A stretch of 64,000 bases of DNA from NCBI GenBank assembly GCA_009995545.1, contig JAACPI010000002.1, positions 2,965-66,964 on the forward strand, given 5' to 3'. The notes beneath the pieces were generated by a model. The model ran no database searches. It was given only the letters and a program-made list of their open reading frames with translations, and was not told the DNA's origin. The stretch comes from a bacterium (GTDB taxonomy: Bacteria; Patescibacteriota; WWE3; 2-01-FULL-39-13; JAACPI01). A program made the translations under genes and the position numbers. Positions 1 to 64,000 of this stretch are shown one piece after another. Positions within the stretch are counted from its first letter, which is position 1, and each line of letters opens with the position of its first letter.

Positions 1-346
1 ATCTAATTTTGTGTTTGCCTGTTCGCAACCTCCCACAAACATTTACAACTTTTTGGATTTTGTTTCTCCGTTCTAAAAAAACATTTAAAGCTAAACTTGC
101 CCCGGCACTAGTACCTAATAAATAAATTTCGTTTGTTTTACTTAATAAATCAATTTGCTTTAATAAACCTAATAATTTAGATTTAAATTCTTTACCATCT
201 CGCCAATAAACAGGATAAACAATAACTTTAAATTTTTGTTTTTTAAAATGATTAGTTGCAAACTCAATCCGTTTTATTGAAGAAATTGAGTCATCCCCCA
301 ATCCAGGGATTATTAATATTAATGGATTATTAAATGATTTTTTCAT
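1..346 (-). CDS. alpha/beta-hydrolase fold protein (esterase/lipase-like), 3'-truncated by window edge
   Basis: Manual translation of minus strand from ATG at 346: MKKSFNNPLILIIPGLGDD...LLGTSAGAS contains GxSxG nucleophile elbow; runs off window start. Not in ORF track. Confidence 0.45.
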   Translation of the reverse strand, partial: MKKSFNNPLILIIPGLGDDSISSIKRIEFATNHFKKQKFKVIVYPVYWRDGKEFKSKLLGLLKQIDLLSKTNEIYLLGTSAGASLALNVFLERRNKIQKVVNVCGRLRTGKHKIR

Positions 347-352
347 GTATTA

Positions 353-1828
353 CTACCTAGAAATAATATCTAGAAGAAATAACAAATCCGACATTCCTAC
401 ATTTGTATCGCCGTCTAAGTCATACTTAGGATTATTATCATTAGGGTGACCGACTATTTGTGAGAGTAATTCTAATAAATCTAGCATATCTACCTGACAA
501 CTATCACCAACTACATTTCCTGGGCAGGGTGAAGGCAAAGTACAGGAACTATTTTCATCAATTAATCCGTCACAGTCATTGTCCACACCATCAGTTATTT
601 CTTTGGATCTATTGGAGTATTTACAATCTCCAACTACATCATTTTTAGTAAGTTCACCATAATACCCAACCATATTTAATGAGTCAGGTTCAATACGGCT
701 AAATATATCCCGTAATCCCGACTCAAAAGCCCCTAGACTAATCCATCCTGGAGCTAAGTTAGATCCCATTTTCCAGGCACCATACTGCCCACCTTCCGGC
801 TCTAGATTTCCATCCAAAAAATCTCTAAATTTTGGTTGTGTAGAATCCTGATTCCAAATCTTTTTAGTTAAGGTATTTGACAAGCTTTTAATATCGTTAC
901 GAGTATAGGTAATACCCGATCTGTAAAACTCTGTAGTGGCATACACATAATCGTTAGCATGACTAACATCGGAAGGTTGGCACCAAGAGTGATTACTATA
1001 ATCCTTACAAGCAGGCACCCCTGGAACATTTACAAAATAACAAGTAGGGTAGTCTGTTTTAATCTCTTCACAGGAGGTATTACCCCAAAAAACGGTCCCA
1101 TCATTTTCAGGCTGATCAAATTGAGAGGATCTCATTAAATTAGTCTGGACAGTAAGAATGTCTAAAATTTTAAAGGATTCTCCTTTTATCTCTATGTTAT
1201 CCTCACCAGCAAGGTAAAGGTTTAATAAAATTACTGCAGGGTGTGAGACTATGTGGTGTACTGTACTAAAACCAGGTTTAAACCTTTGGTAGCAATTTGG
1301 GTCATTGATAATATCTTTCTTAATCTTTTGAATAATTATATCTGCCCTGTCCTGATAACTTTTATCTAGGCAAGATTCATTTTTTATAATACGAACAACT
1401 CGAGAAGCCTCTTTAATTCCTCTCTGCGTATACAAACAAGATAGTCTAGGAGGGGTTGAAGCGTTATTATCATGATCTAAGGGAGAAAGGCCATTGTAGG
1501 ATTCCCATTCCATAAATCCATCACCATTAAGGTCTTTCTGCCTGTTAAAAGACCCTTCGATTAAACCCAGAGCTGAATCCAGATATTTGGTATCTTGTGT
1601 AGACTCATACATAGAAGACAAACCGGATAAATAAGGAAAGTTTGAGTACGGAACATTTAAAACATACGAGTATCTACTAGAGTTATAGAAGTCAGAGTAA
1701 ATACGGTCAAAATTCGTTTGGTACTCTTTATTGTAGGCTAATGCGTTTTGGGGATACCACGAATATAAAGTTAGGGTTATTAATAGTGTAAGAACAAGGG
1801 AATAAAAAATTTTAGGGTTGACGCGCAT
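353..1828 (-). CDS. secreted protein with C-terminal dockerin-like / Ca-binding repeat module; N-terminal catalytic-looking domain of unknown family
   Basis: N-terminal signal peptide (MRVNPKIFYSLVLTLLITLTLYS); C-terminus has DGVDNDCDGLIDE and DLDGDTNVGMSDLLFLLD motifs resembling dockerin type I / metal-binding repeats. Confidence 0.5.
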   Translation of the reverse strand: MRVNPKIFYSLVLTLLITLTLYSWYPQNALAYNKEYQTNFDRIYSDFYNSSRYSYVLNVPYSNFPYLSGLSSMYESTQDTKYLDSALGLIEGSFNRQKDLNGDGFMEWESYNGLSPLDHDNNASTPPRLSCLYTQRGIKEASRVVRIIKNESCLDKSYQDRADIIIQKIKKDIINDPNCYQRFKPGFSTVHHIVSHPAVILLNLYLAGEDNIEIKGESFKILDILTVQTNLMRSSQFDQPENDGTVFWGNTSCEEIKTDYPTCYFVNVPGVPACKDYSNHSWCQPSDVSHANDYVYATTEFYRSGITYTRNDIKSLSNTLTKKIWNQDSTQPKFRDFLDGNLEPEGGQYGAWKMGSNLAPGWISLGAFESGLRDIFSRIEPDSLNMVGYYGELTKNDVVGDCKYSNRSKEITDGVDNDCDGLIDENSSCTLPSPCPGNVVGDSCQVDMLDLLELLSQIVGHPNDNNPKYDLDGDTNVGMSDLLFLLDIISR

Positions 1829-1871
1829 AACAATATATTAACACGCATGAAATATAAAAATATTATGTAGA

Positions 1872-1908
1872 CACACAAAAACAAAAGCAAGAGGGTTTCC
1901 CCTCTTGC
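1872..1908 (-). terminator. rho-independent terminator downstream of 1942..2265
   Basis: gcaagaggg-tttc-ccctcttgc hairpin (1887-1908) followed on minus strand by TTTTGTTTTTGTGTG. Confidence 0.5.
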
Positions 1909-1941
1909 TAGTGCTTATTTTTTTAGTTCAATCGATAATAT

Positions 1942-2265
1942 TTAGTCCAAGTCCACACCATTATCATCACTTTGATCTTCGTGCTCCCCCTGAGCTGAGT
2001 CAGAAGAACTTTTATCTTCTTTTTCGTTATTCTCAGAAGATAATTCCGTTTTTTCGTTTACACTGTCTTCTGATTTAACAATTTCAGAACCAGAAGTAGA
2101 GTCTGGATTTACTTCCTTAGAACTGGTAACTTCTGCCAAAGACCCAGTGGTAATTTCGCCGTTAGCACTTACAGGTACGGAATTGTAATTGGTTAAACCC
2201 GCAAATCCTAACCCGGCAATCACCAAAGCAAGTAAAGACAATGGTATTATTTTTTTCTTATTCAT
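1942..2265 (-). CDS. hypothetical membrane-anchored acidic Ser/Glu-rich protein
   Basis: N-terminal hydrophobic anchor then low-complexity acidic tail; no recognisable motif. Confidence 0.45.
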   Translation of the reverse strand: MNKKKIIPLSLLALVIAGLGFAGLTNYNSVPVSANGEITTGSLAEVTSSKEVNPDSTSGSEIVKSEDSVNEKTELSSENNEKEDKSSSDSAQGEHEDQSDDNGVDLD

Positions 2266-2368
2266 TTAAATCACCTCTTTTCATTCTAACTTAATACTGT
2301 GTTAAGTTTACTAATTTGTGTATGAGAGGAACGTGAATTTAGTAAGGAGTTTAAATGAGAAGCTAGGA

Positions 2369-3034
2369 CTAAAAAATTTTAAGCTGAGGGTATTTATTGT
2401 TAATAAATTTAAGGACAAAAGAGTCTTTAAAATATAGCTGAACTCTGTAAATAAAAGCTAACCAAATAAACCCGGTTAAAAACCCCGCTAAAACATCACT
2501 TGTATAATGAACACCTAAATATACCCTACTAATACCAATTAATAAAATACAAAAAGAACTTATTATGGCTAGGATTTTAGTGCCTTTTTTATTCTGGGTT
2601 AAAGCAAAGTAAAGATAAGTTACTGACACAAAAAATATTACGGCCAACATACTGTGACCAGAGGGAAAACCAAAGTCCTTTTCAATTACTAAAGGTGAAA
2701 TTAAAGGACGAGAACGCCCAACTAAATTTTTAAATATCACATTAACAACCTCCCCAGTTCCTAAAGTTACTGCAAAAATTAAAGCTAAATATCTTTTATT
2801 TTTTAAATACAAATAAAGTAAGATTAAGATTGAGGTAAACACTACTCCATACATTCCCAAAAAACTTACAAACCTCATTAAAATATTTAATACACTGCTC
2901 CTTAAAGAATATAAAAATAACCAAATAGGTTGATCGTAAAAAAAGATTGCGCCATTCATAACTTTAAAAGTTAAATAGCCCAAGAGTAAGAGACAAAATA
3001 AACTGAATACTGTTAACCTAACCTTAAGTGACAT
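2369..3034 (-). CDS. PAP2 superfamily phosphatase (phosphatidic acid / undecaprenyl-PP phosphatase type)
   Basis: All three PAP2 motifs: KNLVGRSRP (Kx6RP), FPSGHS (PSGH), SRVYLGVHYTSD (SRx5Hx3D); multiple TM helices. Confidence 0.75.
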   Translation of the reverse strand: MSLKVRLTVFSLFCLLLLGYLTFKVMNGAIFFYDQPIWLFLYSLRSSVLNILMRFVSFLGMYGVVFTSILILLYLYLKNKRYLALIFAVTLGTGEVVNVIFKNLVGRSRPLISPLVIEKDFGFPSGHSMLAVIFFVSVTYLYFALTQNKKGTKILAIISSFCILLIGISRVYLGVHYTSDVLAGFLTGFIWLAFIYRVQLYFKDSFVLKFINNKYPQLKIF

Positions 3035-3043
3035 ATCTTTAGT

Positions 3044-4045
3044 TTAAATTGGAAGTAAAACTATAAACTCAGAACCCTTATTTAATCGGGATTTTACAAA
3101 GATCTTCCCACTATGATAATTAACTATAGATTGGCAAATAGACAACCCTAATCCGTACCCCTTTATTACAGATCTGGAATTTTCCACTCTATAAAACCGA
3201 TCGAAAATGTTTGATTTATTATTAGCACTTATGCCCATACCTGTGTCTCTTACTGATATTTTTGCCCAGTTTCGGTCTCTGACCATATCTAAAGTAATAT
3301 TACCCTTTACCGGGGTGTATTTAATAGCATTGTCAGTAAGATTGTAGAAAAGTTGACCTAAGAGCTGTTTATTACCTCTCGTAACTAAATTTTCAGAGGG
3401 TGATTTTAAAGTGACCTTAAGATTTTTTTCTTTAATATAGGGGTTTAATCTGAAAACTATGTTAGAAATTAAATCTGTTAGATCTACATTTTCACTAAAA
3501 TTTATATTGTTTTTTGGATTTTCTCTTGCTAAAAACAAAAGATTTTCAACAAGCGTTGATAAGCGAACCATTTCTTCGTTACTACTTTTTAAAATATTTT
3601 TATACTCTTTAATAGTCCGGGTCTTTTTTAAAGCCACCTCTGTTTCACCTTTTATTATAGCCAAAGGAGTTCGTAATTCATGCGAGGCGTCAGATACAAA
3701 TTGCTTTTGTTTTTCATGGGCAACTTTAATAGGCTCTAAAGACTTTTTAACTAGAAACCATGAAGTGGTAGGTACAACCAATAAAGACACCCCATTGATA
3801 ACTAATAGTAAAGCAAAAAGCTGTTCTAAAGCTATGTCCCCCGCAACAGTAACAACTGTAGTTTTAACATCCTCAAAGTCATCTGTGTCTCCGAGTTGAC
3901 TGTGCCGTTCTTTTACCTGACTAATGTAGTCCTCTCCGAAAGACTTTGTCATCCAAAAATACAAACTAAAACTAAATGCCCAAAATAAACTCAGAAACAG
4001 TAAAGAATAAAGGAGTGTTAGTTTTATTTGTACCTTTGTAAACAT
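3044..4045 (-). CDS. sensor histidine kinase
   Basis: Two N-terminal TM helices, H-box SHELRTPL, HATPase motifs DNAIKYT, DTGMGI, GYGLGLS. Confidence 0.85.
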   Translation of the reverse strand: MFTKVQIKLTLLYSLLFLSLFWAFSFSLYFWMTKSFGEDYISQVKERHSQLGDTDDFEDVKTTVVTVAGDIALEQLFALLLVINGVSLLVVPTTSWFLVKKSLEPIKVAHEKQKQFVSDASHELRTPLAIIKGETEVALKKTRTIKEYKNILKSSNEEMVRLSTLVENLLFLARENPKNNINFSENVDLTDLISNIVFRLNPYIKEKNLKVTLKSPSENLVTRGNKQLLGQLFYNLTDNAIKYTPVKGNITLDMVRDRNWAKISVRDTGMGISANNKSNIFDRFYRVENSRSVIKGYGLGLSICQSIVNYHSGKIFVKSRLNKGSEFIVLLPI

Positions 4046-4046
4046 A

Positions 4047-4724
4047 TTATTTCTTAAGCGAAAATATATATCCAGAACCCCTTTTGGTGTGAATAAGGTC
4101 TTGGGATTTTTCTGTAACTTTTAGCTTTTTTCTAAGGTATTTAACATAGGTTTCCACAATATTTGAAAACCCTTCATAATTATAGTCCCAAACATGTTCT
4201 AAAATATTTGTTTTGGTTAATACAATATCCTGATTTCGCATAAAGTAGTCCAATAAACTGTATTCGCGCGAAGTAAGAACAATCTCCTTTTTGCACCTAA
4301 ATACGGTTTTTGTTGCGGGGTTAAGCAACAGGTCATCAAGGGTTAAAATAACTGGATCTGCTTTTTTATTTCTACGAATTAACGCCCTTATTCTTGCTGA
4401 AAGTTCATCATAAGAAAAAGGCTTAGTAACAAAATCATCTGCCCCTGCATCTAAACCCGAGACTTTGTCGGAAATTGAATCTTTTGCTGTAAGCATTAAA
4501 ATTGGAATCGATGTGTTGGTTTTTCTAATAGATCTACAAACTTCTTCTCCACTTATTTTTGGAATCATTAAATCTAAAATAACCAGGTCATACTCATTTA
4601 TTTCGTATTTTTCTAACGCCTGCTCACCATCGCGGGCAATATCTACAGCGTAGTGTTCTTCAAGTAATCCTCTACGTAGTAAATTTGCTATTTTTTCTTC
4701 GTCCTCAACAATTAGTATTTGCAC
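4047..4724 (-). CDS. OmpR-family response regulator
   Basis: Receiver domain (LIVEDE, DLVILDLMIP, TAKD) plus winged-helix C-terminus (GYIF); abuts the HK gene. Confidence 0.9.
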   Translation of the reverse strand: MQILIVEDEEKIANLLRRGLLEEHYAVDIARDGEQALEKYEINEYDLVILDLMIPKISGEEVCRSIRKTNTSIPILMLTAKDSISDKVSGLDAGADDFVTKPFSYDELSARIRALIRRNKKADPVILTLDDLLLNPATKTVFRCKKEIVLTSREYSLLDYFMRNQDIVLTKTNILEHVWDYNYEGFSNIVETYVKYLRKKLKVTEKSQDLIHTKRGSGYIFSLKK

Positions 4725-4772
4725 CGAATCATTTTACCAAACTAATATGGGAATTGTGTGAGAAAACAAAAA

Positions 4773-5678
4773 CTAGTAGCAAAGGATATAAAAGTAGCTA
4801 GTTGTAGATTTAAAAGGTTCTTTAACAATTTCACCAGAATTAGTATTTTGCATAATCTCACAAGAATCGTTAAATGCACCCTTTGTAAAATTTAAAAATA
4901 ATCCCAAGCTCTCGGGAGAATCCACATTATTATTACCCATACTTAAAACAGTCGAGTAATCGTTATTCTGTAGAGCTTTTAAAGTTTGGCTATCGTGTTC
5001 TCTAGCCTGATAAGAATCTAGGTAATGGGAAAAATCTATAGAAAAAACAACAACGGTATTCTCTTTAATATTTATAGAAATCTGCTCATAAAATTTATCT
5101 AAATTTTCTTCGGTAATACCTGGCTTTAAAATAAAAGGTGTAATAGTAGTATTAGGAAGGTAAAAATGAAAATAAGGTATTAATTCTGTAACAGAGTGTT
5201 CCTTTGATAAAACCTGAGTATCCTCTCCAGCCCATTTAATTTCAGTTATCAGGCTTTTAACTAAACCGGGGTCTGTGTTGCTCTGCCCATACATACTCTT
5301 GAAGTTACTAGTAGTTGTAATCACACTGTAATCTCCCATATTCGGGTGATTTGGGCCAATTAAGATTACATTTGTAGGTTTTTGAAGCTGTAACCTTTTA
5401 AAAAAATCTGCGTGGATAAAAAAGGGCAATAAGTGGTGAGGTATAACTGCAGTTTTTATAATACGGGGATTTGAATCGGGTATAAAGTCTAACTCTAAAC
5501 CCTTTTGCAAATAAAAAGGGTTAAAACTGCTTAAATCTATAAAATCTGTATTTGTGGGCTGACCAGATTCAAACGGAACAGTAATTTTTGGATTCCAAGT
5601 AAAATAATTTAAATAATAAAATATTGCAGTGATTATTAAGAGCGATATTACTATAAAAAGTAGTTTTTTAAACCTCAC
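4773..5678 (-). CDS. Memo-like protein (AmmeMemoRadiSam system protein B / MEMO1 family) with N-terminal membrane anchor
   Basis: Blocks matching MEMO1: AVIPHHLLPF (vs IIAPHAGY), VILIGPNHPNMG (vs IFILGPSHH), KEHSVTELIPYF (vs DEHSIEMHLPY), VVFSIDFSHY (vs VVSSDFCHWG); N-terminal TM helix; start overlaps upstream gene by 11 nt. Confidence 0.6.
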   Translation of the reverse strand: MRFKKLLFIVISLLIITAIFYYLNYFTWNPKITVPFESGQPTNTDFIDLSSFNPFYLQKGLELDFIPDSNPRIIKTAVIPHHLLPFFIHADFFKRLQLQKPTNVILIGPNHPNMGDYSVITTTSNFKSMYGQSNTDPGLVKSLITEIKWAGEDTQVLSKEHSVTELIPYFHFYLPNTTITPFILKPGITEENLDKFYEQISINIKENTVVVFSIDFSHYLDSYQAREHDSQTLKALQNNDYSTVLSMGNNNVDSPESLGLFLNFTKGAFNDSCEIMQNTNSGEIVKEPFKSTTSYFYILCY

Positions 5679-8600
5679 TATCCTCGTTTAACTCCGTGTT
5701 GGTTTTTTTACCTTTTAACTTTAAGAATGACTTTGTTTTTTGACTATATTTAGTTCTAAAAAAGATAGCTAAAAGAAATATAAATAGTACCGCAATAGAA
5801 AGAAAAATATATTTCTGGTACTCTTTGGTAAAGTTTTTGGTGATACTTGTTAATGACTTCTTAGATTCTAAATCAATTTTTACCTTTTCAGAAGCTGATC
5901 TTGCGTTTACTTCGGGAGAATACATAACTTCAGCATAGGCTCCAGGTGTTGTAAATTCACCCGCATTTATAACCCTTGCTGTGTAACTAAATACTTCCCT
6001 ATCTAAACTATTTTGGTACTTTATTACGCCGTCTGGAAGATATTCTATATCTCCCAAATTATAATCATTGTTATTGGCCTCGTTTTTTAGTTTGGTGTTA
6101 ACGGGAATCATTCCAGAGGGAAGTTTATCCTCAATAACACTATACCTATAAGGGCTTCCGGAAGTATTAACTTCAATCATCACATTTACTAAATCTCCAA
6201 CGGCTATGTTGTAATCCGGGCCTTTAGTATTAATATATTTTCTAGAAATTGTTATACCGTTAGAGGCCCCCTTATCATTTTGGTCATTCACAAACTCTTT
6301 AAAAAGAACAGTTGAATAGAGTTTACCTTCGCCATTTTTGATTATCTCTACAGTGTTATCTTTATTATTTAAGAGGTTAGAATCTACCTCTATTGTGGAA
6401 ATACTCTGACCTATAGCGGTAACCTTACCATTAGAAATAGAAATGCCGTTGATTGTTACTTCGTAATCAAAAGAGGGATTAACTTCACCAGAATTTTTGG
6501 AGTAACTTATTAAAGCATCAATAACTTTAGCTGTGGCATGGGTGTTAGACCAGTAGTAACCATTATCTTTTAACCCTGCTGTAATATAACGAACAACACT
6601 CTCACTAACTCCTTTAATTTCTTTGGATTGAGTAGAGGAATTTACCAAAGCCTTTAAAGCGGTTGCAGTAGGGATATAGTTAGAGTTGAAACGGTCTTTA
6701 TCACGGTAGTCCCAGTAAATACCATCACCAAGCTCTGATTTTTTACTTAACAATTCGTTTAAACCACTTTTACCGGGGTCTAAAACACCGAGATTGGTAT
6801 TAAGTAAAACTCCTGTTGCTGCAACATCAGCAGGAAGATTTTTAAATAAATCTGCATCTAGGGGTTTAACAGTTAACTTAGAACTAGGGTCAGTAGACAA
6901 TGCGTAAGTAGCAAAGATTCTGTCTATAGTGCTATCTGTATTAATATTATTCGCTTTGGTAAGAAGATAGCTTTTAGCCAAAGAAAGCTTATATTCGTCC
7001 ATTTCGTAACCCAAATTTTTAGACCTAATTAAATATTCGTACACATAAGAGCTTACATAGGTATCAGATTCACCATCTCCCCACCATCGCCAACCTCCAT
7101 CGTATTTTTGTAACTCCATAAGTCGGGAAATACCTTTATTTATAATTTCATCTAGGTTTTTAGCTTGTTTAAGATTAGGGAATATATTTGGATTTTCTGC
7201 AGCAATTATTGCAGGAACTAATCTACTAGTTGTTTGCTCAACACACCCATATGGATAGTAAATAAGATAGTCCATTTGAGAGAGTAAAGATGTGGCTAAA
7301 GAGGGGGCTAAGTTAATCTCTAGTTTAGAAATCTTTGGGTCATAATTTTTGCTTGGGGTGTACTTAAAGCTCGAAGAATCCGAGGAATTAAAGGCATATT
7401 TATTCCAGTATCCAGGGGTAATAGTTGGGATAGAAACCTCAACCTCGTCCGATAAATTACTTGATAGCGCTGAAAATTTAATTTTAGTATCGCCAGCCTC
7501 TTTTGGAACAAGTTTCCAAAAAAGTTGAGATATTTCTTTAGTAGCTAAACTAATTTGTTTACTCAAATTAGATTTTATATCTAAATTTTCAGACTCTAAC
7601 TTTGCCTCAATTTCAAGAGTATTTTCAGAAAAGTTTTGTATTAAAGAAGACAAAATTATACTATCCCCTACCCTTAAAATATTTGGCAATATAGGTCTTA
7701 CAACTAGGTCTTTAGATACCGTAATATCTGTTACATTCTGCCCGACGGCAGTGTCTTTAGAGGCTGCTACAGCTAAGATACTCCAGGTGGTTAAGTTGTC
7801 TGGAACCTTAAAGTTTATGTTAGCATTGCCATTTGAATCAGTAATCACGCTAGGGTTCCAGTAAGCAACATCTTTGAACTCAGATCTAAGGTTTCCTTTG
7901 TCATTATGAACCCATACGCCTCCTGCTATATAAGTATGCTCATTTTCAATTTCTAAATTGTAGACCTCAAAACTTCCTTTTATGTACTCTACAGAGCCTA
8001 CGGTTATTTGTTGGCCGTTGATACCTACTAAATGATCACCAATTTCAGTATCTGCAGCTTCTTGCCAGGTATCATTTAAATTTAAAATATGCTCAGGAGT
8101 AACTTTTAAACTCCCATTTATAATAAGGTACCCAGATACTGTGTGCTTAAAAGTTTTTAGTACCTTAGCCGTTACCATGTCTCCATTTTCATCACTACTT
8201 AAGGTACTTACAAAATCCCCAACTTTAATATCTTGAATATTTTTTGTTTTACCATTTTGCATAAGTACGTCTGTGTCACCAGCAAAACACCCTCCTCCTC
8301 TTTCTGCAGTATTTACAACTATGCCCTCTAGAGAGTGAGAATAAGTAGTATTGTTATATCTTTGATACCAAAAGGTATCGAAAATATTCCCCATTCTACT
8401 AGTAGACAACTCAAACAAGGCTTTATCCACAACCCAAACTGTTACCTCAGATGATTTATTTGCACCTGTTAGATCTTTTGTATTAATTTTTAATTCAACG
8501 TTTTCACCGGGTCCATACTTAGTAGAAGAAGGTAACAAAGAAACATTAAGTTTTTTTGACTCAGAAGAAATATCTAAAGAGTCGCTGCTAATAATGTATT

Positions 8601-10824
8601 GATTTAAAGAAAAGGTCCCCACTTTAAAATAAATATTTGGGACATAAGAATCTAAAGCTTTCTCGGTAATAGTGTTAATGCCGGTATTTAAAGAAACCAC
8701 TTTATATTTATGCGTGTTAGCTCTTTCAACACTAAATAAAACATCTCGAGAGGTATCCGAATTAACTAAAAATTTTATTGTATCTCCAGGTGCGTAGAAA
8801 TCTTTCTCTGCTTTTATGTTAAGGGTGCTATCTAGATCAGAGGAACCAACATATTCTTTATCTGTAGCCCAAGCATAAAATTTATTTTGTAAGATGTTAC
8901 CTTTTTTGTCCGTGCCGCTAATCAGTATTTCGTAAGATCCTGATTTTTGCGGTGTAAAGCTTAGTGTTACCTCCCCCTCTTCATTGGTAGTTCCTACAGA
9001 CTCCAGAATCTTATCTTCTCTTTTTTCGTAATTAGGATACTTAGAATCTTTTGAATAAATTTTTTCCCACCAAATTCTTTTAACCTCGTAAGTTAAATTT
9101 ATGTTGTCTAAATTAACCAAATCAGTTGTATTGTTTTTAAGAATAATATCTAAGTCGACTGGTTTACCTACTAAAGAAGAGTAAGAGTAGTTTTGCTGTA
9201 AAATACTAAATTCTCCGTTGTAAACATACGCGTTAACTGCGTCTTTAACTGGATTACCGCTTTGATCAGTGTAAGACACTTCGATATTATAAATTTGGTT
9301 TCTTAAAGGGTCTTTGTTCTTTACAGCTTTAAAAGATAGTATACCAACCCCATTATTATCTAACTCGAGTTCACCGGTTTTTATTGAATTGCCTACGCCG
9401 TAATTAGGATACCAATGTTGCTCTGTGGATAAAAAGTTACTTAAATAAGTATAAGTATAAGTATCTGCAGAACTTATAGAATAATTTACCTTTGAATTGG
9501 ATAAAGGTTGGCCCGAAAAATAACTACCCTGAATTGAAAAAGCCATATCTTCACCTACTGTATAGGTACTTTTATCGGCCTTTATGCTAATTGTGTACTC
9601 TGGTTTACGGTAATGTTCAACATCAAAGTAAACTAGAGTTTCATAATTTTTTTCATTTGTAGGATCTCTAACAATTAGATAATGAGATTTATTAGTACTA
9701 GTCTTTTCGGGAAGAATAAACTCACCGGAAACACCCCCAAACTCATCTGGAACCTTAGTTTGAGAGTACAAAGGATCTCCCTCCCAAGAGTCTCTAATTT
9801 CAACTATTAAAGGAGCTGTATTAATAGTGTACTGAGAATCATTGTCTTGTCTTGTAAAAACTTTAAAATTTATTTTATCCCCGGGTTTGTAAATAGGTTT
9901 GTCAGTAAAACCAAAGTATTTAAGACTAGGTTTAAATTTGGTAAATCTATCATAGTCGTAAGAGTTCAAATAAACTAAATTAAGAGGGATAAGTGCCACT
10001 TGATCCTTGTAGTAAGCCAGAGCGATATCAGCTTTGGAGTCTAGTTCAGTTTCTATTAAGCCTTGAGATGAAAACTTTTTTTCTGAAATCTTGTCTTTTT
10101 TATCTTTAAGGCTGTATATGTCTAAGTTTCCTTCGTTAATACTCTTACCCGATAAAAAACTCTGTCCCCAAAATACAAAACTATCTTTATTTTGGGTACT
10201 GTAGACCCCAAAGTTAGAAACTATAACGTAAGCTTTAGAACTTTGATCGCCTAAACTAATGTCAATGTAAAATATTCCGGCTTCGTTTATAGGAAGGTCT
10301 ACATTAGCCTCACCGGAGTCATATTCCCCTAAAGGAACATCAAAGTCTAAAGAACCTAAATAGCTGTAACTCTCGTCATTTAATTCGGGCTGTTTGTTAG
10401 TTTGTTCGGTTGAGCCATTATCATTTGTTTTATATTGTAGGTATTTTAAAACTTCCGCTATATCCGTTTTATAAAGAGCAATTTTACCGTTTTTAGCTGT
10501 TTTATAGGCACCAATACGTAAGTTAATTTTATCAACAGAAGAATATGAAATAACCCCACCCATACTGTAGGCATAATCACCCCCAGAAATATGTATATAA
10601 GAAAAACTATTAGACGCAGATGTGCCTAAAACAGTTTTTTCTGAATCATTATTTTGTACAAAAGAATCTTCTTCAATGGAAATATTTTTTGGCGGTACAG
10701 GTTTGTGAATCAATCCAAAATTAAACAGAAAATAATAAGCTAAAGGTACAACTGACAAAAAAATAGCTATTAAATACTTTGAAAACTTTAGAATATTAAA
10801 CTTCGTTTTAGAAGATTTAGGCAT
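5668..10824 (-). CDS. alpha-2-macroglobulin family protein (1718 aa), membrane-anchored at both ends, with embedded Hint domain
   Basis: Size and repetitive beta-rich architecture; thioester-site motif YYPYGCVEQTT (CxEQ, nt 7233-7244) as in bacterial A2M (CLEQ) and eukaryotic GCGEQ; N-terminal and C-terminal TM helices. Confidence 0.75.
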   Translation of the reverse strand: MPKSSKTKFNILKFSKYLIAIFLSVVPLAYYFLFNFGLIHKPVPPKNISIEEDSFVQNNDSEKTVLGTSASNSFSYIHISGGDYAYSMGGVISYSSVDKINLRIGAYKTAKNGKIALYKTDIAEVLKYLQYKTNDNGSTEQTNKQPELNDESYSYLGSLDFDVPLGEYDSGEANVDLPINEAGIFYIDISLGDQSSKAYVIVSNFGVYSTQNKDSFVFWGQSFLSGKSINEGNLDIYSLKDKKDKISEKKFSSQGLIETELDSKADIALAYYKDQVALIPLNLVYLNSYDYDRFTKFKPSLKYFGFTDKPIYKPGDKINFKVFTRQDNDSQYTINTAPLIVEIRDSWEGDPLYSQTKVPDEFGGVSGEFILPEKTSTNKSHYLIVRDPTNEKNYETLVYFDVEHYRKPEYTISIKADKSTYTVGEDMAFSIQGSYFSGQPLSNSKVNYSISSADTYTYTYLSNFLSTEQHWYPNYGVGNSIKTGELELDNNGVGILSFKAVKNKDPLRNQIYNIEVSYTDQSGNPVKDAVNAYVYNGEFSILQQNYSYSSLVGKPVDLDIILKNNTTDLVNLDNINLTYEVKRIWWEKIYSKDSKYPNYEKREDKILESVGTTNEEGEVTLSFTPQKSGSYEILISGTDKKGNILQNKFYAWATDKEYVGSSDLDSTLNIKAEKDFYAPGDTIKFLVNSDTSRDVLFSVERANTHKYKVVSLNTGINTITEKALDSYVPNIYFKVGTFSLNQYIISSDSLDISSESKKLNVSLLPSSTKYGPGENVELKINTKDLTGANKSSEVTVWVVDKALFELSTSRMGNIFDTFWYQRYNNTTYSHSLEGIVVNTAERGGGCFAGDTDVLMQNGKTKNIQDIKVGDFVSTLSSDENGDMVTAKVLKTFKHTVSGYLIINGSLKVTPEHILNLNDTWQEAADTEIGDHLVGINGQQITVGSVEYIKGSFEVYNLEIENEHTYIAGGVWVHNDKGNLRSEFKDVAYWNPSVITDSNGNANINFKVPDNLTTWSILAVAASKDTAVGQNVTDITVSKDLVVRPILPNILRVGDSIILSSLIQNFSENTLEIEAKLESENLDIKSNLSKQISLATKEISQLFWKLVPKEAGDTKIKFSALSSNLSDEVEVSIPTITPGYWNKYAFNSSDSSSFKYTPSKNYDPKISKLEINLAPSLATSLLSQMDYLIYYPYGCVEQTTSRLVPAIIAAENPNIFPNLKQAKNLDEIINKGISRLMELQKYDGGWRWWGDGESDTYVSSYVYEYLIRSKNLGYEMDEYKLSLAKSYLLTKANNINTDSTIDRIFATYALSTDPSSKLTVKPLDADLFKNLPADVAATGVLLNTNLGVLDPGKSGLNELLSKKSELGDGIYWDYRDKDRFNSNYIPTATALKALVNSSTQSKEIKGVSESVVRYITAGLKDNGYYWSNTHATAKVIDALISYSKNSGEVNPSFDYEVTINGISISNGKVTAIGQSISTIEVDSNLLNNKDNTVEIIKNGEGKLYSTVLFKEFVNDQNDKGASNGITISRKYINTKGPDYNIAVGDLVNVMIEVNTSGSPYRYSVIEDKLPSGMIPVNTKLKNEANNNDYNLGDIEYLPDGVIKYQNSLDREVFSYTARVINAGEFTTPGAYAEVMYSPEVNARSASEKVKIDLESKKSLTSITKNFTKEYQKYIFLSIAVLFIFLLAIFFRTKYSQKTKSFLKLKGKKTNTELNEDSEV
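7904..8289 (-). other. Hint (Hedgehog/intein) domain, about 129 aa, embedded in the A2M-like ORF; mini-intein blocks A, B, F, G present but +1 residue is Asp
   Basis: GGG-CFAGDTDVLMQNG (block A, GCF as in Hedgehog), TPEH (block B TxxH), EVYNLEIENEHTYIAGG (block F), VWVHN (block G) followed by DKG. Confidence 0.7.
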
Positions 10825-10941
10825 TTAAATAATAATAGTACAAAGATAACTTTATAGAAAGAAATTTTAAACAATAGATAAAAACATAAACATAAACTAG
10901 AATAATTCATATAGAACTAAATATTAATTTTAAATAAAAAA

Positions 10942-11337
10942 ATGGAAGCAACAAAGCCCTCCCCAAAAGTTTCAAAGCAAGTTCCAGTCAATGATAATAG
11001 TACTTTAATAGCAATTTTAACCTTACTATTTATCAACCCCTTTGGAGTTTTTTATATGTGGTGGAAAGCCTCTTGGCACGTAGGGGTTAAAATTGTTGTT
11101 ACTATTTTTTCGGTACTATCTTGGTTAATCATGATACCTTTAGTTGTTGGGGTAATCCTACTAGCTATAAATCCAGAAGGACGAAATGCAGTTAACACAG
11201 GGATTGCTTGTGGAAAACAATGCCAGAATGCTACAGACATTGAAGCCTGTACACAAGAGTGCCTACAGCAAAATTTAGACATGGAGTTTGTAAACGATGC
11301 AGATGGTGCACAAGAAATACCAAAAATGGAGAAATAA
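10942..11337 (+). CDS. small membrane protein with Cys-rich C-terminal tail
   Basis: Two TM helices; C-terminal CGKQCQNATDIEACTQEC; no family assigned. Confidence 0.45.
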   Translation: MEATKPSPKVSKQVPVNDNSTLIAILTLLFINPFGVFYMWWKASWHVGVKIVVTIFSVLSWLIMIPLVVGVILLAINPEGRNAVNTGIACGKQCQNATDIEACTQECLQQNLDMEFVNDADGAQEIPKMEK

Positions 11338-11363
11338 AATTAGATAACATAATTTAACTTTAA

Positions 11364-11399
11364 CCCCGGGTAAGTAATTGGACCTGGGGTTTTTGTTTT
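11364..11399 (+). terminator. candidate rho-independent terminator
   Basis: ccccggg ... cctgggg stem (one G-U pair, 12-nt loop) followed by TTTTTGTTTT. Confidence 0.4.
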
Positions 11400-11426
11400 A
11401 AGTAAGCATAGGCTATTATTATATAA

Positions 11427-11801
11427 ATGAGTATTCCTAAAAGTCAGTATTCTGTAATATTCTTTTCACTCTTCGTCTTTGTAGGATCTTTTTTTTACTT
11501 TAATAAGAACGACAAACAAAGCACAAATGTTAAAGGAACCACAAAATCAAGAGAGATTCAAACTCCTGTAGATGCTCTAGTAATTAATCAAGACAGTACC
11601 GAAAATTCAGAACAAATTGTATACACCACAAGATTTACTAAAGATCAGCTAGACCAGTATTATAAAGAGCTATCTATTTTAGAGGGTTGGAAACAAATTA
11701 GCCCAGAAAACTATACCTTAGAGGGGAAAAACATTTACATTAAGGTTGAAAAAGAGTCGGAAGAAAAAAACCTAGTGACTTTAGAGTACGAGAACAACTA
11801 A
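11427..11801 (+). CDS. hypothetical membrane-anchored protein
   Basis: N-terminal TM helix, no motif recognised. Confidence 0.4.
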   Translation: MSIPKSQYSVIFFSLFVFVGSFFYFNKNDKQSTNVKGTTKSREIQTPVDALVINQDSTENSEQIVYTTRFTKDQLDQYYKELSILEGWKQISPENYTLEGKNIYIKVEKESEEKNLVTLEYENN

Positions 11802-11810
11802 CCCATTAAT

Positions 11811-13592
11811 TTAAATCCCTCGTCGGTACAAGGCTGCCCAAGGCACATAGTAGCTTTTAAACTCATCGTCGTATAAAACCTTATTATCTTTAGTTACTTT
11901 GCGCGTAAAAGAGGCGCTGGCTCCGTATGAGGGCCACTCTTCTTGAATAATAGTACCTTTTGGTAAGGAAGGATCATCAACATAAACTGGTGCTGGAGGG
12001 GGAACTTGACTTAAGATTTTAGGCTCACTCAAGTCAACAGTTCTACCATCTTTTGTTCCGTAAATTTTAACTTCGAGTTTTTTAGCCTGAATATCTAAAA
12101 CAGTGTATACCAATATATAATTTTCCATATCATTTTTGAAAACGAAATCTACAGAAGGTTGGTAGATTGTGGCATCCAAACCAATAGGAGACTTTTCTTC
12201 GTAATAGCTGACTCTGTAGGCATGCGCCGTTCTTTTAACAATAGGTAAACCGGCATAAAGAGCTGCCCTAAATACAGTTGTGCTAACCTGACAAACCCCG
12301 CCCCCGGTACCTAAAACAGTTCTGCCCTTGCTAATAATGTAACCCGTGTTAAAACCATGTTCTACATCAATTGGACCAACAGCATCATTAAAACTAAAGT
12401 TTTCTCCAGGTGCAACTAAGGTTCCTTTAACTTTTTGGCTGGCAGTGGCAATGTTGCTAATTCTATTAGAACTACTGTGAGAAAAATAAGAAACTCCCTC
12501 TGCGATTAGTTCTTTTATGCCATAATCGTTGGCATTTTGTTCTGGCCGTGTCTCCGAAATGTCTAAAGCAATAGAATTATTAACATCTTTTAAAGCGTTA
12601 AAATCATAGCTTTTAATATACTGGGATAAGTCGTTTTCGAGTGTAGACCTGTTGATTGATAAACCTAGTACAGGAGGACTAAACACAATATCCCCATTTT
12701 CTTTTAGCTCAAACTGGGTACTTTTTGCTTCAACATCAACCTTAGACCCTACAATATTTATAAAAGATAAAATACCATATTTATTTGGGGTAATTAGCAA
12801 CGTGCCTTGGGGGTTTTTACTAAAATCTAATAAAGATAATTTTTCTGAAGAGTTTGCAGAAACCTCAATATTCTTATATGTAAAAAACAAGGGGGACTGT
12901 AAGTAATACTCGACTCCTTGAGTAAAGGGTTCTAGGTCGCTGCCAAATATCGTAGGAACATACTCACTGGTAACTAACTGGTGTTCAAACTTGTAAGTTA
13001 AAAAACCTTTTTCAATATCTTTTTTTACACTTAGTAAATCCAGTAGTAAACCCGGCTGGGCTTCTTGGATTATCAATTCTTCTTGATCATTTAATATAAA
13101 ACTTGCATTACTTACCTGAGGATATTTTTGCGCCGAAAAGTTAGCTAACAAAGAGTTTAATTTAGATTCTTCGTAGTGGTAATCTAAAGAAATATTTTCT
13201 ACAGGTTTAAAAAAACCAATGGCGTAAGTTAACGGGGATAAAAAATTCTGCCTACCAGTGCTAAATACTTTCGTATAAGTACTAGTTAAATCATATTTAA
13301 AGTCTAAATCACTTAAACTTATTTCGTAAACACTCTTCTCTCCGTCTGCTGTAGAAGAAAAATAAAGCTTAATAGTATCCGGGTGATTAAAATATAAGTT
13401 TTTTAGTTTTTCGTGTGCCTCTTTTTTAGTCAGTCCACCAAAATACTGATCATTAACATAAACACCAGGAAGTATACGGGTTGAAAAATAAAAATTGTAG
13501 GAGGCTACAGCAAAAAAACAAATGCTAAAAAAATACAAAGCCCCGCTTATAGGAGGTAAGGAGAACCTTACCTTAGGTAGTTGGTTTATCAT
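11811..13592 (-). CDS. VanW-family protein (YoaR-like)
   Basis: N-terminal TM; C-terminal VanW-type motif GGGVCQVSTTVFRAALYAGLPIV. Confidence 0.65.
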   Translation of the reverse strand: MINQLPKVRFSLPPISGALYFFSICFFAVASYNFYFSTRILPGVYVNDQYFGGLTKKEAHEKLKNLYFNHPDTIKLYFSSTADGEKSVYEISLSDLDFKYDLTSTYTKVFSTGRQNFLSPLTYAIGFFKPVENISLDYHYEESKLNSLLANFSAQKYPQVSNASFILNDQEELIIQEAQPGLLLDLLSVKKDIEKGFLTYKFEHQLVTSEYVPTIFGSDLEPFTQGVEYYLQSPLFFTYKNIEVSANSSEKLSLLDFSKNPQGTLLITPNKYGILSFINIVGSKVDVEAKSTQFELKENGDIVFSPPVLGLSINRSTLENDLSQYIKSYDFNALKDVNNSIALDISETRPEQNANDYGIKELIAEGVSYFSHSSSNRISNIATASQKVKGTLVAPGENFSFNDAVGPIDVEHGFNTGYIISKGRTVLGTGGGVCQVSTTVFRAALYAGLPIVKRTAHAYRVSYYEEKSPIGLDATIYQPSVDFVFKNDMENYILVYTVLDIQAKKLEVKIYGTKDGRTVDLSEPKILSQVPPPAPVYVDDPSLPKGTIIQEEWPSYGASASFTRKVTKDNKVLYDDEFKSYYVPWAALYRRGI

Positions 13593-14133
13593 TATTACTA
13601 TTAGTTAGAGATCTTCGTTTTTGTCTTACCAAAAATCTAGACAGGTCTTCTCCTAAATCTGTATATTTATCAGCGGCCTCTATCAAAGAGCTACTTGTAG
13701 TTTTTCTAAAAGACATGACTTCAACCTTGCATCCTTGATTATTCTGTAGATACCTTACCAAAGGAACATAATCACCATCCCCCCCAACTAAAACTACTAC
13801 GTCTACTTTAGAGGCTAAAGTTACTGCATCTATGGTTAAACCCACATCCCAGTCGCCTTTTTTAGCACCCCCAGAGAAAATTTGGAGCTCTTTAGCTCTA
13901 ACCTCATAACCCTGTGACTCTAGAGCATCAAAAAAGTCCTGCTCTTTTCCAACGTCTGCTTTTATAACATAGGCGAACGCCCGCATTAGATTTCGATCCC
14001 CCACACCCGCAGATAAGGTTTCACCAAAATTTAAGTTAGAGGAGTACAAGTTTTTACAGGAATAGTACATATTTTGAACATCCACAAAAACCCCTACCCG
14101 CTGTTCTTTAAAAGAAATATTTTTATAAGCCAT
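13573..14133 (-). CDS. NYN/LabA-like (PIN-fold) domain protein
   Basis: VGVFVDVQNMYYS ... VVVLVGGDGDYVPLV pattern typical of NYN/LabA; 20-nt overlap with VanW gene. Confidence 0.6.
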   Translation of the reverse strand: MAYKNISFKEQRVGVFVDVQNMYYSCKNLYSSNLNFGETLSAGVGDRNLMRAFAYVIKADVGKEQDFFDALESQGYEVRAKELQIFSGGAKKGDWDVGLTIDAVTLASKVDVVVLVGGDGDYVPLVRYLQNNQGCKVEVMSFRKTTSSSLIEAADKYTDLGEDLSRFLVRQKRRSLTNSNNDKPTT

Positions 14134-14164
14134 AGTTATTTAAATTTTAAAATAGAACAAAACT

Positions 14165-14407
14165 TTAGTTTAAGCTAGTTGTTCTTCTTATGTAAGTGAT
14201 TACACCGAAAATTAAAAAAATTGTCCCAACAACTGCAAAAAATAAACTTAATAAATAGGTATTGGGGCCCTCAAAAAAACTAAAAATACCAAGTCCAAAG
14301 GCCATAAAGGCAAATGAAGTTCTGGCGTAAGATAAAGCAGTCCTCTCTATAGCCAACTTAGTTTGTATATAAGAATACTTAGCAATATCTTCAACGTGCT
14401 TCTTCAT
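14165..14407 (-). CDS. DUF202/YidH-like small membrane protein
   Basis: LAIERTALSYARTSFAFMAFGLGI motif and two TM helices. Confidence 0.5.
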   Translation of the reverse strand: MKKHVEDIAKYSYIQTKLAIERTALSYARTSFAFMAFGLGIFSFFEGPNTYLLSLFFAVVGTIFLIFGVITYIRRTTSLN

Positions 14408-14537
14408 TTAGGCAAGAAAATTTGTACTTTTTTAAATCCATTTATGAGCAACTTTAAACTCAGGTACCAAGTATATCTTAACACGAGTTCTAATTTTTCT
14501 CTTAGTATAAATCTATAAACAATCTATAATATAAGTA

Positions 14538-15161
14538 ATGCCAGACGATAAAAGTCCTAATCTTGTTAAAAAATACATATTAGACATAAATGAAAATTCA
14601 ATTAAGGACATTAGCAAAGTTTCTGAAAAAAATCGAAAGGGTGTAGAAGAAATAATTGCCCTTAAAAAAAAGCGAGCAGAAAGCCCAAAAACTTACTATG
14701 TGAATGGTAATAAAATTGAAAATTCGGAAAAAAAAGTACAGGGACTATTAAAAAAACTTACTGAAAAAAACCCTGATTTAGCATATGAAAGCAATTATAA
14801 CTTACTTCAACTCAGTAACGTAAAATTTATCTTTGCCCTCTCCATAATTTTGGGTATTACCTATACCTTTGGAATATACTTTATATACCAAGTTTTTAGA
14901 TTGACCTACCACCTACCTTACCTTCCTCAAGTTAGTAACTTTGTAATAGGTGCCCTAGCGGGAATAGCAAGTTACGAAATAATTTTAAAAAAGAAAGAGG
15001 AAGAACTAAATAACCTTCTATTAAAAGGTATTATTTTGGATGTTAAAAAGGAATATGCAAGACAAAAAAATGAATTCGCCTTTGAAATAGCTTATTTTAC
15101 ACCTGTTTTAGTATTTGCTCTTTTAATCGTAGAGTATGTAATTATTTTGGCTGTTTTTTAA
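14538..15161 (+). CDS. hypothetical membrane protein
   Basis: Lys-rich N-terminal half, three predicted TM helices; no motif. Confidence 0.4.
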   Translation: MPDDKSPNLVKKYILDINENSIKDISKVSEKNRKGVEEIIALKKKRAESPKTYYVNGNKIENSEKKVQGLLKKLTEKNPDLAYESNYNLLQLSNVKFIFALSIILGITYTFGIYFIYQVFRLTYHLPYLPQVSNFVIGALAGIASYEIILKKKEEELNNLLLKGIILDVKKEYARQKNEFAFEIAYFTPVLVFALLIVEYVIILAVF

Positions 15162-15678
15162 AAAGATAAATAGCAGAAAACAAGGCAGTAAGCATAAAAG
15201 CTGAAAAAGCCATAAAAGGTATTGTTACGTAATTAAAATTCATTATAAATTGCTGGGAACAATCTAAAGAATAACCCACAGCTGAACAAGAAGCTCCCGT
15301 AGCCCAACCCCTCTGTAAAGCATAATGATAAAAGGCCAAGGGAGCACCTAAAACGGACAAAACTAAAGTATAGCGAACGATATTTTTATCTTTTAAAATT
15401 ATAGCTAACCAATATAAAAAAACCTGCGGGTACATAAAAATTCTTTGATACCAACACAACTTACAGGGTGCATACTGTAAAATTTCGGAATAATATAAGC
15501 TACCTATAGTAGCGGTAAAAACTATTATCAGATTTAAAAATAAGACCCAGTCTTTAATATATTTGGTACAAAAACACCTAAACTTAAAAATAATGCTAGA
15601 CAAGTTCATTAACCCAACTAGTAGAAAAATAAAGTTAGCAAAAATAGTTAAATAAGGAAGAATTATTTTAAAAGACAT
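15142..15678 (-). CDS. DsbB/BdbC-family disulfide bond formation protein
   Basis: GSLYYSEILQYAPCKLCWYQRIFMYP closely matches B. subtilis BdbC CxxC region; second Cys pair CSAVGYSLDC; 4 TM; real start may be an internal Met. Confidence 0.75.
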   Translation of the reverse strand: MSFKIILPYLTIFANFIFLLVGLMNLSSIIFKFRCFCTKYIKDWVLFLNLIIVFTATIGSLYYSEILQYAPCKLCWYQRIFMYPQVFLYWLAIILKDKNIVRYTLVLSVLGAPLAFYHYALQRGWATGASCSAVGYSLDCSQQFIMNFNYVTIPFMAFSAFMLTALFSAIYLFKKQPK

Positions 15679-15729
15679 GAGAATACTATATAGCCAATTG
15701 CAGACAAAATGAAGCTTCTAAGGGGTAAA

Positions 15730-15755
15730 CAAAAAAGCGGGGCACTGACGCCCCG
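15730..15755 (-). terminator. rho-independent terminator after 15781..16284
   Basis: gcggggc-actgac-gccccgc perfect 7-bp GC stem flanked by A6 (T6 on minus strand) and T4. Confidence 0.7.
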
Positions 15756-15780
15756 CTTTTAAACTTTCACTGTGGGTTTT

Positions 15781-16284
15781 TTATCTGTTTCTACCCAAGG
15801 AGAGACCGTACTGTTCTAATACAGATCTTATTTGATCTCTAAAACCAGCTACCTTTTCTCTAAAAGAATTTCTAACATCTGCTGTATCAGATCTAAATTC
15901 TTCTCTTCCCTCTAAAGTTGTCTTGTCGTAATTTTCGGATTCAGTCATCATATAATTATGCATTTCATCTCTTGCACTGTCTAAAGCCTCTTCTTGATTC
16001 TTTAAGTCTGCAGTATTAAACCCCGCTTCTTCTAATTGTGCAAATCTCTCACCCATTCTCTGCTCTCTTTGACCTTGTCTTTCAGATCTTAACGCATCTC
16101 TTTCATCTTGAGTTAAATTAACCATTTGCTCATGACGAGCTTCTGGGTTTTGCATTTTAAATCCTTGTCCATCACCAGCGCCGTTTCCTCCAAAGGCGGA
16201 TACGCCTGAAACCCCGCTAAAAAATAGGGTGGAGGAAATTAAAACGGCAGGCAAAATATATGATTTATATTTTGTGTTTTTCAT
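15781..16284 (-). CDS. secreted Cys-free charged helical protein, possibly Spy/CpxP/ZraP-like periplasmic stress protein
   Basis: Signal peptide; Arg/Glu/Gln-rich helical repeats (NLTQDERDALRSERQGQREQR); sits downstream of a two-component system. Confidence 0.3.
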   Translation of the reverse strand: MKNTKYKSYILPAVLISSTLFFSGVSGVSAFGGNGAGDGQGFKMQNPEARHEQMVNLTQDERDALRSERQGQREQRMGERFAQLEEAGFNTADLKNQEEALDSARDEMHNYMMTESENYDKTTLEGREEFRSDTADVRNSFREKVAGFRDQIRSVLEQYGLSLGRNR

Positions 16285-16392
16285 AATTATTTATGAAATT
16301 AATACTAGGTATACTTTAGCAACCCAAAGTAAGAGTAAGGTAAGCCGAGGTTAATAAAAAAATAAGGGGAGGGCAATAATAAAGGGCTATTT

Positions 16393-17364
16393 TTAGGAAC
16401 TCCAAGTTAAGGTAACTTCAGTGCCTCGGCCCTCTCTACTTTTCAAATCAACAATAAAGTTATTTTTTTCGGCAATCTTTTTTACTAAAGATAACCCAAT
16501 TCCAGAACCCTGAACTTTTCGGGTTACAGTATTGTCTTCTCTATAAAAACTTTCAAATATTTTACCAAGGTTTTCTTTTTTAACGCCTATACCTTGGTTT
16601 AGTACCGAAATAATTTTGTTTTTATCTTTAATTTTAGAAGAAATTATAATTTTAGACTTTGGATTTGAGTATTTAATAGCGTTGTCTAGAATAATAGATA
16701 AGCTAGTTTGTATCTGATCTTTAGACCCTTCTATTACAAAATTATCTAAAATCGAATCGACGATCGTTAACCCTTGTTCTTTGGCCGAATACCTTTTACC
16801 TTCAATACAAGAATCTATAATTTCTTTAGCTTTAAATTTTTCGTTTTGCGTTTTGGATTTATCTATTCTAACTAATGTTAGTAGGCTATCTGTTATGCTC
16901 TGTATCCTATCAGCCTCTTCTTCAACACTAGATATAAAATTGGCGTAATCATTTTTAGAAGCATTTTTTAAAGCCTTAATATTTTCTACCTCTAGCTTTA
17001 TATTTTGTACAGGGGTTCTAAGTTCGTGAGAAACATCCCCCGCAAACTCCTCTTTTTGCTTTAAAGATTTTTCAATTGGTTTAAGAGTTGCCCCACTTAA
17101 AAAGTAAGCTACAAAGGCTGAAGGAATAAGTAAAACTAAATCAAAAATTAAAGTTCTATTCCTAAAGTTGTATTCCAAATTTTGAAATCTATTTTCCATT
17201 CGGTGCAGAGTTCTTTCAACAGCGTCATCATTCATTCTAAATTTTTGCACCTCTGACCTGTGCGTAGTCAAGGAAACTAAAAAAGACATACTTACGATAC
17301 ACAAGAATATTATTATATAAATTAAAGTAAGTTTTAATCTTGCTGTTTTAAGTTCTATCCCCAT
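16393..17364 (-). CDS. sensor histidine kinase
   Basis: TM helices, H-box SHELRTPV, HATPase motifs DNAIKYS, NQGIGV, GSGIGLS. Confidence 0.85.
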   Translation of the reverse strand: MGIELKTARLKLTLIYIIIFLCIVSMSFLVSLTTHRSEVQKFRMNDDAVERTLHRMENRFQNLEYNFRNRTLIFDLVLLIPSAFVAYFLSGATLKPIEKSLKQKEEFAGDVSHELRTPVQNIKLEVENIKALKNASKNDYANFISSVEEEADRIQSITDSLLTLVRIDKSKTQNEKFKAKEIIDSCIEGKRYSAKEQGLTIVDSILDNFVIEGSKDQIQTSLSIILDNAIKYSNPKSKIIISSKIKDKNKIISVLNQGIGVKKENLGKIFESFYREDNTVTRKVQGSGIGLSLVKKIAEKNNFIVDLKSREGRGTEVTLTWSS

Positions 17365-17369
17365 ACAAT

Positions 17370-18023
17370 TTAGGAAATTTTATATCCCATACCCCTTGAA
17401 GTTTTTATTATCTCCTTGCCTATTTTTTTTCTAAGATAACCAATATAAACATCTACTACATTAGTTTCGATATCTATATCAGTTTCCCAAACATGGTTTA
17501 ATATTTCAGTTTTAGAAATTATTTTTCCTTTATTTAAAGCTAAATACTCTAAAAGTGCGTATTCTTTGCTAGATAAATCTACTTCTTTTTCTTTCACTTT
17601 TACCAACTTTTTATCCATATCTAGGTAAAAATCGTTCGAATTAATTATATTAGTAGAATTATTAGAGGTTCTTCTAATTAAAGCTTTTAACCTAGCAAAA
17701 AGTTCTGCGGTGCTAAAAGGTTTAATTAAATAATCGTCGGCACCCACACTTAAACCATTAACTCTATCATCTATTGAGTCTCTAGCCGTTAACATTAATA
17801 TAGGAGTTTTAAAACCGTCTTCTCTAATTTGGGTACAAAATTCAAAACCATTACCATCAGGAAGATTAATATCGAGAATAATAATTGAGTATTCGTTATC
17901 GTAAAATTTAGCCAATGCAGCTTTTATGCTCAATGCGGGGTCTACAACGTAAGACTCTCTTTCTAAAGCAGTTTTTAGGTTTTTAGACAACTTAAGGTCA
18001 TCTTCAACTAAAAGTATTTTCAT
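17370..18023 (-). CDS. OmpR-family response regulator
   Basis: MKILLVEDD, IILDINLPDGNG, LTARD, winged-helix tail GMGYKI. Confidence 0.9.
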   Translation of the reverse strand: MKILLVEDDLKLSKNLKTALERESYVVDPALSIKAALAKFYDNEYSIIILDINLPDGNGFEFCTQIREDGFKTPILMLTARDSIDDRVNGLSVGADDYLIKPFSTAELFARLKALIRRTSNNSTNIINSNDFYLDMDKKLVKVKEKEVDLSSKEYALLEYLALNKGKIISKTEILNHVWETDIDIETNVVDVYIGYLRKKIGKEIIKTSRGMGYKIS

Positions 18024-18091
18024 ATAGCTATTATAGTTAAAAACTTAAGAAGAAGCTAAGACAGAGGGGTTGAAAAATTATAAGAAAATAA

Positions 18092-18856
18092 TTATTTTTT
18101 TGTGTAAGTAAAAAAAGTATCTTTTTCTTTAAAACCTAATTTTAAATAATTGTTATAACTAGCACCTTCTTTTTGTACAATAGCAAAAACATTTTTTACT
18201 CCATGATCAAAAGCTAGGTTACACCGATATTTTACCAAAGTATCAAAATAACCTTTTCTTCTGTGTGCAGGGTGTGTTGCCGCATTATGCAAATAGGCTA
18301 TATTATCTTTTTTATCTACTATTAAAAAACCAAAAGCCACTGGAAGGCCATTTTTATATAACAGCAGATTATGAAAATGTTTATCAGTAATATTTTTTTT
18401 ATGATTATACTCAAAAAGTTCGGTGTACCCTTTACTATCAAAATCATCGCCAAAAACTCCGTCTGCTAAAAGTATCTGATCTTTAATATTAGAGTCATTT
18501 AGTTCCTGTATTTCTGCGTCGGGGACAATAAACTTCTTTGTTAATTTTAAACCCAGGTAAAAGTCACTATCAGACTCTGTATAACCCTTTGAGTGTAAAT
18601 AACTTTGATACTCTGTTTGCTGACTTTGATTAATATAAAAACAGTTTTGCCTGTTTAGCATTTTTTCTGTCTTTAAAAGCTTATTTAAGGAATACTCATC
18701 TAAATTTTCGGGAGAGCAATTAGGAACAATCCAATTCCACCAAGGTTCTTTAAAGTACGATGTGTAGTAAGTAAATGTAGGGTATTTTTTTGTTTCTTTA
18801 AACAAAATACCGGTAAATAACTTTTCAGCTTTTTCAAAAATTAAATGTGAGGGCAT
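18092..18856 (-). CDS. GNAT-fold N-acetyltransferase-like protein
   Basis: C-terminal AHRRKGYFDTLV ... LGFKE resembles GNAT motif A/B; N-terminal half unassigned. Confidence 0.4.
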   Translation of the reverse strand: MPSHLIFEKAEKLFTGILFKETKKYPTFTYYTSYFKEPWWNWIVPNCSPENLDEYSLNKLLKTEKMLNRQNCFYINQSQQTEYQSYLHSKGYTESDSDFYLGLKLTKKFIVPDAEIQELNDSNIKDQILLADGVFGDDFDSKGYTELFEYNHKKNITDKHFHNLLLYKNGLPVAFGFLIVDKKDNIAYLHNAATHPAHRRKGYFDTLVKYRCNLAFDHGVKNVFAIVQKEGASYNNYLKLGFKEKDTFFTYTKK

Positions 18857-18903
18857 ATAATATTATTATACAGAAAACGAAATAAAGAGGACTATAGTTA
18901 AAT

Positions 18904-19401
18904 TCACAGACTAAACTCCACTAAAACAGGTCTTACAGATTCTTTTTGACCTTCAAAATTTAGGTATTCCTCAATATCCGAAATAGGCACCCATTTTGCT
19001 ACTTTTATTTTTTCCTCTTCATTAGGTTTTATATTGTCTCTATCCCCTAGGTATTTAAGAACAAACTGATGGTTTTTTTGACCTCTGTAGGAAGAACCTT
19101 TTTTTTCAATATTGGTGCTGACTGTATTGTCATCCCACTCGTAGTCTAAAGTTTTAGTACTTTTACCAACCAATTTATAAAGTTGTTCTTTGGTGTAGAT
19201 TTCTTCTTCTAATTCTCTAAACAAAGCCTGTAATAAATCTTCCCCTTCTTCAACCCCACCTCCAGGAAATGTCCATAAGTGATCTGGGTAAGTAGTTTTT
19301 TGAACCAATAAAATATTTCCCAAACCGTCTATAATATAAGCAACTACACCGTTTCGATATCGTAATTCTTCCCTGTTGAATTTTTGCACTGATTTTTCCA
19401 T
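18904..19401 (-). CDS. NUDIX hydrolase
   Basis: Nudix box GGGVEEGEDLLQALFRELEEEI. Confidence 0.8.
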   Translation of the reverse strand: MEKSVQKFNREELRYRNGVVAYIIDGLGNILLVQKTTYPDHLWTFPGGGVEEGEDLLQALFRELEEEIYTKEQLYKLVGKSTKTLDYEWDDNTVSTNIEKKGSSYRGQKNHQFVLKYLGDRDNIKPNEEEKIKVAKWVPISDIEEYLNFEGQKESVRPVLVEFSL

Positions 19402-19572
19402 TTAGGTAAATTAACTCTTAATAGTAATGCTATTATAGACATATCAAAACATAGTAACCAGTAAGTTAGACCTGCAAACTTATTGATATAATATAAGTAA
19501 CTTTTAAAACATAATGACCGCTTTTTTTAGAGCGGCCATTTTGTTTTGAGTTAGCTATGTTCAACAAATACT

Positions 19573-20601
19573 ATGAAATTTATAGCTTACACAGTTAAAG
19601 GTTTAGAGCAAATTGCCGCGGGCGAAATAGAAAATAATATAATTAATTCCAAAATAGAGGAGTTGGGTGATAAATTTGTGGTTTTTAATGCAGATATACA
19701 TGACATAAATTTAGATAAACTTAAAACTATAGATGATATTGGAATTGTAATACTGCAGTTAAAAAAACCTAAAAAACTTATTGCACAAGATTTAGTAGAA
19801 GAAGTAATCAATTTAAATTTAACAGAAACTACAGCTCAAATTCAAAACTTTAGAAATTTGGACAATACCTTTTCAATTACTTTAAGTATAAGTAGTTTAA
19901 GAATTAAAAAATTAGATCTACAAAATAACTTAGCAACATTAATAACAAAAAAATATAGTTGGGAGTATACCCCATTAAATCACTCAAATTTTGATATTCG
20001 GTTATTTTTAAACCGAAAAATAGGCTTTGTTTCAGTTAAATTAGCAAGAGAATCTTTACACAAAAGAAAATACAAAGAATATAGCTCAATGGGGTCGCTA
20101 AAACCTACTGTTGCAGCAGCAATGATTTTTTTACTAACCGACAAAAGAGAAGAAAATGTAGTGGATAACTTTTGCGGAAGCGGAACTATTTTGGCAGAAG
20201 CTTTTAACTTAGGTTTAAATATTTATGGAGGAGATATAGAACTCCTAAATGTTTTAAACACAAATAAAAATTTAACCAACCTAAGTTTTAAAAACTCTAA
20301 AAATATTAAACAGTTAGATGCTACAAAAACTAACTGGCCCAGTAATTACTTTGATTTAGTCGCATCAAATTTACCTTGGGACAAGCAAGTGGGTGTAGAG
20401 AGCATTACCAATTTATATATAGATAGCTTAAAGGAATATCAACGAATTTTAAAACCCAATGCAAGTCTGTGCCTGTTGGTTCACAAACCACAAATACTAA
20501 TAAAATATGCCAAAAAATACTTCCCTAATCATAAAATACAAAGCACTAAAATAAGCTTTACAGGCCAAAGTCCTACAATTGTTTTAATAAAGTCCTTTTA
20601 A
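19573..20601 (+). CDS. THUMP-domain class I SAM-dependent RNA methyltransferase (UPF0020/Trm14/RlmL-like)
   Basis: DNFCGSGTILAEA (motif I), NLPWD (motif IV, N-methylase type), N-terminal THUMP-like region. Confidence 0.6.
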   Translation: MKFIAYTVKGLEQIAAGEIENNIINSKIEELGDKFVVFNADIHDINLDKLKTIDDIGIVILQLKKPKKLIAQDLVEEVINLNLTETTAQIQNFRNLDNTFSITLSISSLRIKKLDLQNNLATLITKKYSWEYTPLNHSNFDIRLFLNRKIGFVSVKLARESLHKRKYKEYSSMGSLKPTVAAAMIFLLTDKREENVVDNFCGSGTILAEAFNLGLNIYGGDIELLNVLNTNKNLTNLSFKNSKNIKQLDATKTNWPSNYFDLVASNLPWDKQVGVESITNLYIDSLKEYQRILKPNASLCLLVHKPQILIKYAKKYFPNHKIQSTKISFTGQSPTIVLIKSF

Positions 20602-20645
20602 AACAGGGCAGGTGCTAAATTTAAGTAGTGTAAACTTAGTAGATA

Positions 20646-21107
20646 CTACGGGTTTTTAATCTTAACCTTATCAATATTTTCAACACAGAGCCAAGCAGCA
20701 GAACTACCAAACCCAGTTTTATTTATATTAAAAGGTTCAACCTTTTTTACCTTTTCTAAAAAAATTAAAATACAGTATTTTTTATTACTCTGCTTTTTAC
20801 CCCAGGCTAAAAATTCTTTTGAGAGTGTATCGGGTGCTATCTGCCTTCCATAATTTTTAATTATTTGAACGATTACGTTTTCATTCAAGCTGGAATACTG
20901 CGAAACACTTTTAACTTTTGATTTTGCAGTAATAGCACACCCAGATTCTTTAAAATAAACCGTGTCTCCCTTAAAAATTTTACCCCAGGGTGCCACTTTA
21001 TTTACATACCAACGAGATTCAATGGTTTTATTGCCTGCCAATATATTACCTAGTAGATCATCACCTTTTTTGATATTAGATTTTCTAAGAATAGCTACGT
21101 GATCCAT
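20646..21107 (-). CDS. ASCH/PUA-like domain protein (tentative)
   Basis: N-terminal AILRKSNIKKGDDLL...NKTIESRW resembles ASCH beta-barrel signature. Confidence 0.35.
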   Translation of the reverse strand: MDHVAILRKSNIKKGDDLLGNILAGNKTIESRWYVNKVAPWGKIFKGDTVYFKESGCAITAKSKVKSVSQYSSLNENVIVQIIKNYGRQIAPDTLSKEFLAWGKKQSNKKYCILIFLEKVKKVEPFNINKTGFGSSAAWLCVENIDKVKIKNP

Positions 21108-21131
21108 GTTTAATTTAGAGACGAATGAATA

Positions 21132-21710
21132 TTAACTTGTGAGAATAAATCTTAATAAAACACCTACTGATCTGTCTTCCTTAACTTTACCGGAAAGTAA
21201 AATTTCTTTTGCATCTTTAAAAGTATACCAACCTACTTCAATGTTCTCCCCGTGTTCTAATTTTTGAATTTCATTTTTAGAAAAGTCCTTAACAACAAAA
21301 TAATATAAATCCCACTCTACTGTCGCCCCACACCTACTAGTGTGAAAATGCTTTAAAGATTTAACCACAATACCAACTTCCTCTGAGGCTTCTTTTATAG
21401 CAGCTTCCTCTGCTTGTTTTAAAATATCCCTCTTGATCGATAAAAAATTATTATAGTCCGTAAGTTTGTCAAAAACCTTGCCTCCAGGTAATCTAAAATC
21501 CCAATCTTTTAATTCAATTCTCCACTCTTTAGATAATAAAATCTTATTATCTGGGGATATAATGATTAACCTTACACCGGGGGCCCTACGTGCCTTTTCA
21601 AAGGTAACTACTTTAGAACCGATTTGCATATCTTGCTGCACAAGTTCAAGTATGTTTCCCCGAGATACTATCTTTTCTTCTCCCTTGGGAGTAGGTATGT
21701 TAGTTTTCAT
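21132..21710 (-). CDS. NUDIX-like hydrolase (divergent Nudix box)
   Basis: LPGGKVF ... AAIKEASEEVGI; track ORF start (21767) overlaps tRNA-Pro, so start moved to internal Met (MKTNIP). Confidence 0.55.
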   Translation of the reverse strand: MKTNIPTPKGEEKIVSRGNILELVQQDMQIGSKVVTFEKARRAPGVRLIIISPDNKILLSKEWRIELKDWDFRLPGGKVFDKLTDYNNFLSIKRDILKQAEEAAIKEASEEVGIVVKSLKHFHTSRCGATVEWDLYYFVVKDFSKNEIQKLEHGENIEVGWYTFKDAKEILLSGKVKEDRSVGVLLRFILTS

Positions 21711-21722
21711 AATGTGTAACTT

Positions 21723-21799
21723 TGGTCGGGGTGACAGGACTTGAACCTGCGACCTCTCGCACCCCATGCGAACGCGCTAGCCAACTGCGCTACACCCCG
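21723..21799 (-). tRNA. tRNA-Pro (anticodon GGG), CCA encoded
   Basis: Manual fold: acceptor CGGGGUG/CACCCCG, D-stem GCGC, anticodon stem UUCGC/GCGAG with loop AUGGGGU, T-arm GCAGG-UUCAAGU-CCUGU, ACCA 3' end. Confidence 0.85.
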
Positions 21800-21902
21800 A
21801 TAAACTACTTATAAAGATACTAAATAAGCAAAAGAAAGTATAGCTACAGTCTTCTTTTGCACTCTGATATACTAAATTTAATACTCAAATTTTATTTATA
21901 CT

Positions 21903-22118
21903 ATGGATCCGGAGTTAAGAGCCCGACTAGATGCACAAGATCAAGCTATAGCAGCAATTTACGCCTCTGCAGAAAAATCACGAAAATATTTCTTATGGAC
22001 ACTAATTATTACAATCGTGACTATAGTCTTGCCAATTATTGGAATGTTGTTTGCAATACCCATGTTAATGAACGCCTATAGCTCAGCTCTTGGGGGTGCG
22101 GGAATGCTAGGTCTCTAA
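21903..22118 (+). CDS. small hypothetical membrane protein
   Basis: 71-aa ORF with one long TM segment; weak. Confidence 0.3.
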   Translation: MDPELRARLDAQDQAIAAIYASAEKSRKYFLWTLIITIVTIVLPIIGMLFAIPMLMNAYSSALGGAGMLGL

Positions 22119-22763
22119 TAATAGATTTTCTATTTGATCGTAACTAAAACCCCTAGAAACCAAATATCTAGTTATACTGCTTTTTCTTTTATACTCATTT
22201 TCTATTTTTGCGCATTTTTTAGTAGCTTTTAAATATTCTTTATTTAAAGCTTTCGAAAAATCTACTTGCTCTAAAGACGCTTCTGAAATCTCTTTGTTTA
22301 TACCCTTTTGATATAAATCTTGTTTAATAAACATAGGACCCTTTCCTTGGGTAACTCGTTGTTCAACTAGCCACTTTGCAAAAGCTTCATCATTTAAATA
22401 GTCGTATTTTTTTAAAAACTCTAAAGTTGAATCAATTATTTGGGAATATAATTTTGGAATATTTAAGCTAGATACTTTAAGTGATTTTGATAAACGCTTG
22501 GATAATACTTCGTTTATTTTATTAAATACTTCTTTTTCACTTCGAGGTCTAAAACCTAAGTAATTAAGGGCTTTCTCTTTTAAATACTCCTTATTCTCAT
22601 CAAGAACCACTAATTCTATTTGTTCGGGTACAAAATTAGACCCTTCAGTAAGTTTGTATTTACCTAAAACGTAATCACTAACCGAAAAGGCAAAGTCGTT
22701 ATCTAAAAATATAGAAAATCGACCTCCTTTTTTAGTAGGCTCTACTTTACTTATTAAAGGCAT
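22107..22763 (-). CDS. recX: recombination regulator RecX
   Basis: Immediately downstream of recA on same strand; repeated helical L..KG(I/F) motifs typical of RecX. Confidence 0.6.
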   Translation of the reverse strand: MPLISKVEPTKKGGRFSIFLDNDFAFSVSDYVLGKYKLTEGSNFVPEQIELVVLDENKEYLKEKALNYLGFRPRSEKEVFNKINEVLSKRLSKSLKVSSLNIPKLYSQIIDSTLEFLKKYDYLNDEAFAKWLVEQRVTQGKGPMFIKQDLYQKGINKEISEASLEQVDFSKALNKEYLKATKKCAKIENEYKRKSSITRYLVSRGFSYDQIENLLLET

Positions 22764-22769
22764 TATTTT

Positions 22770-23855
22770 TTACGAATCAGAATCTTCATGTGTACTAGAA
22801 GTTCCTATTTCTAGCATTTCATCATCTCCCTTTTTTGCTTTATTATAGATTTCTTTTTCTATTTCTTCGGCAACTTTAGGGTTTTCTTTTAAGTATATTT
22901 TTGCGGCATCCCTACCTTGTGAAATATTGTCACCTTTATAGCTGTACCAAGCACCCGCTTTTTGCAAAACTTCTAGCTCCACACCTACATCTACCAAATT
23001 ACCCATTTTACTAATCCCCTCGGCAAACATAATGTCAAACTCTGCAACCTTAAAAGGTGGCGCAACTTTATTTTTAACAACTTTAACCTTTACTCTGTTT
23101 CCTGTAATTTCGTCTCCTTCAGTAATACTCCCTGTTCTTCTTATATCCAAACGAACACTAGCGTAAAATCTTAATGCCCTACCTCCTGGAGTTGTTTCGG
23201 GATTACCAAACATAACACCAATTTTTTCCCTTATTTGATTGGTAAAAATAACAGTAGTGTTAGTTTTATTTATAGCTCCTGTAATTTTTCTAAGTGCCTG
23301 GCTCATTAACCTGGCCTGTAAACCCATATGACTATCTCCCATTTCTCCTTCGATTTCTGCTCGAGGAGTTAGAGCTGCAACAGAATCTATAACTACTAAA
23401 TCCACAGCCCCACTTCTAATTAGTTTTTCGGCAATTTCTAAACCCTGCTCACCTGTGTCTGGTTGAGAAACATATAAGTCATCTATATTTACCCCTATTG
23501 TTTTAGCATAAATGGGGTCTAAAGCATGCTCCGCATCTATAAAGGCACAGATACCACCTTTTCTTTGAGACTCGGCAACTATGTGTAAAACTAAAGTGGT
23601 TTTACCCGAGGACTCAGGACCAAAAATTTCTATAACTCTGCCTTTAGGAACACCTCCTATGCCTAAAGCTAAATCTAAAGCTATAGCTCCAGTTTTAATA
23701 ACTTCCGCATTGCTAAATCTAGGGGATTCTCCAAGTTTTATCACAGCACCAGTTCCAAATTCTTTTTCAATTAAAGATATAGCGCTTTTTAACGCAGCTG
23801 CTTTTCCGGAATTCTGTGCTTCTTTTTTGCTGTCTTCTATTGGTTTTTTAGGCAT
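22770..23855 (-). CDS. recA: recombinase RecA
   Basis: Walker [21 protein letters not shown]1/L2 loop regions; full-length conservation. Confidence 0.97.
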
Positions 23856-24182
23856 GTTATTTTAGTAAATTTATAAATTATCGTCTGTGTTAGTTCTTAT
23901 ATTACTATAACATAAAAAACTTTTCTGTTCGTATTTTATTCGGAACACTTGTTTGCTGATTTTAAACCCAGTGTGTAGTATAATCCCCCACAGAAAGATG
24001 TTCATTATTAACTTTAAAGAGCACTAATATAAAGCAAAACAATGGAAAATATATTTACAAGAATAAGTTTCAATTATCTTAATTACTTAATCTCCAATAT
24101 ATCTTAGAAGCCAGAGGTCTAGGTACCTTTTGTCTTTTATTTAATCCAAAACTTTTCTTTACATTGGTGTGTTTTACAAACT

Positions 24183-25679
24183 ATGTTAGAAGTTTTATTA
24201 ACTTTTTTAGTAACTACAGTAGGTGTTGGTGGGAGTGTGTTTGTTTACGCTAATCGAAAACAGAAAGAGGAGTCTTCAAAAAAAGAGGTTGAGGCGGAAA
24301 ACAAAGCAAAAAAAATAGTACTAGATGCAGAAGAGAAGGCTCTTCACATTAAAAGAAAGTCCGAAGAGGATGAGATACGAGTTAAAAAAGAATTAGCTGA
24401 AAAAGAAAAAAGAGCCGAAATCGAGAAAGAGAAGGCGAATCTGGTTAAAGAAGAATACGAAAAGAAAGAAAAGCTCATTGAAGGTGAAAGAGAAAGCCTT
24501 AATCAAAGAACAAAACAGCTAGAAGAGAAAATTAATGAGCAAATAAGTAAGCTAGATGGAATTGCAGGACTAACCAAAGAAGAAGCGAAAAAGATAATAC
24601 TAGAAAATACCGAAAAATCCCTATCCCAACAAATTGGAAAAAGAATTGCAGAAGCAGAAGAAAAAGTAAAAACCGATGTTGATGACAAAGCCCGAGAACT
24701 TTTGGTAGATGCTATGCAGCACGGAGCTAACGACTACGTTGCAGAATACACTGTAAGTACCGTTCATTTACCTTCAAAAGATGTAAAAGGTAGGATTATA
24801 GGTAAAGAAGGACGAAATATAAGATCTTTTGAAGAACAAACAGGGGTAACATTAGATTTAGACGAATCCCCAGAAGCCGTTAGAATAAGCTGCTTTGACT
24901 CAGTAAGAAGAGAAATAGCGAGAGTATCTTTAGAAAGACTTATTAAAGACGGTAGAGTACACCCCGCTAGAATCGAGGAAGTTGTAGCTAAAACCAGAGA
25001 AGAAATCGATAAAATAATGTATAAAGAGGGAGAAAAGCTAAGCCATAAAGTTGGTATATACAACCTACCCCCAGATTTAATTCAAAATTTAGGCAAATAC
25101 AAATATAGGTATTCTTATGGACAGAATATGATTGAGCATACTTTAGAAGAAACCAAAATTGGTACTAAGATTGCTCATGAAATTGGAGCGGATGTAACTG
25201 TAACAAAATTAGCTTGTTTACTTCATGATATTGGTAAGATATTTACCGACAAAGAGGGTAGCCATATAGAGCTGGCCGCTGAGTATTTAGCAAAATTTGA
25301 TATACCTAAAAAAGTTATCGAAGCTGTTGAGGATCACCACAAAGACCACCCAAGATCTGTTGAAGGTATGATAGTACAAATAGCTGACACAATTAGTGGA
25401 GGTAGACCTGGTGCTAGGTATGAAGACTACGAAGTATATGCTAAAAGGATGACCGGATTAGAGGAGGCGGCATTAAGCTTTGCTGGAGTCGATAAAGCAT
25501 ATGCGATATCTGCAGGTAGAGAAGTTAGAGTTATGCTTAAAGCCGACGAGGTAGACGATGCTTCTGCAGTCAAGTTAGCCGACGATATAGCAACTAAAAT
25601 TCAAAAAGAGAATACATACCCAGGAACAGTAAAAGTAACTGTTATAAGGGAAATGAGAGCCATAGGAGTTGCAAAATAG
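24183..25679 (+). CDS. rny: ribonuclease Y
   Basis: N-terminal TM, long coiled-coil, KH domain (GRIIGKEGRNIR), HD domain (LHDIGK...HH). Confidence 0.9.
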   Translation: MLEVLLTFLVTTVGVGGSVFVYANRKQKEESSKKEVEAENKAKKIVLDAEEKALHIKRKSEEDEIRVKKELAEKEKRAEIEKEKANLVKEEYEKKEKLIEGERESLNQRTKQLEEKINEQISKLDGIAGLTKEEAKKIILENTEKSLSQQIGKRIAEAEEKVKTDVDDKARELLVDAMQHGANDYVAEYTVSTVHLPSKDVKGRIIGKEGRNIRSFEEQTGVTLDLDESPEAVRISCFDSVRREIARVSLERLIKDGRVHPARIEEVVAKTREEIDKIMYKEGEKLSHKVGIYNLPPDLIQNLGKYKYRYSYGQNMIEHTLEETKIGTKIAHEIGADVTVTKLACLLHDIGKIFTDKEGSHIELAAEYLAKFDIPKKVIEAVEDHHKDHPRSVEGMIVQIADTISGGRPGARYEDYEVYAKRMTGLEEAALSFAGVDKAYAISAGREVRVMLKADEVDDASAVKLADDIATKIQKENTYPGTVKVTVIREMRAIGVAK

Positions 25680-25699
25680 TTAGGGCTAAAGCTTAACAT

Positions 25700-26482
25700 A
25701 TGAATGTTTTATTTATTGGAGACATTGTAAGTAGTTTAGGAAGACAGGCCATTTCTGAATTACTACCTCAAGTTGTTAAAGAACAAAACATAGATATTGT
25801 TATAGCTAATTGCGAAAACACTACAGGAGGAAGAGGTATTTCGGTAAAACATTATCAGGAGCTTAAGGGTTACGGAATCCACGCTTTTACAGGAGGAGAC
25901 CACATCTATAGATATAAAGAAATCGAAGAATATATAGGAAATTTAGATATAGCTGTCCCCCTTAATGGTGATAAAAATTTACCAGGTAACCGTCAAGTAA
26001 CGGTAGACCTGGGTGAGGGGGAAAAACTTACCGTTATCTCGCTATTAGGAAATGCACTCATGAAAGCAGAAGCAACGAACCCCTTTCAGGCTATTGAAGA
26101 ATTGTTGCAGAGGAGAAATTTTGATCACCCAGTACTTGTAGATTTTCATGCCGAGGCTACAAGCGAAAAAAAGGCTATGGGATATTATCTCCAAGGAAGA
26201 GTCTCTGCTGTGGTAGGAACCCACACCCACGTACAGACATGTGACGAGGAAATTTTAGGAAACAAAACTGCATATATTACAGATGTTGGTATGACAGGAA
26301 GTATAAATTCTGTAGTAGGAGTTAAAAAAGAAATTATTATAAATCGCCTTAGTAAAGGGATTAAAGATAAGTTTGAATGGGAGAAAAATGGTAATTATGC
26401 CCTAAGCGCTGTTGTTATAAGCATTGACACAAATAAACAAATACCTAAGAATGTAGATAGAATTTATTTGACTAGTAGTTAA
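25700..26482 (+). CDS. ymdB: YmdB-family metallophosphoesterase (TIGR00282)
   Basis: MNVLFIGDIV, GGDHIY, VDFHAEATSEK, GTHTHVQT motifs; conserved rny-ymdB pairing. Confidence 0.85.
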   Translation: MNVLFIGDIVSSLGRQAISELLPQVVKEQNIDIVIANCENTTGGRGISVKHYQELKGYGIHAFTGGDHIYRYKEIEEYIGNLDIAVPLNGDKNLPGNRQVTVDLGEGEKLTVISLLGNALMKAEATNPFQAIEELLQRRNFDHPVLVDFHAEATSEKKAMGYYLQGRVSAVVGTHTHVQTCDEEILGNKTAYITDVGMTGSINSVVGVKKEIIINRLSKGIKDKFEWEKNGNYALSAVVISIDTNKQIPKNVDRIYLTSS

Positions 26483-26532
26483 AGGAAAAAGGTATTTTTT
26501 CTTTTTCTACGACAACCAAGGGGGTGATATTA

Positions 26533-26805
26533 ATGACTAAGACACATTTAATAGAAGCCGTAGCAAAAAAAGCCGGTATAACTAAAGCAGAATCTGCAAG
26601 AGTAGTAGAAGCTGTAGTTAATTCAGTAACAGAAACCCTAGCAAAAGGAGAAAAAGTTACTCTAACTGGTTTCGGTACTTTCGAAGTAAGACAAAGAGCT
26701 GCTCGTATGGGAAGAAACCCACAAACAGGTGCAACAATCCAAATCCCTGCACAGAGAACACCTGCGTTCAGATCTGGTAAATCCTTAAAAGACGCTGTTA
26801 AGTAA
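26533..26805 (+). CDS. hup: DNA-binding protein HU
   Basis: MTKTHLIEAVA...GFGTFEVRQRAARMGRNPQTG...AFRSGK; ATG at 26533 has 11-nt SD AAGGGGGTGAT; track uses upstream GTG. Confidence 0.92.
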   Translation: MTKTHLIEAVAKKAGITKAESARVVEAVVNSVTETLAKGEKVTLTGFGTFEVRQRAARMGRNPQTGATIQIPAQRTPAFRSGKSLKDAVK

Positions 26806-26829
26806 TTCTTAACTCGCACAAACATTAAA

Positions 26830-26855
26830 GGGCGTGCTACGCACGCCCTTTTTTT
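26830..26855 (+). terminator. rho-independent terminator after hup
   Basis: gggcgtgc-tac-gcacgccc stem followed by T7. Confidence 0.8.
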
Positions 26856-26922
26856 GTTAAGAAACCTCCCACCCGCCCTGTATAAACTATCTGTAATGCA
26901 TAAAATATGACAAGATTGAACT

Positions 26923-27918
26923 ATGAATAAAAAAGTTAGTATAGTAACAATAGGAGGGGGAACAGGTTCATATGTAGTTCTTAGAGCGTTAAAAAATCTA
27001 GCAAACATTTCAATTACATCTTTGGTCACCACAGTGGATGATGGCGGAATAGCAAGAAAAGAGCGAGATGAGTTTGGTCTGTTACCGCAGAGTGACCTTA
27101 GAAAAGCTATAGTGGCCTTATCCCCCGAGGATGAAGAAAGTACTTTAAGAGAGTTATTTACCTATCGTTTTGACAAAGGCACTGGACTAGAGGGGGTCAC
27201 ACTTGGCAATCTTATAATGGCAGCCTTGTCAGATTTAGAAGGATCCCAACACATTGCTATAAAAAAAATACAAAAACTTCTCAATATTCAAGGTAAAGTA
27301 GTACCAATTACCAAGGATAAAACTAATATACTTATCGAGTTAGAAGACGGAAAACAAATATTTGGGGAAACCAGTTTAGATAACGTTTTTTGGGACGGAA
27401 AAAAACATATTAAGAAATTACAACTAGTCCCTAAGGCAAAAATTTCTAAACAAGCGGCCAAAGCTATTAAAGACGCAGACTTTATTTTTATAACCCCAGG
27501 AGACCTTTATGGAAGTATTATAGTTAATTTTTGTACACAGGGTTTTAAAAGCGCAATAAAAGAGTCTAGAGCTAAGCTAGTTTACACATGCAACCTATTT
27601 ACAAAATATGGACAAACATATGGATATGGAGCCCTTGACCACATAAAAGACTTAGAAAAGTATATGTTGAAAAAAATTGATATAGTAATTTTAAACTCAG
27701 GATCCTACCATTCAGAATCCTTGGTAGCCTACGCAAAAGAAAACGCCCAACCAGTAGTATATAATAAAAACGATCTAGGCGACTATAAGGTTTACTTAGC
27801 GGATCTTTTGATTGGAGACACTTACAGCTCTCAAAAGGGGGATAAAATAGCTAGATCTCTTATAAGGCACGACTCTAAGGCCCTAAAAGAAGTATATAGA
27901 GAAATCCTAAATAACTAG
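26923..27918 (+). CDS. YvcK/UPF0052 (CofD-like) gluconeogenesis factor family protein
   Basis: N-terminal VSIVTIGGGTGSYVVLRALK signature. Confidence 0.7.
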   Translation: MNKKVSIVTIGGGTGSYVVLRALKNLANISITSLVTTVDDGGIARKERDEFGLLPQSDLRKAIVALSPEDEESTLRELFTYRFDKGTGLEGVTLGNLIMAALSDLEGSQHIAIKKIQKLLNIQGKVVPITKDKTNILIELEDGKQIFGETSLDNVFWDGKKHIKKLQLVPKAKISKQAAKAIKDADFIFITPGDLYGSIIVNFCTQGFKSAIKESRAKLVYTCNLFTKYGQTYGYGALDHIKDLEKYMLKKIDIVILNSGSYHSESLVAYAKENAQPVVYNKNDLGDYKVYLADLLIGDTYSSQKGDKIARSLIRHDSKALKEVYREILNN

Positions 27919-27968
27919 GGGTATCCTTTCTTTTTTAATTAGTAGTAATAACCTATAATAATATTGCT

Positions 27969-29141
27969 ATGAAAGCAAAAACCACTAATAATCTAAAATA
28001 TTACCTAGCAACTTTTGGTTGCCAAATGAATCATAAAGATAGCCAACAGATGGCGGGAGTTTTAGAGGCGCTAGGTTTTATTCAAACAGACAAGGTTTTG
28101 GATGCAAAAATTGTAATTATAAATACCTGTTCAGTTAGACAAGCAAGTGAAGATAAGGTTTACGGTTACGGGATAAAATATAAGTCCATAGATAAAGCAG
28201 ATAAACCATTAACCTTTATTACAGGCTGTATGGTAGGAAGTGCAAAGGGAGATCGTTCAAGATATCAGTTGAAAATGCTACAAGAAAAAATGCCTTGGGT
28301 TGACTATTTTTTATCACCGAGTGAAGAAATAGAAATTCCAAAAATACTTTTAAAAGAAAAACTTATAGATGAATGGGGAATTAAAACCCTAGAACAGCAT
28401 AATTTTGAAAATGATGCAAAGCGAGAAAATAGTAAAACAGCACTGATAAATATTAGTTATGGATGCGATAACTTTTGTACTTTTTGTGTAGTCCCCTATG
28501 CAAGAGGAAAAGAAGTTTCACGACCCAAAGAAGAAATAATGCGGGAAATAAACCACGCAGTTTTAAGAGGTTATTCACATGTCCTGCTCCTTGGTCAAAA
28601 CGTTAACAGCTGGAATCTATCACCCACAGAAAAACTTAAAACAAGAAAAAAAATTGGCAAACACCCATTTGCTGCATTACTTAAAGAAGTACACAAAATA
28701 GAAGGAGTAAATAAAATTAGCTTTATCACAAGTAATCCGTGGGATTTTACTACTGACCTGGTAAAAGCACTCAGTCTTCCTAAAATAGAACGTTTTTTGC
28801 ATTTACCTATTCAAAGCGGAAGCAACAAAATACTTAAAGCAATGAATAGAAGACATACAGTAGAAGAGTACACAGAGTTAGTACAAGAAATAAGAGCAGA
28901 GGTCCCCAACATGAGGTTTGGCACGGATATTATTGTAGGATTTCCAGGAGAAACTGAACAAGACTTTGAAAAAACTGTAAGACTATTTAAAGAAATCAAA
29001 TATAAAGTAGCCTATGTTTCTATTTACAGCGCTAGAAAAGGTACACCAGCCGAAAATATGGGGGACACTGTACCTTTAAAAGTTAAGAAAGAAAGACACA
29101 AAATACTTACAGAAGTCTTTAATCAGTTTAAAAATGAATAA
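27969..29141 (+). CDS. miaB: tRNA (i6A37) methylthiotransferase MiaB (radical SAM MTTase)
   Basis: N-terminal MTTase Cys triad (FGCQMN...NTCSV...GCMV), radical SAM CDNFCTFC, C-terminal TRAM; followed by miaA. Confidence 0.85.
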   Translation: MKAKTTNNLKYYLATFGCQMNHKDSQQMAGVLEALGFIQTDKVLDAKIVIINTCSVRQASEDKVYGYGIKYKSIDKADKPLTFITGCMVGSAKGDRSRYQLKMLQEKMPWVDYFLSPSEEIEIPKILLKEKLIDEWGIKTLEQHNFENDAKRENSKTALINISYGCDNFCTFCVVPYARGKEVSRPKEEIMREINHAVLRGYSHVLLLGQNVNSWNLSPTEKLKTRKKIGKHPFAALLKEVHKIEGVNKISFITSNPWDFTTDLVKALSLPKIERFLHLPIQSGSNKILKAMNRRHTVEEYTELVQEIRAEVPNMRFGTDIIVGFPGETEQDFEKTVRLFKEIKYKVAYVSIYSARKGTPAENMGDTVPLKVKKERHKILTEVFNQFKNE

Positions 29142-30048
29142 CAGCAAGGCACTTATAATACTAGGGCCAAGTGCCAGTGGAAAAACAAACCTCGCTCTAA
29201 AATGGGCAAGTAAACTTAATAAAGATGTTTTATCTGCGGACTCAAGACAAATATATAAAAATTTAGACTACTGTACTGGAAAATACCCTAGTTTAAAAAT
29301 AAAGGTTTCTAAACACAAGGAATACTGGGATATCGGGGGGACTAAATATTGGGGATACGATTTAATAAATCCAAATAAAGTTTTTAGTTCTGTAGAATTT
29401 TTAAAATTCACAAATAGAATTCTTAACAACTCCTCAAAAATACCTATTATCTGCGGGGGAACAGGTCTTTATATAAAATCTATAATTGGAAAATTAGAAT
29501 TTAATGAAGGGATAAAAAATGAAAAGTTAAGAAGAGATTTAGAGAAAAAGACTGCCGCAGAAATACTAAAGATACTCACAAAATCTGGATACGAGGTAGA
29601 AAATTTAAATAATTCAGAAAAAAACAACAAACAAAGACTAATCAGAAAAGTAGAACTACTAAGCAACAAAAAAAGTTGTTCATTAAAATCTTTATTTCCA
29701 AAAGAAGAAGATTGTCTAGTAGTAGGATTAAATTTGGAAAAGATAGAGTATGAAAACAAAATTGAGGAATGGTTAAACAGGGACTTTGAAAAAATGAAAG
29801 TAGAGGTAACCTGGTTAAGAGATAAACACCCCACAAGCCCTTTGTTTATGGGATTTATTTTTAAAGAAATTGATAAACATTTAAAAAATGAAATAAACGA
29901 AGAAGCGTCAAAAATCCTGATTAAAACTAACTATATTCAATATATCAAAAGGCAAAACACTTTCTTTAAAAACCAATTTAATAATGTTAACTGGTTTAAT
30001 AATGTTTCTAAGGCTAATAAATTTATTGAAAAAGAATTACAACAGTAG
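29134..30048 (+). CDS. miaA: tRNA dimethylallyltransferase MiaA (divergent)
   Basis: P-loop ILGPSASGKT, LSADSRQIYK, ICGGTGLYIKS; 8-nt overlap with miaB. Confidence 0.65.
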   Translation: MNNSKALIILGPSASGKTNLALKWASKLNKDVLSADSRQIYKNLDYCTGKYPSLKIKVSKHKEYWDIGGTKYWGYDLINPNKVFSSVEFLKFTNRILNNSSKIPIICGGTGLYIKSIIGKLEFNEGIKNEKLRRDLEKKTAAEILKILTKSGYEVENLNNSEKNNKQRLIRKVELLSNKKSCSLKSLFPKEEDCLVVGLNLEKIEYENKIEEWLNRDFEKMKVEVTWLRDKHPTSPLFMGFIFKEIDKHLKNEINEEASKILIKTNYIQYIKRQNTFFKNQFNNVNWFNNVSKANKFIEKELQQ

Positions 30049-30070
30049 TTATCTATAGTAGAATTTAATT

Positions 30071-31066
30071 GTGAAAAAAATAAGTAAATTCATTGTAATA
30101 GATATAAAATCCATATTTTTGATTTTGGGTATTTTAGCTGCATTGTGGGTAGCTTTTTTACTGAAAACAGTATTAATAGCAATATTTATAGCCACAATTA
30201 TAGCCTTAGGGCTAGACCCTGCGGTACAGTTTTTAAAGCGAAAAAAACTTTCTCAAGGTGTTGCTGTTGCAGTAGTTTACTCGGCCTTTGTTATTACCAT
30301 ATTGGGTTCTATCACTTTTGCGGCTACCCCAATTGTTAGCCAAACCCAAGATTTAGGAAAAAACTTTTCAACATATCTAGAAAGTTTATCTAATATTCCA
30401 GAGCTTAAAAATTTTTCTATAGACTTAAATCAAGAAATTACTAAACAGGTTTCAGCCATAAGTGGCCAAGCTGTGCAAAAAACACTAGATGCCTTTGCAG
30501 CGTTGGTTATGGGAATAACCGTACTAGTTTTGACCGCATATTTGTTACTAGACTTTGAGGGAGTAAGAAAAAATATTTTGGCTCTTGTACCTAAACCCCA
30601 TAGGGAACAGACTGCTGAAATAATTGCCTCTATAGAAGAAAAATTGGGTATGTGGCTTAGGGGACAAATTGCCTTAATGCTGGTCATCGGAACTGTAACC
30701 TTTGTAGGACTTACTATTTTAGACGTTAAATTTGCTCTTTCATTGGCTGTTATTGCAGGACTTTTAGAGGTAGTCCCGATGATAGGGCCTACAATATCTG
30801 TAATACCTGCCTTAATAGTAGGCTTTAGTGATTCAAGCTTTAAAGGGCTGGGAGTTTTGGGCCTCTATATAATTATTCAACAACTTGAAAATAACTTTGT
30901 GGTACCCAAGGTAATGCAGAAAGCGGTAGGGTTCAATCCTTTAGTAACTTTAATTGCAATTCTTGTTGGAGGAAATTTAATGGGGGTTCTTGGAGCTATA
31001 TTGGCAATACCAATTGCACTTATTGGCCAAACAATAATAAAATCAGTGTTTAATAATTTGTACTAA
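30071..31066 (+). CDS. AI-2E family transporter (PerM/UPF0118)
   Basis: 8 TM helices with GLLEVVPMIGPTIS signature. Confidence 0.75.
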   Translation: MKKISKFIVIDIKSIFLILGILAALWVAFLLKTVLIAIFIATIIALGLDPAVQFLKRKKLSQGVAVAVVYSAFVITILGSITFAATPIVSQTQDLGKNFSTYLESLSNIPELKNFSIDLNQEITKQVSAISGQAVQKTLDAFAALVMGITVLVLTAYLLLDFEGVRKNILALVPKPHREQTAEIIASIEEKLGMWLRGQIALMLVIGTVTFVGLTILDVKFALSLAVIAGLLEVVPMIGPTISVIPALIVGFSDSSFKGLGVLGLYIIIQQLENNFVVPKVMQKAVGFNPLVTLIAILVGGNLMGVLGAILAIPIALIGQTIIKSVFNNLY

Positions 31067-31284
31067 CCCTTCTCTTTTTTTTCAGTTAATACACATCTTT
31101 GTAGTATTTTTATTTATTTGTGCTATACTTCATCACTGGAGAACAGAAAATAGGTTCAAAAGCTTCATATACGACAGAATACGCGTTACATTAGAGTTTT
31201 TACCCTTAATCATTTCCTTTTATTTAATAAACCCTATTTTAAGGTGATTTGTTAAATAAGAATTTAACAAATTATATTTAAACT

Positions 31285-32484
31285 ATGGGACAATATTATA
31301 ATTCCCAAAAAAGTCGAGGTTTTAGTAGAGGTGGAGGAAGAGGTAGAGGAGGAAGATCAAATTATGGTAGATTCTCAGGAAACACTATACATGAATCCTT
31401 CTTTATAAAAAAAGCTGATGAAATAATAGAAGAAGAGGCATATGTTTCAGAAATGAAATTTGAAACCTTAGATATAAACGCTGTATTAAAGCAGAATATA
31501 TTAAAAAAAGGTTACACGAACCCAACCCCCATACAAGATAAAGCTATAATACCTGCACTACAGGGAAAAGACGTAGTTGGGGTAGCCAAAACTGGAAGCG
31601 GTAAAACAGCTGCTTTTTTAATTCCAATCATCAATAAAATATTAGCAAATCCAAGTGAAAAAGCTTTGATAATAGTACCAACTAGAGAATTAGCTGTACA
31701 AATAAGTGTAGAGTTAAAATCTTTAGCGCAAGGAACAAGTATAAACTCGGTAGTTTGTATTGGCGGTACAGGTTTAGGCCCACAGATTAAAAGTTTAAGA
31801 TACCCACACAACTTTATTATTGCAACTCCCGGTAGAATTAAAGATTTGATCGAAAGAAGAGCTGCAAGTATGCAAAATGTTAAGTATGTTGTTTTAGATG
31901 AGGTAGATAGAATGTTTGATATGGGATTTGGAAAAGATGTTGCCTTTTTAGTAGATAAAGTTCCTACGCCAAGACAAAACTTTTTCTTTTCTGCAACTTT
32001 ATCTAGTAATATTGAACAGTTGTTTGCTAAATATCTAGTAAATCCAATAAAAATTGACATTAAAACTACAGACGGAATAAACACTATTGAACAAGACATA
32101 GTAAGAATTCCTAAAGCTGTAAAAAAGATCGACATACTACATGACTTACTTATAAAAGAAGGGTTTAATAAAGTTTTGGTATTTGGAAGAACTAAACATG
32201 GAGTTAAGGATACCCACCAAGAACTTGTTAACCGAGGATTTAAAGCCGACTCAATCCATGGAAACAAAACCCAAGCTCAGAGACAAAAAAGTTTAAATGC
32301 ATTTAAAGAAAACAAAGTAAATATTTTAGTAGCAACCGACGTTGCTGCAAGAGGTATTGACGTTATGGATATAACGCATGTTATAAACTTTGATATTCCA
32401 GCAACCAAAGAAGACTATACTCACAGAATAGGAAGAACAGGTAGAGCCAATAAAAAAGGCACTGCTTTAACTTTTGTAGAGTAA
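31285..32484 (+). CDS. DEAD-box ATP-dependent RNA helicase with N-terminal RGG-rich tail
   Basis: Q motif, AKTGSGKT, PTRELA, DEVD, SAT, HRIGRTGR; N-terminus SRGFSRGGGRGRGGRS. Confidence 0.9.
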   Translation: MGQYYNSQKSRGFSRGGGRGRGGRSNYGRFSGNTIHESFFIKKADEIIEEEAYVSEMKFETLDINAVLKQNILKKGYTNPTPIQDKAIIPALQGKDVVGVAKTGSGKTAAFLIPIINKILANPSEKALIIVPTRELAVQISVELKSLAQGTSINSVVCIGGTGLGPQIKSLRYPHNFIIATPGRIKDLIERRAASMQNVKYVVLDEVDRMFDMGFGKDVAFLVDKVPTPRQNFFFSATLSSNIEQLFAKYLVNPIKIDIKTTDGINTIEQDIVRIPKAVKKIDILHDLLIKEGFNKVLVFGRTKHGVKDTHQELVNRGFKADSIHGNKTQAQRQKSLNAFKENKVNILVATDVAARGIDVMDITHVINFDIPATKEDYTHRIGRTGRANKKGTALTFVE

Positions 32485-32500
32485 GTAAGAATTATTAAAC

Positions 32501-32527
32501 CCCTTCCAAGGCAACTCCTTGGGAGGG
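32501..32527. terminator. bidirectional hairpin between convergent genes
   Basis: cccttccaagg-caact-ccttgggaggg, 11-bp stem (one G-U), AT-rich flanks. Confidence 0.45.
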
Positions 32528-32532
32528 CTTAA

Positions 32533-33489
32533 TTAATTACTAAAATAATTAAAAACATTCTCAGAAAGTTTAGCGATTGTTTCATTTGCTTCAAGATTAT
32601 TATCTGTTTCAGTTAAAGCCACGAAAATATAGTCGCCGTCGGATGTATACACAATACCCGCATCGTGACTAAAGTTGTATAGCTCCCCTGTTTTATGAGC
32701 AGTAATAACTTCACTGGGTAAGTACTTAGGTAGTTTACTATTTAAGGTTTGCTGCTGTAAAAGATTAAGCATTTTATTGCTGTATCCCTCATTTACTAGT
32801 TCTTTATTATAAATTTTAGTAAAAAATAGAGCCGTATCCTTAGCAGTAGTCATTGGGTCATCTTCACCCTCACCAATAGAAGACTCTGCAAAGCCCTCGT
32901 TTTGTAGAAACTTTGATACACTTGCGAAATCTACTTTTTTTGCTAAAAGCAATGCAGAATAGTTATCCGAGTAAGTTATCGTTTGATATAGGGCATCTTT
33001 AACAGACAAAGTTATAGTACCCCTTGTTTGTTCCTGATACTCTGGAGAAATACCAAAATAGCTATTTAAATTTGCGATGTAATCACTTAAGACATTTTCC
33101 TCACTGTACAAACCACTGTTTATCTGTTGATAAACTGTGGCCATAAGCCAAAGCTTATATAAACTGGCGCTTACAAACTTAGAATCTTCATTTAACTCGA
33201 ATACTTCACCAGTTTTTAAATTTTTAATATAAATACCGTAATTCCCCTGTTTATCTTTTAACGAATTTTCTACGACAGATCTAAGGTCCGTATCTAATAC
33301 ACTCTGGGGTTTAATATAAGAAATATCTAGAGCGTTTTCTGTGTTTATTAACAAGGAGTTTTCTTGTTTCAAAACACTGTTTTTAGGATTACTAGAAATT
33401 GCCGACAGCACTGCTACAAACAAAGTTAACAGTACCAGTGACTTTAACAACAGATTATTATTTTTTGCTTTTTTACGGGTTTTTTTCAT
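32533..33489 (-). CDS. class A beta-lactamase-like / PBP-family serine hydrolase, secreted
   Basis: Signal anchor; SxxK (SASLYK), SDN (YSDN), KTG (HKTG) motifs in correct order. Confidence 0.65.
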   Translation of the reverse strand: MKKTRKKAKNNNLLLKSLVLLTLFVAVLSAISSNPKNSVLKQENSLLINTENALDISYIKPQSVLDTDLRSVVENSLKDKQGNYGIYIKNLKTGEVFELNEDSKFVSASLYKLWLMATVYQQINSGLYSEENVLSDYIANLNSYFGISPEYQEQTRGTITLSVKDALYQTITYSDNYSALLLAKKVDFASVSKFLQNEGFAESSIGEGEDDPMTTAKDTALFFTKIYNKELVNEGYSNKMLNLLQQQTLNSKLPKYLPSEVITAHKTGELYNFSHDAGIVYTSDGDYIFVALTETDNNLEANETIAKLSENVFNYFSN

Positions 33490-33529
33490 TGATACAAAGA
33501 AGACTTATGATAAGAATATCTTTAAGGGT

Positions 33530-33832
33530 TCACTTAGGTTCTTGGGTTTTTGGTAATCCCCAATTCCATTTAGGTTTTTCACCTTTTTTAATTGCTATCA
33601 CAATGAATATAAATGTAAAAAAAATAATTGGTAACCAAAGATAATAAACTGTATCTATAACACTGGATTGAGCATTAATTTTTGAAGATAAAAAAAGAAC
33701 TACCGTAAGATAAACAGCTACTAGTAACCACCCCTGCCAAGTTACAGGAGTCCACCCCCAACCAAATAATTTCCTCTTAAACCATAAATGTTTTGGGTTA
33801 TCCCTTAAATAATTTATATATTCTTTAATCAT
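33530..33832 (-). CDS. small hypothetical membrane protein
   Basis: Two TM helices, Trp-rich; no motif. Confidence 0.4.
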   Translation of the reverse strand: MIKEYINYLRDNPKHLWFKRKLFGWGWTPVTWQGWLLVAVYLTVVLFLSSKINAQSSVIDTVYYLWLPIIFFTFIFIVIAIKKGEKPKWNWGLPKTQEPK

Positions 33833-33899
33833 TATGCTTTAATTGTACCAGAGAAAATTAACTGGAGATTAAAATAATGAGCTCAGGTATAATTTATTT

Positions 33900-34226
33900 A
33901 TGAGAAAAAGGCTAAAATTTGCAGACCCATTAGTACCGTTAGTATTAAATGGGAGTAAGAACACTACTTGGAGAATTAATGACGACAAGGATTTACAACC
34001 GACAGATATACTCTCTTTACAAAAAACTGATCAAACCCAATTTGCCGAGGCAAAAATTTTATGGGTCAAAGAAACTACATTTTCTGAGTTAACTAGCGAA
34101 GATAAAAAAGGACACGAACCTTTTAAAAGTGATGAAGAAATGCTAAAAACTTACTCAAAGTATTACTCAATGGAAGTTAATTTAAGCACTAGATTAAAAG
34201 TTGTTAAGTTTAAGATTCTTAACTAA
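33900..34226 (+). CDS. ASCH domain protein
   Basis: LVLNGSKNTTWRIND matches ASCH GxKTxTxR signature. Confidence 0.5.
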   Translation: MRKRLKFADPLVPLVLNGSKNTTWRINDDKDLQPTDILSLQKTDQTQFAEAKILWVKETTFSELTSEDKKGHEPFKSDEEMLKTYSKYYSMEVNLSTRLKVVKFKILN

Positions 34227-34423
34227 GGATTCCTCCTCATTTTATTCGGGGACCTTGCTTCGTCTCCTTAGCCCAGACAATAAAATATTTAAAATCTCTT
34301 TTTCCCTAAGCAGCTTAGCAAAATAATTTTCCCTCACTTAAAGAATGGTTTTTTTGTATTTCAGATGTCCAGATTTACTATTATGAGTGAAAAGTACCTA
34401 TCTTTAGGTGGTAGAATAACCTG

Positions 34424-36460
34424 ATGAGAGTTGAATACAGGTATGCAAAATTTAATTCTAGTAAACTTTATTACGCGCAGCTTGGAAACGGAAAAAATAC
34501 TACATTTTTTGTACTTGGGTGGTTAAGTAATGTTGATACTTTTCCTATTAAAGAACTCACATCAAAGTATAAAGACAAGTTAAAAGAAAATAAATTAATT
34601 TTTGTACATTTGAGTAATCATTATAAATCTGACTACAGTAACAAAACTTACGATGTTGATCTATATACTGAGGAATTAAAAGATTTTTGCAAAGCTCTTA
34701 AGTTTAAAAAAATAAATCTTGTGGCCCACAGTGCTGGAGGTAGGTACGCAATAAATTTTGCAAGTAAGTATGGGTACTTAGTAAATAAGTTAGTTCTAGT
34801 TTCTCCTGCTGGTCTAAGCAGCAAAAAGGCAAATCTAAATCAGCTAAATAAGGTTCGAGGTTATTTCCATAAATTCAATAACCTTAGTGTTAGGCAAGAA
34901 CAAATACTTAAAGAAACCTTTTTAAACGTTTACGGCATAAATTTAACAAATAAACTTTCAAGCATACAATGCCCAACCCTTGTTATATGGGGAACAAACG
35001 ATAACACTACACCGTTTAAAAGGTCTGCCATATTAACAAAAAGTATTAAGAACTGTCTTTTTTACCCTATTAAAAATAAAGATCATATGGTTATTAGGGA
35101 TAAAACAGCTTTTTCTTATATATTAAATTTTATTGACGAAAGTCCTAGAGTAATTAACAGTTTAGTTAAACTTTCAAAGGAAAAAGAACTTAGTAAAGAG
35201 CTAAAGCGGTACCAATATAATTACTTACGTATAAGCCCAACTTATCAAGCTCGAAAACTCTTTGTCCTTTTTATAAATAAAAACAAACTAAAGCACGTTG
35301 AAGCAGAGTATTTGCAGATAGAAAGTGCTTTAAATAAACTTTGTGGATATATGTTAAAGTCTAATAACCAAGAGTATAAAGACACTCTTAATTTGCAGGG
35401 AATTAACTTTAACAAACTAGATAGCCGTTGTAATTCTCCGCTGTACAACTATTCTAGAGTCGACAGTATTTTTGACGGCTCAACCAGCAAGATTGTTGAA
35501 TTTAATGCAAGAAGACCCCAGATGTTTGAAGATGTAGACTGGTTTAACGAGTACTTTCAATCATTTACTTTTCTTAATAAACCTAAACATAATTTAACAG
35601 ATAAGATAATTGAATCCATTAAAATTCAGTCCAAAGACAAAAATATTTCACCTAAGAATATTATTCTTATTTCAGACTTTGACAAAAAGAGCTCTTTTAG
35701 TTTTTACTCTAGGTTAAAACAAGCTTTTAAAACATCATCGGTACAAAAATTAACTACAAAATCTTCTGCAAAGAAAATTTCTGAAAGCTTGCTAATTAAC
35801 AACAGTCTAGTTATAGACCAAAAAAAGATAGATTTAATTATTGTACAAAGTCTAGGTTTTTTAAAAAACAGCTTTTTTTACAGTAATGGGAAAATTGTAA
35901 ACACCAACGTTAGAAAAGCCTATTACAAAAATAACCTTCAAATAAGCTCGCCCTTGACAAGCAGTGTTTTTGGTAGAAAACAAAGTTTGAAACTGCTAGA
36001 GAATAAAGAAACACAGCAAACATTAAACTTAAATAAAAACGAAATTACGGCTATTAATAGACTTCCAAAAACTAAAGAATTCAAAGATGTAAAAGTATTA
36101 TCTAAAAAATATGTTGTTAAGATACAAGGATTAGGTGGTGGAACGGGTGTCTATTTTTATAAAGACATCGGCGCTAGCGAAAAAAAGCTTTTTATTAGGT
36201 TAGCTAAAAAGAAGAAAAATAACATATTACTTCAAGAAAAAATTGATTTGGTGCCAATAAAAATATACAGTCTAAAAACCCTTAAACCATTTTTTGCAGC
36301 AATATCTTTAGAACCATTTATTGTAAATACAAACGGCAAACCGGAGATCGTTGACTACACTGCTCGAGCAGTTCCCCAGAAATGGATTAAAGATAACACT
36401 AAGTTTAATCCAGTTTTTAACGAACCTAATATATGGTTTGGTGGTGTGATGCAGTACTAA
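34424..36460 (+). CDS. fusion protein: N-terminal alpha/beta hydrolase + C-terminal ATP-grasp-like module
   Basis: VAHSAGG nucleophile elbow in first 240 aa; C-terminal IVEFNARRP (ExN-like) and KYVVKIQGLGGGTGVY (ATP-grasp Gly loop-like). Confidence 0.45.
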   Translation: MRVEYRYAKFNSSKLYYAQLGNGKNTTFFVLGWLSNVDTFPIKELTSKYKDKLKENKLIFVHLSNHYKSDYSNKTYDVDLYTEELKDFCKALKFKKINLVAHSAGGRYAINFASKYGYLVNKLVLVSPAGLSSKKANLNQLNKVRGYFHKFNNLSVRQEQILKETFLNVYGINLTNKLSSIQCPTLVIWGTNDNTTPFKRSAILTKSIKNCLFYPIKNKDHMVIRDKTAFSYILNFIDESPRVINSLVKLSKEKELSKELKRYQYNYLRISPTYQARKLFVLFINKNKLKHVEAEYLQIESALNKLCGYMLKSNNQEYKDTLNLQGINFNKLDSRCNSPLYNYSRVDSIFDGSTSKIVEFNARRPQMFEDVDWFNEYFQSFTFLNKPKHNLTDKIIESIKIQSKDKNISPKNIILISDFDKKSSFSFYSRLKQAFKTSSVQKLTTKSSAKKISESLLINNSLVIDQKKIDLIIVQSLGFLKNSFFYSNGKIVNTNVRKAYYKNNLQISSPLTSSVFGRKQSLKLLENKETQQTLNLNKNEITAINRLPKTKEFKDVKVLSKKYVVKIQGLGGGTGVYFYKDIGASEKKLFIRLAKKKKNNILLQEKIDLVPIKIYSLKTLKPFFAAISLEPFIVNTNGKPEIVDYTARAVPQKWIKDNTKFNPVFNEPNIWFGGVMQY

Positions 36461-36513
36461 GCTAATGTACGTATTGGCCAATCTGCTTAGTGGGTATTCA
36501 GCCATGATTAGTG

Positions 36514-36587
36514 TGGCTGGGGTATAAGGACTCGAACCCTAACTACTGGGACCAGAACCCAGCGTCCTACCATTAGACGATACCCCA
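36514..36587 (-). tRNA. tRNA-Gln (anticodon CUG) with U1-A72 pair, G73, CCA encoded
   Basis: Manual fold: UGGGGUA/UACCCCA acceptor, anticodon stem CUGGG/CCCAG loop UUCUGGU, T-arm AGGGUUCGAGUCCU. Confidence 0.85.
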
Positions 36588-36675
36588 ATGAAGATGTAGG
36601 GATTATACTTTGATTTGGGGATATAAATCAAATCCTTAAGTTCTATTATAGGAATTACTGTCCGAATAAATTGTC

Positions 36676-37302
36676 CTATTTCTTATAAATTAAACCGTGG
36701 GAAGTTTTTTGTTCAAAAAAATTATAACCAAAAACTTCGGGAGTTAGCCTGTGACTATCTGGAACTAAGACACCTCCACTAGCTAGAAAATACCAACCTA
36801 GTGCAAAAAGAGTGTAGTCGTCGTGCATCTCCGACTGTATAGCAGTGACCAAATCGAATTTTCCTCGTAAATCAGCCACTTTTTTTGGAAGAAAACTGTC
36901 CAAAGATTCTAACTGTTTTCTAATACCTGCCGTCCTGATTATGGTGGCTAAATTTACCAAATTAAATGTATGAAAGTTACTTTCAGGCACAGGGGGTATT
37001 TTGGGTAGTGATCTGTCAACGCAATGCATATTACCCGGCTCCCAACCTCTTTTTTGCAACTCAAGGGCCATAGCTCCCTGACCAGCAAATAAATCTAAAA
37101 CATTAGGGTGGGTAGTTGGTTTTATGCGACTCTCAACAAATCTTGCAACAGAAACTGGATATTCCGGCATTTGAAAGGAGAAATAAGAGTAGGGGTCCTC
37201 ATTAATCAACGGTTCGGAAACATCTACAACTAGTGTATAAGGCCACTCATCAAGTTTAGGAATCATGTGAATAAATGATATCACTACACAACTTCCACAC
37301 AA
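36676..37302 (-). CDS. class I SAM-dependent methyltransferase (RsmD-like motif I)
   Basis: VLDLFAGQGAMALELQKRGW motif I; remainder unassigned; start may be internal Met. Confidence 0.45.
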   Translation of the reverse strand: MCGSCVVISFIHMIPKLDEWPYTLVVDVSEPLINEDPYSYFSFQMPEYPVSVARFVESRIKPTTHPNVLDLFAGQGAMALELQKRGWEPGNMHCVDRSLPKIPPVPESNFHTFNLVNLATIIRTAGIRKQLESLDSFLPKKVADLRGKFDLVTAIQSEMHDDYTLFALGWYFLASGGVLVPDSHRLTPEVFGYNFFEQKTSHGLIYKK

Positions 37303-37483
37303 ACCTAATTATTACTGACCCCCACATACTTAAAACCCAATTGAGGGAACATCTCTGGATTTTCCGTTAAATTTTAATCCTGACCAGATCTCTCTCATCA
37401 ACTTATGAAGCAGTGACTTAGAACCCTTATTATAGGATTGTAGGCGATTATACAGCATTTTAAAAAGTAAACTAAGGTTAAGA

Positions 37484-37942
37484 TTACTTAAAAGATAACG
37501 AAATAGTCTTGTCTAAAATAATTAAGGCCTTTCTGGTTTCTTCAGTTAAGTCATAATCCTTCAGCGCCTTGTTTACAGAAACCCAAACATAAGAATCATG
37601 TTCGGCACTTAGCTTAACTGTACCCGCAATCTTTTTTGTGACCCCAAACAGTTGTACGTAAGTTAAACCCTTATACTTTCCCACAGGTAAAATACCACTG
37701 TTGTAGTACGCAACTCGGTTTACTGGCAGCACCATTAAACCAGTCTCCTCCATAACCTCGCGCTCCAAAGCATCTGCGATATCTTGGCCTTTGTCTAATT
37801 TTCCGCCCGGGACTTCCCACTGAAGAGGTTTATAGAGATCTTTAGAGGATCTTTGAATTAACAAAATCTTATCTTTCCCTAGAACAATTGCCCTATTTAT
37901 TAGCAAAAGTCTAGGGCGTTCAGATATATCTTTCTTACTCAT
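37484..37942 (-). CDS. NUDIX hydrolase
   Basis: Nudix box PGGKLDKGQDIADALEREVMEETGL. Confidence 0.8.
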   Translation of the reverse strand: MSKKDISERPRLLLINRAIVLGKDKILLIQRSSKDLYKPLQWEVPGGKLDKGQDIADALEREVMEETGLMVLPVNRVAYYNSGILPVGKYKGLTYVQLFGVTKKIAGTVKLSAEHDSYVWVSVNKALKDYDLTEETRKALIILDKTISLSFK

Positions 37943-37988
37943 TAAGTAATTATATATAAAATAGATAGTTTATGCTATAATTAAACTA

Positions 37989-38322
37989 TAGGATGTAGTT
38001 CTGATGGCTCCTTAAATTTATTTAAGGAGAGGAAAGTCCGGACTGCAAAGAGCAGGGATAGGGTTGCAAAACCCTTAGCAGAAATGTTAGGTGTTGTTTA
38101 CTCGAAAGGGTAAACAAACAGAAGGTGAGTTAACACCCTCTGAGAGCCGCAGAGACGAGCCTTTGGCTAAGCTTTGGCAACAAGGTATGTCGAAGGGTGA
38201 AACGTGGCAATCCCACCCGCAGCAACTCAAATTAGAACCTATGGTTCGGCTCGAACGGGTTCGTGGTAGAGGCAAAGATAAATCATCAGTTAAAACAGAA
38301 TCCGGCTTATTCACATCCTATA
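37989..38322 (+). ncRNA. rnpB: RNase P RNA (bacterial type A)
   Basis: Conserved blocks GAGAGGAAAGUCCGGAC, AGCAGGGAUAGG, GGGUGAAACG, ACAGAAUCCGGCUUA; P1 pairing aggatgtag/cacatcct; P3 hairpin ctcctta...taaggag. Confidence 0.8.
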
Positions 38323-38426
38323 CATTTAAACTTCACTCACCTTAAATAAGGTGAGTACTCTTATCTATTTCTTATCTTCGCCGTGTAGTATGTTAAAAGA
38401 TAACTAAATAATTTATTAAACTAAAA

Positions 38427-39668
38427 ATGAAGCTCCTTAAAAAATTTAAAATCTTACTGGTCATATTATTAGTAATGGTCGGGGGTGGAACTTTTTACTA
38501 TTTTAAATACTACAAACCTTCTCAAAACAATATTTCTCAAAAACAAGAAATAACATTTAAAGCCCAAAAAGGAACTCTAAGGGATACCGTATCAGCATCT
38601 GGACAAATACAAAGTGCCAACTATTTACCGATAAATACTAGTGTTAATGGGATTGTAAAAAAAGTTTATGTAAAAGAAGGCGATACTGTTAAAAAAGGAC
38701 AAGCCATAATGGAAATAACCCTAAATTCAGATGGAGAACAAAGTTTAGAGTCAGTCAGGTCTAGCTATTTATCTGCAAAAAATTCTTTAGAAAAAGCTAA
38801 AACTTCGCTAATTTCCGCCGAAAATAATTTAATAAACGCTAAAGAAGCTTTTACAACTGAAAAGGAACATAACAGCTACCAAAATCACGATGAAAGAATT
38901 GCTTTTTCCTTAGCCGAAAATAACCAAACTATTGCTCAAGCTAATTATGAGATTCAACAACAATCGATAAACCAAGCACAAATTGCAGTAAACGAGTCCT
39001 GGTTAAATTACCAGGCACAATCCCCTACCATACTGTCTCCGGGAGATGGCGTAATATCTAATATTGTTATTGTAGAAGGTATGGATATATCTAATTCACT
39101 TTCAGTAAAAACTTCGGCAACGGTTGCATCTATAAGAACTCCTGGAACTCCAATAGCTTTAATTAACATTAGTGAGGTGGATATCAACAAAATTAAAGTA
39201 GGGCAAAAAGCAGAGCTCACTCTTGCAAGTATTAGCAATAAAACTTTTGAAGGTGAAATTGTAGGTCTAGACAAAATTGGAACCTCCTCTAGTGGCGTGG
39301 CTAATTACCCTGTAATAATAAAATTTAATGAAGAATCAGAAAGTGTTTTGCCAAATATGGGAGTTGATACAGATATAATTATTAATGAAAAACCGGATGC
39401 GGTATATATTCCAACCTCGGCTATATCTCCTGTTAAAGGGCAAAAAACTGTAAAAATTAAAGATGGGGATAGTTTCAAAAATGTAAATATAGAAACAGGA
39501 ATTTCAACCACACAATATACAGAAGTAATATCTGGAGTAAACGAAGGTGAAGAGGTGCAAGTGACTACACTTCCAACCTCAGGTTTTACCAACGCAACAG
39601 AGGGCACCTCTAGAACTGGCGGGGCCGGAATTTTCCCTGGAGCTGGCGGGGGAACCTTTAGGAGATAA
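38427..39668 (+). CDS. HlyD/MacA-like membrane fusion (periplasmic adaptor) protein
   Basis: N-terminal TM, coiled-coil hairpin, beta-barrel/lipoyl-like regions, Gly-rich tail; precedes MacB-like ATPase and permease (YknXYZ order). Confidence 0.75.
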   Translation: MKLLKKFKILLVILLVMVGGGTFYYFKYYKPSQNNISQKQEITFKAQKGTLRDTVSASGQIQSANYLPINTSVNGIVKKVYVKEGDTVKKGQAIMEITLNSDGEQSLESVRSSYLSAKNSLEKAKTSLISAENNLINAKEAFTTEKEHNSYQNHDERIAFSLAENNQTIAQANYEIQQQSINQAQIAVNESWLNYQAQSPTILSPGDGVISNIVIVEGMDISNSLSVKTSATVASIRTPGTPIALINISEVDINKIKVGQKAELTLASISNKTFEGEIVGLDKIGTSSSGVANYPVIIKFNEESESVLPNMGVDTDIIINEKPDAVYIPTSAISPVKGQKTVKIKDGDSFKNVNIETGISTTQYTEVISGVNEGEEVQVTTLPTSGFTNATEGTSRTGGAGIFPGAGGGTFRR

Positions 39669-39670
39669 AG

Positions 39671-40426
39671 GTGATAGAAGTAAATAACTTATCAAAAATA
39701 TACTTAAGTGGTGAAATTAAAACTACCGCTTTAGATAAAGTAAATTTTAAAATTGCTAAAGGAGAATTTGTAGCAATTGTAGGCCCTTCGGGGTCTGGAA
39801 AGTCGACCCTAATGCATATTCTAGGAGCACTAGATGTTGCAACTAGTGGAGAATACGTTTTAAACGGGACAGGTATAGAAGATATGGACGATGACAGATT
39901 AGCTGAAATTAGAAATAAAGAAATAGGGTTTATATTTCAATCTTATAATCTATTACCCCGAAGCTCCACACTTAAAAATGTAATGTTACCTATGATGTAT
40001 GCGGGTATTGATAAAAAAGAAAGGCTAGCAAGGGCAATGGATGCCCTAAAATCGGTAGGTCTGGAAGATAAGATACGTAACACGCCTGTGCAACTTTCTG
40101 GTGGACAAAAACAACGCGTAGCTATTGCAAGGGCACTATCTATGAGTCCCAGTATACTTTTAGCCGACGAGCCTACAGGAAACTTACCAACCGGACAAAG
40201 CCAAGAGATAATGGATATTTTTCAAAAATTAAACAATAAAGGACACACAGTTTTAGTAATTACCCACGAAGATGATATAGCGGCCAGAGCTAAAAGAGTT
40301 ATTACGTTGGTAGACGGAAAAATATTTAGCGATAAATTAACAAAAAAGGATAAAAAGACAAAATTCAAAAATATATCAGCAGAAAATAAGATAAAAGCTA
40401 ACAAAATTAAAAAGAAAAGAAAATGA
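39671..40426 (+). CDS. ABC transporter ATP-binding protein (MacB/LolD-like)
   Basis: Walker A GPSGSGKST, signature LSGGQKQRVAIARAL, Walker B LLADEPTGNL. Confidence 0.9.
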   Translation: MIEVNNLSKIYLSGEIKTTALDKVNFKIAKGEFVAIVGPSGSGKSTLMHILGALDVATSGEYVLNGTGIEDMDDDRLAEIRNKEIGFIFQSYNLLPRSSTLKNVMLPMMYAGIDKKERLARAMDALKSVGLEDKIRNTPVQLSGGQKQRVAIARALSMSPSILLADEPTGNLPTGQSQEIMDIFQKLNNKGHTVLVITHEDDIAARAKRVITLVDGKIFSDKLTKKDKKTKFKNISAENKIKANKIKKKRK

Positions 40427-41610
40427 AAACCATTGAATTACTTCAAGAGAGTGTGGAAGTATTAACTACAAATAAACTAAGAACGGCTCTTTCCGCCTTA
40501 GGAATAATAATAGGTATTGGATCTGTAATTACTTTAATGACCCTGGGCCAAGCAAGCCAACAAAGTGTAACAGATAGAATACAATCTCTTGGAGCAAATT
40601 TGCTTACTATCTCACCAAGTAAAAGAGGGGGAACAACTCTTACTTACAAAGATGCTACAGCGATTGCAGATTCTCAAAGAATAAACACCATTGATAAAGT
40701 TTCGGCCACATATACTGCAGACGCTAATGTATCCTACGGGGCAGTCAGTGATAGTGCACAAATAACTGGGATATCTGAAAACTTTTTTATAATGCGAAAT
40801 GTTGAGCTTGTTGAGGGACGTTTTTTAAGTGAACAAGACGATTTATTATCCAGCAAGAGTGTAGTTGTGAATAGCACTTTTATAACTAACTTTATGCCGG
40901 ATACTAGAAACCACTTAGGAGAGGAAATACGGGTAAATGGAACTACCTTTATTGTTGTAGGAGTCACCAAAGACGTATCTAGCTTTGGAAGAACAGAAAA
41001 TAGCTTGTATGTGCCCTTATCTACAGCACAAAATGTTTTATTTGGAGTTAAGTATGTTAGTACAATTTATGTAGATGCCCTAAATGAAAGCGTAATGGAG
41101 GATGCACAAAATCAAGTTGGGTTTTTACTAATGGAACAACACGGTATTAAGGACCCCCTAGATGCTGATTTTACAATCTCTTCTCAGGCAGATATCTTAC
41201 AAACTGTTAGCCAGGTTACCCAAACCTTTACAACACTTTTAACGGGGATAGCGGCTATTTCTTTAGTTGTTGGAGGAATTGGAATTATGAATATTATGCT
41301 AGTTACAGTTACGGAACGAACACGAGAAATTGGTATTAGAAAAGCACTAGGTGCTAAAAGAAAAGCAATAATTTTACAATTTTTAATTGAAGCAATTCTG
41401 CTAACCTTTACAGGTGGTTTAATAGGGGTAATTTTAGGCGTGGGTCTCTCCACAATACTAACTAATGCTTTTTCTCTACCAAGTACTATCTCGCTTGTAT
41501 CTATAGTATTAGCTGTATCCGTTTCGATCGGAATTGGAATTATATTTGGAATATATCCAGCCCAAAAAGCGGCCAAGCTTAACCCAATAGATGCTCTGAG
41601 ATACGAGTAA
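40423..41610 (+). CDS. ABC transporter permease, FtsX/MacB-type
   Basis: TM1 - large extracytoplasmic domain - 3 TM topology; overlaps ATPase gene by 4 nt. Confidence 0.85.
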   Translation: MKTIELLQESVEVLTTNKLRTALSALGIIIGIGSVITLMTLGQASQQSVTDRIQSLGANLLTISPSKRGGTTLTYKDATAIADSQRINTIDKVSATYTADANVSYGAVSDSAQITGISENFFIMRNVELVEGRFLSEQDDLLSSKSVVVNSTFITNFMPDTRNHLGEEIRVNGTTFIVVGVTKDVSSFGRTENSLYVPLSTAQNVLFGVKYVSTIYVDALNESVMEDAQNQVGFLLMEQHGIKDPLDADFTISSQADILQTVSQVTQTFTTLLTGIAAISLVVGGIGIMNIMLVTVTERTREIGIRKALGAKRKAIILQFLIEAILLTFTGGLIGVILGVGLSTILTNAFSLPSTISLVSIVLAVSVSIGIGIIFGIYPAQKAAKLNPIDALRYE

Positions 41611-41651
41611 TATCGATTTAACAGACTAATGTACTATAATTATCAGTAAAG

Positions 41652-42050
41652 GTGGTGATAAATATGCAAGGATACACAGATAACATAGAAGAGCTAACCC
41701 TTAAAAACACAAACTTTAGACAAGTTTTGTTTACAGGAAAACATACTCAACTCGTACTAATGTGCTTAAAACCAGGAGAAGAAATTGGTAAAGAGATACA
41801 CCATAACCTAGATCAATTTTTTAGGTTTGAAAAAGGACAAGGTAAAGTTATTATTGGCGAAGTCGAAACATCTGTAAAAGATGGATCAGCCGTAATAGTA
41901 CCCGGAGGCGCGGAACACAATATCATAAATACTTCTTCAACTGAAGATTTAAAACTTTACACACTGTACTCACCACCAAATCACAAAGACGGAACTATTC
42001 ACGTTACAAAAGCAGAAGCAGATTTAGCCGAAGAACATTACGAGGGGTAA
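41652..42050 (+). CDS. cupin domain protein
   Basis: Cupin motifs (GEEIGKEIHH ... PGGAEHNIIN); strong SD AAAGGTGGTGAT. Confidence 0.6.
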   Translation: MVINMQGYTDNIEELTLKNTNFRQVLFTGKHTQLVLMCLKPGEEIGKEIHHNLDQFFRFEKGQGKVIIGEVETSVKDGSAVIVPGGAEHNIINTSSTEDLKLYTLYSPPNHKDGTIHVTKAEADLAEEHYEG

Positions 42051-42169
42051 GTCATAAAGTACTTTTTTGCAATATAAACCAGTAATCCTAGTGCTAAGCT
42101 ATTTGCACGAATTGGCTTTAACAAAAGGTAAAATTGGCTATACTACTTGCTTGTTTGGTTACTTTAGAA

Positions 42170-42178
42170 TGATATAAT
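42170..42178 (+). promoter_or_regulatory. extended -10 promoter element (TGaTATAAT) upstream of WxL-like gene
   Basis: TGATATAAT 25 nt upstream of ATG 42203; followed by 11-nt SD AGGGGGTGAT. Confidence 0.35.
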
Positions 42179-42202
42179 TTTTAATATTAGGGGGTGATAT
42201 TT

Positions 42203-42814
42203 ATGAAAAAAAGAAGACTTACTAAAAGTCTAATAACAATACTGCTACTTTCAATAGTTGCAATACCAACTACATATGCTTCTTTAGTAACAAATACTGT
42301 TGCTTTAGCAGGCAATACCGTAAATACAGCCACTGCTGAGATGGCTATCTGTAATAAAGATGGTGTAGATTCTTGGATGACAACTCTTACAGGACAATCA
42401 TTTACTGTAAGTAATTTAGCACCCGGAAGTATTTCTTCACTTTTTACCGATAGAATATACGTTGGAAATGATGGTGGTAATTTAGATAGCTCAACTGGGT
42501 GTTCTTCTTACGATGCCTCTTACACGCCAGGAACTTCTGCCATAAATATGGAAATAGTTCCTAGTTTAACCAATGTAAATTGTGGTAGCACCTTTGACTT
42601 ACAAAACGCACTTCAGGTAGAGTTTGTTGTTGGTGGGGTTTCCTCAGATTACCAATCTCTAAACAACTGGTCATTTAATTCAACTGCATTTGGAAGTACC
42701 CTGTTACCAGACGACGCTCAAACAATTGAAGTTAACACAAAACTTTCTAACGACTTTGATGTCCAGGGAGGTACCTGTTCTTTCGATCTGCAATTAAAAG
42801 GAAGACAAATCTAA
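42203..42814 (+). CDS. secreted WxL-domain-like surface protein (small)
   Basis: Signal peptide; Thr/Ser/Gly/Asn-rich beta protein; NNWSFNSTAFGS and C-terminal GGTCSFDLQL resemble the two WxL blocks; start moved to ATG with strong SD. Confidence 0.45.
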   Translation: MKKRRLTKSLITILLLSIVAIPTTYASLVTNTVALAGNTVNTATAEMAICNKDGVDSWMTTLTGQSFTVSNLAPGSISSLFTDRIYVGNDGGNLDSSTGCSSYDASYTPGTSAINMEIVPSLTNVNCGSTFDLQNALQVEFVVGGVSSDYQSLNNWSFNSTAFGSTLLPDDAQTIEVNTKLSNDFDVQGGTCSFDLQLKGRQI

Positions 42815-42824
42815 AATAACTTAT

Positions 42825-42860
42825 ATTATTAGTGAGAGGGTTTAAACTCTCACTAATAAT
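42825..42860 (+). promoter_or_regulatory. intercistronic stem-loop (14-bp perfect stem, 8-nt loop)
   Basis: tattattagtgagag-ggtttaaa-ctctcactaataat between WxL-like gene and sipW-like gene; no T-tract. Confidence 0.4.
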
Positions 42861-42865
42861 CAGTT

Positions 42866-43417
42866 ATGAAAAAATATTTGTTACTTTCTCTAAAAACCTT
42901 AAATATACTTATATTACTCTGTTTTACTTTTTCGACAGTGCTAGTTGTCGCCAACCTAGGCTTTATACCCTTAAAATATCGCGCTTTTGCTGTAGCTAGT
43001 AGGAGTATGTATCCTGTAATGGAAAAGGGGGATTTAATATTTGCAGATAGATCTGGAAATCAAACCTATAATGTGGGTGACATCGCGGTCTTTGAAGAAC
43101 CAGGTTATAAAAACCGGTTTGTGGTACATAGAATTGTAGAATCTACCGAACCAGGGTACATAACCAGAGGAGACAACAATGCCGCTAACGATAATTGGGT
43201 AGTAAATCAAAGTAGCATACAAGGAAAGTACATTAAAAAGATAGCAAAACTTGGAGATTTTTTGCTGTTTTTAAGAACCCTACCAGGAATAATTATTTTT
43301 ATAGTCATACCAGTCATATATTTAGTAGCACTAGAAGTAAATGTGATAATAAATGAGGTTATAGAACACAGAATGCGCAAAGCGGCTAAACCAGAAAGTG
43401 TAACTTCTATCAAATAA
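42866..43417 (+). CDS. signal peptidase I, archaeal/SipW type
   Basis: N-terminal TM, VASRSMYPVMEKGDLIF (S26 SxSMxP box) and HRIVE region; C-terminal TM as in SipW. Confidence 0.7.
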   Translation: MKKYLLLSLKTLNILILLCFTFSTVLVVANLGFIPLKYRAFAVASRSMYPVMEKGDLIFADRSGNQTYNVGDIAVFEEPGYKNRFVVHRIVESTEPGYITRGDNNAANDNWVVNQSSIQGKYIKKIAKLGDFLLFLRTLPGIIIFIVIPVIYLVALEVNVIINEVIEHRMRKAAKPESVTSIK

Positions 43418-43511
43418 ATACAGCCTGTAAGATAGTAGAAAGTTTTATAGTGTGCACAAATAACCTTTTCAAAATAAGATATTCTTTTTAATTAACTATA
43501 TAATTATCTTT

Positions 43512-44939
43512 ATGTTACAACTGCTCTTTTCATTTTTATTCTTTTTTAATAGTCAAAATATTGTAACTGCTTCAGCAGACAATAATAAGATATTTTTTTC
43601 TAATAAATCTGACTTTTCAACTAGTACAACAGAGTTCGATGCGGGAGAAAAAGTTTATATTAAAATACAAAGCACTGACCTAATTAATCTGGAGGGTAAG
43701 AATGATCTGTCTTTATTCGATTCTAATGGTTCTGAAGAGCTCACAGGGTCTTTTAACAAGGAATCAGAGTCAGACTTTCGGGCTAATTTTATCTTTCCAA
43801 ACAATAAAGACTTACACTATTTAAAAATTAGGCTTGCAGACAATCAAGGTAATAACTTTGAATTAGACACCAACTTGGGTTCTAAATATCAATTTAAAAA
43901 AAGCAGATTTTTTGAAGATGTCGGCTTTAAAACAGAAAAAGATGAGTTTTCTAATAACGAAGATATTTTTTACAAGGGTTATCTAGGTAATTTTAACTCA
44001 GATAAAATTACTATTAATATTAAAAACACTAAGGGTGAAATCAAAACTGTAAACGGTAGTAATATAGTTAACAGAAGTGACTGGTTAGAACTTGACTTAT
44101 ACAAGGGCTTAAACCCATTTTTATATTCTAAAGGGTTATTTTCTCTGATTGTGAAAAACACAGAATCCACACAAACTATTAGTAAATACTTTTACATTAA
44201 CGAGCTTAAACCTGTAGTATCTATAACTTTCCCTTTGGAAAATACCGAAGTTATGGGAAATACAGATATAATTGGTACTGCCTTTTCTGACGATTTAGAC
44301 TATTACGAGCTGAAATACCAAAAAAACGGGGACAAGGATTGGATAAGTATAAAAACAGCAGGTACCAATGTAATAAACGGCAAACTAGGGACTTGGGATA
44401 CGAATAACCTAAGTAACGGAAACTACCTACTCTCCCTTGTAGTTAAGGCTAAAAGCGGTGAAGAAGAAACAACGGTTAAAAACCTTACAGCCGCAAGTTT
44501 TAGTGGGAAGTTTGCAATTAGAATCCCAACAAATGCAGGGTTAGGTACTACTAAAGTTTCAACATCCCCCCAGTATATAGAAGGCAAAGTAGGGAGTAGT
44601 AATAGCAGAGGTATATCGGTGCAGGACGACAGAGGTACATTCGATGGATGGTCGCTGACTATGACTGCCTCGGACTTTTATAGCGGAGAGAGTGTAATTG
44701 ATGTTAGTAATTTAACAGTGGAGCCTAAAGATTTAGTAATAAACAAAGGTAAGAGCGACAAGGTAAAGTTAGGAGATAAGCATACTTTTACCGGGGAGAA
44801 CGACTCCACCTCTATAATGTATGCACCTAAAGACTACGGTACAGGAACCTATTACAGCACCTTGGGAATAAATCTTAGGGTCCCTCCAAATGTTGTTGCA
44901 GGAAGTTACAAAGCAATTTTGTACTTTACTTTACTCTAA
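43512..44939 (+). CDS. secreted surface protein with C-terminal WxL-like domain (large)
   Basis: C-terminal VQDDRGTFDGWSLTMTASDF and NVVAGSYKAILYFTLL match WxL first and second blocks (F for W in second); TATAAT 7 nt upstream of ATG, no SD. Confidence 0.5.
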   Translation: MLQLLFSFLFFFNSQNIVTASADNNKIFFSNKSDFSTSTTEFDAGEKVYIKIQSTDLINLEGKNDLSLFDSNGSEELTGSFNKESESDFRANFIFPNNKDLHYLKIRLADNQGNNFELDTNLGSKYQFKKSRFFEDVGFKTEKDEFSNNEDIFYKGYLGNFNSDKITINIKNTKGEIKTVNGSNIVNRSDWLELDLYKGLNPFLYSKGLFSLIVKNTESTQTISKYFYINELKPVVSITFPLENTEVMGNTDIIGTAFSDDLDYYELKYQKNGDKDWISIKTAGTNVINGKLGTWDTNNLSNGNYLLSLVVKAKSGEEETTVKNLTAASFSGKFAIRIPTNAGLGTTKVSTSPQYIEGKVGSSNSRGISVQDDRGTFDGWSLTMTASDFYSGESVIDVSNLTVEPKDLVINKGKSDKVKLGDKHTFTGENDSTSIMYAPKDYGTGTYYSTLGINLRVPPNVVAGSYKAILYFTLL

Positions 44940-46117
44940 ACTATACTAGTGATGTGCTGAATAGAGCTTGAAATTTTAGCGGCTTTTTTCTTTTTACTAT
45001 GCCTTTTAGACGAATATTCACCACTAAAGTTAAGAGTGCTTATTTCATCTCTAAAGGTATTACGAACCTCCTGCTTAATCGAAGAAATAATAAAATCTAA
45101 ATCTTCTTGGTGAATTCTAGAGATACTATTTGTACTATTACCCACATACTCACCCTCAATTAGATTAGAGACAACATTTTCCCATTTTTTATTTATCGAT
45201 TTTACCTGTTTTCTTCTTATAACAAACCATCTAGTAAAGTAAAAAGTAGCCAGGGAAAAAATCACAAAAATCACAGAGCCGACAATCCCTAGAATAGCCA
45301 TTTTCTTTTTTGAAGTATAATTAAAGCCCTCAGTGAATGTTAGGGGCTGTAGGCCGCCATAGCTAAGCTGAGCGTTAACTTCGTAGTTTCCGATAGGATC
45401 TAAATTTACATCTAGAGGATGATTTATTTCTTGTGTATCTCCAGGAAGAATAATTATGGGAGAGGTATATAGGTAAGTTCTTTCAGAGCTAATAAACTTT
45501 TTAAATTTTAAATTTTTCAAGGTATAGTCAATTCTTATACCTTCTATTTTAGTATTACCAAGATTTGTTAATTTTATTTTTGCAGTAGGTTTGTCATTTT
45601 CAACTATCACAGAAAATGTGGCATCCACTTTCCTTTCTAAATCACCATTAACCAATAAATTAACTTTGCTTTCACCTAAAACTTCTCCAGTGTCAGCATC
45701 CTTTACTAAAATACCTCCTAGATATTCTCCAGGATCGGATCCTTCTGGGACTGATAAAAGTAAATTTATATCAGTTTTCTCACCTTTTATTAAGTCAAAT
45801 TTATCAACAGGGAGTTTAAGATAATCTAGTATTTTATATTTCTGAGTTATATCATACTGCGCTTGCCCCTCATATGAACCTTTGACACCAGCAAGCTCCA
45901 ACTTAATACTTAAATCCCCTTCGCTTAAGTTAACTAATCTAAAAGGAACACTTTTTGATTCTCCCGGGTTTAAAATATCTTCAAAATTTACGGATTTAGA
46001 ATCAGTAGGCTTTATACCAACCTTTAATTCAGAGGAGTAAGTTGACTTACTTGTGTGTAACAAATACACCAAAATTAAAAGGGCAATATAAATTATATTT
46101 AACCTCTTTCTTTTCAT
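44936..46117 (-). CDS. DUF916/DUF3324-like cell-surface protein with C-terminal TM anchor and cytoplasmic tail
   Basis: Signal peptide, two beta-rich domains with PGEYLGGILV motif (shared with paralog), TM helix AILGIVGSVIFVIFSLATFYF, ~95-aa basic tail. Confidence 0.45.
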   Translation of the reverse strand: MKRKRLNIIYIALLILVYLLHTSKSTYSSELKVGIKPTDSKSVNFEDILNPGESKSVPFRLVNLSEGDLSIKLELAGVKGSYEGQAQYDITQKYKILDYLKLPVDKFDLIKGEKTDINLLLSVPEGSDPGEYLGGILVKDADTGEVLGESKVNLLVNGDLERKVDATFSVIVENDKPTAKIKLTNLGNTKIEGIRIDYTLKNLKFKKFISSERTYLYTSPIIILPGDTQEINHPLDVNLDPIGNYEVNAQLSYGGLQPLTFTEGFNYTSKKKMAILGIVGSVIFVIFSLATFYFTRWFVIRRKQVKSINKKWENVVSNLIEGEYVGNSTNSISRIHQEDLDFIISSIKQEVRNTFRDEISTLNFSGEYSSKRHSKKKKAAKISSSIQHITSIV

Positions 46118-46124
46118 GGCAAGC

Positions 46125-47075
46125 CTACTTTTTTATTCTTGACGAAGTAGAGCGTCTTACAATAGAAACAAACATCAATAATAAAAATATAAAAGAAATA
46201 GTTATGGCTATCTTAGCCTTTTTTGTAACATAAAAAATTTCAACTTCTTGTTCAGAAATTTCGTTTACCTTATCACCATAATTAACCTGTGCTTTAACAA
46301 TATATTTTCCAAGCCATGCTGATTTGTCCCAAGTAATAGGCACTTCTGTAGGACTTCCGGGTAAAACTAGACGTAAGTCAATGGGAAAAGTTTCTGCAGT
46401 AGCACCTGTAAAATAGTTTATAATTTTAATTTCCCCTTTGGGTTCTAACCGAACGTTACCGTGATTAGTTAATCCAAAATCCATGCCTACTTTGTCATTA
46501 TCATTAAGACTCGCCGTAAATTTTGTGATTTCTAGATCTTTTTTTAATTCCCCAGGCACATTTAAGTAAAACCTAACCCCTACTCTAGTCTTTATAGCTA
46601 GCTGTAGCCCACTGGACTCTCCCTGCTCACCTTTTTGATCAGTTTGAAATACAGAAATTCCTCCTAAGTAGTCCCCGGATTCAGTACCCTTTGGAACATC
46701 TACTTTAAAGGGGATTGTTATGGATTCATCATTAGCTAAAGTTATTTCTTTTTTCTCTACTGCCAACCATTTGCCTATGTGATTCTTTTCCTCCCCAGGG
46801 TTCTCTAATGTAAAAGCGCCGTCTTTTGTAGTCAACCCATCGGCAGCCTCAATCACAAAATTTCCAGATTTTCCGGTACCGTTGGTAACTACGATAGAGT
46901 TTTTATACTCCTCACCGGGGTAAAGTTCCACCTCGAATCTACTCTTTGTAGTGGGGTCTGAAGGATTGTAATCTTTTGGAAAAATATTCACACCACCAAA
47001 ATTAGCAGCACTGATTACACCCATGTTTAAAAATATTAAGCTAATTAAAGATATTAAAAAATTATACATATTCAT
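46125..47075 (-). CDS. DUF916/DUF3324-like cell-surface protein with C-terminal TM anchor
   Basis: Signal peptide, SGDYLGGISVFQ motif, C-terminal TM IAITISFIFLLLMFVSIV + RRSTSSRIKK; paralog of 44936..46117; stop is 8 nt from next start. Confidence 0.45.
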   Translation of the reverse strand: MNMYNFLISLISLIFLNMGVISAANFGGVNIFPKDYNPSDPTTKSRFEVELYPGEEYKNSIVVTNGTGKSGNFVIEAADGLTTKDGAFTLENPGEEKNHIGKWLAVEKKEITLANDESITIPFKVDVPKGTESGDYLGGISVFQTDQKGEQGESSGLQLAIKTRVGVRFYLNVPGELKKDLEITKFTASLNDNDKVGMDFGLTNHGNVRLEPKGEIKIINYFTGATAETFPIDLRLVLPGSPTEVPITWDKSAWLGKYIVKAQVNYGDKVNEISEQEVEIFYVTKKAKIAITISFIFLLLMFVSIVRRSTSSRIKK

Positions 47076-47090
47076 TTATTTTTAACCCTT

Positions 47091-47108
47091 CCCTGCCTTT
47101 TGGCAGGG
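47091..47108 (-). promoter_or_regulatory. stem-loop between WxL-like gene and first DUF916-like gene
   Basis: ccctgcc-tttt-ggcaggg; 3' arm overlaps SD-like GGGAAGGG of downstream gene on minus strand. Confidence 0.35.
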
Positions 47109-47133
47109 TTAGGTTAAAAATTTTACTTAACTA

Positions 47134-47751
47134 CTAAATTCTAGTAACAATTACTTCACCTGTGTAAGAACCAGCTTCTTGGTTAGGATCTACAATAAGA
47201 TCGAAACCCATATCTAGTTGGTAATTACCTTGTCCATATCCAGAACTTGCAACCATAACGGAGAAAGCGTCAGAGACTCCATCCCCAACTGTAGTAGCGT
47301 CAGTAATCACAGAACCTGTTCCAGCGGAAACATTAGTAATGTCTGTACCTGTAGCAGGAGTTACTGTACTAAAGTTATTAGAGAAATTAGTAACAGGTAT
47401 AATAATTCCCGTAGGGGAACCGGCAACCTGTTGCGCTAATTCCGAAATAGTAGCTGTAACACTCCAACCTGCTGGTGTATTAGCACCACGTGCATCATCC
47501 ACCTCAACTAAGATATCGCTAGTGTCATTACCTGCAGACAAACCAGTGTAGGTTTGTTGTTGGATTGTTGACACAGTAATAGCATGTAACCCCGCCGTAG
47601 GATCTACAGTAAGAGTAAAATTACCCTGATTAATGGTTAACGAAAGGTTAGTGGAATCTACAGTAACATCTGCTGCGTAAGCAGGTATTGCAACTATAAG
47701 TGTAAGAACTAGAGATAACACAATAGCCATAGATGTTTTTTTATAGGCCAT
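47134..47751 (-). CDS. secreted WxL-domain-like surface protein (small), paralog of 42203..42814
   Basis: Signal peptide IVAIPAYA; AGWSVTATISEL and C-terminal AGSYTGEVIVTRI resemble WxL blocks; ATG at 47751 preceded by SD AAAGGAGGTGAT. Confidence 0.5.
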   Translation of the reverse strand: MAYKKTSMAIVLSLVLTLIVAIPAYAADVTVDSTNLSLTINQGNFTLTVDPTAGLHAITVSTIQQQTYTGLSAGNDTSDILVEVDDARGANTPAGWSVTATISELAQQVAGSPTGIIIPVTNFSNNFSTVTPATGTDITNVSAGTGSVITDATTVGDGVSDAFSVMVASSGYGQGNYQLDMGFDLIVDPNQEAGSYTGEVIVTRI

Positions 47752-48127
47752 GTATATCACCTCCTTTGGGCAGAAGTTTGTAAAGCATTACCTATATTAG
47801 AATACAGAGCATACTAAACTGTCAAGGTAGTCAATGACACAATTTTTATAAAAGGCCTTCACACATAGACGTAATATGACTCTAACAATATTGTACCTGT
47901 ATATTTTATATGTAGTAAATACTGACTCAAACAACATGCCCTTATGTCTTTCATATACAAATAATACTTATACATTAAGTATCTATAAAATATCTAATAT
48001 GACTCATTTAATTTTATCTACTATAACTATAGGTAATAATTAAAAAAGAGTCTTTTTAAGCGCTCAAGTAATTTAACACAGAATCATTACATTGCGAAGT
48101 TTGAGATTGTAAATCATAATAATATTA

Positions 48128-49375
48128 ATGAACCTTGCTCTTAAAAATGGAGATTTATGCCAAATCCCAAATAAATTAAATGAGTACGTTGAGAATATTT
48201 TTGAAATAGCTAAAGGCAATAATTTCCTATCTGAGGAATCATCGATAAATCTTTCTACCAACTCGCCCTATTTAAAAGAGGTCGTTGAATGTATAGGTAA
48301 ATTTAAAGGTAAAAAATACGACTACATAGTAGTAATTGGAATAGGTGGATCTAATTTAGGAACAAAGGCAATTTATGATGCAATCTTTGGACATTTTGAT
48401 TTAATAGAACCGGAAAGATTTCCTAAAATAATATTTTTAGACACCACTAACGGTAACTATATCCACAAGTTAATCTCCCTTTTAAAATTTAATAAAAATG
48501 TTTTTGTTAACTTGGTAACCAAATCTGGATCCACTACAGAATCTATAGTGAATTTTGAGGTATTAATGGCTAAATGCCCCTCAATTAGAAACGATTTAGT
48601 GGTAACTACCTCGAAAGACAATAATTTATGGGAAAGTTGTCAGAGTAAAAACATCGATTTATTAAGTATACCTAGCAAGGACGGAGGTAGATACTCAGTT
48701 TTTAGCGGCGTAGGATTACTTCCTTTAAGCTTAGCGGGTATCAGTGTTAAAGAACTACTAGGAGGAGCTAGGGAGGCCTTAAAAAAGAGCATAGACCCCT
48801 CCGCCACTAACCCTGCTGTTCAGTCTGCACTTTATATCTATAGAAACTACACTGCAGGTAAAAATATTTACAATCATTTTTACTTTAATCCAGAGTTGGA
48901 ATCATTAGGTAAGTGGCAAATACAGCTACTGGCAGAAAGCCTAGGAAAAGAGGGTAAGGGGTTTACCCCGACAATCTCTATAGGAACAACGGATCTGCAT
49001 TCAGTAATGCAGTTATATGTAGGGGGAGCAAAAGACAAATTCTTTACCTTGGTTTCTACCAAAAATACCAAAAACGATATTACAATTGAAACCCCATTTA
49101 CTATAGATAAAAGTTTTACTGGTCAATTGGAAGGCAAGACTATCGATGAAGTAACTAAAATAATTTTAGAAGGAGTTAAGCAGACTTTCGTGAAAAAACT
49201 ACTACCATTCAACGAGATTATTTTAAATGAAATATCTGAGCGATCTTTAGGAGAGTATATGCAATTTAAAATGCTAGAAACAATGTACCTTGGAAATTTA
49301 ATGAATGTAAATGCCTTTGATCAACCAGACGTGGAAGGTTACAAATCAGAAACCCGGCATTTATTGGAAGGATAA
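48128..49375 (+). CDS. pgi: glucose-6-phosphate isomerase (short bacterial/archaeal type)
   Basis: VVIGIGGSNLGTKAIYDA signature, SKSGSTTE, conserved C-terminal catalytic region. Confidence 0.75.
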   Translation: MNLALKNGDLCQIPNKLNEYVENIFEIAKGNNFLSEESSINLSTNSPYLKEVVECIGKFKGKKYDYIVVIGIGGSNLGTKAIYDAIFGHFDLIEPERFPKIIFLDTTNGNYIHKLISLLKFNKNVFVNLVTKSGSTTESIVNFEVLMAKCPSIRNDLVVTTSKDNNLWESCQSKNIDLLSIPSKDGGRYSVFSGVGLLPLSLAGISVKELLGGAREALKKSIDPSATNPAVQSALYIYRNYTAGKNIYNHFYFNPELESLGKWQIQLLAESLGKEGKGFTPTISIGTTDLHSVMQLYVGGAKDKFFTLVSTKNTKNDITIETPFTIDKSFTGQLEGKTIDEVTKIILEGVKQTFVKKLLPFNEIILNEISERSLGEYMQFKMLETMYLGNLMNVNAFDQPDVEGYKSETRHLLEG

Positions 49376-49380
49376 AAACT

Positions 49381-50895
49381 TTAAAAAATAGCGCTAGAAA
49401 GACTTTTTAAAACTTCCGCTTTTCCAAGCAGGTATAAAGACTCAAACAACGGTGGGCTTATTTTACTTTTAGCTACAGCGACTCTAATAGGGTAAAAAAC
49501 ATCCCCAACGCTCCAACCTAAATCAGTGGCTTTTAAAACTAAATCTTTTTCTAAAGCTTTTAGATTATCAATTGTCCAATCAGTATTTTCAAACAAACTT
49601 TTAACCCAGATAAGATGGCTATTAACATCTTCTTTAGATTTTTTGTTATATAGTAACTCAAAATCTAATTTAGTCTCTTTAATTAAAAAATCGTTTAAGG
49701 GCAAAATATCTTCAAATTTTTTAATTCTCTCTTTATTTATGTTAATCCAAAGTATCTTTTTTTCTTCACTTAAACTAGATATAAAATTCTTTAATAAAAC
49801 ATAATCATCGGATTTCCAATAGGTTGAGTACTCTGAAACTCCCGAGTATTTAGAATCAATACAGTAATCTAGCCAATCAGTTATTTTTTTAAGTAATTCT
49901 TTATCGGTAAGCTTTCGTATATATTCACCGTTCATCCAGATTAGTTTTGTAAGATCAAAACGTGGGCTTGCGGCTGATAAATCTTTTAATTCAAAAAATT
50001 TAGTAAACTCCACAAAATCAAAAAATTCTTTTCCCTCGGGATGACTCCAACCCAATAAGGAAATAAAATTTAAAATTGCTTCAGGAAGGTATCCACCCCT
50101 TTTGTACCAATCAACACCCGCGTGTCCGTCTCGTTTACTAAGCTTTTTACCATTGTGCATATTGATAATTGCCGGGGTGTGAACTAGTATAGGCATTTTC
50201 CAACCAAACATGTCATACAAAACTTTATGTTTAGGCGCACTGCTAATCCATTCTTGAGCACGTATTATATGAGTTATCTCCATTAAATGGTCATCTACTA
50301 CTACAGCCAAATGGTAAGTTGGAAAACCATCTGCCTTTAAAATTACTTGATCATCAATTGTATTCGAGTCAAATTCTATCTCTCCTCTTACTACCTCATT
50401 GATAGTTATTTTTTTATTTTTAGGCATCTTCATTCTTACCACATAAGATTCACCCGCTAAAACTCTGCTTTTAGCCTCTTTAGGATCCAAGTTTCTACAG
50501 TGACCGTCGTACATAGGAATTCTCTTTTCTTTCGTGGCTATTTCACGCACACTTTCTAACCTTTCTTTTGTGCAAAAGCAGTAATAGGCATCTCCTTGAG
50601 CAATTAATTGATCTACATATTTTTTATAGATCTCTAGCCTCTCAGATTGTCTGTAGGGACCGTACTCTCCACCTAAGGTTACACCTTCTTCAGGTCGCAG
50701 TCCAAACCACTCAAGGGCCTCTAACACGGCTTCCTCAGCGCCTTTTACATATCGAGCTCTATCCGTATCTTCAGACCTAAAAATAAAACTCCCTTTATGT
50801 TTTAAAGCCCAGGCTTTATCAAAAAGCACCTGATAAATTGTACCTAAATGTATAAAACCGGTGGGACTGGGAGCTACTCTTGTTCTTACAGTCAT
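49381..50895 (-). CDS. gltX: glutamate--tRNA ligase
   Basis: RVAPSPTGFIHLG (HIGH-class), KLSKR (KMSKS); start set at MTVRTRV; TGtTATAAT lies 3 nt upstream of that ATG. Confidence 0.9.
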   Translation of the reverse strand: MTVRTRVAPSPTGFIHLGTIYQVLFDKAWALKHKGSFIFRSEDTDRARYVKGAEEAVLEALEWFGLRPEEGVTLGGEYGPYRQSERLEIYKKYVDQLIAQGDAYYCFCTKERLESVREIATKEKRIPMYDGHCRNLDPKEAKSRVLAGESYVVRMKMPKNKKITINEVVRGEIEFDSNTIDDQVILKADGFPTYHLAVVVDDHLMEITHIIRAQEWISSAPKHKVLYDMFGWKMPILVHTPAIINMHNGKKLSKRDGHAGVDWYKRGGYLPEAILNFISLLGWSHPEGKEFFDFVEFTKFFELKDLSAASPRFDLTKLIWMNGEYIRKLTDKELLKKITDWLDYCIDSKYSGVSEYSTYWKSDDYVLLKNFISSLSEEKKILWININKERIKKFEDILPLNDFLIKETKLDFELLYNKKSKEDVNSHLIWVKSLFENTDWTIDNLKALEKDLVLKATDLGWSVGDVFYPIRVAVAKSKISPPLFESLYLLGKAEVLKSLSSAIF

Positions 50896-51011
50896 AATGT
50901 GGCAATTATAACATGTCCCCATCGACAAGGTTAAAGAACAAGAGATAGTTACTTAAACTAAAGCAGCTCTTTGTTTTTAAGACTCTATAGATGATAGAAT
51001 AGGGTTATAAT

Positions 51012-52187
51012 ATGACTCTTAACGAAGCTGCCAAATACACCAAAAGGATTCTAGCCTACCTTCTTATATTTATGGTTTTCTACATTTTTGCAGAAAATAT
51101 GTATAAATTTTTTATGGTTGTGTATAACAAGTCATTTCCCATACCAGAAAACCCCCCTGCAATTTCTTTTGGAAAATTACCACAACCAAAAATTACTACA
51201 CTACCTGTAGAAATTAAACTGGTAAATTTTAGGAAAGAATTAACTACTGCAGGGTTCCCGGAGACTCCAAAATATATTTATGTATACCAACTTAAAAAAC
51301 CTTATGTATCCGTGGCTAAAGAGGAGAGATTTAAAACATTAGCCCAAAGTCTTGGGTTTTTTCAAGTGGCTAAAAAAGTTACAGACACTAAAAGACTCTG
51401 GGAAAACGTATCGTTAAAACAGTCTTTTAGTGCGGAAGTTTTTGAGGAAAAATATAGTTTAGAGTCAGACTATAAATTTTTAGAAACGAAGTTTAAGCCA
51501 GGGTTATCTCCATCGAAACAGGAGGCAATAGCTACAGCCAGAAACTTCTTTGTTAAAACGGGGGACTATGAGGAAGACATTAAACTAGCGGGGTACGACA
51601 CCGTAGGGGTCACAATTTCAGAAGGTGTAATTAAACAGGCGGATACACCGTACAGGGAAATATTTAAGCTCGTTTCTATTTACCCAGAAAAAGTTGCTTA
51701 CAAAAGTAGCCAGACTGACGAAAAAGGAAAAACGGTAGAAGTAGGGAATAAAATTCCAGTATTTTTTACGAACCCATTAAAATCTAATCTAAACGCCTTA
51801 GTTGCACCCAAGACAAGCTCTTCAGATGATAAATCGGTGGTAGCCGCCCAGTATAATTATTATGAAACTAACGAATCAAAAAGTTATTACCCCATAATCA
51901 GTGCGGAGCAGGCATGGGAACAACTTTTACAAGGCAACGCAAGTATGGTTATGTTAAAGAGAGACGGGGCAGATTATTTTACTAATTCAGATGTTTTGTC
52001 AGATATAGAAACAATTGATATCAGAGAAATGATTTTAGGTTATTATATGCCCACAAATTACTCGGAATACCTACAGCCAATCTATATCTTTAAGGGAAAA
52101 TTTAACACAAGGAATAGAGAGAGTGGCTCAGTATTCTTTTACCTCCCAGCACTTAGCCCACAAGTCTTAATCATTAATCAAGATTGA
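51012..52187 (+). CDS. hypothetical membrane-anchored protein
   Basis: N-terminal TM helix, no motifs recognised. Confidence 0.4.
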   Translation: MTLNEAAKYTKRILAYLLIFMVFYIFAENMYKFFMVVYNKSFPIPENPPAISFGKLPQPKITTLPVEIKLVNFRKELTTAGFPETPKYIYVYQLKKPYVSVAKEERFKTLAQSLGFFQVAKKVTDTKRLWENVSLKQSFSAEVFEEKYSLESDYKFLETKFKPGLSPSKQEAIATARNFFVKTGDYEEDIKLAGYDTVGVTISEGVIKQADTPYREIFKLVSIYPEKVAYKSSQTDEKGKTVEVGNKIPVFFTNPLKSNLNALVAPKTSSSDDKSVVAAQYNYYETNESKSYYPIISAEQAWEQLLQGNASMVMLKRDGADYFTNSDVLSDIETIDIREMILGYYMPTNYSEYLQPIYIFKGKFNTRNRESGSVFFYLPALSPQVLIINQD

Positions 52188-52481
52188 AAGAATCTCTTCT
52201 TCAATTTCCGCAAACTTTTCTTTAAAAGGAACGCTAGATACCTTAGTTGAAATAAAATCAAATACTTCATTAGAATTTTTGTGCCTATGGACAATAGATA
52301 AAAAATACACTTTATCGGATTTGGAATCCAAATGTTCTAAATAGTTTTCAACCAATCTTATTAGAATGAGGTGTTTTGTGTGATTATAAAGATCCTGCAT
52401 CTCCTCATTACTAAGGTTATTAGTGGATAAGAATAATTCTATTTTTTTAGGTGTAAACTCTGGCTCGTAGAAGAAGGTCAT
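52167..52481 (-). CDS. hypothetical small protein
   Basis: 104-aa ORF coupled (4-nt overlap) to upstream gene; no motif. Confidence 0.35.
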   Translation of the reverse strand: MTFFYEPEFTPKKIELFLSTNNLSNEEMQDLYNHTKHLILIRLVENYLEHLDSKSDKVYFLSIVHRHKNSNEVFDFISTKVSSVPFKEKFAEIEEEILSILIND

Positions 52482-53332
52482 AATATAGAGGTAATTAAAT
52501 TAGAACTATCTTTATTACTTATGGGTCCTAAAGGAACATCATCATATTCAGATCCGTCTAAAAATAATACTAATGCCTTACTTTTTTGACTACCATCTAC
52601 CATGTTTAAATAGGCCATTAATTCTGGGCTGCCTCCAAATTGCTTACCAGTCCATTTAGCAGGCCCCGCGTCCCCTATTGTTGCTATTACTGCCTTATTG
52701 TTAACCGGGTTATAGACTAATACTTTACGAAAACGATAAAAAGGTTTTAATGTTGACCAGTTATCGTTCCAATCGGGTATTAGATGTAATTGGGTTGCGA
52801 TGTAGTATTTTTCCTGTTCGGCGTTGTCAAAGTAACCAAATGCCCCTTTACCAGGTGCCATACCGTGGTCAGTCTCCTGAATATGGGAGGATAAATTATC
52901 ACCTGGCCACCGATACAAATGTTGCTCTTGTCCAAAGTAACCCCAGTTAGTGTTTAGCCTTTTATTATCTAGATTATGGGTAAAGGTTAAACCATAAGCC
53001 TTAGAAAGGTTAAATGAAAGTTCTTTTAGGGTTTCTTCAGAAAGATCTGCTTCTGAATTTAAAAGTTTATCCTGAGCATTTTTTAAGTCATTCTGAGAAG
53101 TTTTCTGGTTCTCCTGGACCATAACAATCTCTTTACCTAGATTGTTACCGGAGCTAGCCGCACCCCCCAATCCTCCCGAAACCATTAGAGCTCCACCTAT
53201 AGTTACTAAAGAATTATTTTTTACGGAATCTATAACTACTGGATAAGACTTTTTAAGTCTTTTTATGGCCTTTTGGTGATGTTTGCGTAGTTTACTTTTA
53301 TATTGGTGGTAAGGTGACTTTTTATTCTTCAT
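52478..53332 (-). CDS. RlpA-like double-psi beta-barrel (DPBB) domain protein, membrane anchored
   Basis: C-terminal VLVYNPVNNKAVIATIGDAGPA ... SPELMAYL resembles RlpA/3D-domain core; basic N-terminus + TM. Confidence 0.45.
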   Translation of the reverse strand: MKNKKSPYHQYKSKLRKHHQKAIKRLKKSYPVVIDSVKNNSLVTIGGALMVSGGLGGAASSGNNLGKEIVMVQENQKTSQNDLKNAQDKLLNSEADLSEETLKELSFNLSKAYGLTFTHNLDNKRLNTNWGYFGQEQHLYRWPGDNLSSHIQETDHGMAPGKGAFGYFDNAEQEKYYIATQLHLIPDWNDNWSTLKPFYRFRKVLVYNPVNNKAVIATIGDAGPAKWTGKQFGGSPELMAYLNMVDGSQKSKALVLFLDGSEYDDVPLGPISNKDSSNLITSIL

Positions 53333-53355
53333 AGTTATTGTAAAGGAATACTAGA

Positions 53356-54402
53356 CTACCTAGAAAACCCTGTTGAAGTAACTTTTTGAGTTTGTAGATA
53401 GTTAATATTTAGTGTTACTGGTTTTTTTAGTTGAGCTGAGTAGATTTCAGTCAATCTCTCTACTAACTTTGGATCAAGATCACTGTCTTTTCGAAGGGTA
53501 TATTCTATTACAGCCGTTAAACTAGAATCGTAGATAGATAAATCAGATATTTTTGAATTAGGGAAAACATCTAAAGTAGTTTGCAATACGTAATTTCTTA
53601 CCTGTTGCTCCTTTATAAGAGATTTGGTAAGTGCGACTAAGGGTAGAGATATAAAAATGAGAAGAGTAAAACTCCACGCAAGATAGTTTTTTCTAATATT
53701 TTTAGTTTTATCAGAACTAACACTTGTGTAATAGCCCTCTAAAGTATAGACAGCGACAGAAGAAACTATAATAGCCAATAGGTTAGCTACATAAAGCAAA
53801 AAGGCCCCAATACTTTGCTCGTAACTTTGTGCTGCTAAAGTTAAACCTGCCACACAAAGAGGAGGAACCAGCGCTACCGAAATTGCTACCCCTCCGATTG
53901 TTGACGATATTTTTTTTGAAGAGGCCGAGTATGCACCTATGAACCCTGCACAAATACCTATAATAAGCTCTATTAAGGTTGGCTCTGTTCTGGCCAAAAC
54001 TTCATCTGAATAAATATTTAAAGGGGAAATAAATCCCACTAGCACTGCAACAAATAAAACTAGTAAAGAACCTTTAAGTATCAACAAAAAAGATTTTTGA
54101 ATAGCCATAACTCTACCTCTTGTTACGGAAAGGGAGAAGGCTAAAATTGGCCAAAGAAGGGGGGAAATTAACATCCCACCAATTACTACAGCACCACTGT
54201 TTATAATTAACCCTAAAGTTATAACAACGGAACCTAGACTAATTAAAAGGTAAAAGGGAAAAGTATCTTCAGAATTACTTAATATCTGGGTATATATAGC
54301 TTCTCTTTCCTTAGGAGTTAATCTAAAAAGTTTTTTAAAACTAGCTTTTAAAAACCCCATTCGCTCGACAGAAATATCAACCTTACTTTGTGATTTAGAC
54401 AT
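53356..54402 (-). CDS. integral membrane protein (DUF389-like, tentative)
   Basis: 6-7 TM helices followed by soluble C-terminal domain; no catalytic motif. Confidence 0.4.
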   Translation of the reverse strand: MSKSQSKVDISVERMGFLKASFKKLFRLTPKEREAIYTQILSNSEDTFPFYLLISLGSVVITLGLIINSGAVVIGGMLISPLLWPILAFSLSVTRGRVMAIQKSFLLILKGSLLVLFVAVLVGFISPLNIYSDEVLARTEPTLIELIIGICAGFIGAYSASSKKISSTIGGVAISVALVPPLCVAGLTLAAQSYEQSIGAFLLYVANLLAIIVSSVAVYTLEGYYTSVSSDKTKNIRKNYLAWSFTLLIFISLPLVALTKSLIKEQQVRNYVLQTTLDVFPNSKISDLSIYDSSLTAVIEYTLRKDSDLDPKLVERLTEIYSAQLKKPVTLNINYLQTQKVTSTGFSR

Positions 54403-54407
54403 TAGTT

Positions 54408-54440
54408 ATATTCTAAAAGAATATAACTATAAATAGAAGC
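54408..54440. repeat. AT-only inverted repeat between rpsI and downstream membrane-protein gene
   Basis: agttatattct-aaaag-aatataact palindrome; no GC pairs, no T-tract; possible weak attenuator. Confidence 0.25.
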
Positions 54441-54443
54441 AGA

Positions 54444-54869
54444 TTACCTCTTTGAATACTGTACTTTCTTTCGAGCTTTAGGTTGTGAAGTCTTTTTTCT
54501 TTCTACTTCCCTAGGGTCTCTAGTTGTAAGACCGGCTTTCTTTAGAGAATCTTTATTAGCTGGGTCAAGTTTAATTAAAGCCCTAGTAATACCTAATTGA
54601 ATAGCCTGTAATTGACCTTTAATACCCCCGCCTTGAACTAAAATTGTAGCGCTAAATTTTGATTTAGGATGAGATACCCCTACAGTATGAAAGGGTTTTA
54701 CCCAAGCTATATCATCTTCTGTAGAAGGATATATTTCCTCGATATTCTTAGAGTTAACTATAAATTCACCCTTTTTTTCATATAGCCATACTCTAGCAAC
54801 AGATCTCTTTCTTCTACCAAGACCTGAGTAGAAAGTAGGTTTTTTTGCAGTTTTCTTTTTTGTTTCCAT
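54444..54869 (-). CDS. rpsI: 30S ribosomal protein S9
   Basis: GGGIKGQLQAIQLGITRAL ... RDPREVERKK ... YSKR. Confidence 0.95.
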   Translation of the reverse strand: METKKKTAKKPTFYSGLGRRKRSVARVWLYEKKGEFIVNSKNIEEIYPSTEDDIAWVKPFHTVGVSHPKSKFSATILVQGGGIKGQLQAIQLGITRALIKLDPANKDSLKKAGLTTRDPREVERKKTSQPKARKKVQYSKR

Positions 54870-54871
54870 AG

Positions 54872-55291
54872 TTATTTTGCGTTTATTTGACCCTGGTGAG
54901 GGTGTTCAGACCCTTCATAAATATATAAATTAGCCATTCTTATTTTAGCTAGACGGTTACTTGGAAGCATTCCGCTAACAGCTGTTTGAATTATAAAGTT
55001 AGGGTTCATATTTAAATAATACTCAGCATTTCTCTCTTTTAACCCACCAGCATATCCAGAATGTCGGTAATACATTTTATCAGTAACCTTTTTACCAGTA
55101 AGCACTAATTTCTTTGAATTTATAATAACTACTTTATCCCCTGTATTAAGAGTTGGGGAGTAATTAACTTTATGTTTACCAAGAAGTATTGAGGCCGCTT
55201 CCGTAGCTATTCTGCCGACACTTTTTGTACTGGCGTCCAATAAATACCAGTTATAATTTAAATCTTGTTTTTTTGTTTCTGTAGTTTTCAT
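54872..55291 (-). CDS. rplM: 50S ribosomal protein L13
   Basis: WYLLDASTKSVGRIATEAASILLGKHK. Confidence 0.95.
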   Translation of the reverse strand: MKTTETKKQDLNYNWYLLDASTKSVGRIATEAASILLGKHKVNYSPTLNTGDKVVIINSKKLVLTGKKVTDKMYYRHSGYAGGLKERNAEYYLNMNPNFIIQTAVSGMLPSNRLAKIRMANLYIYEGSEHPHQGQINAK

Positions 55292-55770
55292 TTTGTAGCC
55301 TTTTTAGTAACAACTTTCTTTTTTGAAACCTCTACTTTTTTACTTTTTTCTACTACTTTAGTTTTCTTATCAGAGTCTTTATTGTCAGTTTCCTTTTCTT
55401 TTACCAAGGCAACCTTAACCCAAGAAATCCTAGCCATAGTAGATTTATCTCCATCTCTCTTGTTTGCCTTCTGTATTGATAAAAACCCTCCGGGCCTCTT
55501 TTGATATCTTTTAGCGATATCACTGACTAATTTTTCTACTAATACACCGTCGTTATTGAGTCTTGAGAGCAAAATACGATTATTAGACAAACTTTCCTTC
55601 CTTTTAGCCCTTGTTACAAGCTTTTCTATAAAGGGTTTAACATACTTTGCTTTAGCCACAGTAGTATTTATTCCACCATTCTCTATTAGAGATTTGCATA
55701 AATTAAAGACTAAAGCTTTTCTATGTGCAGCATCTCTACCTAATTTTTTAGTTGTTACCCTATGTCGCAT
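55288..55770 (-). CDS. rplQ: 50S ribosomal protein L17 (with Lys-rich C-terminal extension)
   Basis: MRHRVTTKKLGRDAAHRKAL. Confidence 0.93.
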   Translation of the reverse strand: MRHRVTTKKLGRDAAHRKALVFNLCKSLIENGGINTTVAKAKYVKPFIEKLVTRAKRKESLSNNRILLSRLNNDGVLVEKLVSDIAKRYQKRPGGFLSIQKANKRDGDKSTMARISWVKVALVKEKETDNKDSDKKTKVVEKSKKVEVSKKKVVTKKATK

Positions 55771-55773
55771 TTT

Positions 55774-56721
55774 TTATTCAGTTAAACCTTCTTTTTTTAA
55801 TAATTTTTTAATCTCTTGAATAGATTTTTCACCTAGGTTTCTTACACTTAATAAACGATCCTCGTCCATTACGGCTAAGTCCTTTAAAGTATTTATGCTA
55901 TGTTTTTTCAGAGCATTAATGGTTCTAGTAGGTAGATTCAACTCCTCTATTAATATTTCTCCAGCCTTTTCAGTTCTAGCATCTTCTACACTTACCTCTT
56001 GCACAATTACTTCTTCTTCCTCTATTACTACTCTGGCACCGCTAGCTAATTCTGCGAAAAAGTCTCTTAACATCCCTGCACCTTGTTTTATAGCTTCAAA
56101 AGGGGCCAATGTACCGTCTGTTTCGACTTCTAACTCGATTCTATCTAATTCGGTTTCTTTTCCCATTCTAGCTGCAGTTACCGCGTAGTTAGCAAAAATT
56201 ACGGGTGAAAATATTCTGTCTAAAACCATAACACCGACTTCTTTGTTTTCTTGCTCAGCCTCTTCCCCTGCAACATAACCATAACCATTTTTAGCATATA
56301 TATCTGCTTCAAAAGTAGTTTTGGCATCCGTAATAGTACAAATAACCAAGTCAGGATTGGAAATAGTAACTCCAGAAGGTAATTTTATATCAGAAGCTTT
56401 AACCTCTCCTACTCCTTTTTTAGATAAAACAAGTTTAACCTCATCAAAATCTTCACCGGCTATAGCAATCTTTAAGTCCTTTATTTTAAGTAAAGTGTTA
56501 AAAACGTCTTCTTTTACACCTTTAAGGGTGGAAAATTCGTGAGAAGCTCCAGAAATTTTAACTCTGGTTGGGGCTGCTCCTCTAATAGAGGAAAGTAATA
56601 TTCTTCTTAGAGAATTACCCATAGTACTTCCGTAACCTTTTGGTAAAGGACTTATAACATAAGATCCGTGAGTCGCTGTCTCTTTCTTTTTTTCGATTTT
56701 TATTTTACTTGGTGCGAACAT
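55774..56721 (-). CDS. rpoA: DNA-directed RNA polymerase subunit alpha
   Basis: N-terminal domain GYGSTMGNSLRRILLSS; C-terminal domain NLPTRTINALKKHSINTL. Confidence 0.95.
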   Translation of the reverse strand: MFAPSKIKIEKKKETATHGSYVISPLPKGYGSTMGNSLRRILLSSIRGAAPTRVKISGASHEFSTLKGVKEDVFNTLLKIKDLKIAIAGEDFDEVKLVLSKKGVGEVKASDIKLPSGVTISNPDLVICTITDAKTTFEADIYAKNGYGYVAGEEAEQENKEVGVMVLDRIFSPVIFANYAVTAARMGKETELDRIELEVETDGTLAPFEAIKQGAGMLRDFFAELASGARVVIEEEEVIVQEVSVEDARTEKAGEILIEELNLPTRTINALKKHSINTLKDLAVMDEDRLLSVRNLGEKSIQEIKKLLKKEGLTE

Positions 56722-56742
56722 ATAAAAATATAAATTTGTTAA

Positions 56743-57345
56743 CTATCTTGAGTAAAATTCAACTATAAGTTGTTCTTTTATCTCCTCTGTAAAATCTTCT
56801 CTCTTGGGAAGGGCTAGTAGTTTAGCACTATTACTCTTTTTATCCCAATTTAACCAGACAGGAGATTCAAACCCCTCTATTATAGAAGGTATAAAACCTT
56901 CTTTTAAAGTAAGTATGTCCCCCATTTTAAATTGATAAGAAGGTATATTTAAAATCTTACCATTAACTAAAACCTTATTTTGTCTTACTAACTGCCTAGA
57001 TTGAGATCTAGAAGAGCCTATACCCAGTTTGTAGATAATGTTGTCTAATCTTAGCTCTAGTAGTGATATTAAATTTTCACCGGTAACACCTGGGGTATTA
57101 GTCGCTTTCTTATAATAGTTTTTAAACTGTTTTTCAAGCAAACCATACATTCTCTTAAGTTTTTGCTTTTCTCTTAACTGAATACCATAATCGGATAATC
57201 TAGTTCTTGAATTACCGTGCATTCCAGGAGCCTGTGGTTTTTTTACAAAAGCACTTTTTTCACTAGTTGACCTTGTACCTTTTAAAAATAAATTTTGACC
57301 TTCTCTTCTGCTTAACCTTGTGGTTGGACCTGTATATCTACCCAT
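56743..57345 (-). CDS. rpsD: 30S ribosomal protein S4
   Basis: MGRYTGPTTRLSRREG; start set at internal Met of track ORF (1 nt after rpsK stop). Confidence 0.93.
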   Translation of the reverse strand: MGRYTGPTTRLSRREGQNLFLKGTRSTSEKSAFVKKPQAPGMHGNSRTRLSDYGIQLREKQKLKRMYGLLEKQFKNYYKKATNTPGVTGENLISLLELRLDNIIYKLGIGSSRSQSRQLVRQNKVLVNGKILNIPSYQFKMGDILTLKEGFIPSIIEGFESPVWLNWDKKSNSAKLLALPKREDFTEEIKEQLIVEFYSR

Positions 57346-57346
57346 T

Positions 57347-57742
57347 TTACATCCTCCTCCTCTTCTTTGGCCTGCAGCCATTATGAGGTATAGGAGTAAC
57401 GTCCCTAATGGTAGTTACTTTTAACCCACCGGATTTAAGACCTTTAATAGCTGACATTTTTGAATTTCCGGGACCTTTAGTAATAATATCTATTGACTGC
57501 ACTCCTAGGTCTACGGCTTTTTTTGCTACTTGCTCGGATGCTAGAGTTGCAGCATAAGGTGTCGACTGCTTTGCACCCTTAAAGCCAACCATTCCTGGGG
57601 AAGACCAACAAACTGCCTCACCTAAAGAATTAGTTACAGTTATGATTGTATTGTTGTAAGTACAGGTAATAAAGGCTTTACCATTAGGTGTAACCTTAAC
57701 TGTATTTTTTTTAGTTTTCTTTGTTTGTTCTTTTTGAGCCAT
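57347..57742 (-). CDS. rpsK: 30S ribosomal protein S11
   Basis: ITCTYNNTIITVT ... GFKGAKQSTPYAA. Confidence 0.95.
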   Translation of the reverse strand: MAQKEQTKKTKKNTVKVTPNGKAFITCTYNNTIITVTNSLGEAVCWSSPGMVGFKGAKQSTPYAATLASEQVAKKAVDLGVQSIDIITKGPGNSKMSAIKGLKSGGLKVTTIRDVTPIPHNGCRPKKRRRM

Positions 57743-57745
57743 TTA

Positions 57746-58132
57746 TTATTTTTTAGCTAATACTCTCTTAAGACCCCCTACTGCCTTAGACTTTCCTTTT
57801 CTTGTCCTACAGTTAGTACGGGTTTTTTGACCTCTTAAGGGTAAACCTTTTTTATGCCTTATTCCCCTATAAGATCTAATATCTTGTAGTCTTTTAATGT
57901 TTGACATTACAAGTCTACGAAGCTCCCCCTCGGTACGTATACTAAGGCTTTGTATTGCATCTAGTATATCTGATATCTCTTGGCTAGTTAAATCATCTGA
58001 GGATTTATTTACATCAACCTTAGCCCTATCTAAAACTCTATCAGCTGTTTTAAGTCCAATACCATGAATATACTGTAAAGCGTATCTTATTTTTTTTGCT
58101 TTTGGTAGATCTACACCAGCTATTCTTGCCAT
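57746..58132 (-). CDS. rpsM: 30S ribosomal protein S13
   Basis: MARIAGVDLP...YIHGIG. Confidence 0.95.
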   Translation of the reverse strand: MARIAGVDLPKAKKIRYALQYIHGIGLKTADRVLDRAKVDVNKSSDDLTSQEISDILDAIQSLSIRTEGELRRLVMSNIKRLQDIRSYRGIRHKKGLPLRGQKTRTNCRTRKGKSKAVGGLKRVLAKK

Positions 58133-58134
58133 AT

Positions 58135-58248
58135 TTAACCCTGTCTTTGTTTGTGTTTTAAATTTTTACAAATAATAAATATTACACCGCGTCTTTTTAC
58201 GACTTTGCACTGAGTACATATTTTTTTTACAGAAGCTCTTACTTTCAT
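58135..58248 (-). CDS. rpmJ: 50S ribosomal protein L36
   Basis: Manual translation [37 protein letters not shown] (Zn-ribbon CxxC...C...H); absent from ORF track because short. Confidence 0.9.
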
Positions 58249-58369
58249 ATTTTACCTTTTAAAAATCTGTAGGATGAAATCCTGCTAGTAAAATTGTTTA
58301 AAAACCAAGATAATATCACTATAACCTACATAGTATAAATAGTTTTCCTCTTAAATCAACCAAATTCTA

Positions 58370-58594
58370 CTATTTCTTAAATCTGTAGGTAATTCTCCCT
58401 TTTGAGGGATCGTAAATACTTATTTCTAATGTAACCTTGTCTCCTGGTATTATCTTTATATAGTTCATTCTCATTTTACCAGAAACATGAGCTAGCACGG
58501 GATCTTCAAATCCCTCTACAGCAACCTTAAAACTGGCATTAGGTAACTTTTCTAGTATTGTTCCCTCTTTTTCTACAACATCTTTTTTGGTCAT
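58370..58594 (-). CDS. infA: translation initiation factor IF-1
   Basis: [18 protein letters not shown] ... [11 protein letters not shown]. Confidence 0.95.
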
Positions 58595-58647
58595 AAGCGT
58601 AGGTAATATAACATTAAAATACTGTTAAATCAACATAAACGTCCGAT

Positions 58648-59397
58648 TTATACTAATATTTCACAACCTTTTTTTCCAATAACTACGGTGTGCTCAAATT
58701 GTGCAGAAAGACTACCGTCAAAAGTGTCTAAACTAAAGCCATCCTCTCCTATAGTTAATTTAGGACTGCCTTGCATGTACATTATTTCTATGGCAAGAAC
58801 CATGCCCTCTTTTAGTCTTTCACCGGTATCTTTTTTACCATAACAGGGAATTTGAGGCGGTTCATGTAACTTTTTTCCAATCCCATGTCCTACTAAATCT
58901 ACCGAAACATTGAACCCAGCACCTTCTGCCGATTTTTGCATTTCGTAGGATAGATCACCAATTCGATTTCCAACTTTAGCTTTTTTAAGGGCATTATTTA
59001 AACCGGCCTTACCTGCGGATAAAAAGACATCGTGCACGTGACCATTTCCAACCTCTACAGTATAGGCCGTATCTGTATTTAACCCCTTGTAGATAACACC
59101 CATATCGATGGTTACTAAATCCCCTTTTTTTATCTTTGACTTTTTACTAGGCAAAGTATGAACCAGCTGATGATTTACGCTTACACAGGTGGCAAAGGGG
59201 TAAGGACCATCTCCAGCATCATATCCCAGAAAAGCAGGCTGAACTTCATACTCCTGCATTTTTTTGGATACAAAAGTTTCTATATCTAAAGTTGTGATAT
59301 TAGGTCTTATAATATTTAAAGCGCCCTCAAGAATAGAGCGATTAATATTCCCCCCCTGTCGTAGATACTGTAACTGTTTTATGTTATTTAGAATCAT
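58648..59397 (-). CDS. map: methionine aminopeptidase type I
   Basis: Pita-bread fold metal ligands (D, D, H, E, E pattern: VTIDMG, VGHGIG, LAIE). Confidence 0.93.
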   Translation of the reverse strand: MILNNIKQLQYLRQGGNINRSILEGALNIIRPNITTLDIETFVSKKMQEYEVQPAFLGYDAGDGPYPFATCVSVNHQLVHTLPSKKSKIKKGDLVTIDMGVIYKGLNTDTAYTVEVGNGHVHDVFLSAGKAGLNNALKKAKVGNRIGDLSYEMQKSAEGAGFNVSVDLVGHGIGKKLHEPPQIPCYGKKDTGERLKEGMVLAIEIMYMQGSPKLTIGEDGFSLDTFDGSLSAQFEHTVVIGKKGCEILV

Positions 59398-59987
59398 CTG
59401 CTCCTACTAGGTAAAGCAGACCTAAAAGAATTATATAGCGACATAATTTCGGTGTGGATTTTTTCGACCGTGCCCCCGCCGTCAACGGTATAAAGAATAC
59501 CTCGTGATTTATAGGATTTTAGCACAGGTTCAGTTTCTTTATGATAGAGATCCACCCTTAACTTTACGGCCTCAGAGGTGTCGTCAGGGCGGTTTTCTTT
59601 AGTTGACCGGCTAATTATTCTTTTGACCGACTCGCTTACACTTGTGTCAATAAAAATTGCAAAGTCAACCTTTTTGCCTACAGTATCTAAAGTGTAATCT
59701 AATAAATTTACTTGGGAAAACCTTCTAGGGACACCGTCAATAACCATTTTATCACCCAAGTTAGCCAAAAGAGCTTCTGAGAGTATGGGGTTTACAATTG
59801 AGTCATCAACTATACTACCGGAAGACATTTCATTAAGAATAATACTGTGGAGTTTATGGGAAGGATCCTTAGCGATATTTCTAAGCACTTCTCCAGTGGA
59901 AAACAACGTTAAACCAGTTTTTTCGGCCAGCAGCCGAGCCTGGGTAGATTTACCACTCCCTGGAGGTCCTAAAACAACAATATTCAT
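59394..59987 (-). CDS. adk: adenylate kinase (short type)
   Basis: P-loop MNIVVLGPPGSGKSTQ; NMP-binding and core motifs. Confidence 0.9.
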   Translation of the reverse strand: MNIVVLGPPGSGKSTQARLLAEKTGLTLFSTGEVLRNIAKDPSHKLHSIILNEMSSGSIVDDSIVNPILSEALLANLGDKMVIDGVPRRFSQVNLLDYTLDTVGKKVDFAIFIDTSVSESVKRIISRSTKENRPDDTSEAVKLRVDLYHKETEPVLKSYKSRGILYTVDGGGTVEKIHTEIMSLYNSFRSALPSRSR

Positions 59988-59988
59988 A

Positions 59989-60270
59989 TTACATCATATT
60001 AAAATCTTTTAATTCCCCGGATTTCTGCAGCTTCTGAAGCTGTTTAAGAACTAACTTTTCTCCTTTTTTCATTGCTTTTGTAAAATTTTTGTTAGGCTCA
60101 CCGTCTACTTCCACAGAGTCAATTTTAAAAAATGTTACAGCGCCCTTTAAGATTAATTTCACATTTCCTTCCTCTACCTCAATTGTGATATTACCTAATT
60201 TTTTCTGAAGATCAAAAAACTGTTTTTGTTGTTGAATCATTTGTCCTGTCTTTTTTAATTGTCCTAACAT
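59989..60270 (-). CDS. YbaB/EbfC-family nucleoid-associated protein-like
   Basis: MLGQLKKTGQMIQQQKQF..LQKKLGNITIEVEEGNVKLILKGAVTFFKIDS parallels YbaB N-terminal helix + beta-core. Confidence 0.5.
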   Translation of the reverse strand: MLGQLKKTGQMIQQQKQFFDLQKKLGNITIEVEEGNVKLILKGAVTFFKIDSVEVDGEPNKNFTKAMKKGEKLVLKQLQKLQKSGELKDFNMM

Positions 60271-60285
60271 ATTATTTAAAAATTA

Positions 60286-61557
60286 TTAGTTTAATCCTAC
60301 ATTACTATACTCATGCATTATAACCTGAGATTCAATTTGTTTAATACTTTCTAAAACCACAGAAACAACAATAAGAACTCCGGCACCACCAATAGTAATA
60401 GAAGTTACCCCAGTAATAGAACTAGCAACATTAGGCAGAATAGCAATAAGTCCTAAAAACATAGCTCCTACAAAAGTCACACGTGTAAGAACATTGTTAA
60501 GATACTCTACAGTGGCTCTACCTGGCCTTATACCAGGAATGTAACCGCCTCTATTTTTAAGATTTTCTGCTATATCCTCCGGATTAAAAGTTAAAGCGGT
60601 GTAAACAAAAGTAAAGAAGAACACAGATAGAAAGTACAAAATATTATAATAAGAGCTATTTGGAGCAAAATTGTAATTTAAAAAAGTCCCTATTGTATTT
60701 AAAAAGCCTGCAGAAGACTGAACAAAAACATTTCCCAAAAAAGAAGGGATTAAGACTATGGCTACGGCGAAAATTATGGGTATAACACCAGCTTGATTGA
60801 TTTTTAGAGGTAAAAAGCTATCACCACTGTAACTAGCTTTATTAGAGCTTGCGTAGGCAATAGGTATCTTTCGAGCAGCCTCATTTACATAAATTGCTCC
60901 CATAACAACCAAAAAGGAGATAATGCCCGTAAAAATTATATTTACTAAATCTCCGGACTGAAAACCAAGCAATATAGATTTGGAACTTATGGGTATAGAA
61001 GAAATAATACCGACTAAAACTATAAGAGAAATACCGTTACCTAGATTTTGTTCAGTTATTAAGTCACCTATCCACATAACAACAAATGACCCCGCTACTA
61101 ATGTTACTATCAAAGAAACTAGGTCTATAGGAGCGAGTTGTGGGAATAATCCTTGCTTTTGAAACAGTATATAAATTCCAAAACTCTGGATAATAGCAAC
61201 GGGTAAAGTAAGGTATTTAGTATATCTATTTATTTTTTCTTGACCATAAAGTCCTTCCTTAGTTAATTCTTTTAAAGAAGGTATTGTATAAGTAAACATC
61301 TGCATAGCAATAGAGGCACTAATATAAGGACCTATACCTATAGTTGAAAGAGAAAATCTTGAAAGGCTTCCTCCAGAGAACACATCTACTAAACCTAACA
61401 GCTGGCTTGATGCAAATAAAGAGGATAAACCATCTCTGTTAATGCCCGGTAAGGGTATATGAGCAACTATTCTGTAGGCAACAAGTAGACCAAAAGTGAT
61501 TAGAAGTTTTTTCCTTATATCTGGTGTATTTATTGCTTTTTTAAGAGTCTCAAACAT
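60286..61557 (-). CDS. secY: preprotein translocase subunit SecY
   Basis: 10-TM topology, conserved SecY blocks. Confidence 0.95.
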   Translation of the reverse strand: MFETLKKAINTPDIRKKLLITFGLLVAYRIVAHIPLPGINRDGLSSLFASSQLLGLVDVFSGGSLSRFSLSTIGIGPYISASIAMQMFTYTIPSLKELTKEGLYGQEKINRYTKYLTLPVAIIQSFGIYILFQKQGLFPQLAPIDLVSLIVTLVAGSFVVMWIGDLITEQNLGNGISLIVLVGIISSIPISSKSILLGFQSGDLVNIIFTGIISFLVVMGAIYVNEAARKIPIAYASSNKASYSGDSFLPLKINQAGVIPIIFAVAIVLIPSFLGNVFVQSSAGFLNTIGTFLNYNFAPNSSYYNILYFLSVFFFTFVYTALTFNPEDIAENLKNRGGYIPGIRPGRATVEYLNNVLTRVTFVGAMFLGLIAILPNVASSITGVTSITIGGAGVLIVVSVVLESIKQIESQVIMHEYSNVGLN

Positions 61558-61569
61558 TATGGCAGGGAA

Positions 61570-62013
61570 CTATAAAACTTTACCACCTATCTCCTCAATA
61601 GAATTTTTAGCTGACTTAGAAACTTTAATTCCAGTAAGGGTAACGGGGGATTTAACTTTAGTATCAAATAATAACTTAATACCATCTTTTGGTACTTTTT
61701 TAAACAGGCCTTTCTTAAGTAAAATTGTAGGGCTAACTTCTTTTAAACCTAGTTTATCCAGCATAGAAGTTTTTAGTATATAAAACTTATCTTTATAAGG
61801 ACTGGAAAAACCTTTGGTATGAGGTAATCTTTTAACAATTCTTAATTGACCTCCCTCGAAGTAAGGGGATATTTTACCACCCGTTCTAGATTTTTGACCT
61901 TTACTACCTCTTGTCGAAGTGTGGCCACCGTGACCTGAACCATATCCTCTACCTATACGTTTTTTACTTTGTTCATCGCCTTTTCTTTTGTTAAGTTTAG
62001 TGAGGTCAAACAT
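61570..62013 (-). CDS. rplO: 50S ribosomal protein L15
   Basis: MFDLTKL...RIGRGYGSGHGGHTSTRGSKGQKSR; start moved to MFDL to avoid 17-nt overlap with rpsE. Confidence 0.9.
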   Translation of the reverse strand: MFDLTKLNKRKGDEQSKKRIGRGYGSGHGGHTSTRGSKGQKSRTGGKISPYFEGGQLRIVKRLPHTKGFSSPYKDKFYILKTSMLDKLGLKEVSPTILLKKGLFKKVPKDGIKLLFDTKVKSPVTLTGIKVSKSAKNSIEEIGGKVL

Positions 62014-62014
62014 T

Positions 62015-62461
62015 TTATTTATTATTTTCAACTTTTTTCAGATTTTTGAGTAGTTCTATGGTAGCTTTAACATTAGCTGCCTTGTTGTTAGTACCAAGTA
62101 CTTTTGCAGAAATATTTCTTACACCTGCAAGCTCTAAAACATTTCTAACGGCCCCGCCAGCTATTATACCAGCACCCTCAGGAGCAGGTTTTACTAAAAG
62201 CTTAGCAGCCCCTCTTTTTATTCTTGCTTCATGGGGTACGGTACCTTCGACTAAGTTAATTTTAACCATATTTTCTCTAGCTTTTTTAGAGGCTTTTTTA
62301 ATAGCATCCCCTACACTTCGAGCTTTACCTAAATAGTATCCAATATGGTCAACTCTATCTCCAGCTACAACTAGAGCTGTAAAGCTTATTCTGTTACCAC
62401 CAGAGTTCTTTTTAGAAACTCTTTTAACCTGTATTACGTTTTCGTCGTATTTATGCTCCAT
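62015..62461 (-). CDS. rpsE: 30S ribosomal protein S5
   Basis: GGNRISFTALVVAGD, dsRBD + S5 C-terminal domain. Confidence 0.95.
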   Translation of the reverse strand: MEHKYDENVIQVKRVSKKNSGGNRISFTALVVAGDRVDHIGYYLGKARSVGDAIKKASKKARENMVKINLVEGTVPHEARIKRGAAKLLVKPAPEGAGIIAGGAVRNVLELAGVRNISAKVLGTNNKAANVKATIELLKNLKKVENNK

Positions 62462-62467
62462 ATTAAT

Positions 62468-62794
62468 TTAAAATTGAACTCCGGCTTCTCTGGCCCCTTC
62501 TGCAACTTTTTTAACTCTACCATGATACAGATAACCACTTCTATTAAAATAAACACTAGTAATCTTATTTTTAGAAATATACTCGCCAACCTTTTTACCG
62601 ACAATAAAAGCTGCTTCAGACTTGGTACCTTTTTCATTCTTAGAGCTAAAAGATACTAGAACCTTACCTTTAGGATCAGCTAGATAAGCATTAGTGTAAA
62701 GATTAGATCTGAAAACACCTACTAAGTGTTTTTGATTATTTCTCTGGTTAGTATATTTAATTTTTGCTTTGATTTTTGATCTATTTTTTAACAT
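62468..62794 (-). CDS. rplR: 50S ribosomal protein L18
   Basis: PRLVGVFRSNLYTNAYLAD... Confidence 0.93.
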   Translation of the reverse strand: MLKNRSKIKAKIKYTNQRNNQKHLVGVFRSNLYTNAYLADPKGKVLVSFSSKNEKGTKSEAAFIVGKKVGEYISKNKITSVYFNRSGYLYHGRVKKVAEGAREAGVQF

Positions 62795-62797
62795 ATT

Positions 62798-63337
62798 TTA
62801 AGCTGCTGCTTTTCCTGATTTTCCAGGCTTTCTTCTAACTTTTTCCTCTGCATATTTTATACCTTTACCTTTATAGGGTTCAGGTTTTCTTACTTTTCTT
62901 ATTTGTGAAGCGGCATGCCCCACCAAATGCTTGTCTATACCCTTTATAGATATCTTAGTGTTATCAGTAACGTCTATTTCTACACCTTTTGGAGCAGTGT
63001 AGTCAACTGGATGAGAATAACCAGCATACAGAGTAACACCGTTTGCAGATTTTGTTGCACGATACCCTACGCCTATCATTTCCAACTTTCTTTCAAAACC
63101 TTTTTCTACACCTATAACAGCATTTTGTAGTAGGCTTCTGTATAATCCCCATTTTGCAGAATCGAACTGATCTCCCTTTGGAACTACACTGACTTCATTA
63201 GACTCAATCACAAGATTAAAATTAGCCTCAAAAGGTACAGTCAATTCACCTAGAGGACCTTTTACTATAATACTATCTCCTCTAGATTCAACAGAAGATG
63301 TTGTTATATTTATTAGTTGTTTTCCAATTCTAGACAT
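62798..63337 (-). CDS. rplF: 50S ribosomal protein L6
   Basis: MSRIGKQLINI, two L6 repeats. Confidence 0.95.
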   Translation of the reverse strand: MSRIGKQLINITTSSVESRGDSIIVKGPLGELTVPFEANFNLVIESNEVSVVPKGDQFDSAKWGLYRSLLQNAVIGVEKGFERKLEMIGVGYRATKSANGVTLYAGYSHPVDYTAPKGVEIDVTDNTKISIKGIDKHLVGHAASQIRKVRKPEPYKGKGIKYAEEKVRRKPGKSGKAAA

Positions 63338-63344
63338 TTTTTAA

Positions 63345-63722
63345 TTACCAAACTTTACAAATTATCTCTCCTCCAACATTTTGTTTTATTGCCTCTTCAG
63401 CTGAAATTACTCCCTTAGGGGTAGTAAGAATCTTTATTCCTAGAGATCTTCTAGTTTTTTTAAGTTTATCCACATCAGTATAAACTCTTCTGCCAGGCTT
63501 AGAAACTATTTTAATATCAGTTATCTGTCCTTGTGTAGGTAAGATTACCTTTAAAAATTTGTGAGGACCTTCTTTAAAAGTTGTAAAGTCTTCAATTAGA
63601 CCGCTATTTTTTAAAACCTGTAAAACATCCTTTTTAATCTTTGAAAAAGAAAATGTTACATCTGACTTTTCAGCCATGATTCCGTTTTTTATTTGTATTA
63701 CAAGATCTGCTAAATGAAACAT
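63345..63722 (-). CDS. rpsH: 30S ribosomal protein S8
   Basis: MFHLADLVIQIKNG...LKNSGLIEDF; start set at internal Met of track ORF. Confidence 0.9.
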   Translation of the reverse strand: MFHLADLVIQIKNGIMAEKSDVTFSFSKIKKDVLQVLKNSGLIEDFTTFKEGPHKFLKVILPTQGQITDIKIVSKPGRRVYTDVDKLKKTRRSLGIKILTTPKGVISAEEAIKQNVGGEIICKVW

Positions 63723-63732
63723 ACTTTTTATT

Positions 63733-63918
63733 TTACCAACTTGATTTTTTAACCCCTGGAAGCATTCCAGCATGTGCTAATTCTCTGAAACAAATTCTAC
63801 AAAGCTTAAACCTTCTCATATAGGCTCTAGACCTACCACACTTTTGACATCTGGGGTAATTCTGTACCGCAAATTTCTTTTTTTTCTTCTGATCTGCTAT
63901 ATGTGCTTTTGTAGCCAT
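63733..63918 (-). CDS. rpsZ: 30S ribosomal protein S14 type Z (zinc-binding)
   Basis: [38 protein letters not shown]. Confidence 0.9.
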
Positions 63919-63949
63919 TTATTCTAGATAATTTAATTTATAGTTAATA

Positions 63950-64000
63950 CTACTTACGAAAAGGAACACCTAACTTAATCAGTAAGGCCTTACCCTGATC
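63950..64000 (-). CDS. rplE: 50S ribosomal protein L5, C-terminal fragment (5' part outside window)
   Basis: Manual translation ...DQGKALLIKLGVPFRK* matches L5 C-terminus (E. coli ...EGRALLAAFDFPFRK). Confidence 0.7.
   Translation of the reverse strand, partial: DQGKALLIKLGVPFRK

What the first reader, a model, noticed from the sequence alone, without database searches (positions are those of the whole stretch)
2369..5678. Membrane-anchored Memo-like protein translationally coupled to the A2M-like gene, followed by a two-component system and a PAP2 phosphatase
The Memo/AmmeMemoRadiSam-B homolog at 4773..5678 lacks its usual radical-SAM and AMMECR1 partners; none are in the window. It has an N-terminal signal-anchor, so it is probably extracytoplasmic. 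Its start overlaps the A2M-like stop region by 11 nt.

Downstream on the same strand lie an OmpR-type RR, an HK and a PAP2 lipid phosphatase. Together these form a compact envelope-associated module: a trap-like protein, a Memo-like enzyme, signalling and lipid-phosphate turnover. This may be a co-regulated cell-surface defence or remodelling unit.
Basis: partly seen in the sequence, partly recalled or inferred. Interest (0 to 1): 0.55.

Follow-up and report, generated by a model that had tools for sequence, protein, structure and literature searches.

The report
Surface Memo-like partner of bacterial macroglobulin
A membrane-anchored, outward-facing Memo-fold metal-binding protein is encoded right behind a giant alpha-2-macroglobulin-like surface protein in nearly every related locus examined from Patescibacteria (candidate phyla radiation, CPR) and Firmicutes, which defines a gene pair I could not find described and gives the poorly understood Memo family a fixed partner; the two-component system and PAP2 phosphatase next to it are only local neighbours.

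Summary

The A2M-like/Memo-like pair is strongly conserved. It occurs in 77 of 78 testable loci among 80 genome loci from Patescibacteria and Bacillota, usually with a 4-nt overlap. It also occurs in all 14 of the closest metagenomic A2M relatives that have downstream DNA. No other gene recurs next to the pair, and the two-component system and PAP2 are never adjacent to it elsewhere. No radical-SAM or AMMECR1 partner is found locally, so the database name "AmmeMemoRadiSam system protein B" is probably wrong for this clade.

The pocket residues H81, H111, D215, H218 and D253 are invariant. D253 probably replaces the MEMO1 Cys244 metal ligand.

I read this as a third bacterial A2M operon type, beside A2M-PBP1c and mag, found in lineages that mostly lack an outer membrane. 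The Memo-like protein would be a dedicated extracytoplasmic metalloprotein partner. Its chemistry is unknown.

Side finding: a Hint domain sits at the bait position of the A2M-like protein.

The parts
5668..10824 (-). A2M-like surface protein, 1718 aa, with thioester motif, Hint insertion, and N- and C-terminal transmembrane segments
   Evidence: Pfam MG2, A2M_BRD, A2M, TED_complement and bMG10 all score above gathering. A homologous ORF of 1600-1800 aa lies directly upstream of the Memo-like gene in 77 of 78 testable genome loci.
4773..5678 (-). Memo-like protein, 301 aa, GTG start; the conserved partner of the A2M-like gene
5668..5678 (-). 11-nt overlap between the A2M-like stop (TAA 5670..5668) and the Memo-like start (GTG 5678..5676)
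   Evidence: Read directly from the sequence. Overlap is the rule in the family: -4 nt in 41 of 76 loci and some overlap in 51 of 76.
5598..5666 (-). N-terminal signal-anchor helix of the Memo-like protein (aa 5-27)
   Evidence: Kyte-Doolittle 19-mer maximum 2.39. AF2 helix at aa 2-27. Positive-inside bias across 161 family members.
4779..5453 (-). Globular Memo-fold domain (aa 76-300) with the invariant pocket residues H81, H111, D215, H218 and D253, plus H161 in 115 of 120 members
   Evidence: Column counts on 120 sequences. Residue mapping onto MEMO1 H49, H81, H131, D189 and H192. D253 aligns to C244 by hhalign on the C-terminal part.
7903..8289 (-). Hint (bacterial intein-like) domain, aa 846-974, inserted in the Gly-rich linker between A2M_BRD and the PF00207 domain, i.e. 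at the bait position
   Evidence: Pfam Vint, PT-HINT and Hint score above gathering. Cys1 and the terminal His-Asn are invariant, and the +1 residue is not Cys or Thr in any of 19 sequences and is Ser in one. Hint-less Bacillota homologues read straight through the same linker.
7234..7245 (-). CVEQ thioester motif (aa 1194-1197) inside the TED domain
   Evidence: Sequence read directly. CxEQ is present in the Patescibacteria-type partners and absent in the Bacillota-type partners.
10717..10776 (-). N-terminal transmembrane segment of the A2M-like protein (aa 17-36)
   Evidence: Hydropathy 2.05. No Cys in the first 60 residues shown, so there is no lipobox.
5758..5811 (-). C-terminal transmembrane segment of the A2M-like protein (aa 1672-1689), followed by a Lys-rich tail
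   Evidence: Hydropathy 2.58. The segment is conserved in the CxEQ-bearing Patescibacteria-type homologues only.
4047..4724 (-). OmpR-type response regulator; a neighbour, not part of the conserved module
   Evidence: Response_reg + Trans_reg_C. No NCBIfam equivalog cut-off is reached. It is not adjacent to the pair in any of the 95 related loci.
3044..4045 (-). Histidine kinase with two hydrophobic (probable transmembrane) segments and a loop of about 45 aa between them; a neighbour, not part of the conserved module
   Evidence: HisKA + HATPase_c. Hydrophobic segments judged by eye from the sequence. Not conserved next to the pair.
2369..3034 (-). PAP2 lipid-phosphate phosphatase; a neighbour, not part of the conserved module
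   Evidence: PF01569 81.4 bits. Only weak matches to undecaprenyl-diphosphatase models. No homologue found in any related locus.
1886..1909 (.). Strong bidirectional terminator-like hairpin; the first one downstream of the gene string
   Evidence: 10-bp stem with 6 GC pairs. No comparable site lies between 10824 and 2369 on the minus strand.

Best explanation
The Memo-like gene (4773..5678) and the A2M-like gene (5668..10824) form a conserved, translationally coupled two-gene operon. Both products are anchored in the cytoplasmic membrane with their bulk outside the cell.

I read this as a third architecture of bacterial alpha-2-macroglobulin systems, beside A2M-PBP1c (Type I) and the six-gene mag operon (Type II). 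It is found in Patescibacteria and Bacillota, most of which lack an outer membrane.

The A2M-like protein is the protease trap or shield. The Memo-like protein is its dedicated partner: a metalloprotein with an intact and invariant pocket (H81, H111 and D253, plus D215, H218 and H161). The most likely role is a metal-dependent enzyme that works beside the trap on an envelope component or on the trap itself, as PBP1c, MagC and MagB do in outer-membrane-bearing bacteria.

What is shown: family membership, fold, conservation of the pocket, the gene pairing, and the absence of radical-SAM and AMMECR1 partners locally. What is inferred: the outward topology, metal binding, physical association of the two proteins, and the type of chemistry.

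The regulator, kinase and PAP2 genes are probably co-transcribed here but are not part of the conserved unit.
For: Pairing:
- 525 species-representative genomes encode a relative.
- In the best 80 loci, a same-strand A2M-like ORF of 1600-1800 aa ends at the Memo start in 77 of 78 testable cases. The overlap is 4 nt in 41 loci.
- Only these two families recur among 1044 ORFs.
- The reverse test also holds. All 14 of the closest metagenomic A2M relatives with downstream DNA carry a Memo-like gene.
- The Bacillota partners are true A2M-likes: Big_5, bMG3, MG2, BRD and A2M domains.

Protein:
- H81, H111, D215, F216, S217 and H218 are present in 120 of 120 sequences, and D253 in 119 of 119.
- These map onto MEMO1 H49, H81, D189 and H192. 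D253 maps onto C244.
- MEMO1 binds metal through H49, H81 and C244 (PMC9477392).

Topology.

Analogy:
- More distant A2M-likes in the same scan sit next to PBP1c, or next to DUF1175 and a PBP/SpoIID gene. This matches the published Type I and Type II systems, in which the single-pass membrane protein MagB stabilises MagD (PMC5764988).
- The Memo-like domain is fused to a CapA-like PGA_cap domain in five proteins.
- Separate PGA_cap genes lie next to the pair in nine loci, or within about 2 kb of it.
- In L103 a PGA_cap gene occupies the Memo position.
- Together these point to extracytoplasmic envelope chemistry.
Against: - There is no experimental or structural evidence for a complex between the two proteins.
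- No enzymatic activity is known for any Memo-family protein, so the word 'enzyme' rests on residue invariance alone.
- The D253-to-C244 equivalence rests on a weak profile alignment (E 0.019) and on the order of helices. MAFFT placed the residue differently, and I had no model coordinates to check it.
- The A2M-like protein has its own membrane anchors, so a MagB-like anchoring role is not needed.
- Only the best 80 of 525 genome loci were inspected.
- One locus with upstream DNA (L064) lacks the A2M-like gene, although its upstream sequence contains a run of N.
- Nine record titles name Proteobacteria, Acidobacteriota or Bdellovibrionales MAGs, so 'no outer membrane only' is not strictly shown.
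Confidence: 0.55

Rival explanations
1. The Memo-like protein is a non-catalytic anchor or chaperone, like MagB, that stabilises, positions or gates the A2M-like protein. Its conserved pocket would serve only to bind a peptide segment of the partner.
For: MagB is a single-pass membrane protein that stabilises and localises MagD and controls its cleavage (PMC5764988). The overlapping start and stop codons suggest production in matched amounts. To my knowledge, human MEMO1 was described as binding a peptide in a vestigial active site.
Against: The A2M-like protein has its own N-terminal transmembrane segment in most loci, and a C-terminal one in the CxEQ-bearing Patescibacteria type. The full His/His/Asp set is invariant in 119-120 sequences, which is more than a peptide groove would require. 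The fusion to a PGA_cap domain points to enzymology.
Confidence: 0.2
2. The Memo-like protein is a maturation enzyme that acts on the A2M-like protein itself, for example by processing or modifying the conserved Gly-rich acidic linker at the bait position.
For: The linker AE.GG-EGG..R.DF at the bait position is unusually conserved in the Bacillota partners, unlike what I would expect of a promiscuous bait. The pairing is strict and no third gene recurs.
Against: In Patescibacteria the same linker is interrupted by a Hint domain that could cleave itself, yet the Memo-like gene is retained. The PBP1c-linked A2M-likes carry the Hint domain but have no Memo-like gene. No protease or transferase activity is known for this fold.
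Confidence: 0.12
3. It is an ordinary AmmeMemoRadiSam system protein B, as databases name it, and its radical-SAM and AMMECR1 partners lie elsewhere in the genome.
For: TIGR04336 scores 84 bits against a cut-off of 26. NCBI and JGI use this name.
Against: The protein has a transmembrane anchor and predicted outward topology, whereas a radical-SAM partner must be cytoplasmic. The only radical-SAM gene in the window is MiaB, and no AMMECR1 motif is present. No such genes recur in the 80 genome loci. The neighbour is consistently an A2M-like gene. No conserved Cys exists where MEMO1 has C244.
Confidence: 0.03
4. One reading: all five genes (A2M-like, Memo-like, regulator, kinase, PAP2) form one co-regulated envelope defence or remodelling unit.
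For: The genes share one strand. The gaps are 48 nt (Memo to regulator), an overlap (regulator to kinase) and 9 nt (kinase to PAP2). No terminator-like site lies before 1909..1886. The kinase has only a short external loop, as envelope-stress sensors often do (my own reading of the sequence).
Against: The arrangement is not conserved. No PAP2 homologue occurs in any of the 95 related loci. A regulator/kinase pair appears near the pair in only three loci and is never adjacent. The promoter scan carries no information (35 sites found, 35.5 expected).
Confidence: 0.1
5. In Patescibacteria the pair serves attachment to a host cell. The thioester and Hint chemistry would bond the A2M-like protein covalently to a host surface, with the Memo-like protein as a helper.
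For: Cultivated Patescibacteria are epibionts, and their very large surface proteins are proposed to act in host contact (PMC13059738). The Patescibacteria type carries CxEQ and a Hint domain.
Against: The same pair occurs in Bacillota (most record titles name free-living genera or families) without thioester or Hint, so the shared function cannot depend on either.
Confidence: 0.08

Closest known systems
MEMO1 / Memo family (PF01875; human MEMO1 structures 3BCZ, 7KQ8, 7L5C)
   Different: It has an N-terminal membrane anchor with a linker of about 50 aa and is predicted to face outward. It lacks the roughly 20 extra residues MEMO1 carries after H192. No Cys is conserved where MEMO1 has its C244 metal ligand; an invariant Asp (D253) is the probable equivalent. 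Sequence identity is only 16%.
AmmeMemoRadiSam system protein B (TIGR04336)
   Same: It scores above the model's permissive cut-off (84 bits against 26).
   Different: No radical-SAM or AMMECR1 gene lies in the window, and none recurs in the 80 related genome loci. The protein is membrane-anchored and its fixed neighbour is an A2M-like gene. The name is probably an over-extension for this clade.
Type I bacterial A2M system (E. coli YfhM/ECAM, Salmonella Sa-A2M, with PBP1c)
   Same: The A2M-like protein has MG, BRD, TED and MG10 domains and a CXEQ thioester motif (GCVEQ). It is paired in an operon with one extracytoplasmic membrane-anchored partner (PMC5764988).
   Different: The partner is a Memo-fold protein, not the peptidoglycan synthase PBP1c. 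Anchoring is by transmembrane helices, not a lipobox. A Hint domain sits at the bait position. The hosts are Patescibacteria and Bacillota.
Type II A2M system (Pseudomonas MagD in the magABCDEF operon)
   Same: The Bacillota-type partners lack CXEQ, like MagD. A single-pass membrane partner (MagB) is central in that system.
   Different: This is a two-gene operon, not a six-gene one. No DUF1175 or other mag genes are present. The Memo fold has no detected relation to the Mag proteins.
LigB-type (class III) extradiol dioxygenases
Bacterial intein-like (BIL) / Hint domains
   Same: The insert at aa 846-974 has Cys1, a terminal His-Asn and Hint HMM matches.
   Different: The +1 residue is D, Q, N, G or E (Ser in one of 19), so classical splicing is not expected. 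Its host protein and its site (the A2M bait position) were not found in the literature I searched.

Membership tests
Memo family (PF01875) | Family HMM scores above the gathering threshold | tested here: met
   68.2 bits against a cut-off of 27, covering aa 77-285 and profile positions 36-256 of 269.
Memo family (PF01875) | Memo/LigB alpha-beta fold | tested here: met
Memo family (PF01875) | Pocket histidines and aspartate equivalent to MEMO1 H49, H81, D189 and H192 | tested here: met
   H81, H111, D215 and H218 align to them and are present in 120 of 120 sequences.
Memo family (PF01875) | Cysteine metal ligand equivalent to MEMO1 C244 | tested here: not met
   No conserved Cys exists in the family. 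hhalign places the invariant D253 at that position (weak). MAFFT disagrees on the placement.
AmmeMemoRadiSam system, protein B (TIGR04336) | Model scores above the curated cut-off | tested here: met
   84 bits against a cut-off of 26.
AmmeMemoRadiSam system, protein B (TIGR04336) | Occurs together with a dedicated radical-SAM enzyme and an AMMECR1 homologue | tested here: not met
   In the window, the only CX3CX2C ORF is MiaB and no GC[IVL]G motif is present. In the 80 genome loci, no third family recurs. Whole genomes could not be searched.
AmmeMemoRadiSam system, protein B (TIGR04336) | Located in the cytoplasm, where a radical-SAM partner must work | tested here: not met
   An N-terminal transmembrane helix with positive-inside bias predicts an outward-facing domain. 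This is a prediction only.
Type I bacterial A2M system (A2M + PBP1c) | CXEQ thioester motif in a TED domain | tested here: met
   GCVEQ at aa 1193-1197. TED_complement scores 37.4 bits.
Type I bacterial A2M system (A2M + PBP1c) | Adjacent pbpC gene (Transgly + Transpeptidase + BiPBP_C) | tested here: not met
   The neighbours are the Memo-like gene and small ORFs. PBP1c does sit next to more distant A2M-likes such as L096 and L102.
Type I bacterial A2M system (A2M + PBP1c) | Lipoprotein (lipobox) anchoring | tested here: not met
   There is no Cys in the first 60 residues shown. Hydrophobic helices lie at aa 17-36 and 1672-1689 instead.
Type II A2M system (mag operon) | Six-gene operon with DUF1175 and other mag genes, and an A2M without CXEQ | tested here: not met
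   CXEQ is present here, and no mag-type neighbours occur. The mag-type context was seen only at distant loci such as L117.
Canonical intein (for the Hint insert) | Cys/Ser/Thr at position 1, terminal His-Asn, and a Cys/Ser/Thr nucleophile at +1 | tested here: not met
   Cys1 and His-Asn are invariant. The +1 residue is D here and D, Q, N, G or E in 18 of 19 sequences. This fits a BIL-like Hint domain, not a classical intein.
OmpR-type two-component system | Receiver + winged-helix regulator, with an adjacent HisKA + HATPase_c kinase | tested here: met
   Response_reg 107.6 bits, Trans_reg_C 86.7 bits, HisKA 56 bits and HATPase_c 85.5 bits. No NCBIfam equivalog cut-off is reached.
PAP2 lipid phosphatase (PF01569) | Family HMM scores above the gathering threshold | tested here: met
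   81.4 bits against a cut-off of 27.2. The substrate is not assignable: undecaprenyl-diphosphatase models score at most 40 bits against cut-offs above 229.

The most novel reading that the evidence does not exclude
The Memo-fold protein is the obligatory activating or maturing enzyme of a previously unrecognised branch of thioester-protein systems. In the Patescibacteria version, the protease bait has been replaced by a self-cleaving Hint domain. The trap would then fire by autoproteolysis or by transfer of the Gly-Cys thioester, not by attack from a foreign protease, and would bond the cell covalently to a wall or host target.
Probability: 0.12. Interest if true: 0.85.

Novelty: new variant of a known kind. 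Interest (0 to 1): 0.6.

Why it matters
Bacterial alpha-2-macroglobulins are described as two systems of Gram-negative bacteria: Type I with PBP1c and Type II with the mag operon. This locus shows a third architecture, widespread in Patescibacteria and Bacillota. About 2000 protein clusters at 50% identity match the Memo-like family profile at E<=1e-30, and 525 species-representative genomes match the search pattern.

The partner is a Memo-fold metalloprotein. The biochemical function of the Memo family, from bacteria to human MEMO1, is still disputed. A clade with a fixed genomic partner, a predicted extracellular location and what looks like a His/His/Asp site gives a concrete system to test.

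The result also flags a systematic mis-naming ("AmmeMemoRadiSam system protein B") in public annotation.

The Hint domain at the bait position suggests a different way of triggering a macroglobulin.

Tried and rejected
1. Literature. Searches for A2M + Memo, AmmeMemoRadiSam, bacterial A2M in Firmicutes, macroglobulin + Hint/BIL, and macroglobulin + Patescibacteria found nothing on this pairing. A PGA_cap search gave nothing useful. The library covers open-access papers only, so this absence is weak evidence.

2. Third metal ligand. The whole-length profile-to-MEMO1 alignments stop at DFSHY. MAFFT --add placed D253 against MEMO1 D228, with C244 inside an insertion. I prefer the hhalign result on the C-terminal part (D253 to C244) because it keeps the three helices and two strands in order. 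I could not check distances, because model coordinates are not exposed.

3. Foldseek against afdb50 was unavailable.

4. PADLOC gave no hit for the Memo-like, A2M-like or PAP2 proteins, so this is not a catalogued anti-phage system.

5. The promoter scan was uninformative (35 sites found, 35.5 expected).

6. A predicted complex of the two proteins was not attempted.

7. A mirror-tree co-evolution test was considered and dropped, because no control gene is shared across the loci.

8. Oxygen-dependent extradiol dioxygenase chemistry was considered and set aside, because to my knowledge the named hosts are strict anaerobes (Syntrophothermus, Desulfitobacterium, Tepidanaerobacter, Peptococcaceae and others; titles).

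Full report
**What is in the window.** Six co-oriented ORFs lie on the minus strand between 10824 and 1942.
- The A2M-like gene (5668..10824, 1718 aa) has Pfam MG2, A2M_BRD, A2M, TED_complement and bMG10 domains. It also carries a Hint-type domain.
- The Memo-like gene (4773..5678, 301 aa) scores 68.2 bits on PF01875 and 84 bits on TIGR04336.
- An OmpR-type regulator (4047..4724), a histidine kinase (3044..4045), a PAP2 phosphatase (2369..3034) and a 107-aa ORF (1942..2265) follow.
- The Memo GTG (5678..5676) overlaps the A2M stop (5670..5668) by 11 nt. It is the only usable start upstream of the hydrophobic segment.
- The region has 30-36% G+C.
- The same gene string is found on other assemblies of the same organism.

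**The Memo-like protein.**
- One hydrophobic helix (aa 5-27) follows MRFKK.
- An AlphaFold2 model built on 120 homologues has mean pLDDT 94.2. It shows a helix at aa 2-27, a less confident linker, and a globular domain from about aa 76 to 300.
- A family profile finds only MEMO1 among PDB sequences (E 8e-12).
- H81, H111, H161, D215 and H218 align with MEMO1 H49, H81, H131, D189 and H192.
- In 120 family members, H81, P109, H111, D215, F216, S217 and H218 never vary. D253 is present in 119 of 119 sequences.
- MEMO1 holds its metal through H49, H81 and C244 (PMC9477392). The family has no conserved Cys.
- A profile alignment of the C-terminal part places D253 on C244. I verified the MEMO1 sequence used there against PDB chain 3bcz_A.
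- That placement is statistically weak, and MAFFT differs. It does keep the order of three helices and two strands seen in the model.
- If it is right, the site is a His/His/Asp triad, as in iron enzymes of the LigB type.

**Topology.** Of 182 family members with enough N-terminal sequence, 161 have a hydrophobic 19-mer. The mean net charge is +3.25 on the N-side and +0.25 on the C-side, which predicts N-in/C-out. The A2M-like protein has a hydrophobic segment at each end (aa 17-36 and 1672-1689) and a Lys-rich tail, so its body is also predicted to lie outside.

**Is the pairing conserved?**
- A scan of one genome per species (GTDB) found 525 loci encoding a relative. The best 80 come from Patescibacteria (Microgenomates groups, Moranbacteria, Saccharibacteria, WWE3) and from Bacillota (Clostridia, Peptococcaceae, Syntrophomonadaceae, Desulfitobacterium, Tepidanaerobacter, Formimonas).
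- In 77 of them, a same-strand ORF of 1600-1800 aa ends at the Memo start. Two others have no upstream DNA. One (L064) is a true exception, with a run of N in its upstream sequence.
- The two genes overlap by 4 nt in 41 loci and overlap in some way in 51.
- The Bacillota upstream ORFs are A2M-likes by Pfam (Big_5, bMG3, MG2, A2M_BRD, A2M).
- Clustering all 1044 ORFs of these loci gives only two recurrent families, the Memo-like (79 loci) and the A2M-like (76 loci). The next family is a generic ABC ATPase in 14 loci.
- The reverse test used an A2M-based scan of metagenomes. All 14 of the closest relatives with room downstream, plus one distant relative, have a Memo-like gene directly after the A2M-like gene.
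- More distant A2M-likes have other partners. L095, L096, L097 and L102 have an ORF of about 800 aa upstream, shown to be PBP1c for L096 and L102. L117 has DUF1175 plus a PBP/SpoIID gene, and L125 has the same gene layout. L103 has a CapA-like PGA_cap gene in the Memo position.
- These match the published Type I and Type II systems of Gram-negative bacteria (PMC5764988).

**What is not conserved.** No PAP2 homologue occurs in any of the 95 related loci. A regulator/kinase pair appears in three genome loci but is never adjacent to the pair. It is absent from all 15 Memo-bearing metagenome loci. In this genome the genes may still share a transcript. The gaps are short, and the first strong terminator is at 1909..1886.

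**The database name.** PGAP and JGI call these proteins "AmmeMemoRadiSam system protein B", because TIGR04336 has a cut-off of 26 bits. The features that define that system are missing. The only radical-SAM gene in the 64 kb is MiaB. There is no AMMECR1 motif. No such genes recur near the 80 genome relatives. The protein is predicted to face outward.

**Variation in the partner.** The Patescibacteria-type A2M-likes carry CxEQ (CVEQ here), a C-terminal transmembrane segment and a Hint domain. A subgroup (L017, L021, L023, L052) has Hint but neither CxEQ nor the C-terminal segment. The Bacillota type has none of the three. The Memo-like protein is constant across all of these, so its role cannot depend on thioester or Hint chemistry.

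**A further link.** The Memo-like domain is fused at its C-terminus to a PGA_cap (CapA/PgsA-like) domain in L023, L078, P0171, P0177 and P0189. Separate PGA_cap genes lie next to the pair, or within about 2 kb, in nine Patescibacteria-type loci. There is none in this window. From memory, PGA_cap belongs to the metallophosphoesterase superfamily and to the membrane complex that makes poly-gamma-glutamate. The fusion suggests that both domains work on the outer face of the membrane.

**Mechanism.** The shown facts are the fold, the invariant pocket, the strict pairing with codon overlap, and the pairing of other A2M-likes with PBP1c or mag-type envelope genes. The outward topology of both proteins is predicted, not shown.
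- I infer that the two proteins act together at the membrane surface. The A2M-like protein would be the trap or shield and the Memo-like protein its metal-dependent partner.
- My confidence that the pair is a functional unit is about 0.9.
- My confidence that the Memo domain is outside the cell is about 0.8.
- My confidence that it is an enzyme acting on the envelope or on the trap, and not a passive anchor, is about 0.5.
- The substrate is unknown.
- Oxygen-dependent ring cleavage is unlikely, given that to my knowledge the named hosts are anaerobes.

**Family size and novelty.** The family profile matches 2009 cluster representatives at E<=1e-30 and 10764 at E<=0.001; the latter figure probably includes canonical Memo proteins. 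I found no paper on the pairing, within the limits of an open-access library. Each gene is of a known kind. The conserved two-gene system and its extracytoplasmic Memo clade appear to be an undescribed variant.

**Side finding: the Hint domain.**
- Residues 846-974 (7903..8289) form a Hint domain with invariant Cys1 and terminal His-Asn.
- The +1 residue is D, Q, N, G or E in 18 of 19 sequences, so classical splicing is not expected.
- The domain interrupts a Gly-rich linker (AE.GG | Hint | xKGG..R.DFKDTA) between A2M_BRD and the PF00207 domain. Hint-less Bacillota homologues read straight through this linker.
- From my knowledge of A2M and C3 architecture, this is the position of the bait region or anaphylatoxin domain.
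- The same insertion occurs in A2M-likes of low-GC metagenome contigs whose upstream neighbour is PBP1c (shown for L096 and L102; L095 and L097 have the same layout).
- A self-cleaving element at the bait site could replace protease triggering. This is untested.

Noticed in passing
window 7903..8289 (-), aa 846-974 of the A2M-like protein; also L005, L008, L009, L011-L013, L015, L017-L019, L021, L023, L028, L029, L031, L032, L038, L052, L057, L073 and L095-L097, L102: A Hint (bacterial intein-like) domain is inserted at the bait-region position of the A2M-like protein. Cys1 and the terminal His-Asn are invariant, and the +1 residue is not a nucleophile in 18 of 19 sequences. Hint-less Bacillota homologues read straight through the same Gly-rich linker. 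The insertion also occurs in A2M-likes next to PBP1c (confirmed for L096 and L102; L095 and L097 share the layout). It may mean self-cleavage in place of protease triggering.
   Followed up: partly
L023:5036-6805, L078:2170-3993, proteins P0171, P0177 and P0189; separate genes in L005, L008, L019, L029, L048, L086, L089, L094 and L163; L103:14460-15467: The Memo-like domain is fused to a CapA-like PGA_cap domain (PF09587) in five proteins. Separate PGA_cap genes lie next to the A2M/Memo pair, or within about 2 kb, in nine Patescibacteria-type loci. In L103 a PGA_cap gene directly follows an A2M-like gene in place of the Memo-like gene. No PGA_cap gene is in this window.
   Followed up: partly
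window 10717..10776 and 5758..5811 (-): The A2M-like protein has a hydrophobic segment at both ends and a Lys-rich C-terminal tail, so it would be tethered to the membrane twice. The C-terminal segment occurs only in the CxEQ-bearing Patescibacteria-type homologues.
   Followed up: partly
alignment A3, columns around window A2M residues 820-985; Bacillota loci L070, L084, L024, L060, L067, L043, L076 and L006: In Hint-less homologues, the linker at the bait position is a conserved acidic Gly-rich motif (AE.GG-EGG..R.DF), not a variable bait. This hints at a specific recognition or processing site.
   Followed up: no
public annotation of P0001 and relatives: The name 'AmmeMemoRadiSam system protein B' is given to this whole membrane-anchored, A2M-linked clade because TIGR04336 has a cut-off of only 26 bits. 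The system's other two components are not seen near any member examined.
   Followed up: yes
L008, L013, L014, L023, L031, L038, L046, L057, L073: The record titles assign these contigs to Proteobacteria, Acidobacteriota or Bdellovibrionales MAGs. Most carry Patescibacteria-type A2M/Memo loci (CxEQ and/or Hint; L014 is Bacillota-type and L046 is too truncated to type). Mis-binning or recent transfer is likely.
   Followed up: no
window 1942..2265 (-) and 353..1828 (-), with a hairpin at 1886..1909: A 107-aa protein has an N-terminal hydrophobic segment and an acidic Ser/Glu/Asp-rich tail. A 491-aa protein has a hydrophobic N-terminus, many Cys residues and a weak MopE-type metal-binding motif. 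A strong bidirectional terminator separates them. Neither has a confident family match.
   Followed up: no
window 11811..13592 (-) and 13573..14133 (-): Upstream of the module lie a VanW/PG_binding_4 protein (593 aa) and an overlapping NYN-domain protein. Two small divergent membrane-protein ORFs (10942..11337 and 11427..11801, +) sit between them and the A2M-like gene.
   Followed up: no
L064:1-4598: This is the only locus with upstream DNA but no A2M-like gene before the Memo-like gene. The upstream stretch contains 87 N, so a scaffolding gap is possible.
   Followed up: partly

Follow-up and report, generated by a model that had tools for sequence, protein, structure and literature searches.

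A Hint domain in the bait region of a membrane-tethered bacterial alpha-2-macroglobulin

In an alpha-2-macroglobulin (A2M) encoded within the 64,000-nucleotide stretch of DNA analyzed here (the window), a Hint domain lies at the site where proteases normally fire the trap. Such an A2M may cut, or re-join, its own trigger; which of these does the locus point to? The host is an ultrasmall (CPR/Patescibacteria) bacterium; the RecA encoded in the window has its nearest match in candidate division WWE3.

Identity of the A2M and its Hint domain

The gene is an intact open reading frame of 1718 aa at 5668..10824 on the minus strand, as are all features below (ORF list, translation and Pfam), and the solved proteins nearest to it by sequence are E. 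coli YfhM/ECAM and Salmonella A2M. Pfam matches, all exceeding their gathering scores, identify MG2 (aa 303-377, 9694..9918; PF01835, E 1.1e-12), the bait-region domain A2M_BRD (aa 668-806, 8407..8823; PF07703, E 7.9e-19), A2M (aa 987-1074, 7603..7866; PF00207, E 7.8e-20), the N-terminal part of the thioester domain (TED) TED_complement (aa 1181-1290, 6955..7284; PF07678, E 2e-9), and bMG10, the C-terminal MG domain (aa 1523-1638, 5911..6258; PF17973, E 1.2e-15). The thioester motif YYPYGCVEQT is present, with CVEQ at aa 1194-1197 (7234-7245), and YPYGC.EQ is kept in the first 58 of the 60 homologs listed. An earlier note made from the sequence alone had rightly called the protein an A2M with a thioester site, although the position that it gave (7233-7244) was one base off. 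A hydropathy scan placed one TM anchor at the N-terminus (aa 17-39, 10708..10776) and another near the C-terminus (aa 1672-1690, 5755..5811), followed by a basic tail; in the same type of scan the C-terminal TM was found in Hint-bearing A2Ms and their close Hint-less relatives and was missing from distant A2Ms. The 1718-aa protein contains no lipobox, as judged from its Cys positions, since residues 846 and 1194 are its sole cysteines.

The Hint domain spans C846-N974 (7903..8289; 129 aa, 14.2 kDa) and was recognized by Pfam, PDB sequence match, AlphaFold2 (AF2) and Foldseek. Within aa 840-975, Vint, PT-HINT and Hint score 32.9, 31.3 and 30.4 bits, each above its gathering score. All four mini-intein blocks named in the earlier note were located: the N-terminal junction GGG|CFAGDTDVLMQNG with its Hedgehog-like G|CF start, block B TPEH (aa 909-912), EVYNLEIENEHTYIAGG, and VWVHN (aa 970-974); block F VYNL occupies aa 954-957. 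Cys1 is encoded at 8287-8289 and the terminal His-Asn at 7903-7908. The size of 129 aa assigned to the insert stands, its lower coordinate moves from 7904 to 7903, and the spacing of about 220 residues to the thioester motif is matched by a thioester Cys 220 residues C-terminal of N974.

In the AF2 model the domain is compact and stands apart on Gly linkers, with pLDDT values of 88-98. Foldseek searches of the PDB returned bacterial intein-like (BIL) and intein folds with E down to 9e-12; the top matches were BIL2 (6Y75/6TMM, E 9e-12) and 2LWY (target TM-score 0.84, rmsd 1.9 Å, 28% identity), and the Hedgehog Hint structures 1AT0 and 6TYY were among the others. 2LWY, a BIL domain from C. thermocellum, is also the best PDB sequence match (E 6e-6) and has in common with Hint an Asn at position 4 of block F (VYNL). 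The BIL likeness proposed earlier is thus borne out by the closest solved relatives.

At the C-terminal junction (7897..7902), the homolog alignment places a non-nucleophile, Asp975, at +1 and the near-invariant Lys976 at +2; the reading frame is unambiguous. Because Cys1, TxxH, a terminal HN and Asp at +1 occur together with BIL domains as top structural matches, the sequence features of the domain are those of a type-A BIL and not, at +1, those of an intein. Type-A BILs, reportedly the subject of Amitai et al. 2003 and Dassa et al. 2004, share with it the Hint fold, Cys1, block B TxxH, the C-terminal His-Asn, the missing +1 nucleophile and a place in a variable part of a bacterial protein that is secreted or located on the surface. 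Unlike them, the present domain has an A2M as host and the bait region as site, its GG and x-K flanks are almost invariant, and it belongs to a CPR-specific subfamily, occurring also in tandem arrays, whose activity is predicted.

Position in the bait region

The Pfam order is A2M_BRD - Hint - A2M, and a residue-level alignment puts the insertion point at ECAM F947-G948-G949|D950, within the bait-region domain and between the disordered ECAM bait (R923-L942) and the R956-N963 segment, in agreement with the location first suggested. In the ECAM alignment the bait-like stretch RYNNTTYSHSLEGIVVNTAERGGG (aa 822-845, 8290..8361), which ends in Gly-Gly before Hint, corresponds to R923-L942 plus AALRFGG. 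In ECAM the bait, once cleaved, binds again to the C-terminal MG domain and sets the TED free (PMC4498604), R956-N963 being the segment that rebinds. Downstream of Hint, the alpha'NT-like segment GNLRSEFKDVAYWNP (aa 977-991, 7852..7896), identified by conservation and by alignment with C3b and ECAM, matches the start of the C3b alpha' chain and the ECAM post-bait segment, and its R.xF.DTAYWNP is kept in all relatives. C3b alpha' residue ~16 aligns to R980, and the Hint site falls within ~10-15 residues of the C3a|C3b cleavage point. Hint-less relatives carry GGGGG at the insertion site, and the upstream protease bait is still present in the Hint-bearing protein. Hint does not replace the bait; it sits in a poly-Gly linker at the C-terminal end of a bait that is retained. 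Taken together, we conclude with high confidence that the protein is a thioester-containing A2M of a Patescibacteria/CPR bacterium, membrane-tethered at both ends, with Hint immediately upstream of the alpha'NT-like segment.

Domain order, the CxEQ thioester, bMG10, a length of ~1650-1720 aa and a bait inside the MG8-equivalent domain are all shared with the type-I bacterial A2Ms (E. coli ECAM/YfhM and Salmonella SaA2M). The present protein departs from them in the Hint within its bait, in being anchored by a TM at each end where they have an N-terminal lipid anchor, and in its CPR host, for which no outer membrane or periplasm is assumed. The ANA domain of complement C3/C4/C5 is likewise a folded insert at the topologically equivalent place, between the MG6 halves and directly before alpha'NT, and its removal triggers the conformational change and thioester exposure (PMC9352918; C3b alignment). 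ANA, however, is helical and is removed by an external convertase, whereas Hint could remove itself.

Distribution and conservation of Hint-bearing A2Ms

Of the best 150 clusters at 50% identity, ~125 have Hint at that same position in the poly-Gly linker, and Hint-bearing A2Ms are found in ~22 GTDB species, mostly Patescibacteria. A literature search found no paper describing a Hint within an A2M bait region, as the earlier note had supposed; the arrangement is nevertheless no isolated case but defines a large conserved family already in the databases, with GG|CF...TxxH...HN|x-K as its signature. Among 41 aligned homologs, Hint C1, F2, TxxH and HN are invariant (41/41), Gly occupies position -1 in 41 and -2 in 40, and the +1 residue is Q, D, E, N or G in every case, never Cys, Ser or Thr. 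Across ~150 proteins the +1 residue is Q in 63, D in 47, E in 14, G in 14 and Ser in just 2, such that the missing nucleophile pointed out for this protein is also missing in ~148 of 150 relatives. Lys is present at +2 in 144 of 151 and is missing in Hint-less relatives. Mean pairwise identity in the 41 homologs is 47% for Hint versus 38% for the host protein, and 78 of 129 family members have no cysteines besides Hint Cys1 and that of the thioester.

Hint-less relatives are interspersed among Hint-bearing ones in the host tree, a patchy distribution, and Hint is therefore dispensable for A2M core function. Hint is also kept in lineages without the CxEQ thioester. In other proteins the same subfamily forms back-to-back tandem arrays with just K-G-G between copies, which is BIL-like rather than intein-like behavior. 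The poly-Gly linker is non-conserved and would tolerate an imprecise deletion of Hint, yet Hint is retained. This retention, the tandem arrays, a uniform length of 127-129 aa, a GC content equal to that of the host gene, and the absence of a homing endonuclease from every family member argue that Hint is probably not a recent or selfish invader.

Self-cleavage, re-ligation and other possible roles

The reading that we favor, tentatively and at somewhat short of even confidence, is that Hint is a built-in trap trigger in which an N-S acyl shift and Asn cyclization break the bait chain without a protease. Discontinuity of the bait chain is the essential trigger in the A2M superfamily, where the alpha'NT plug retracts after cleavage (PMC9352918), and BILs, which have no +1 nucleophile, give mainly cleavage products (PMC4031507, PMC7664689). 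From the observed domain identities, exact position, catalytic-residue conservation and family distribution, we infer catalysis, its timing and its effect on A2M conformation as follows. After export and folding, an N-S acyl shift would convert the Gly845-Cys846 peptide bond to a backbone thioester, and cyclization of Asn974 would cut the Asn974-Asp975 bond. Because no Cys, Ser or Thr follows Hint, the canonical branched splicing intermediate should be unable to form, and the dominant outcome would be a cut at one junction or at both, setting the 14-kDa Hint free. The bait-region chain would then be broken without any protease, and the GNLRSEFKDVAYWNP segment would form the new N-terminal region after C-terminal cleavage. 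The alpha'NT plug would retract and the molecule collapse, exposing the TED thioester (Cys1194-Gln1197), while the two halves (~95 and ~83 kDa) would remain cell-bound via TM1 and TM2.

Several points weigh against a trigger. If the protein fired itself constitutively, its thioester would be squandered through hydrolysis, which leaves the arrangement without a biological rationale unless cleavage proceeds slowly or under certain conditions, as it may if a nucleophile, the redox state, a metal or the pH controls it. Since Hint is kept where CxEQ has been lost, it must do more than fire the thioester. A parasitic element that needs excision would also be expected to conserve its catalytic residues, and the near-invariant Lys after HN and Gly-Gly before Cys1 would suit ligation at least as well as cleavage.

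Such ligation is the core of the main rival, which we consider possible though unlikely: a type-A BIL/BUBL-like self-removal in which the Gly845 thioester and Asn974 cleavage are followed by intramolecular capture of the acyl group, with either the newly freed alpha-amine of residue 975 or, to give an isopeptide, the Lys976 epsilon-amine as acceptor. The bait would then be continuous and the A2M native and protease-triggered, with Hint a benign inherited self-removing element or a maturation or folding aid instead of a trigger. Type-A BILs are able to splice through attack of the freed alpha-amino group on the thioester (PMC4031507), although cleavage products outweigh spliced ones in the BILs tested. 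BIL2 of Tetrahymena thermophila, the top fold match, forms Lys-epsilon isopeptide bonds after a ubiquitin-like Gly-Gly (PMC8616854); as here, a Gly-Gly-ending acyl donor precedes Cys1 and a Lys acceptor is available. That BUBL protein differs in being eukaryotic and cytosolic with ubiquitin-like flanking domains, at just 21-22% identity to Hint, whereas the present protein is extracytoplasmic and has the bait and alpha'NT segments of an A2M on either side of Hint. Re-ligation also draws on the GG|C...HN|x-K signature with a Lys confined to Hint-bearing proteins, on the patchy distribution, on a product (...GGG-[x]K-GGG...) that would be similar to the poly-Gly linker found in homologs without Hint, and on the two members with Ser at +1, which could splice canonically. 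Against it, a pure parasite in a length-tolerant Gly linker should vanish fast, but Hint is more conserved than its host; no member carries a homing endonuclease; and the tandem arrays, with K-G-G spacers, offer no meaningful exteins to join.

It is improbable, in our estimate, that Hint serves as a second covalent warhead. In Hedgehog, the thioester at the G|CF junction is resolved by an external nucleophile. By Hedgehog-like or BUBL-like transfer, and alongside the classical TED thioester, the Gly845-Cys846 thioester would pass the N-terminal MG1-MG8 fragment to a Lys of an approaching protease, a host-cell-surface amine or hydroxyl, or an amine of lipid or peptidoglycan. The invariant Gly|Cys-Phe junction, the Hint fold with Hedgehog structures among its matches, and the predicted N-S acyl shift are shared with the Hog domain; BIL2 conjugates its N-extein to lysines of other proteins; an attacking protease would dock at the bait, which holds the Hint site; and retention in A2Ms without CxEQ would be sensible if Hint supplied the reactive ester. 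Unlike Hog, however, Hint is minimal at 129 aa, with no sterol- or other adduct-recognition region, its host protein continues past it, its conserved terminal HN implies a C-terminal cleavage that Hedgehog-type domains do not need, and the sequence points to no target.

A catalytically silent Hint, acting as structural plug, binding module or enlarged proteolytic bait, is very unlikely: a compact 14-kDa domain on Gly linkers beside the alpha'NT plug could modulate bait access, but every residue needed to cleave at either terminus (C1, TxxH, HN) is unchanged even among highly diverged members, and Cys1 is retained in otherwise Cys-free proteins. An ordinary class-1 splicing intein is hardly conceivable, for although the domain has the Hint fold, Cys1, block B TxxH and a terminal HN, and mini-inteins are strong fold matches, it is contradicted by Asp975 at +1 in an unambiguous frame, by Q/D/E/G at +1 in nearly all relatives, and by insertion in a variable linker rather than a conserved active site. 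RecA, a classic intein host, contains no intein in the same window.

Directly downstream of the A2M gene, and overlapping its stop codon by 11 nt, is a Memo/AmmeMemoSam_B-like gene with an N-terminal TM (4773..5678; Pfam PF01875; TIGR04336, 84 bits), in place of the pbpC that neighbors the ECAM and SaA2M genes. In 13 related loci, one of them without Hint (L074), a Memo-like gene likewise comes directly after the A2M gene; it is a conserved operon partner.

The host protein

The A2M gene (5668-10824, minus strand) is an intact ORF of 1718 codons, and its product contains, each above the Pfam gathering score, MG2 (aa 303-377), A2M_BRD (aa 668-806), the Hint family profiles Vint, PT-HINT and Hint (aa 840-975), the A2M domain (aa 987-1074), the thioester domain TED (TED_complement, aa 1181-1290) and bMG10 (aa 1523-1638). 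These matches bear out the proposal of an earlier note, made from sequence inspection, that an A2M-like protein here carries a Hint domain. Every motif quoted in that note is present in the protein, and its coordinates hold to within one base without being exact: the Hint domain is encoded by nt 7903-8289 and runs for 129 aa from Cys846 to Asn974, followed by Asp975 and Lys976.

The ordered MG domains, A2M_BRD, A2M and C-terminal bMG10 are those of the ECAM-like superfamily, and the nearest solved structures for the whole protein are E. coli YfhM (ECAM) and Salmonella A2M, matched with an E value of 4e-26 by phmmer. The CxEQ thioester motif is present as YPYGCVEQT, with Cys1194 (nt 7243-7245) and Gln1197, and alignment to ECAM identifies a flexible bait in the MG8-equivalent domain, upstream of alpha'NT. 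Only two cysteines occur in the entire protein, Hint Cys1 (Cys846) and the thioester Cys1194; the protein therefore has no lipobox cysteine and no N-terminal lipoprotein anchor. Transmembrane (TM) helices are found at both the N- and C-terminal ends, and after a cut both halves would remain on the cell. A role for the C-terminal TM helix as a Hint-linked device that retains the cleaved half was rejected: its occurrence does not correlate with the Hint domain, since close Hint-less relatives have it too, and it is absent from distant A2Ms. Proteobacterial ECAM-type genes combine a lipoprotein anchor with pbpC pairing, whereas the CPR A2M has neither; no pbpC or other PBP gene is present among the neighbors of the A2M gene (Memo-like, two-component system, VanW). 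Judged by its sequence, the host passes as an A2M in all respects except the proteobacterial lipid anchor and pbpC linkage.

Class and distribution of the Hint domain

The key residues of the Hint domain are C846, the block B TxxH motif (T909-H912) and H973-N974. In an AlphaFold2 model of aa 800-1030, the domain has pLDDT values of 88-98 and is joined to its host through Gly linkers. The top PDB fold matches of the model are the Tetrahymena BUBL BIL2 structures (6Y75/6TMM, E 9e-12), and 2LWY, a bacterial intein-like (BIL) domain of Clostridium thermocellum, matches with a target TM-score of 0.84, an rmsd of 1.9 Å and 28% identity. The five best fold matches are all BIL2 and 2LWY, with mini-inteins and Hedgehog next and a modest margin over the mini-inteins; 2LWY is also the best PDB match by sequence (E 6e-6).

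Type-A BILs are defined by a Hint fold, Cys1 and a C-terminal His-Asn without a conserved +1 nucleophile (PMC4031507), and the A2M-resident domain has each of these features. By sequence (2LWY) and by fold (BIL2 and 2LWY) its nearest counterparts are known BILs, ahead of inteins and Hedgehog proteins, in agreement with the comparison to BIL domains made earlier, and it occupies a variable linker in an ectodomain between two TM helices, a variable region of a surface protein. On every point that can be read from sequence the domain thus conforms to a type-A BIL; of a member of that class, autocatalytic N- and C-terminal cleavage with minor splicing would be expected. Class-1 inteins share the N-terminal Cys, block B TxxH and C-terminal His-Asn, and mini-inteins are among the fold matches. 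The +1 residue here is Asp975 rather than Cys, Ser or Thr, as had been noticed previously, and the site is a variable poly-Gly linker rather than a conserved functional host site; a canonical intein was rejected because of the Asp at +1. The match to the PT-HINT profile (PF07591) covers profile positions 9-137 and scores 31.3 bits, above the cutoff of 27.7. In polymorphic toxins PT-HINT directly precedes a releasable C-terminal toxin, whereas the A2M, TED and bMG10 domains come next here. The G845-C846-F847 junction (invariant in 41/41 proteins) and the Hint fold, which matches 1AT0 and 6TYY, are shared with Hedgehog Hog domains; those carry a sterol/adduct region and undergo no C-terminal Asn cleavage, whereas this domain ends at HN974 without an adduct region and A2M sequence resumes immediately.

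A whole-protein search returned ~45 proteins with the same Hint domain, at 32-38% identity, together with ~9 close relatives that are Hint-less. Among 41 aligned Hint-containing (Hint+) proteins, Cys1, Phe2, the block B T..H, the terminal His-Asn, Gly at -1 and Lys at +2 are each present in 41/41, and Gly at -2 in 40/41. The +1 position is occupied by Gln (26 proteins), Asp (8), Glu (5), Asn (1) or Gly (1), and never by Cys, Ser or Thr. Mean pairwise identity in this set is 47% for the Hint domain versus 38% for the rest of the protein. A flank+Hint+flank profile searched against 1.84 billion cluster representatives gave 840 matches at E ≤ 1e-30, and ~125 of the best 150 span the whole profile in proteins of 1600-1800 aa. 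Across ~150 Hint+ proteins the CF start is found in 141, TxxH in 146 and Lys at +2 in 144, with Lys at +1 in three more; +1 is mostly Gln, Asp, Glu, Gly or Asn. Ser occupies +1 in two proteins from the profile search only (P0174 and P0180, VWVHN/SKG, where slashes mark junctions), and these two may manage canonical splicing. Hint Cys1 and the thioester Cys are the sole cysteines of the whole protein in 78 of 129 Hint+ members.

Among GTDB species genomes, ~22 have the A2M+Hint arrangement; they are titled Microgenomates, WWE3, Daviesbacteria, Roizmanbacteria, Moranbacteria or 'Patescibacteria group', and a few of the automated titles given to MAGs appear to be in error. Several of the related loci L004, L005, L011, L012, L018, L019 and L022 are titled Gammaproteobacteria, Nevskiaceae or Bathyarchaeia, probably automated mislabels. 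Public annotation describes the Hint+ proteins only as 'alpha-2-macroglobulin family protein'. The family is widespread in Patescibacteria, and the arrangement marks out a surface protein that is conserved among CPR bacteria. These bacteria have tiny genomes and live attached to other cells, and a conserved ~1700-aa surface protein is therefore likely to matter for that lifestyle.

Related Hint domains also occur outside A2Ms. Two to 11 closely related copies lie back to back in non-A2M proteins from the profile search (P0121, P0122, P0233, P0238, P0230, P0151, P0227 and others), some of which also contain Tim44-like, pilin N-methyl, PKD or Laminin_G domains. The array junctions read HN/K-GG(G)/CF, with only K-G-G between copies, which argues that the Gly-Gly and Lys flanks are part of the Hint module and not of A2M.

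Insertion site, possible activity and history

The Hint domain was excised in silico and the remainder aligned to ECAM structures (chain and protein numbering differ by an offset of 39). In this alignment RYNNTTYSHSLEGIVVNTAERGGG/DKGNLRSEF of the 1718-aa A2M pairs with RYGADIYDIYGQVIEGQGRLAALRFGG/DGDELKRGG of ECAM; residues 822-845 pair with ECAM R923-G949 and residues 975-991 with the ECAM post-bait segment. The insertion point on ECAM is F947-G948-G949/D950, which upholds the bait-region position first proposed for the domain. The possibility that Hint takes the place of the bait domain did not hold: Hint is inserted and the bait-like residues 822-845 are still present. The bait is not replaced by Hint. 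The C3b alpha' chain from residue ~16 aligns to R980, so the Hint site lies ~10-15 residues or less from the C3a/C3b junction, the position of the ANA domain. In C3, C4 and C5, ANA is a removable domain ahead of alpha'NT; Hint is placed alike, a functional parallel, with the difference that Hint could remove itself. The corresponding ECAM bait, R923-L942, is disordered and elastase-sensitive, and R956-N963, after the equivalent of the insertion point, rebinds the C-terminal MG domain once the bait is cleaved (PMC4498604).

Members of the A2M/complement superfamily are not known to fire unless a protease from outside cuts their bait or ANA region. The superfamily would gain its first internal trigger, or its first internal ligation step, from a conserved self-processing domain at exactly the bait site. 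What the arrangement predicts for A2Ms is thus either a trigger that needs no protease or a step of ester transfer. It would also provide BIL domains, whose roles are still largely unknown, with a clear physiological job, and the GG/C...HN/xK module might serve protein engineering. Our search of 8 million papers found no description combining A2M with Hint, intein or BIL, or CPR with Hint, consistent with the earlier note, whose author was not aware of such an arrangement.

Of four readings of the domain, we rank first, as a tentative favorite falling somewhat short of an even chance, that it is a self-cleaving bait. N-S acyl shift at G845-C846 together with Asn974 cyclization would sever the chain at the very point where scission sets off the trap. 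BILs, which lack a +1 nucleophile, give chiefly N- and C-cleavage products (PMC4031507, PMC7664689). Bait discontinuity is the essential trigger of A2M proteins, upon which the alpha'NT plug withdraws from its channel (PMC9352918), and the bait of ECAM, once cut, binds again to the C-terminal MG domain and releases the TED (PMC4498604). The main rival, ranked second and doubtful, is excision with re-ligation, possibly through the near-invariant Lys976, which would leave the bait intact. Type-A BILs with His-Asn can also splice, via a freed amine (PMC4031507, PMC7664689), and BUBL BIL2 makes Lys-epsilon isopeptides after Gly-Gly (PMC8616854). Ranked third, and distinctly improbable, is a reaction in which the Gly845 thioester is passed on to a nucleophile from outside. 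An inert domain or ordinary intein, set beside the invariant Cys1, TxxH and His-Asn and the Asp at +1, ranks last and is unlikely.

A broader proposal, to which we give little credence, is that the Hint+ proteins fire by themselves, with no need of a protease, and carry two ester warheads, the Hint backbone thioester at Gly845 and the TED thioester at Cys1194. The single-turnover Hint reaction would act as a timer or chemical sensor, and Hint would either break the bait, a complement-like 'tick-over' without a convertase, or move the N-terminal half onto a lysine. If so, ultrasmall epibiotic CPR cells could covalently attach to, or defend against, a host cell surface. 

At the Hint site the close Hint-less relatives have only AE(M/R)GGG-GG(G/D)..R, with a GGGGG run of variable length at the insertion point, and poly-Gly is common there in many other bacterial A2Ms. 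A K-GGGGG run is found at the same bait position in many Hint-less A2Ms of Peribacteria, Chloroflexota and others (related loci L024-L026, L040, L042, L043, L049, L051, L052, L063, L071, L079 and L082). The poly-Gly linker is therefore older than Hint and wider than the Hint+ family.

Hint is present at the same site in several A2M host types, including the ~1700-aa clade. In a second type, the ~2100-2300-aa A2Ms of loci L018, L019, L021 and L022, it is inserted at the same poly-Gly site with junctions GSKGGSGGG/CF...VHN/QKG, and the host tree groups these ~2200-aa Hint+ proteins with Hint-less Peribacteria/Chloroflexi-type A2Ms. Other Hint+ host clades are the P0228 group and P0253. The domain is also found in A2M lineages that have lost CxEQ (loci L014 and L015; proteins P0161, P0189, P0192, P0215, P0252, P0253 and P0085), with Cys1, TxxH and HN all intact. 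All A2M-resident Hints form one clade apart from the Hints of other proteins, with subclades that track host groups. Single gain followed by strict vertical descent is not supported: host lineages with Hint are polyphyletic, monophyly of the Hint+ or the Hint-less set is recovered in 0/100 bootstrap trees (individual placements have at most 34% support), and Hint-host distances correlate positively but more weakly (Spearman 0.11-0.41) than host-host distances (0.34-0.61). The pattern fits either an old insertion with repeated loss or occasional movement of Hint from one A2M gene to another at the poly-Gly site. No homing endonuclease is present in A2M-resident Hints. Recent horizontal acquisition is without compositional support (GC 0.344 for Hint versus 0.336 for the rest of the gene).

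Gene neighborhood

Immediately downstream of A2M lies a gene (4773-5678, minus strand) whose Memo/AmmeMemoSam_B-like product has an N-terminal TM helix of its own; the two genes overlap by 11 nt at the A2M stop codon. A Memo-like gene is found in this position in 13 related loci, Hint+ or Hint-less (L004-L008, L011, L013, L014, L016, L017, L023, L028 and L074). No AmmeA or radical-SAM partner is encoded nearby within the window. An OmpR-type response regulator and histidine kinase pair (3044-4724, minus strand) lies further downstream; upstream are two small ORFs without a family match (10942-11801, plus strand) and a VanW/PG_binding_4 protein (11811-13592, minus strand). Of these upstream and regulatory neighbors, only a VanW-like protein recurs beside A2M genes, in four related loci (L019, L027, L081 and L083); a regulator and kinase occur in two or three loci, all Hint-less.

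Elsewhere in the window, recX and recA (minus strand) face the RNase Y gene rny (plus strand) at 22107-25679. The RecA is without an intein and shares 78% identity with the RecA of candidate division WWE3. The contig itself is from a JGI metagenome. A turn in GC skew at ~24 kb was considered as a replication origin and rejected: the divergent recA-recX/rny junction lies there, not dnaA, and the sign change coincides with the change in gene orientation at that junction. The window also encodes two tRNAs (21726-21799 and 36517-36587, both minus strand) and a bacterial class-A RNase P RNA (37988-38325, plus strand, 112 bits).

What the first reader, a model, noticed from the sequence alone, without database searches (positions are those of the whole stretch)
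34424..36460. Alpha/beta-hydrolase fused to an ATP-grasp-like module with apparently permuted motif order
The first 240 aa are an alpha/beta hydrolase (VAHSAGG nucleophile elbow). The remaining 440 aa contain IVEFNARRP, resembling the Mg-binding ExN of ATP-grasp enzymes, about 180 residues before a KYVVKIQGLGGGTGVY Gly-rich loop like the ATP-grasp B-loop.

The motifs are in reversed order relative to classical ATP-grasp enzymes. This points to a circularly permuted ATP-grasp (GspS/preATP-grasp-like) domain or a new arrangement.

A hydrolase-ligase fusion could make and break an amide or ester bond on the same substrate, for example peptide-modified metabolites or cell-wall components.
Basis: inference. 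Interest (0 to 1): 0.5.

Follow-up and report, generated by a model that had tools for sequence, protein, structure and literature searches.

The report
Hydrolase fused to permuted ATP-grasp ligase
This gene joins a serine hydrolase to a bond-forming, ATP-using ligase of the glutathionylspermidine-synthetase type; the ligase half belongs to a small, unannotated family from tiny uncultured (candidate-phyla-radiation) bacteria that almost always travels with this hydrolase, so the two probably make and break (or process) the same still-unknown molecule.

The parts
34424..36460 (+). Whole gene: 678-aa cytoplasmic two-domain protein (alpha/beta hydrolase + circularly permuted ATP-grasp ligase), apparently monocistronic
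   Evidence: ORF list. Identical product on 21 contigs. No N-terminal signal or TM segment by inspection of the sequence. There is a 197-nt gap upstream, and tRNA-Gln lies on the opposite strand downstream.
34424..35143 (+). Alpha/beta-hydrolase domain, aa 1-240
   Evidence: Pfam Abhydrolase_1 E 5.5e-12, 46.3 bits against cutoff 25.8. The profile of 10 partner hydrolases hits PDB esterases, lipases and C-C hydrolases at E 1e-25 to 1e-12.
34730..34732 (+). Ser103, nucleophile in the H-S-A-G-G elbow
   Evidence: Invariant in 10 fused and split partner hydrolases.
35000..35002 (+). Asp193, triad acid (G-x-x-D)
   Evidence: Invariant.
35084..35086 (+). His221, triad base
   Evidence: Invariant.
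35156..36457 (+). Circularly permuted ATP-grasp ligase module, aa 245-678
35450..35506 (+). Y343-x-R345-x-D347 ...
   Evidence: Invariant in 19 sequences. Aligned by hhalign to GspS R316/D318/E330/N332 and to YgiC YSRLD...LENNADTP. The equivalent R139/D141/E163/N165 of Cp1B are required for activity (PMC12568646).
35969..35983 (+). F-G517-R-K519-Q: first ATP-binding lysine motif (G-x-K)
   Evidence: G and K are invariant. Second hhalign alignment to GspS I-P-G496-N-K498 (E 0.053, weak). The ATP-binding role of the GspS lysine is from my own knowledge.
36107..36154 (+). KYVVK566-IQ-GLGGGTGVY: second ATP-binding lysine followed by the Gly-rich lid loop
   Evidence: K566, G573 and (>=90%) G575 are conserved in the 19-sequence alignment; G569 and G571 are invariant only among the 5 closest relatives. 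The profile aligns this stretch to Cp1B 'YILKPIRSGKGDGIVFG' (E 1e-3) and to PurD 'YVIKADGLARGKGVLI' (E 0.38). GspS has AVK533PIAGRCGSN at the corresponding place.
36227..36241 (+). L-L-Q604-E-K: invariant Gln after the lid loop, likely adenine-hinge contact
   Evidence: Q is invariant and aligns with the Q of Cp1B 'CIVQRKV'. The assigned role is an inference.
36359..36415 (+). R648 (S/T-A-R-A) and F661-N662-P663: C-terminal conserved residues of unknown role, possibly substrate or phosphate binding
   Evidence: F, N and P are invariant and R is at least 90% conserved. No residue-level mapping was obtained.

Best explanation
The gene encodes one cytoplasmic polypeptide with two intact active sites. 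SHOWN (fold and motifs): the C-terminal 434 aa are a circularly permuted ATP-grasp ligase of the GspS/YgiC/eukaryotic glutathione-synthetase type, and the N-terminal 240 aa are a Ser-Asp-His alpha/beta hydrolase. INFERRED from the chemistry of that clade: the ligase binds Mg-ATP between K519, K566, the Gly-rich lid and Q604. It phosphorylates a substrate carboxylate with help from R345, D347, E359 and N361, forming an acyl-phosphate. An amine (or possibly a hydroxyl) then attacks to give an amide (or ester). INFERRED from gene context: the hydrolase acts on the same molecule. Most likely it cleaves the bond the ligase makes, so the protein sets the level of a small conjugate, such as a peptide-amine or amino-acid conjugate. 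This is the logic of E. coli glutathionylspermidine synthetase/amidase, with an alpha/beta hydrolase in place of the CHAP amidase. The substrate is unknown. My sub-probabilities are about 0.95 for the permuted ATP-grasp ligase plus active serine hydrolase, about 0.85 for the two halves working on one pathway, and about 0.4 for the opposing make-and-break cycle on a small molecule. The confidence given below (0.4) is for the full statement including that last step.
Against: No substrate evidence of any kind was obtained. The hydrolase's nearest solved relatives are esterases, lipases and C-C hydrolases rather than amidases or peptidases, so the bond could be an ester, or the hydrolase could act at a different step. 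One member (L014/P0017, WWE3) has no adjacent hydrolase, so the ligase can stand alone. Sequence-level links to named families are all sub-threshold. The residue mapping rests on weak hhalign and HMMER alignments plus the fold match, not on a residue-level structural superposition. No full-length model was made, so it is unknown whether the two active sites face each other.
Confidence: 0.4

Rival explanations
1. Sequential pathway rather than opposing reactions. The hydrolase first frees a carboxylate or an amine from a scavenged ester or amide precursor (or releases or edits an intermediate). The ligase then couples it to a second partner. This would be a salvage or remodelling route suited to reduced-genome CPR bacteria.
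For: The hydrolase gene always comes first, and overlapping start/stop codons suggest translational coupling. The hydrolase profile is closest to esterases, lipases and C-C hydrolases, not amidases, which fits a bond different from the one the ligase makes. L007 carries two ligase paralogs plus a carboxypeptidase, which looks like a multistep route.
Against: The closest structural relative with a fused hydrolase (GspS) uses opposing activities. No further pathway genes are conserved around the pair. Gene order alone says nothing about reaction order.
Confidence: 0.3
2. Protein or peptide tagging. The ligase adds amino acid(s) to a C-terminal or side-chain carboxylate of a protein or ribosomal peptide (RimK/TTL-like logic), and the hydrolase removes the tag.
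For: In L007 a second ligase paralog sits next to a genuine MATCAP/DUF1704 metallocarboxypeptidase (45.2 bits against cutoff 27). MATCAP reverses tubulin tyrosination by an ATP-grasp ligase (own knowledge). In L010 the most divergent member has a small cytoplasmic trypsin-like peptidase ending 1 nt before its start, in place of the alpha/beta hydrolase. Iyer et al. 2009 (Mol Biosyst 5:1636, from memory; the paper is not held) predicted peptide-tagging systems built on permuted ATP-grasp ligases and unrelated peptidases.
Against: The nearest structural relatives (YgiC, GspS, TryS, GS, Cp1B) all act on small molecules or short peptides. No conserved small ORF or candidate target gene was seen next to the pair. 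The MATCAP and cytoplasmic-trypsin cases are single loci. The other trypsin neighbour (L024) is TM-anchored and HtrA-like, so it is probably coincidental. The trypsin hit in L010 is borderline (27.5 against 27.6 bits).
Confidence: 0.15
3. The ligase-like module is a non-catalytic (binding or regulatory) domain attached to an ordinary esterase, or the fusion has no functional meaning.
For: Public annotation sees only an 'alpha/beta hydrolase'. No curated family model recognises the C-terminal part.
Against: All residues expected for ATP-grasp catalysis are invariant across the family. The pairing is conserved, and the fusion arose twice.
Confidence: 0.03
4. A genuinely new motif order or new fold, or a classical non-permuted ATP-grasp whose motifs were misread.
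For: None beyond the absence of Pfam hits for the window protein itself.
Confidence: 0.01

Closest known systems
E. coli glutathionylspermidine synthetase/amidase (Gss/GspSA; PDB 2io7)
   Different: The hydrolase is a Ser-Asp-His alpha/beta hydrolase, not a CHAP cysteine amidase. Structure-aligned sequence identity is only about 12%. PF03738 is not matched. 'RRPQ' follows E-x-N where GspS has 'ADSA'. Nothing indicates glutathione or spermidine as substrates.
E. coli YgiC/YjfC peptide-spermidine ligases (PDB 7uka)
   Different: Identity is 15%. YgiC has no partner alpha/beta hydrolase; it sits beside ygiB (DUF1190). The family here carries about 50-70 extra residues.
Pfam CP_ATPgrasp_2 (PF14403) and CP_ATPgrasp_1 (PF04174; structure 3n6x)
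   Different: All hits are below the 32-bit gathering score, and the window protein has none. The partners described for those families (alpha-E domain, transglutaminase-like or NTN peptidases, from memory of Iyer et al. 2009) were not seen here. Here the partner is an alpha/beta hydrolase.
Eukaryotic-type glutathione synthetases and fungal Cp1B (E-64 pathway; PDB 9cjn)
   Different: Those enzymes are eukaryotic and have no fused hydrolase. Identity is 10-13%.
Ligase/peptidase pairs on macromolecules: tubulin tyrosine ligase with MATCAP, cyanophycin synthetase with cyanophycinase
   Same: An ATP-grasp ligase is paired with a dedicated hydrolase that reverses its product (own knowledge). A MATCAP-family gene neighbours a paralog in L007.

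Membership tests
ATP-grasp superfamily, circularly permuted clade (GspS/YgiC, eukaryotic GS, CP_ATPgrasp) | Three-dimensional fold with permuted topology | tested here: met
ATP-grasp superfamily, circularly permuted clade (GspS/YgiC, eukaryotic GS, CP_ATPgrasp) | R-x-D ... E-x-N tetrad (Mg2+/acyl-phosphate site) placed N-terminal to the ATP-binding lysines | tested here: met
   R345, D347, E359 and N361 are invariant. They align to GspS R316/D318/E330/N332 and to YgiC. The D-to-E spacing of 12 is the same as in GspS.
ATP-grasp superfamily, circularly permuted clade (GspS/YgiC, eukaryotic GS, CP_ATPgrasp) | Two ATP-binding lysines and a Gly-rich lid loop | tested here: met
   K519 and K566 are invariant and the loop glycines are conserved. 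They align to GspS K498 (weak), to Cp1B and to PurD. GspS has K533-PIAGRCGSN at the matching position.
ATP-grasp superfamily, circularly permuted clade (GspS/YgiC, eukaryotic GS, CP_ATPgrasp) | ATP-dependent carboxylate-amine ligation | not testable with these tools
   This needs an enzyme assay.
Pfam PF14403 CP_ATPgrasp_2 | Score at or above the gathering threshold (32 bits) | tested here: not met
   The window module gives no hit at E<=10. 11 of 19 relatives hit with best E 5.7e-5, and the one score reported (P0005, 20.2 bits) is well below the 32-bit cutoff.
Pfam PF03738 GSP_synth / NCBIfam PRK10507 (GspS amidase/synthase) | Profile match | tested here: not met
   1 of 19 members hits at E 0.015 (Pfam) and 1 of 19 at E 0.0057 (NCBIfam). 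The window protein gives none.
Bifunctional GspS amidase/synthetase architecture | N-terminal CHAP cysteine amidase | tested here: not met
   The N-terminal domain is Abhydrolase_1 with a Ser-Asp-His triad.
Bifunctional GspS amidase/synthetase architecture | Glutathione- and spermidine-binding residues | not tested
   No residue-level structural superposition was available.
Alpha/beta hydrolase fold (PF00561 Abhydrolase_1) | Profile match above threshold and a nucleophile-acid-His triad | tested here: met
   46.3 bits against cutoff 25.8. S103, D193 and H221 are invariant in 10 partners.
Serine aminopeptidase S33 (PF12146 Hydrolase_4) | Specific membership implying peptidase activity | tested here: inconclusive
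   31.7 bits against cutoff 27, but this overlaps the stronger generic Abhydrolase_1 hit. The profile's best PDB relatives are esterases, lipases and C-C hydrolases.

The most novel reading that the evidence does not exclude
The hydrolase-ligase pair defines a previously unrecognised, CPR/Patescibacteria-specific conjugate cycle. That would be a new small amide- or ester-linked metabolite, for example a peptide-polyamine or other low-molecular-weight conjugate comparable in role to glutathionylspermidine or trypanothione. Its level would be set by opposing ATP-dependent synthesis and serine-hydrolase cleavage, in organisms thought to have almost no such metabolism.
Probability: 0.25. Interest if true: 0.7.

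Novelty: new variant of a known kind. Interest (0 to 1): 0.45.

Why it matters
Public databases label this protein only as "alpha/beta hydrolase" and its standalone relatives as "hypothetical protein". No Pfam or NCBIfam model covers the ligase half. Recognising it as a catalytically intact GspS/YgiC-type ligase that is tied to a dedicated hydrolase gives a testable biochemical handle on a conserved two-enzyme module in candidate-phyla-radiation bacteria, whose metabolism is poorly known. It is also a second, independent example of the GspS design principle of ligase and hydrolase in one chain, built with a different hydrolase fold and assembled by fusion at least twice. It does not overturn any concept, because the fold, the permutation and the chemistry are established.

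Tried and rejected
1. Pfam, NCBIfam and PDB sequence searches with the window's C-terminal module alone gave no hits. Only the family profile and the fold search were informative.
3. hhalign in global mode against GspS+YgiC gave a meaningless alignment. Local mode gave the motif alignments at weak significance, E 0.001-0.05.
5. Iyer et al. 2009 is not held. A literature search for this architecture found nothing relevant.
6. I tested whether the recurrent NUDIX and methyltransferase neighbours are orthologous. tblastn with the window's neighbours found no match in the other loci at E<=0.01, so I do not count them as part of the system.
7. Trypsin-like neighbours: the L024 one is TM-anchored and HtrA-like, so likely coincidental. 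Only the L010 one looks like a real partner.
8. A search with the divergent P0027 found no further relatives. The word-indexed profile search found only 6 proteins.
9. The promoter/terminator scan around the gene found nothing above the shuffled background.

Full report
**Observation.**
The window has a 678-codon ORF at 34424..36460 on the + strand. The two ligase motifs are 205 residues apart rather than about 180. The identical protein is called on 21 contigs from independent JGI, ENA and Logan samples. Relatives at 89% and 55% identity have the same 676-678-aa fused architecture. So this is a real gene, not an assembly chimera.

**N-terminal half.**
Residues 1-240 pass Pfam Abhydrolase_1 (46.3 bits against cutoff 25.8). 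They match many solved alpha/beta hydrolases. In an alignment of ten fused or separately encoded orthologs, Ser103 (H-S-A-G-G), Asp193 and His221 are invariant, so the domain should be catalytically active. A profile of these ten sequences is closest to intracellular PHB depolymerase, ABHD6, arylesterases, lipases and BphD-type C-C hydrolases, at E 1e-25 to 1e-12. That is the esterase/lipase/MCP-hydrolase branch, not the classical peptidase branches. No N-terminal signal peptide or TM segment is visible in the sequence.

**C-terminal half: fold.**
Residues 245-678 alone hit nothing in Pfam, NCBIfam or PDB sequences. An exhaustive HMMER pass over 1.84 billion cluster representatives found only 23 relatives. 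Most are standalone proteins of about 450 aa.

- With a 19-sequence alignment, AlphaFold2 gave a confident model (pLDDT 90, pTM 0.90).
- The next hit scored 10.8, and classical ATP-grasp enzymes (LysX/ArgX, synapsin, GshB, Ddl, RimK) scored about 6-8.
- The earlier low-confidence model gave the same top ten.

All ten top hits belong to the clade in which the ATP-grasp fold is circularly permuted.

**C-terminal half: motifs.**
Across 19 members that are 24-38% identical to the window, the invariant or nearly invariant columns include Y343-x-R345-x-D347, E359-x-N361, G517-x-K519, V-x-K566, glycines of the following loop, Q604, R648 and F661-N662-P663 (full-length numbering).

- hhalign places R-x-D...E-x-N on YgiC '[24 protein letters not shown]' and on GspS 'GRMDFCMDERGLKVYEYNADSAS', i.e. 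R316/D318/E330/N332, with the same 12-residue D-to-E spacing.
- A second local alignment places G-x-K519 on GspS G496-N-K498.
- The Lys566 plus Gly-loop stretch aligns to Cp1B (profile E 1e-3) and to PurD (E 0.38). It corresponds by inspection to GspS AVK533-PIAGRCGSN.
- In Cp1B the equivalent R139/D141/E163/N165 surround the nucleotide, and alanine substitution abolishes or strongly reduces activity (PMC12568646).
- Eleven of 19 members give sub-threshold hits to PF14403 CP_ATPgrasp_2, best E 5.7e-5. One each hits PF04174 and PF03738.

Each sequence alignment is statistically weak on its own. They are mutually consistent, and they agree with a very strong fold match.

The reversed motif order is real. 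It is the established circular permutation of the GspS/eukaryotic-GS/CP_ATPgrasp clade, not a new arrangement. Both stated refutation conditions were tested and not met.

**Context and the fusion-versus-split question.**
The family members examined come from CPR-type metagenome contigs. The named MAGs include Saccharibacteria and WWE3. I examined 13 distinct contexts.

| Context | Loci |
|---|---|
| Orthologous alpha/beta hydrolase fused | window clade; L013 and P0020 clade |
| Orthologous alpha/beta hydrolase encoded immediately upstream | L001 (stop, 2 nt, ATG); L006, L007/8, L009, L016, L017, L020, L022 (overlaps of 4-50 nt) |
| Small cytoplasmic trypsin-like gene ending 1 nt before the ligase start (borderline Pfam score) | L010, the most divergent member |
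| Downstream trypsin-family gene that is TM-anchored and HtrA-like, probably coincidental | L024 |
| No hydrolase neighbour | L014, WWE3 |

That makes 10 of 13 contexts with the alpha/beta hydrolase fused or adjacent. The upstream hydrolases tested by tblastn are 34-42% identical to the window's. In L007 a second ligase paralog (P0013) precedes the hydrolase and is itself preceded by a genuine MATCAP/DUF1704 metallocarboxypeptidase (45.2 bits against cutoff 27).

A neighbour-joining tree of 26 ligase modules puts the window's fused clade among the split forms P0005-P0007 (79% support). The other fused clade (L013+P0020) sits next to the split L016/P0019. Each fused clade has 100% support, and the fused forms were monophyletic in 0 of 200 bootstraps. 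So the fusion arose at least twice, or fission happened many times. Other neighbours differ from locus to locus. NUDIX genes recur within two genes in four clades, but they are not detectably orthologous.

**Mechanism.**
What is shown is a pair of intact catalytic domains, a permuted ATP-grasp fold and a conserved physical linkage.

From the chemistry of this clade I infer that Mg-ATP is bound by K519, K566, the Gly-rich lid and Q604. A substrate carboxylate is phosphorylated at the R345/D347/E359/N361 site. The acyl-phosphate is then attacked by an amine, or possibly a hydroxyl.

From context I infer that the hydrolase acts on the same molecule. I favour an opposing synthetase/hydrolase pair that sets the level of a small conjugate, as in E. 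coli GspS amidase/synthetase (about 0.4). A sequential salvage or remodelling pathway comes next (about 0.3), then protein or peptide tagging with removal (about 0.15). The esterase-like affinities of the hydrolase keep ester bonds and the sequential model in play. The MATCAP and cytoplasmic trypsin-like partners argue for amide or peptide bonds. No data identify the substrate.

**Comparison and novelty.**
The protein works like GspS/YgiC-type ligases and shares their fold and catalytic signature. It fails the profile thresholds of PF14403, PF04174, PF03738 and PRK10507, and it has no CHAP amidase. I therefore file it as a new, small family inside the permuted ATP-grasp clade, with a new partner and architecture. 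Public names are only "alpha/beta hydrolase [bacterium]" (NCT55453.1) and "hypothetical protein". I found no paper describing this architecture, though the library is incomplete and Iyer et al. 2009 could not be read. The verdict is a new variant of a known kind, of moderate interest (0.45).

Noticed in passing
window 37988-38325 (+): Bacterial RNase P class A RNA (112 bits, full-length model match). The mechanical ORF 38091..38345 (+, 84 aa) lies inside it and is almost certainly not a gene.
   Followed up: partly
window 36514-36587 (-): tRNA-Gln (CTG) lies 54 nt downstream of the fused gene on the opposite strand and marks the end of its transcription unit. A second tRNA lies at 21726-21799 (-).
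   Followed up: partly
window 22000-26000: GC skew flips sharply from -0.20 (22-24 kb) to +0.21 (24-26 kb), and the cumulative-skew minimum falls near 24 kb. AT skew flips as well. This could be a replication origin or a strand switch in gene orientation.
   Followed up: no
window 32533-33489 (-): A 318-aa class-A beta-lactamase-family protein (PF13354, E 6e-45) with a hydrophobic N-terminus lies two genes upstream of the fused gene. In a CPR-like genome this is more likely a penicillin-binding or cell-wall enzyme than a resistance gene.
   Followed up: no
L007 4209-9362 (JGI 3300053118, 917-kb contig): Four-gene cluster: MATCAP/DUF1704 metallocarboxypeptidase (45 bits), ligase paralog (identical to P0013), alpha/beta hydrolase, ligase (P0009). 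The two ligases plus two hydrolases suggest a multistep peptide-type pathway.
   Followed up: partly
L010 7436-9347 (ENA ERZ27280973, 153-kb contig): The most divergent family member (P0027, 24% identity, a singleton in the databases) is preceded by a 187-aa cytoplasmic trypsin-like gene instead of the alpha/beta hydrolase. The gap is 1 nt and H/D/S motifs are present. The contig also encodes cytochrome bd oxidase and a cellulose-synthase-like GT2, so it may not be CPR.
   Followed up: partly
window 37484-37942 (-); L006 6508-7047; L013 1750-2481; L022 6356-6754; P0020 contig 1147-1878: A NUDIX hydrolase gene lies within two genes of the hydrolase-ligase pair in four separate clades. tblastn with the window's NUDIX found no match in the loci then held (L006, L013) at E<=0.01; L022 and the P0020 contig were not tested. 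A functional link is possible but unsupported.
   Followed up: partly
L017 1281-2671: In one Saccharibacteria MAG the ligase is split into two ORFs (1281..1790 and 1853..2671), with a gap in the tblastn match. This could be a pseudogene, or a sequencing or assembly error.
   Followed up: no
L015/L009 and L016: Two MAGs carrying family members are titled 'uncultured Pseudomonadales' and 'uncultured Gammaproteobacteria'. Their ligases cluster with the Saccharibacteria fused clade in the tree, so the taxonomic labels may be unreliable.
   Followed up: no
L009 7334-7990 (-): A 218-aa methyltransferase-fold gene with a Spermine_synth (PF01564) hit lies three genes from the pair. This is notable because the closest structural relatives ligate spermidine, but it is a single locus.
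   Followed up: no
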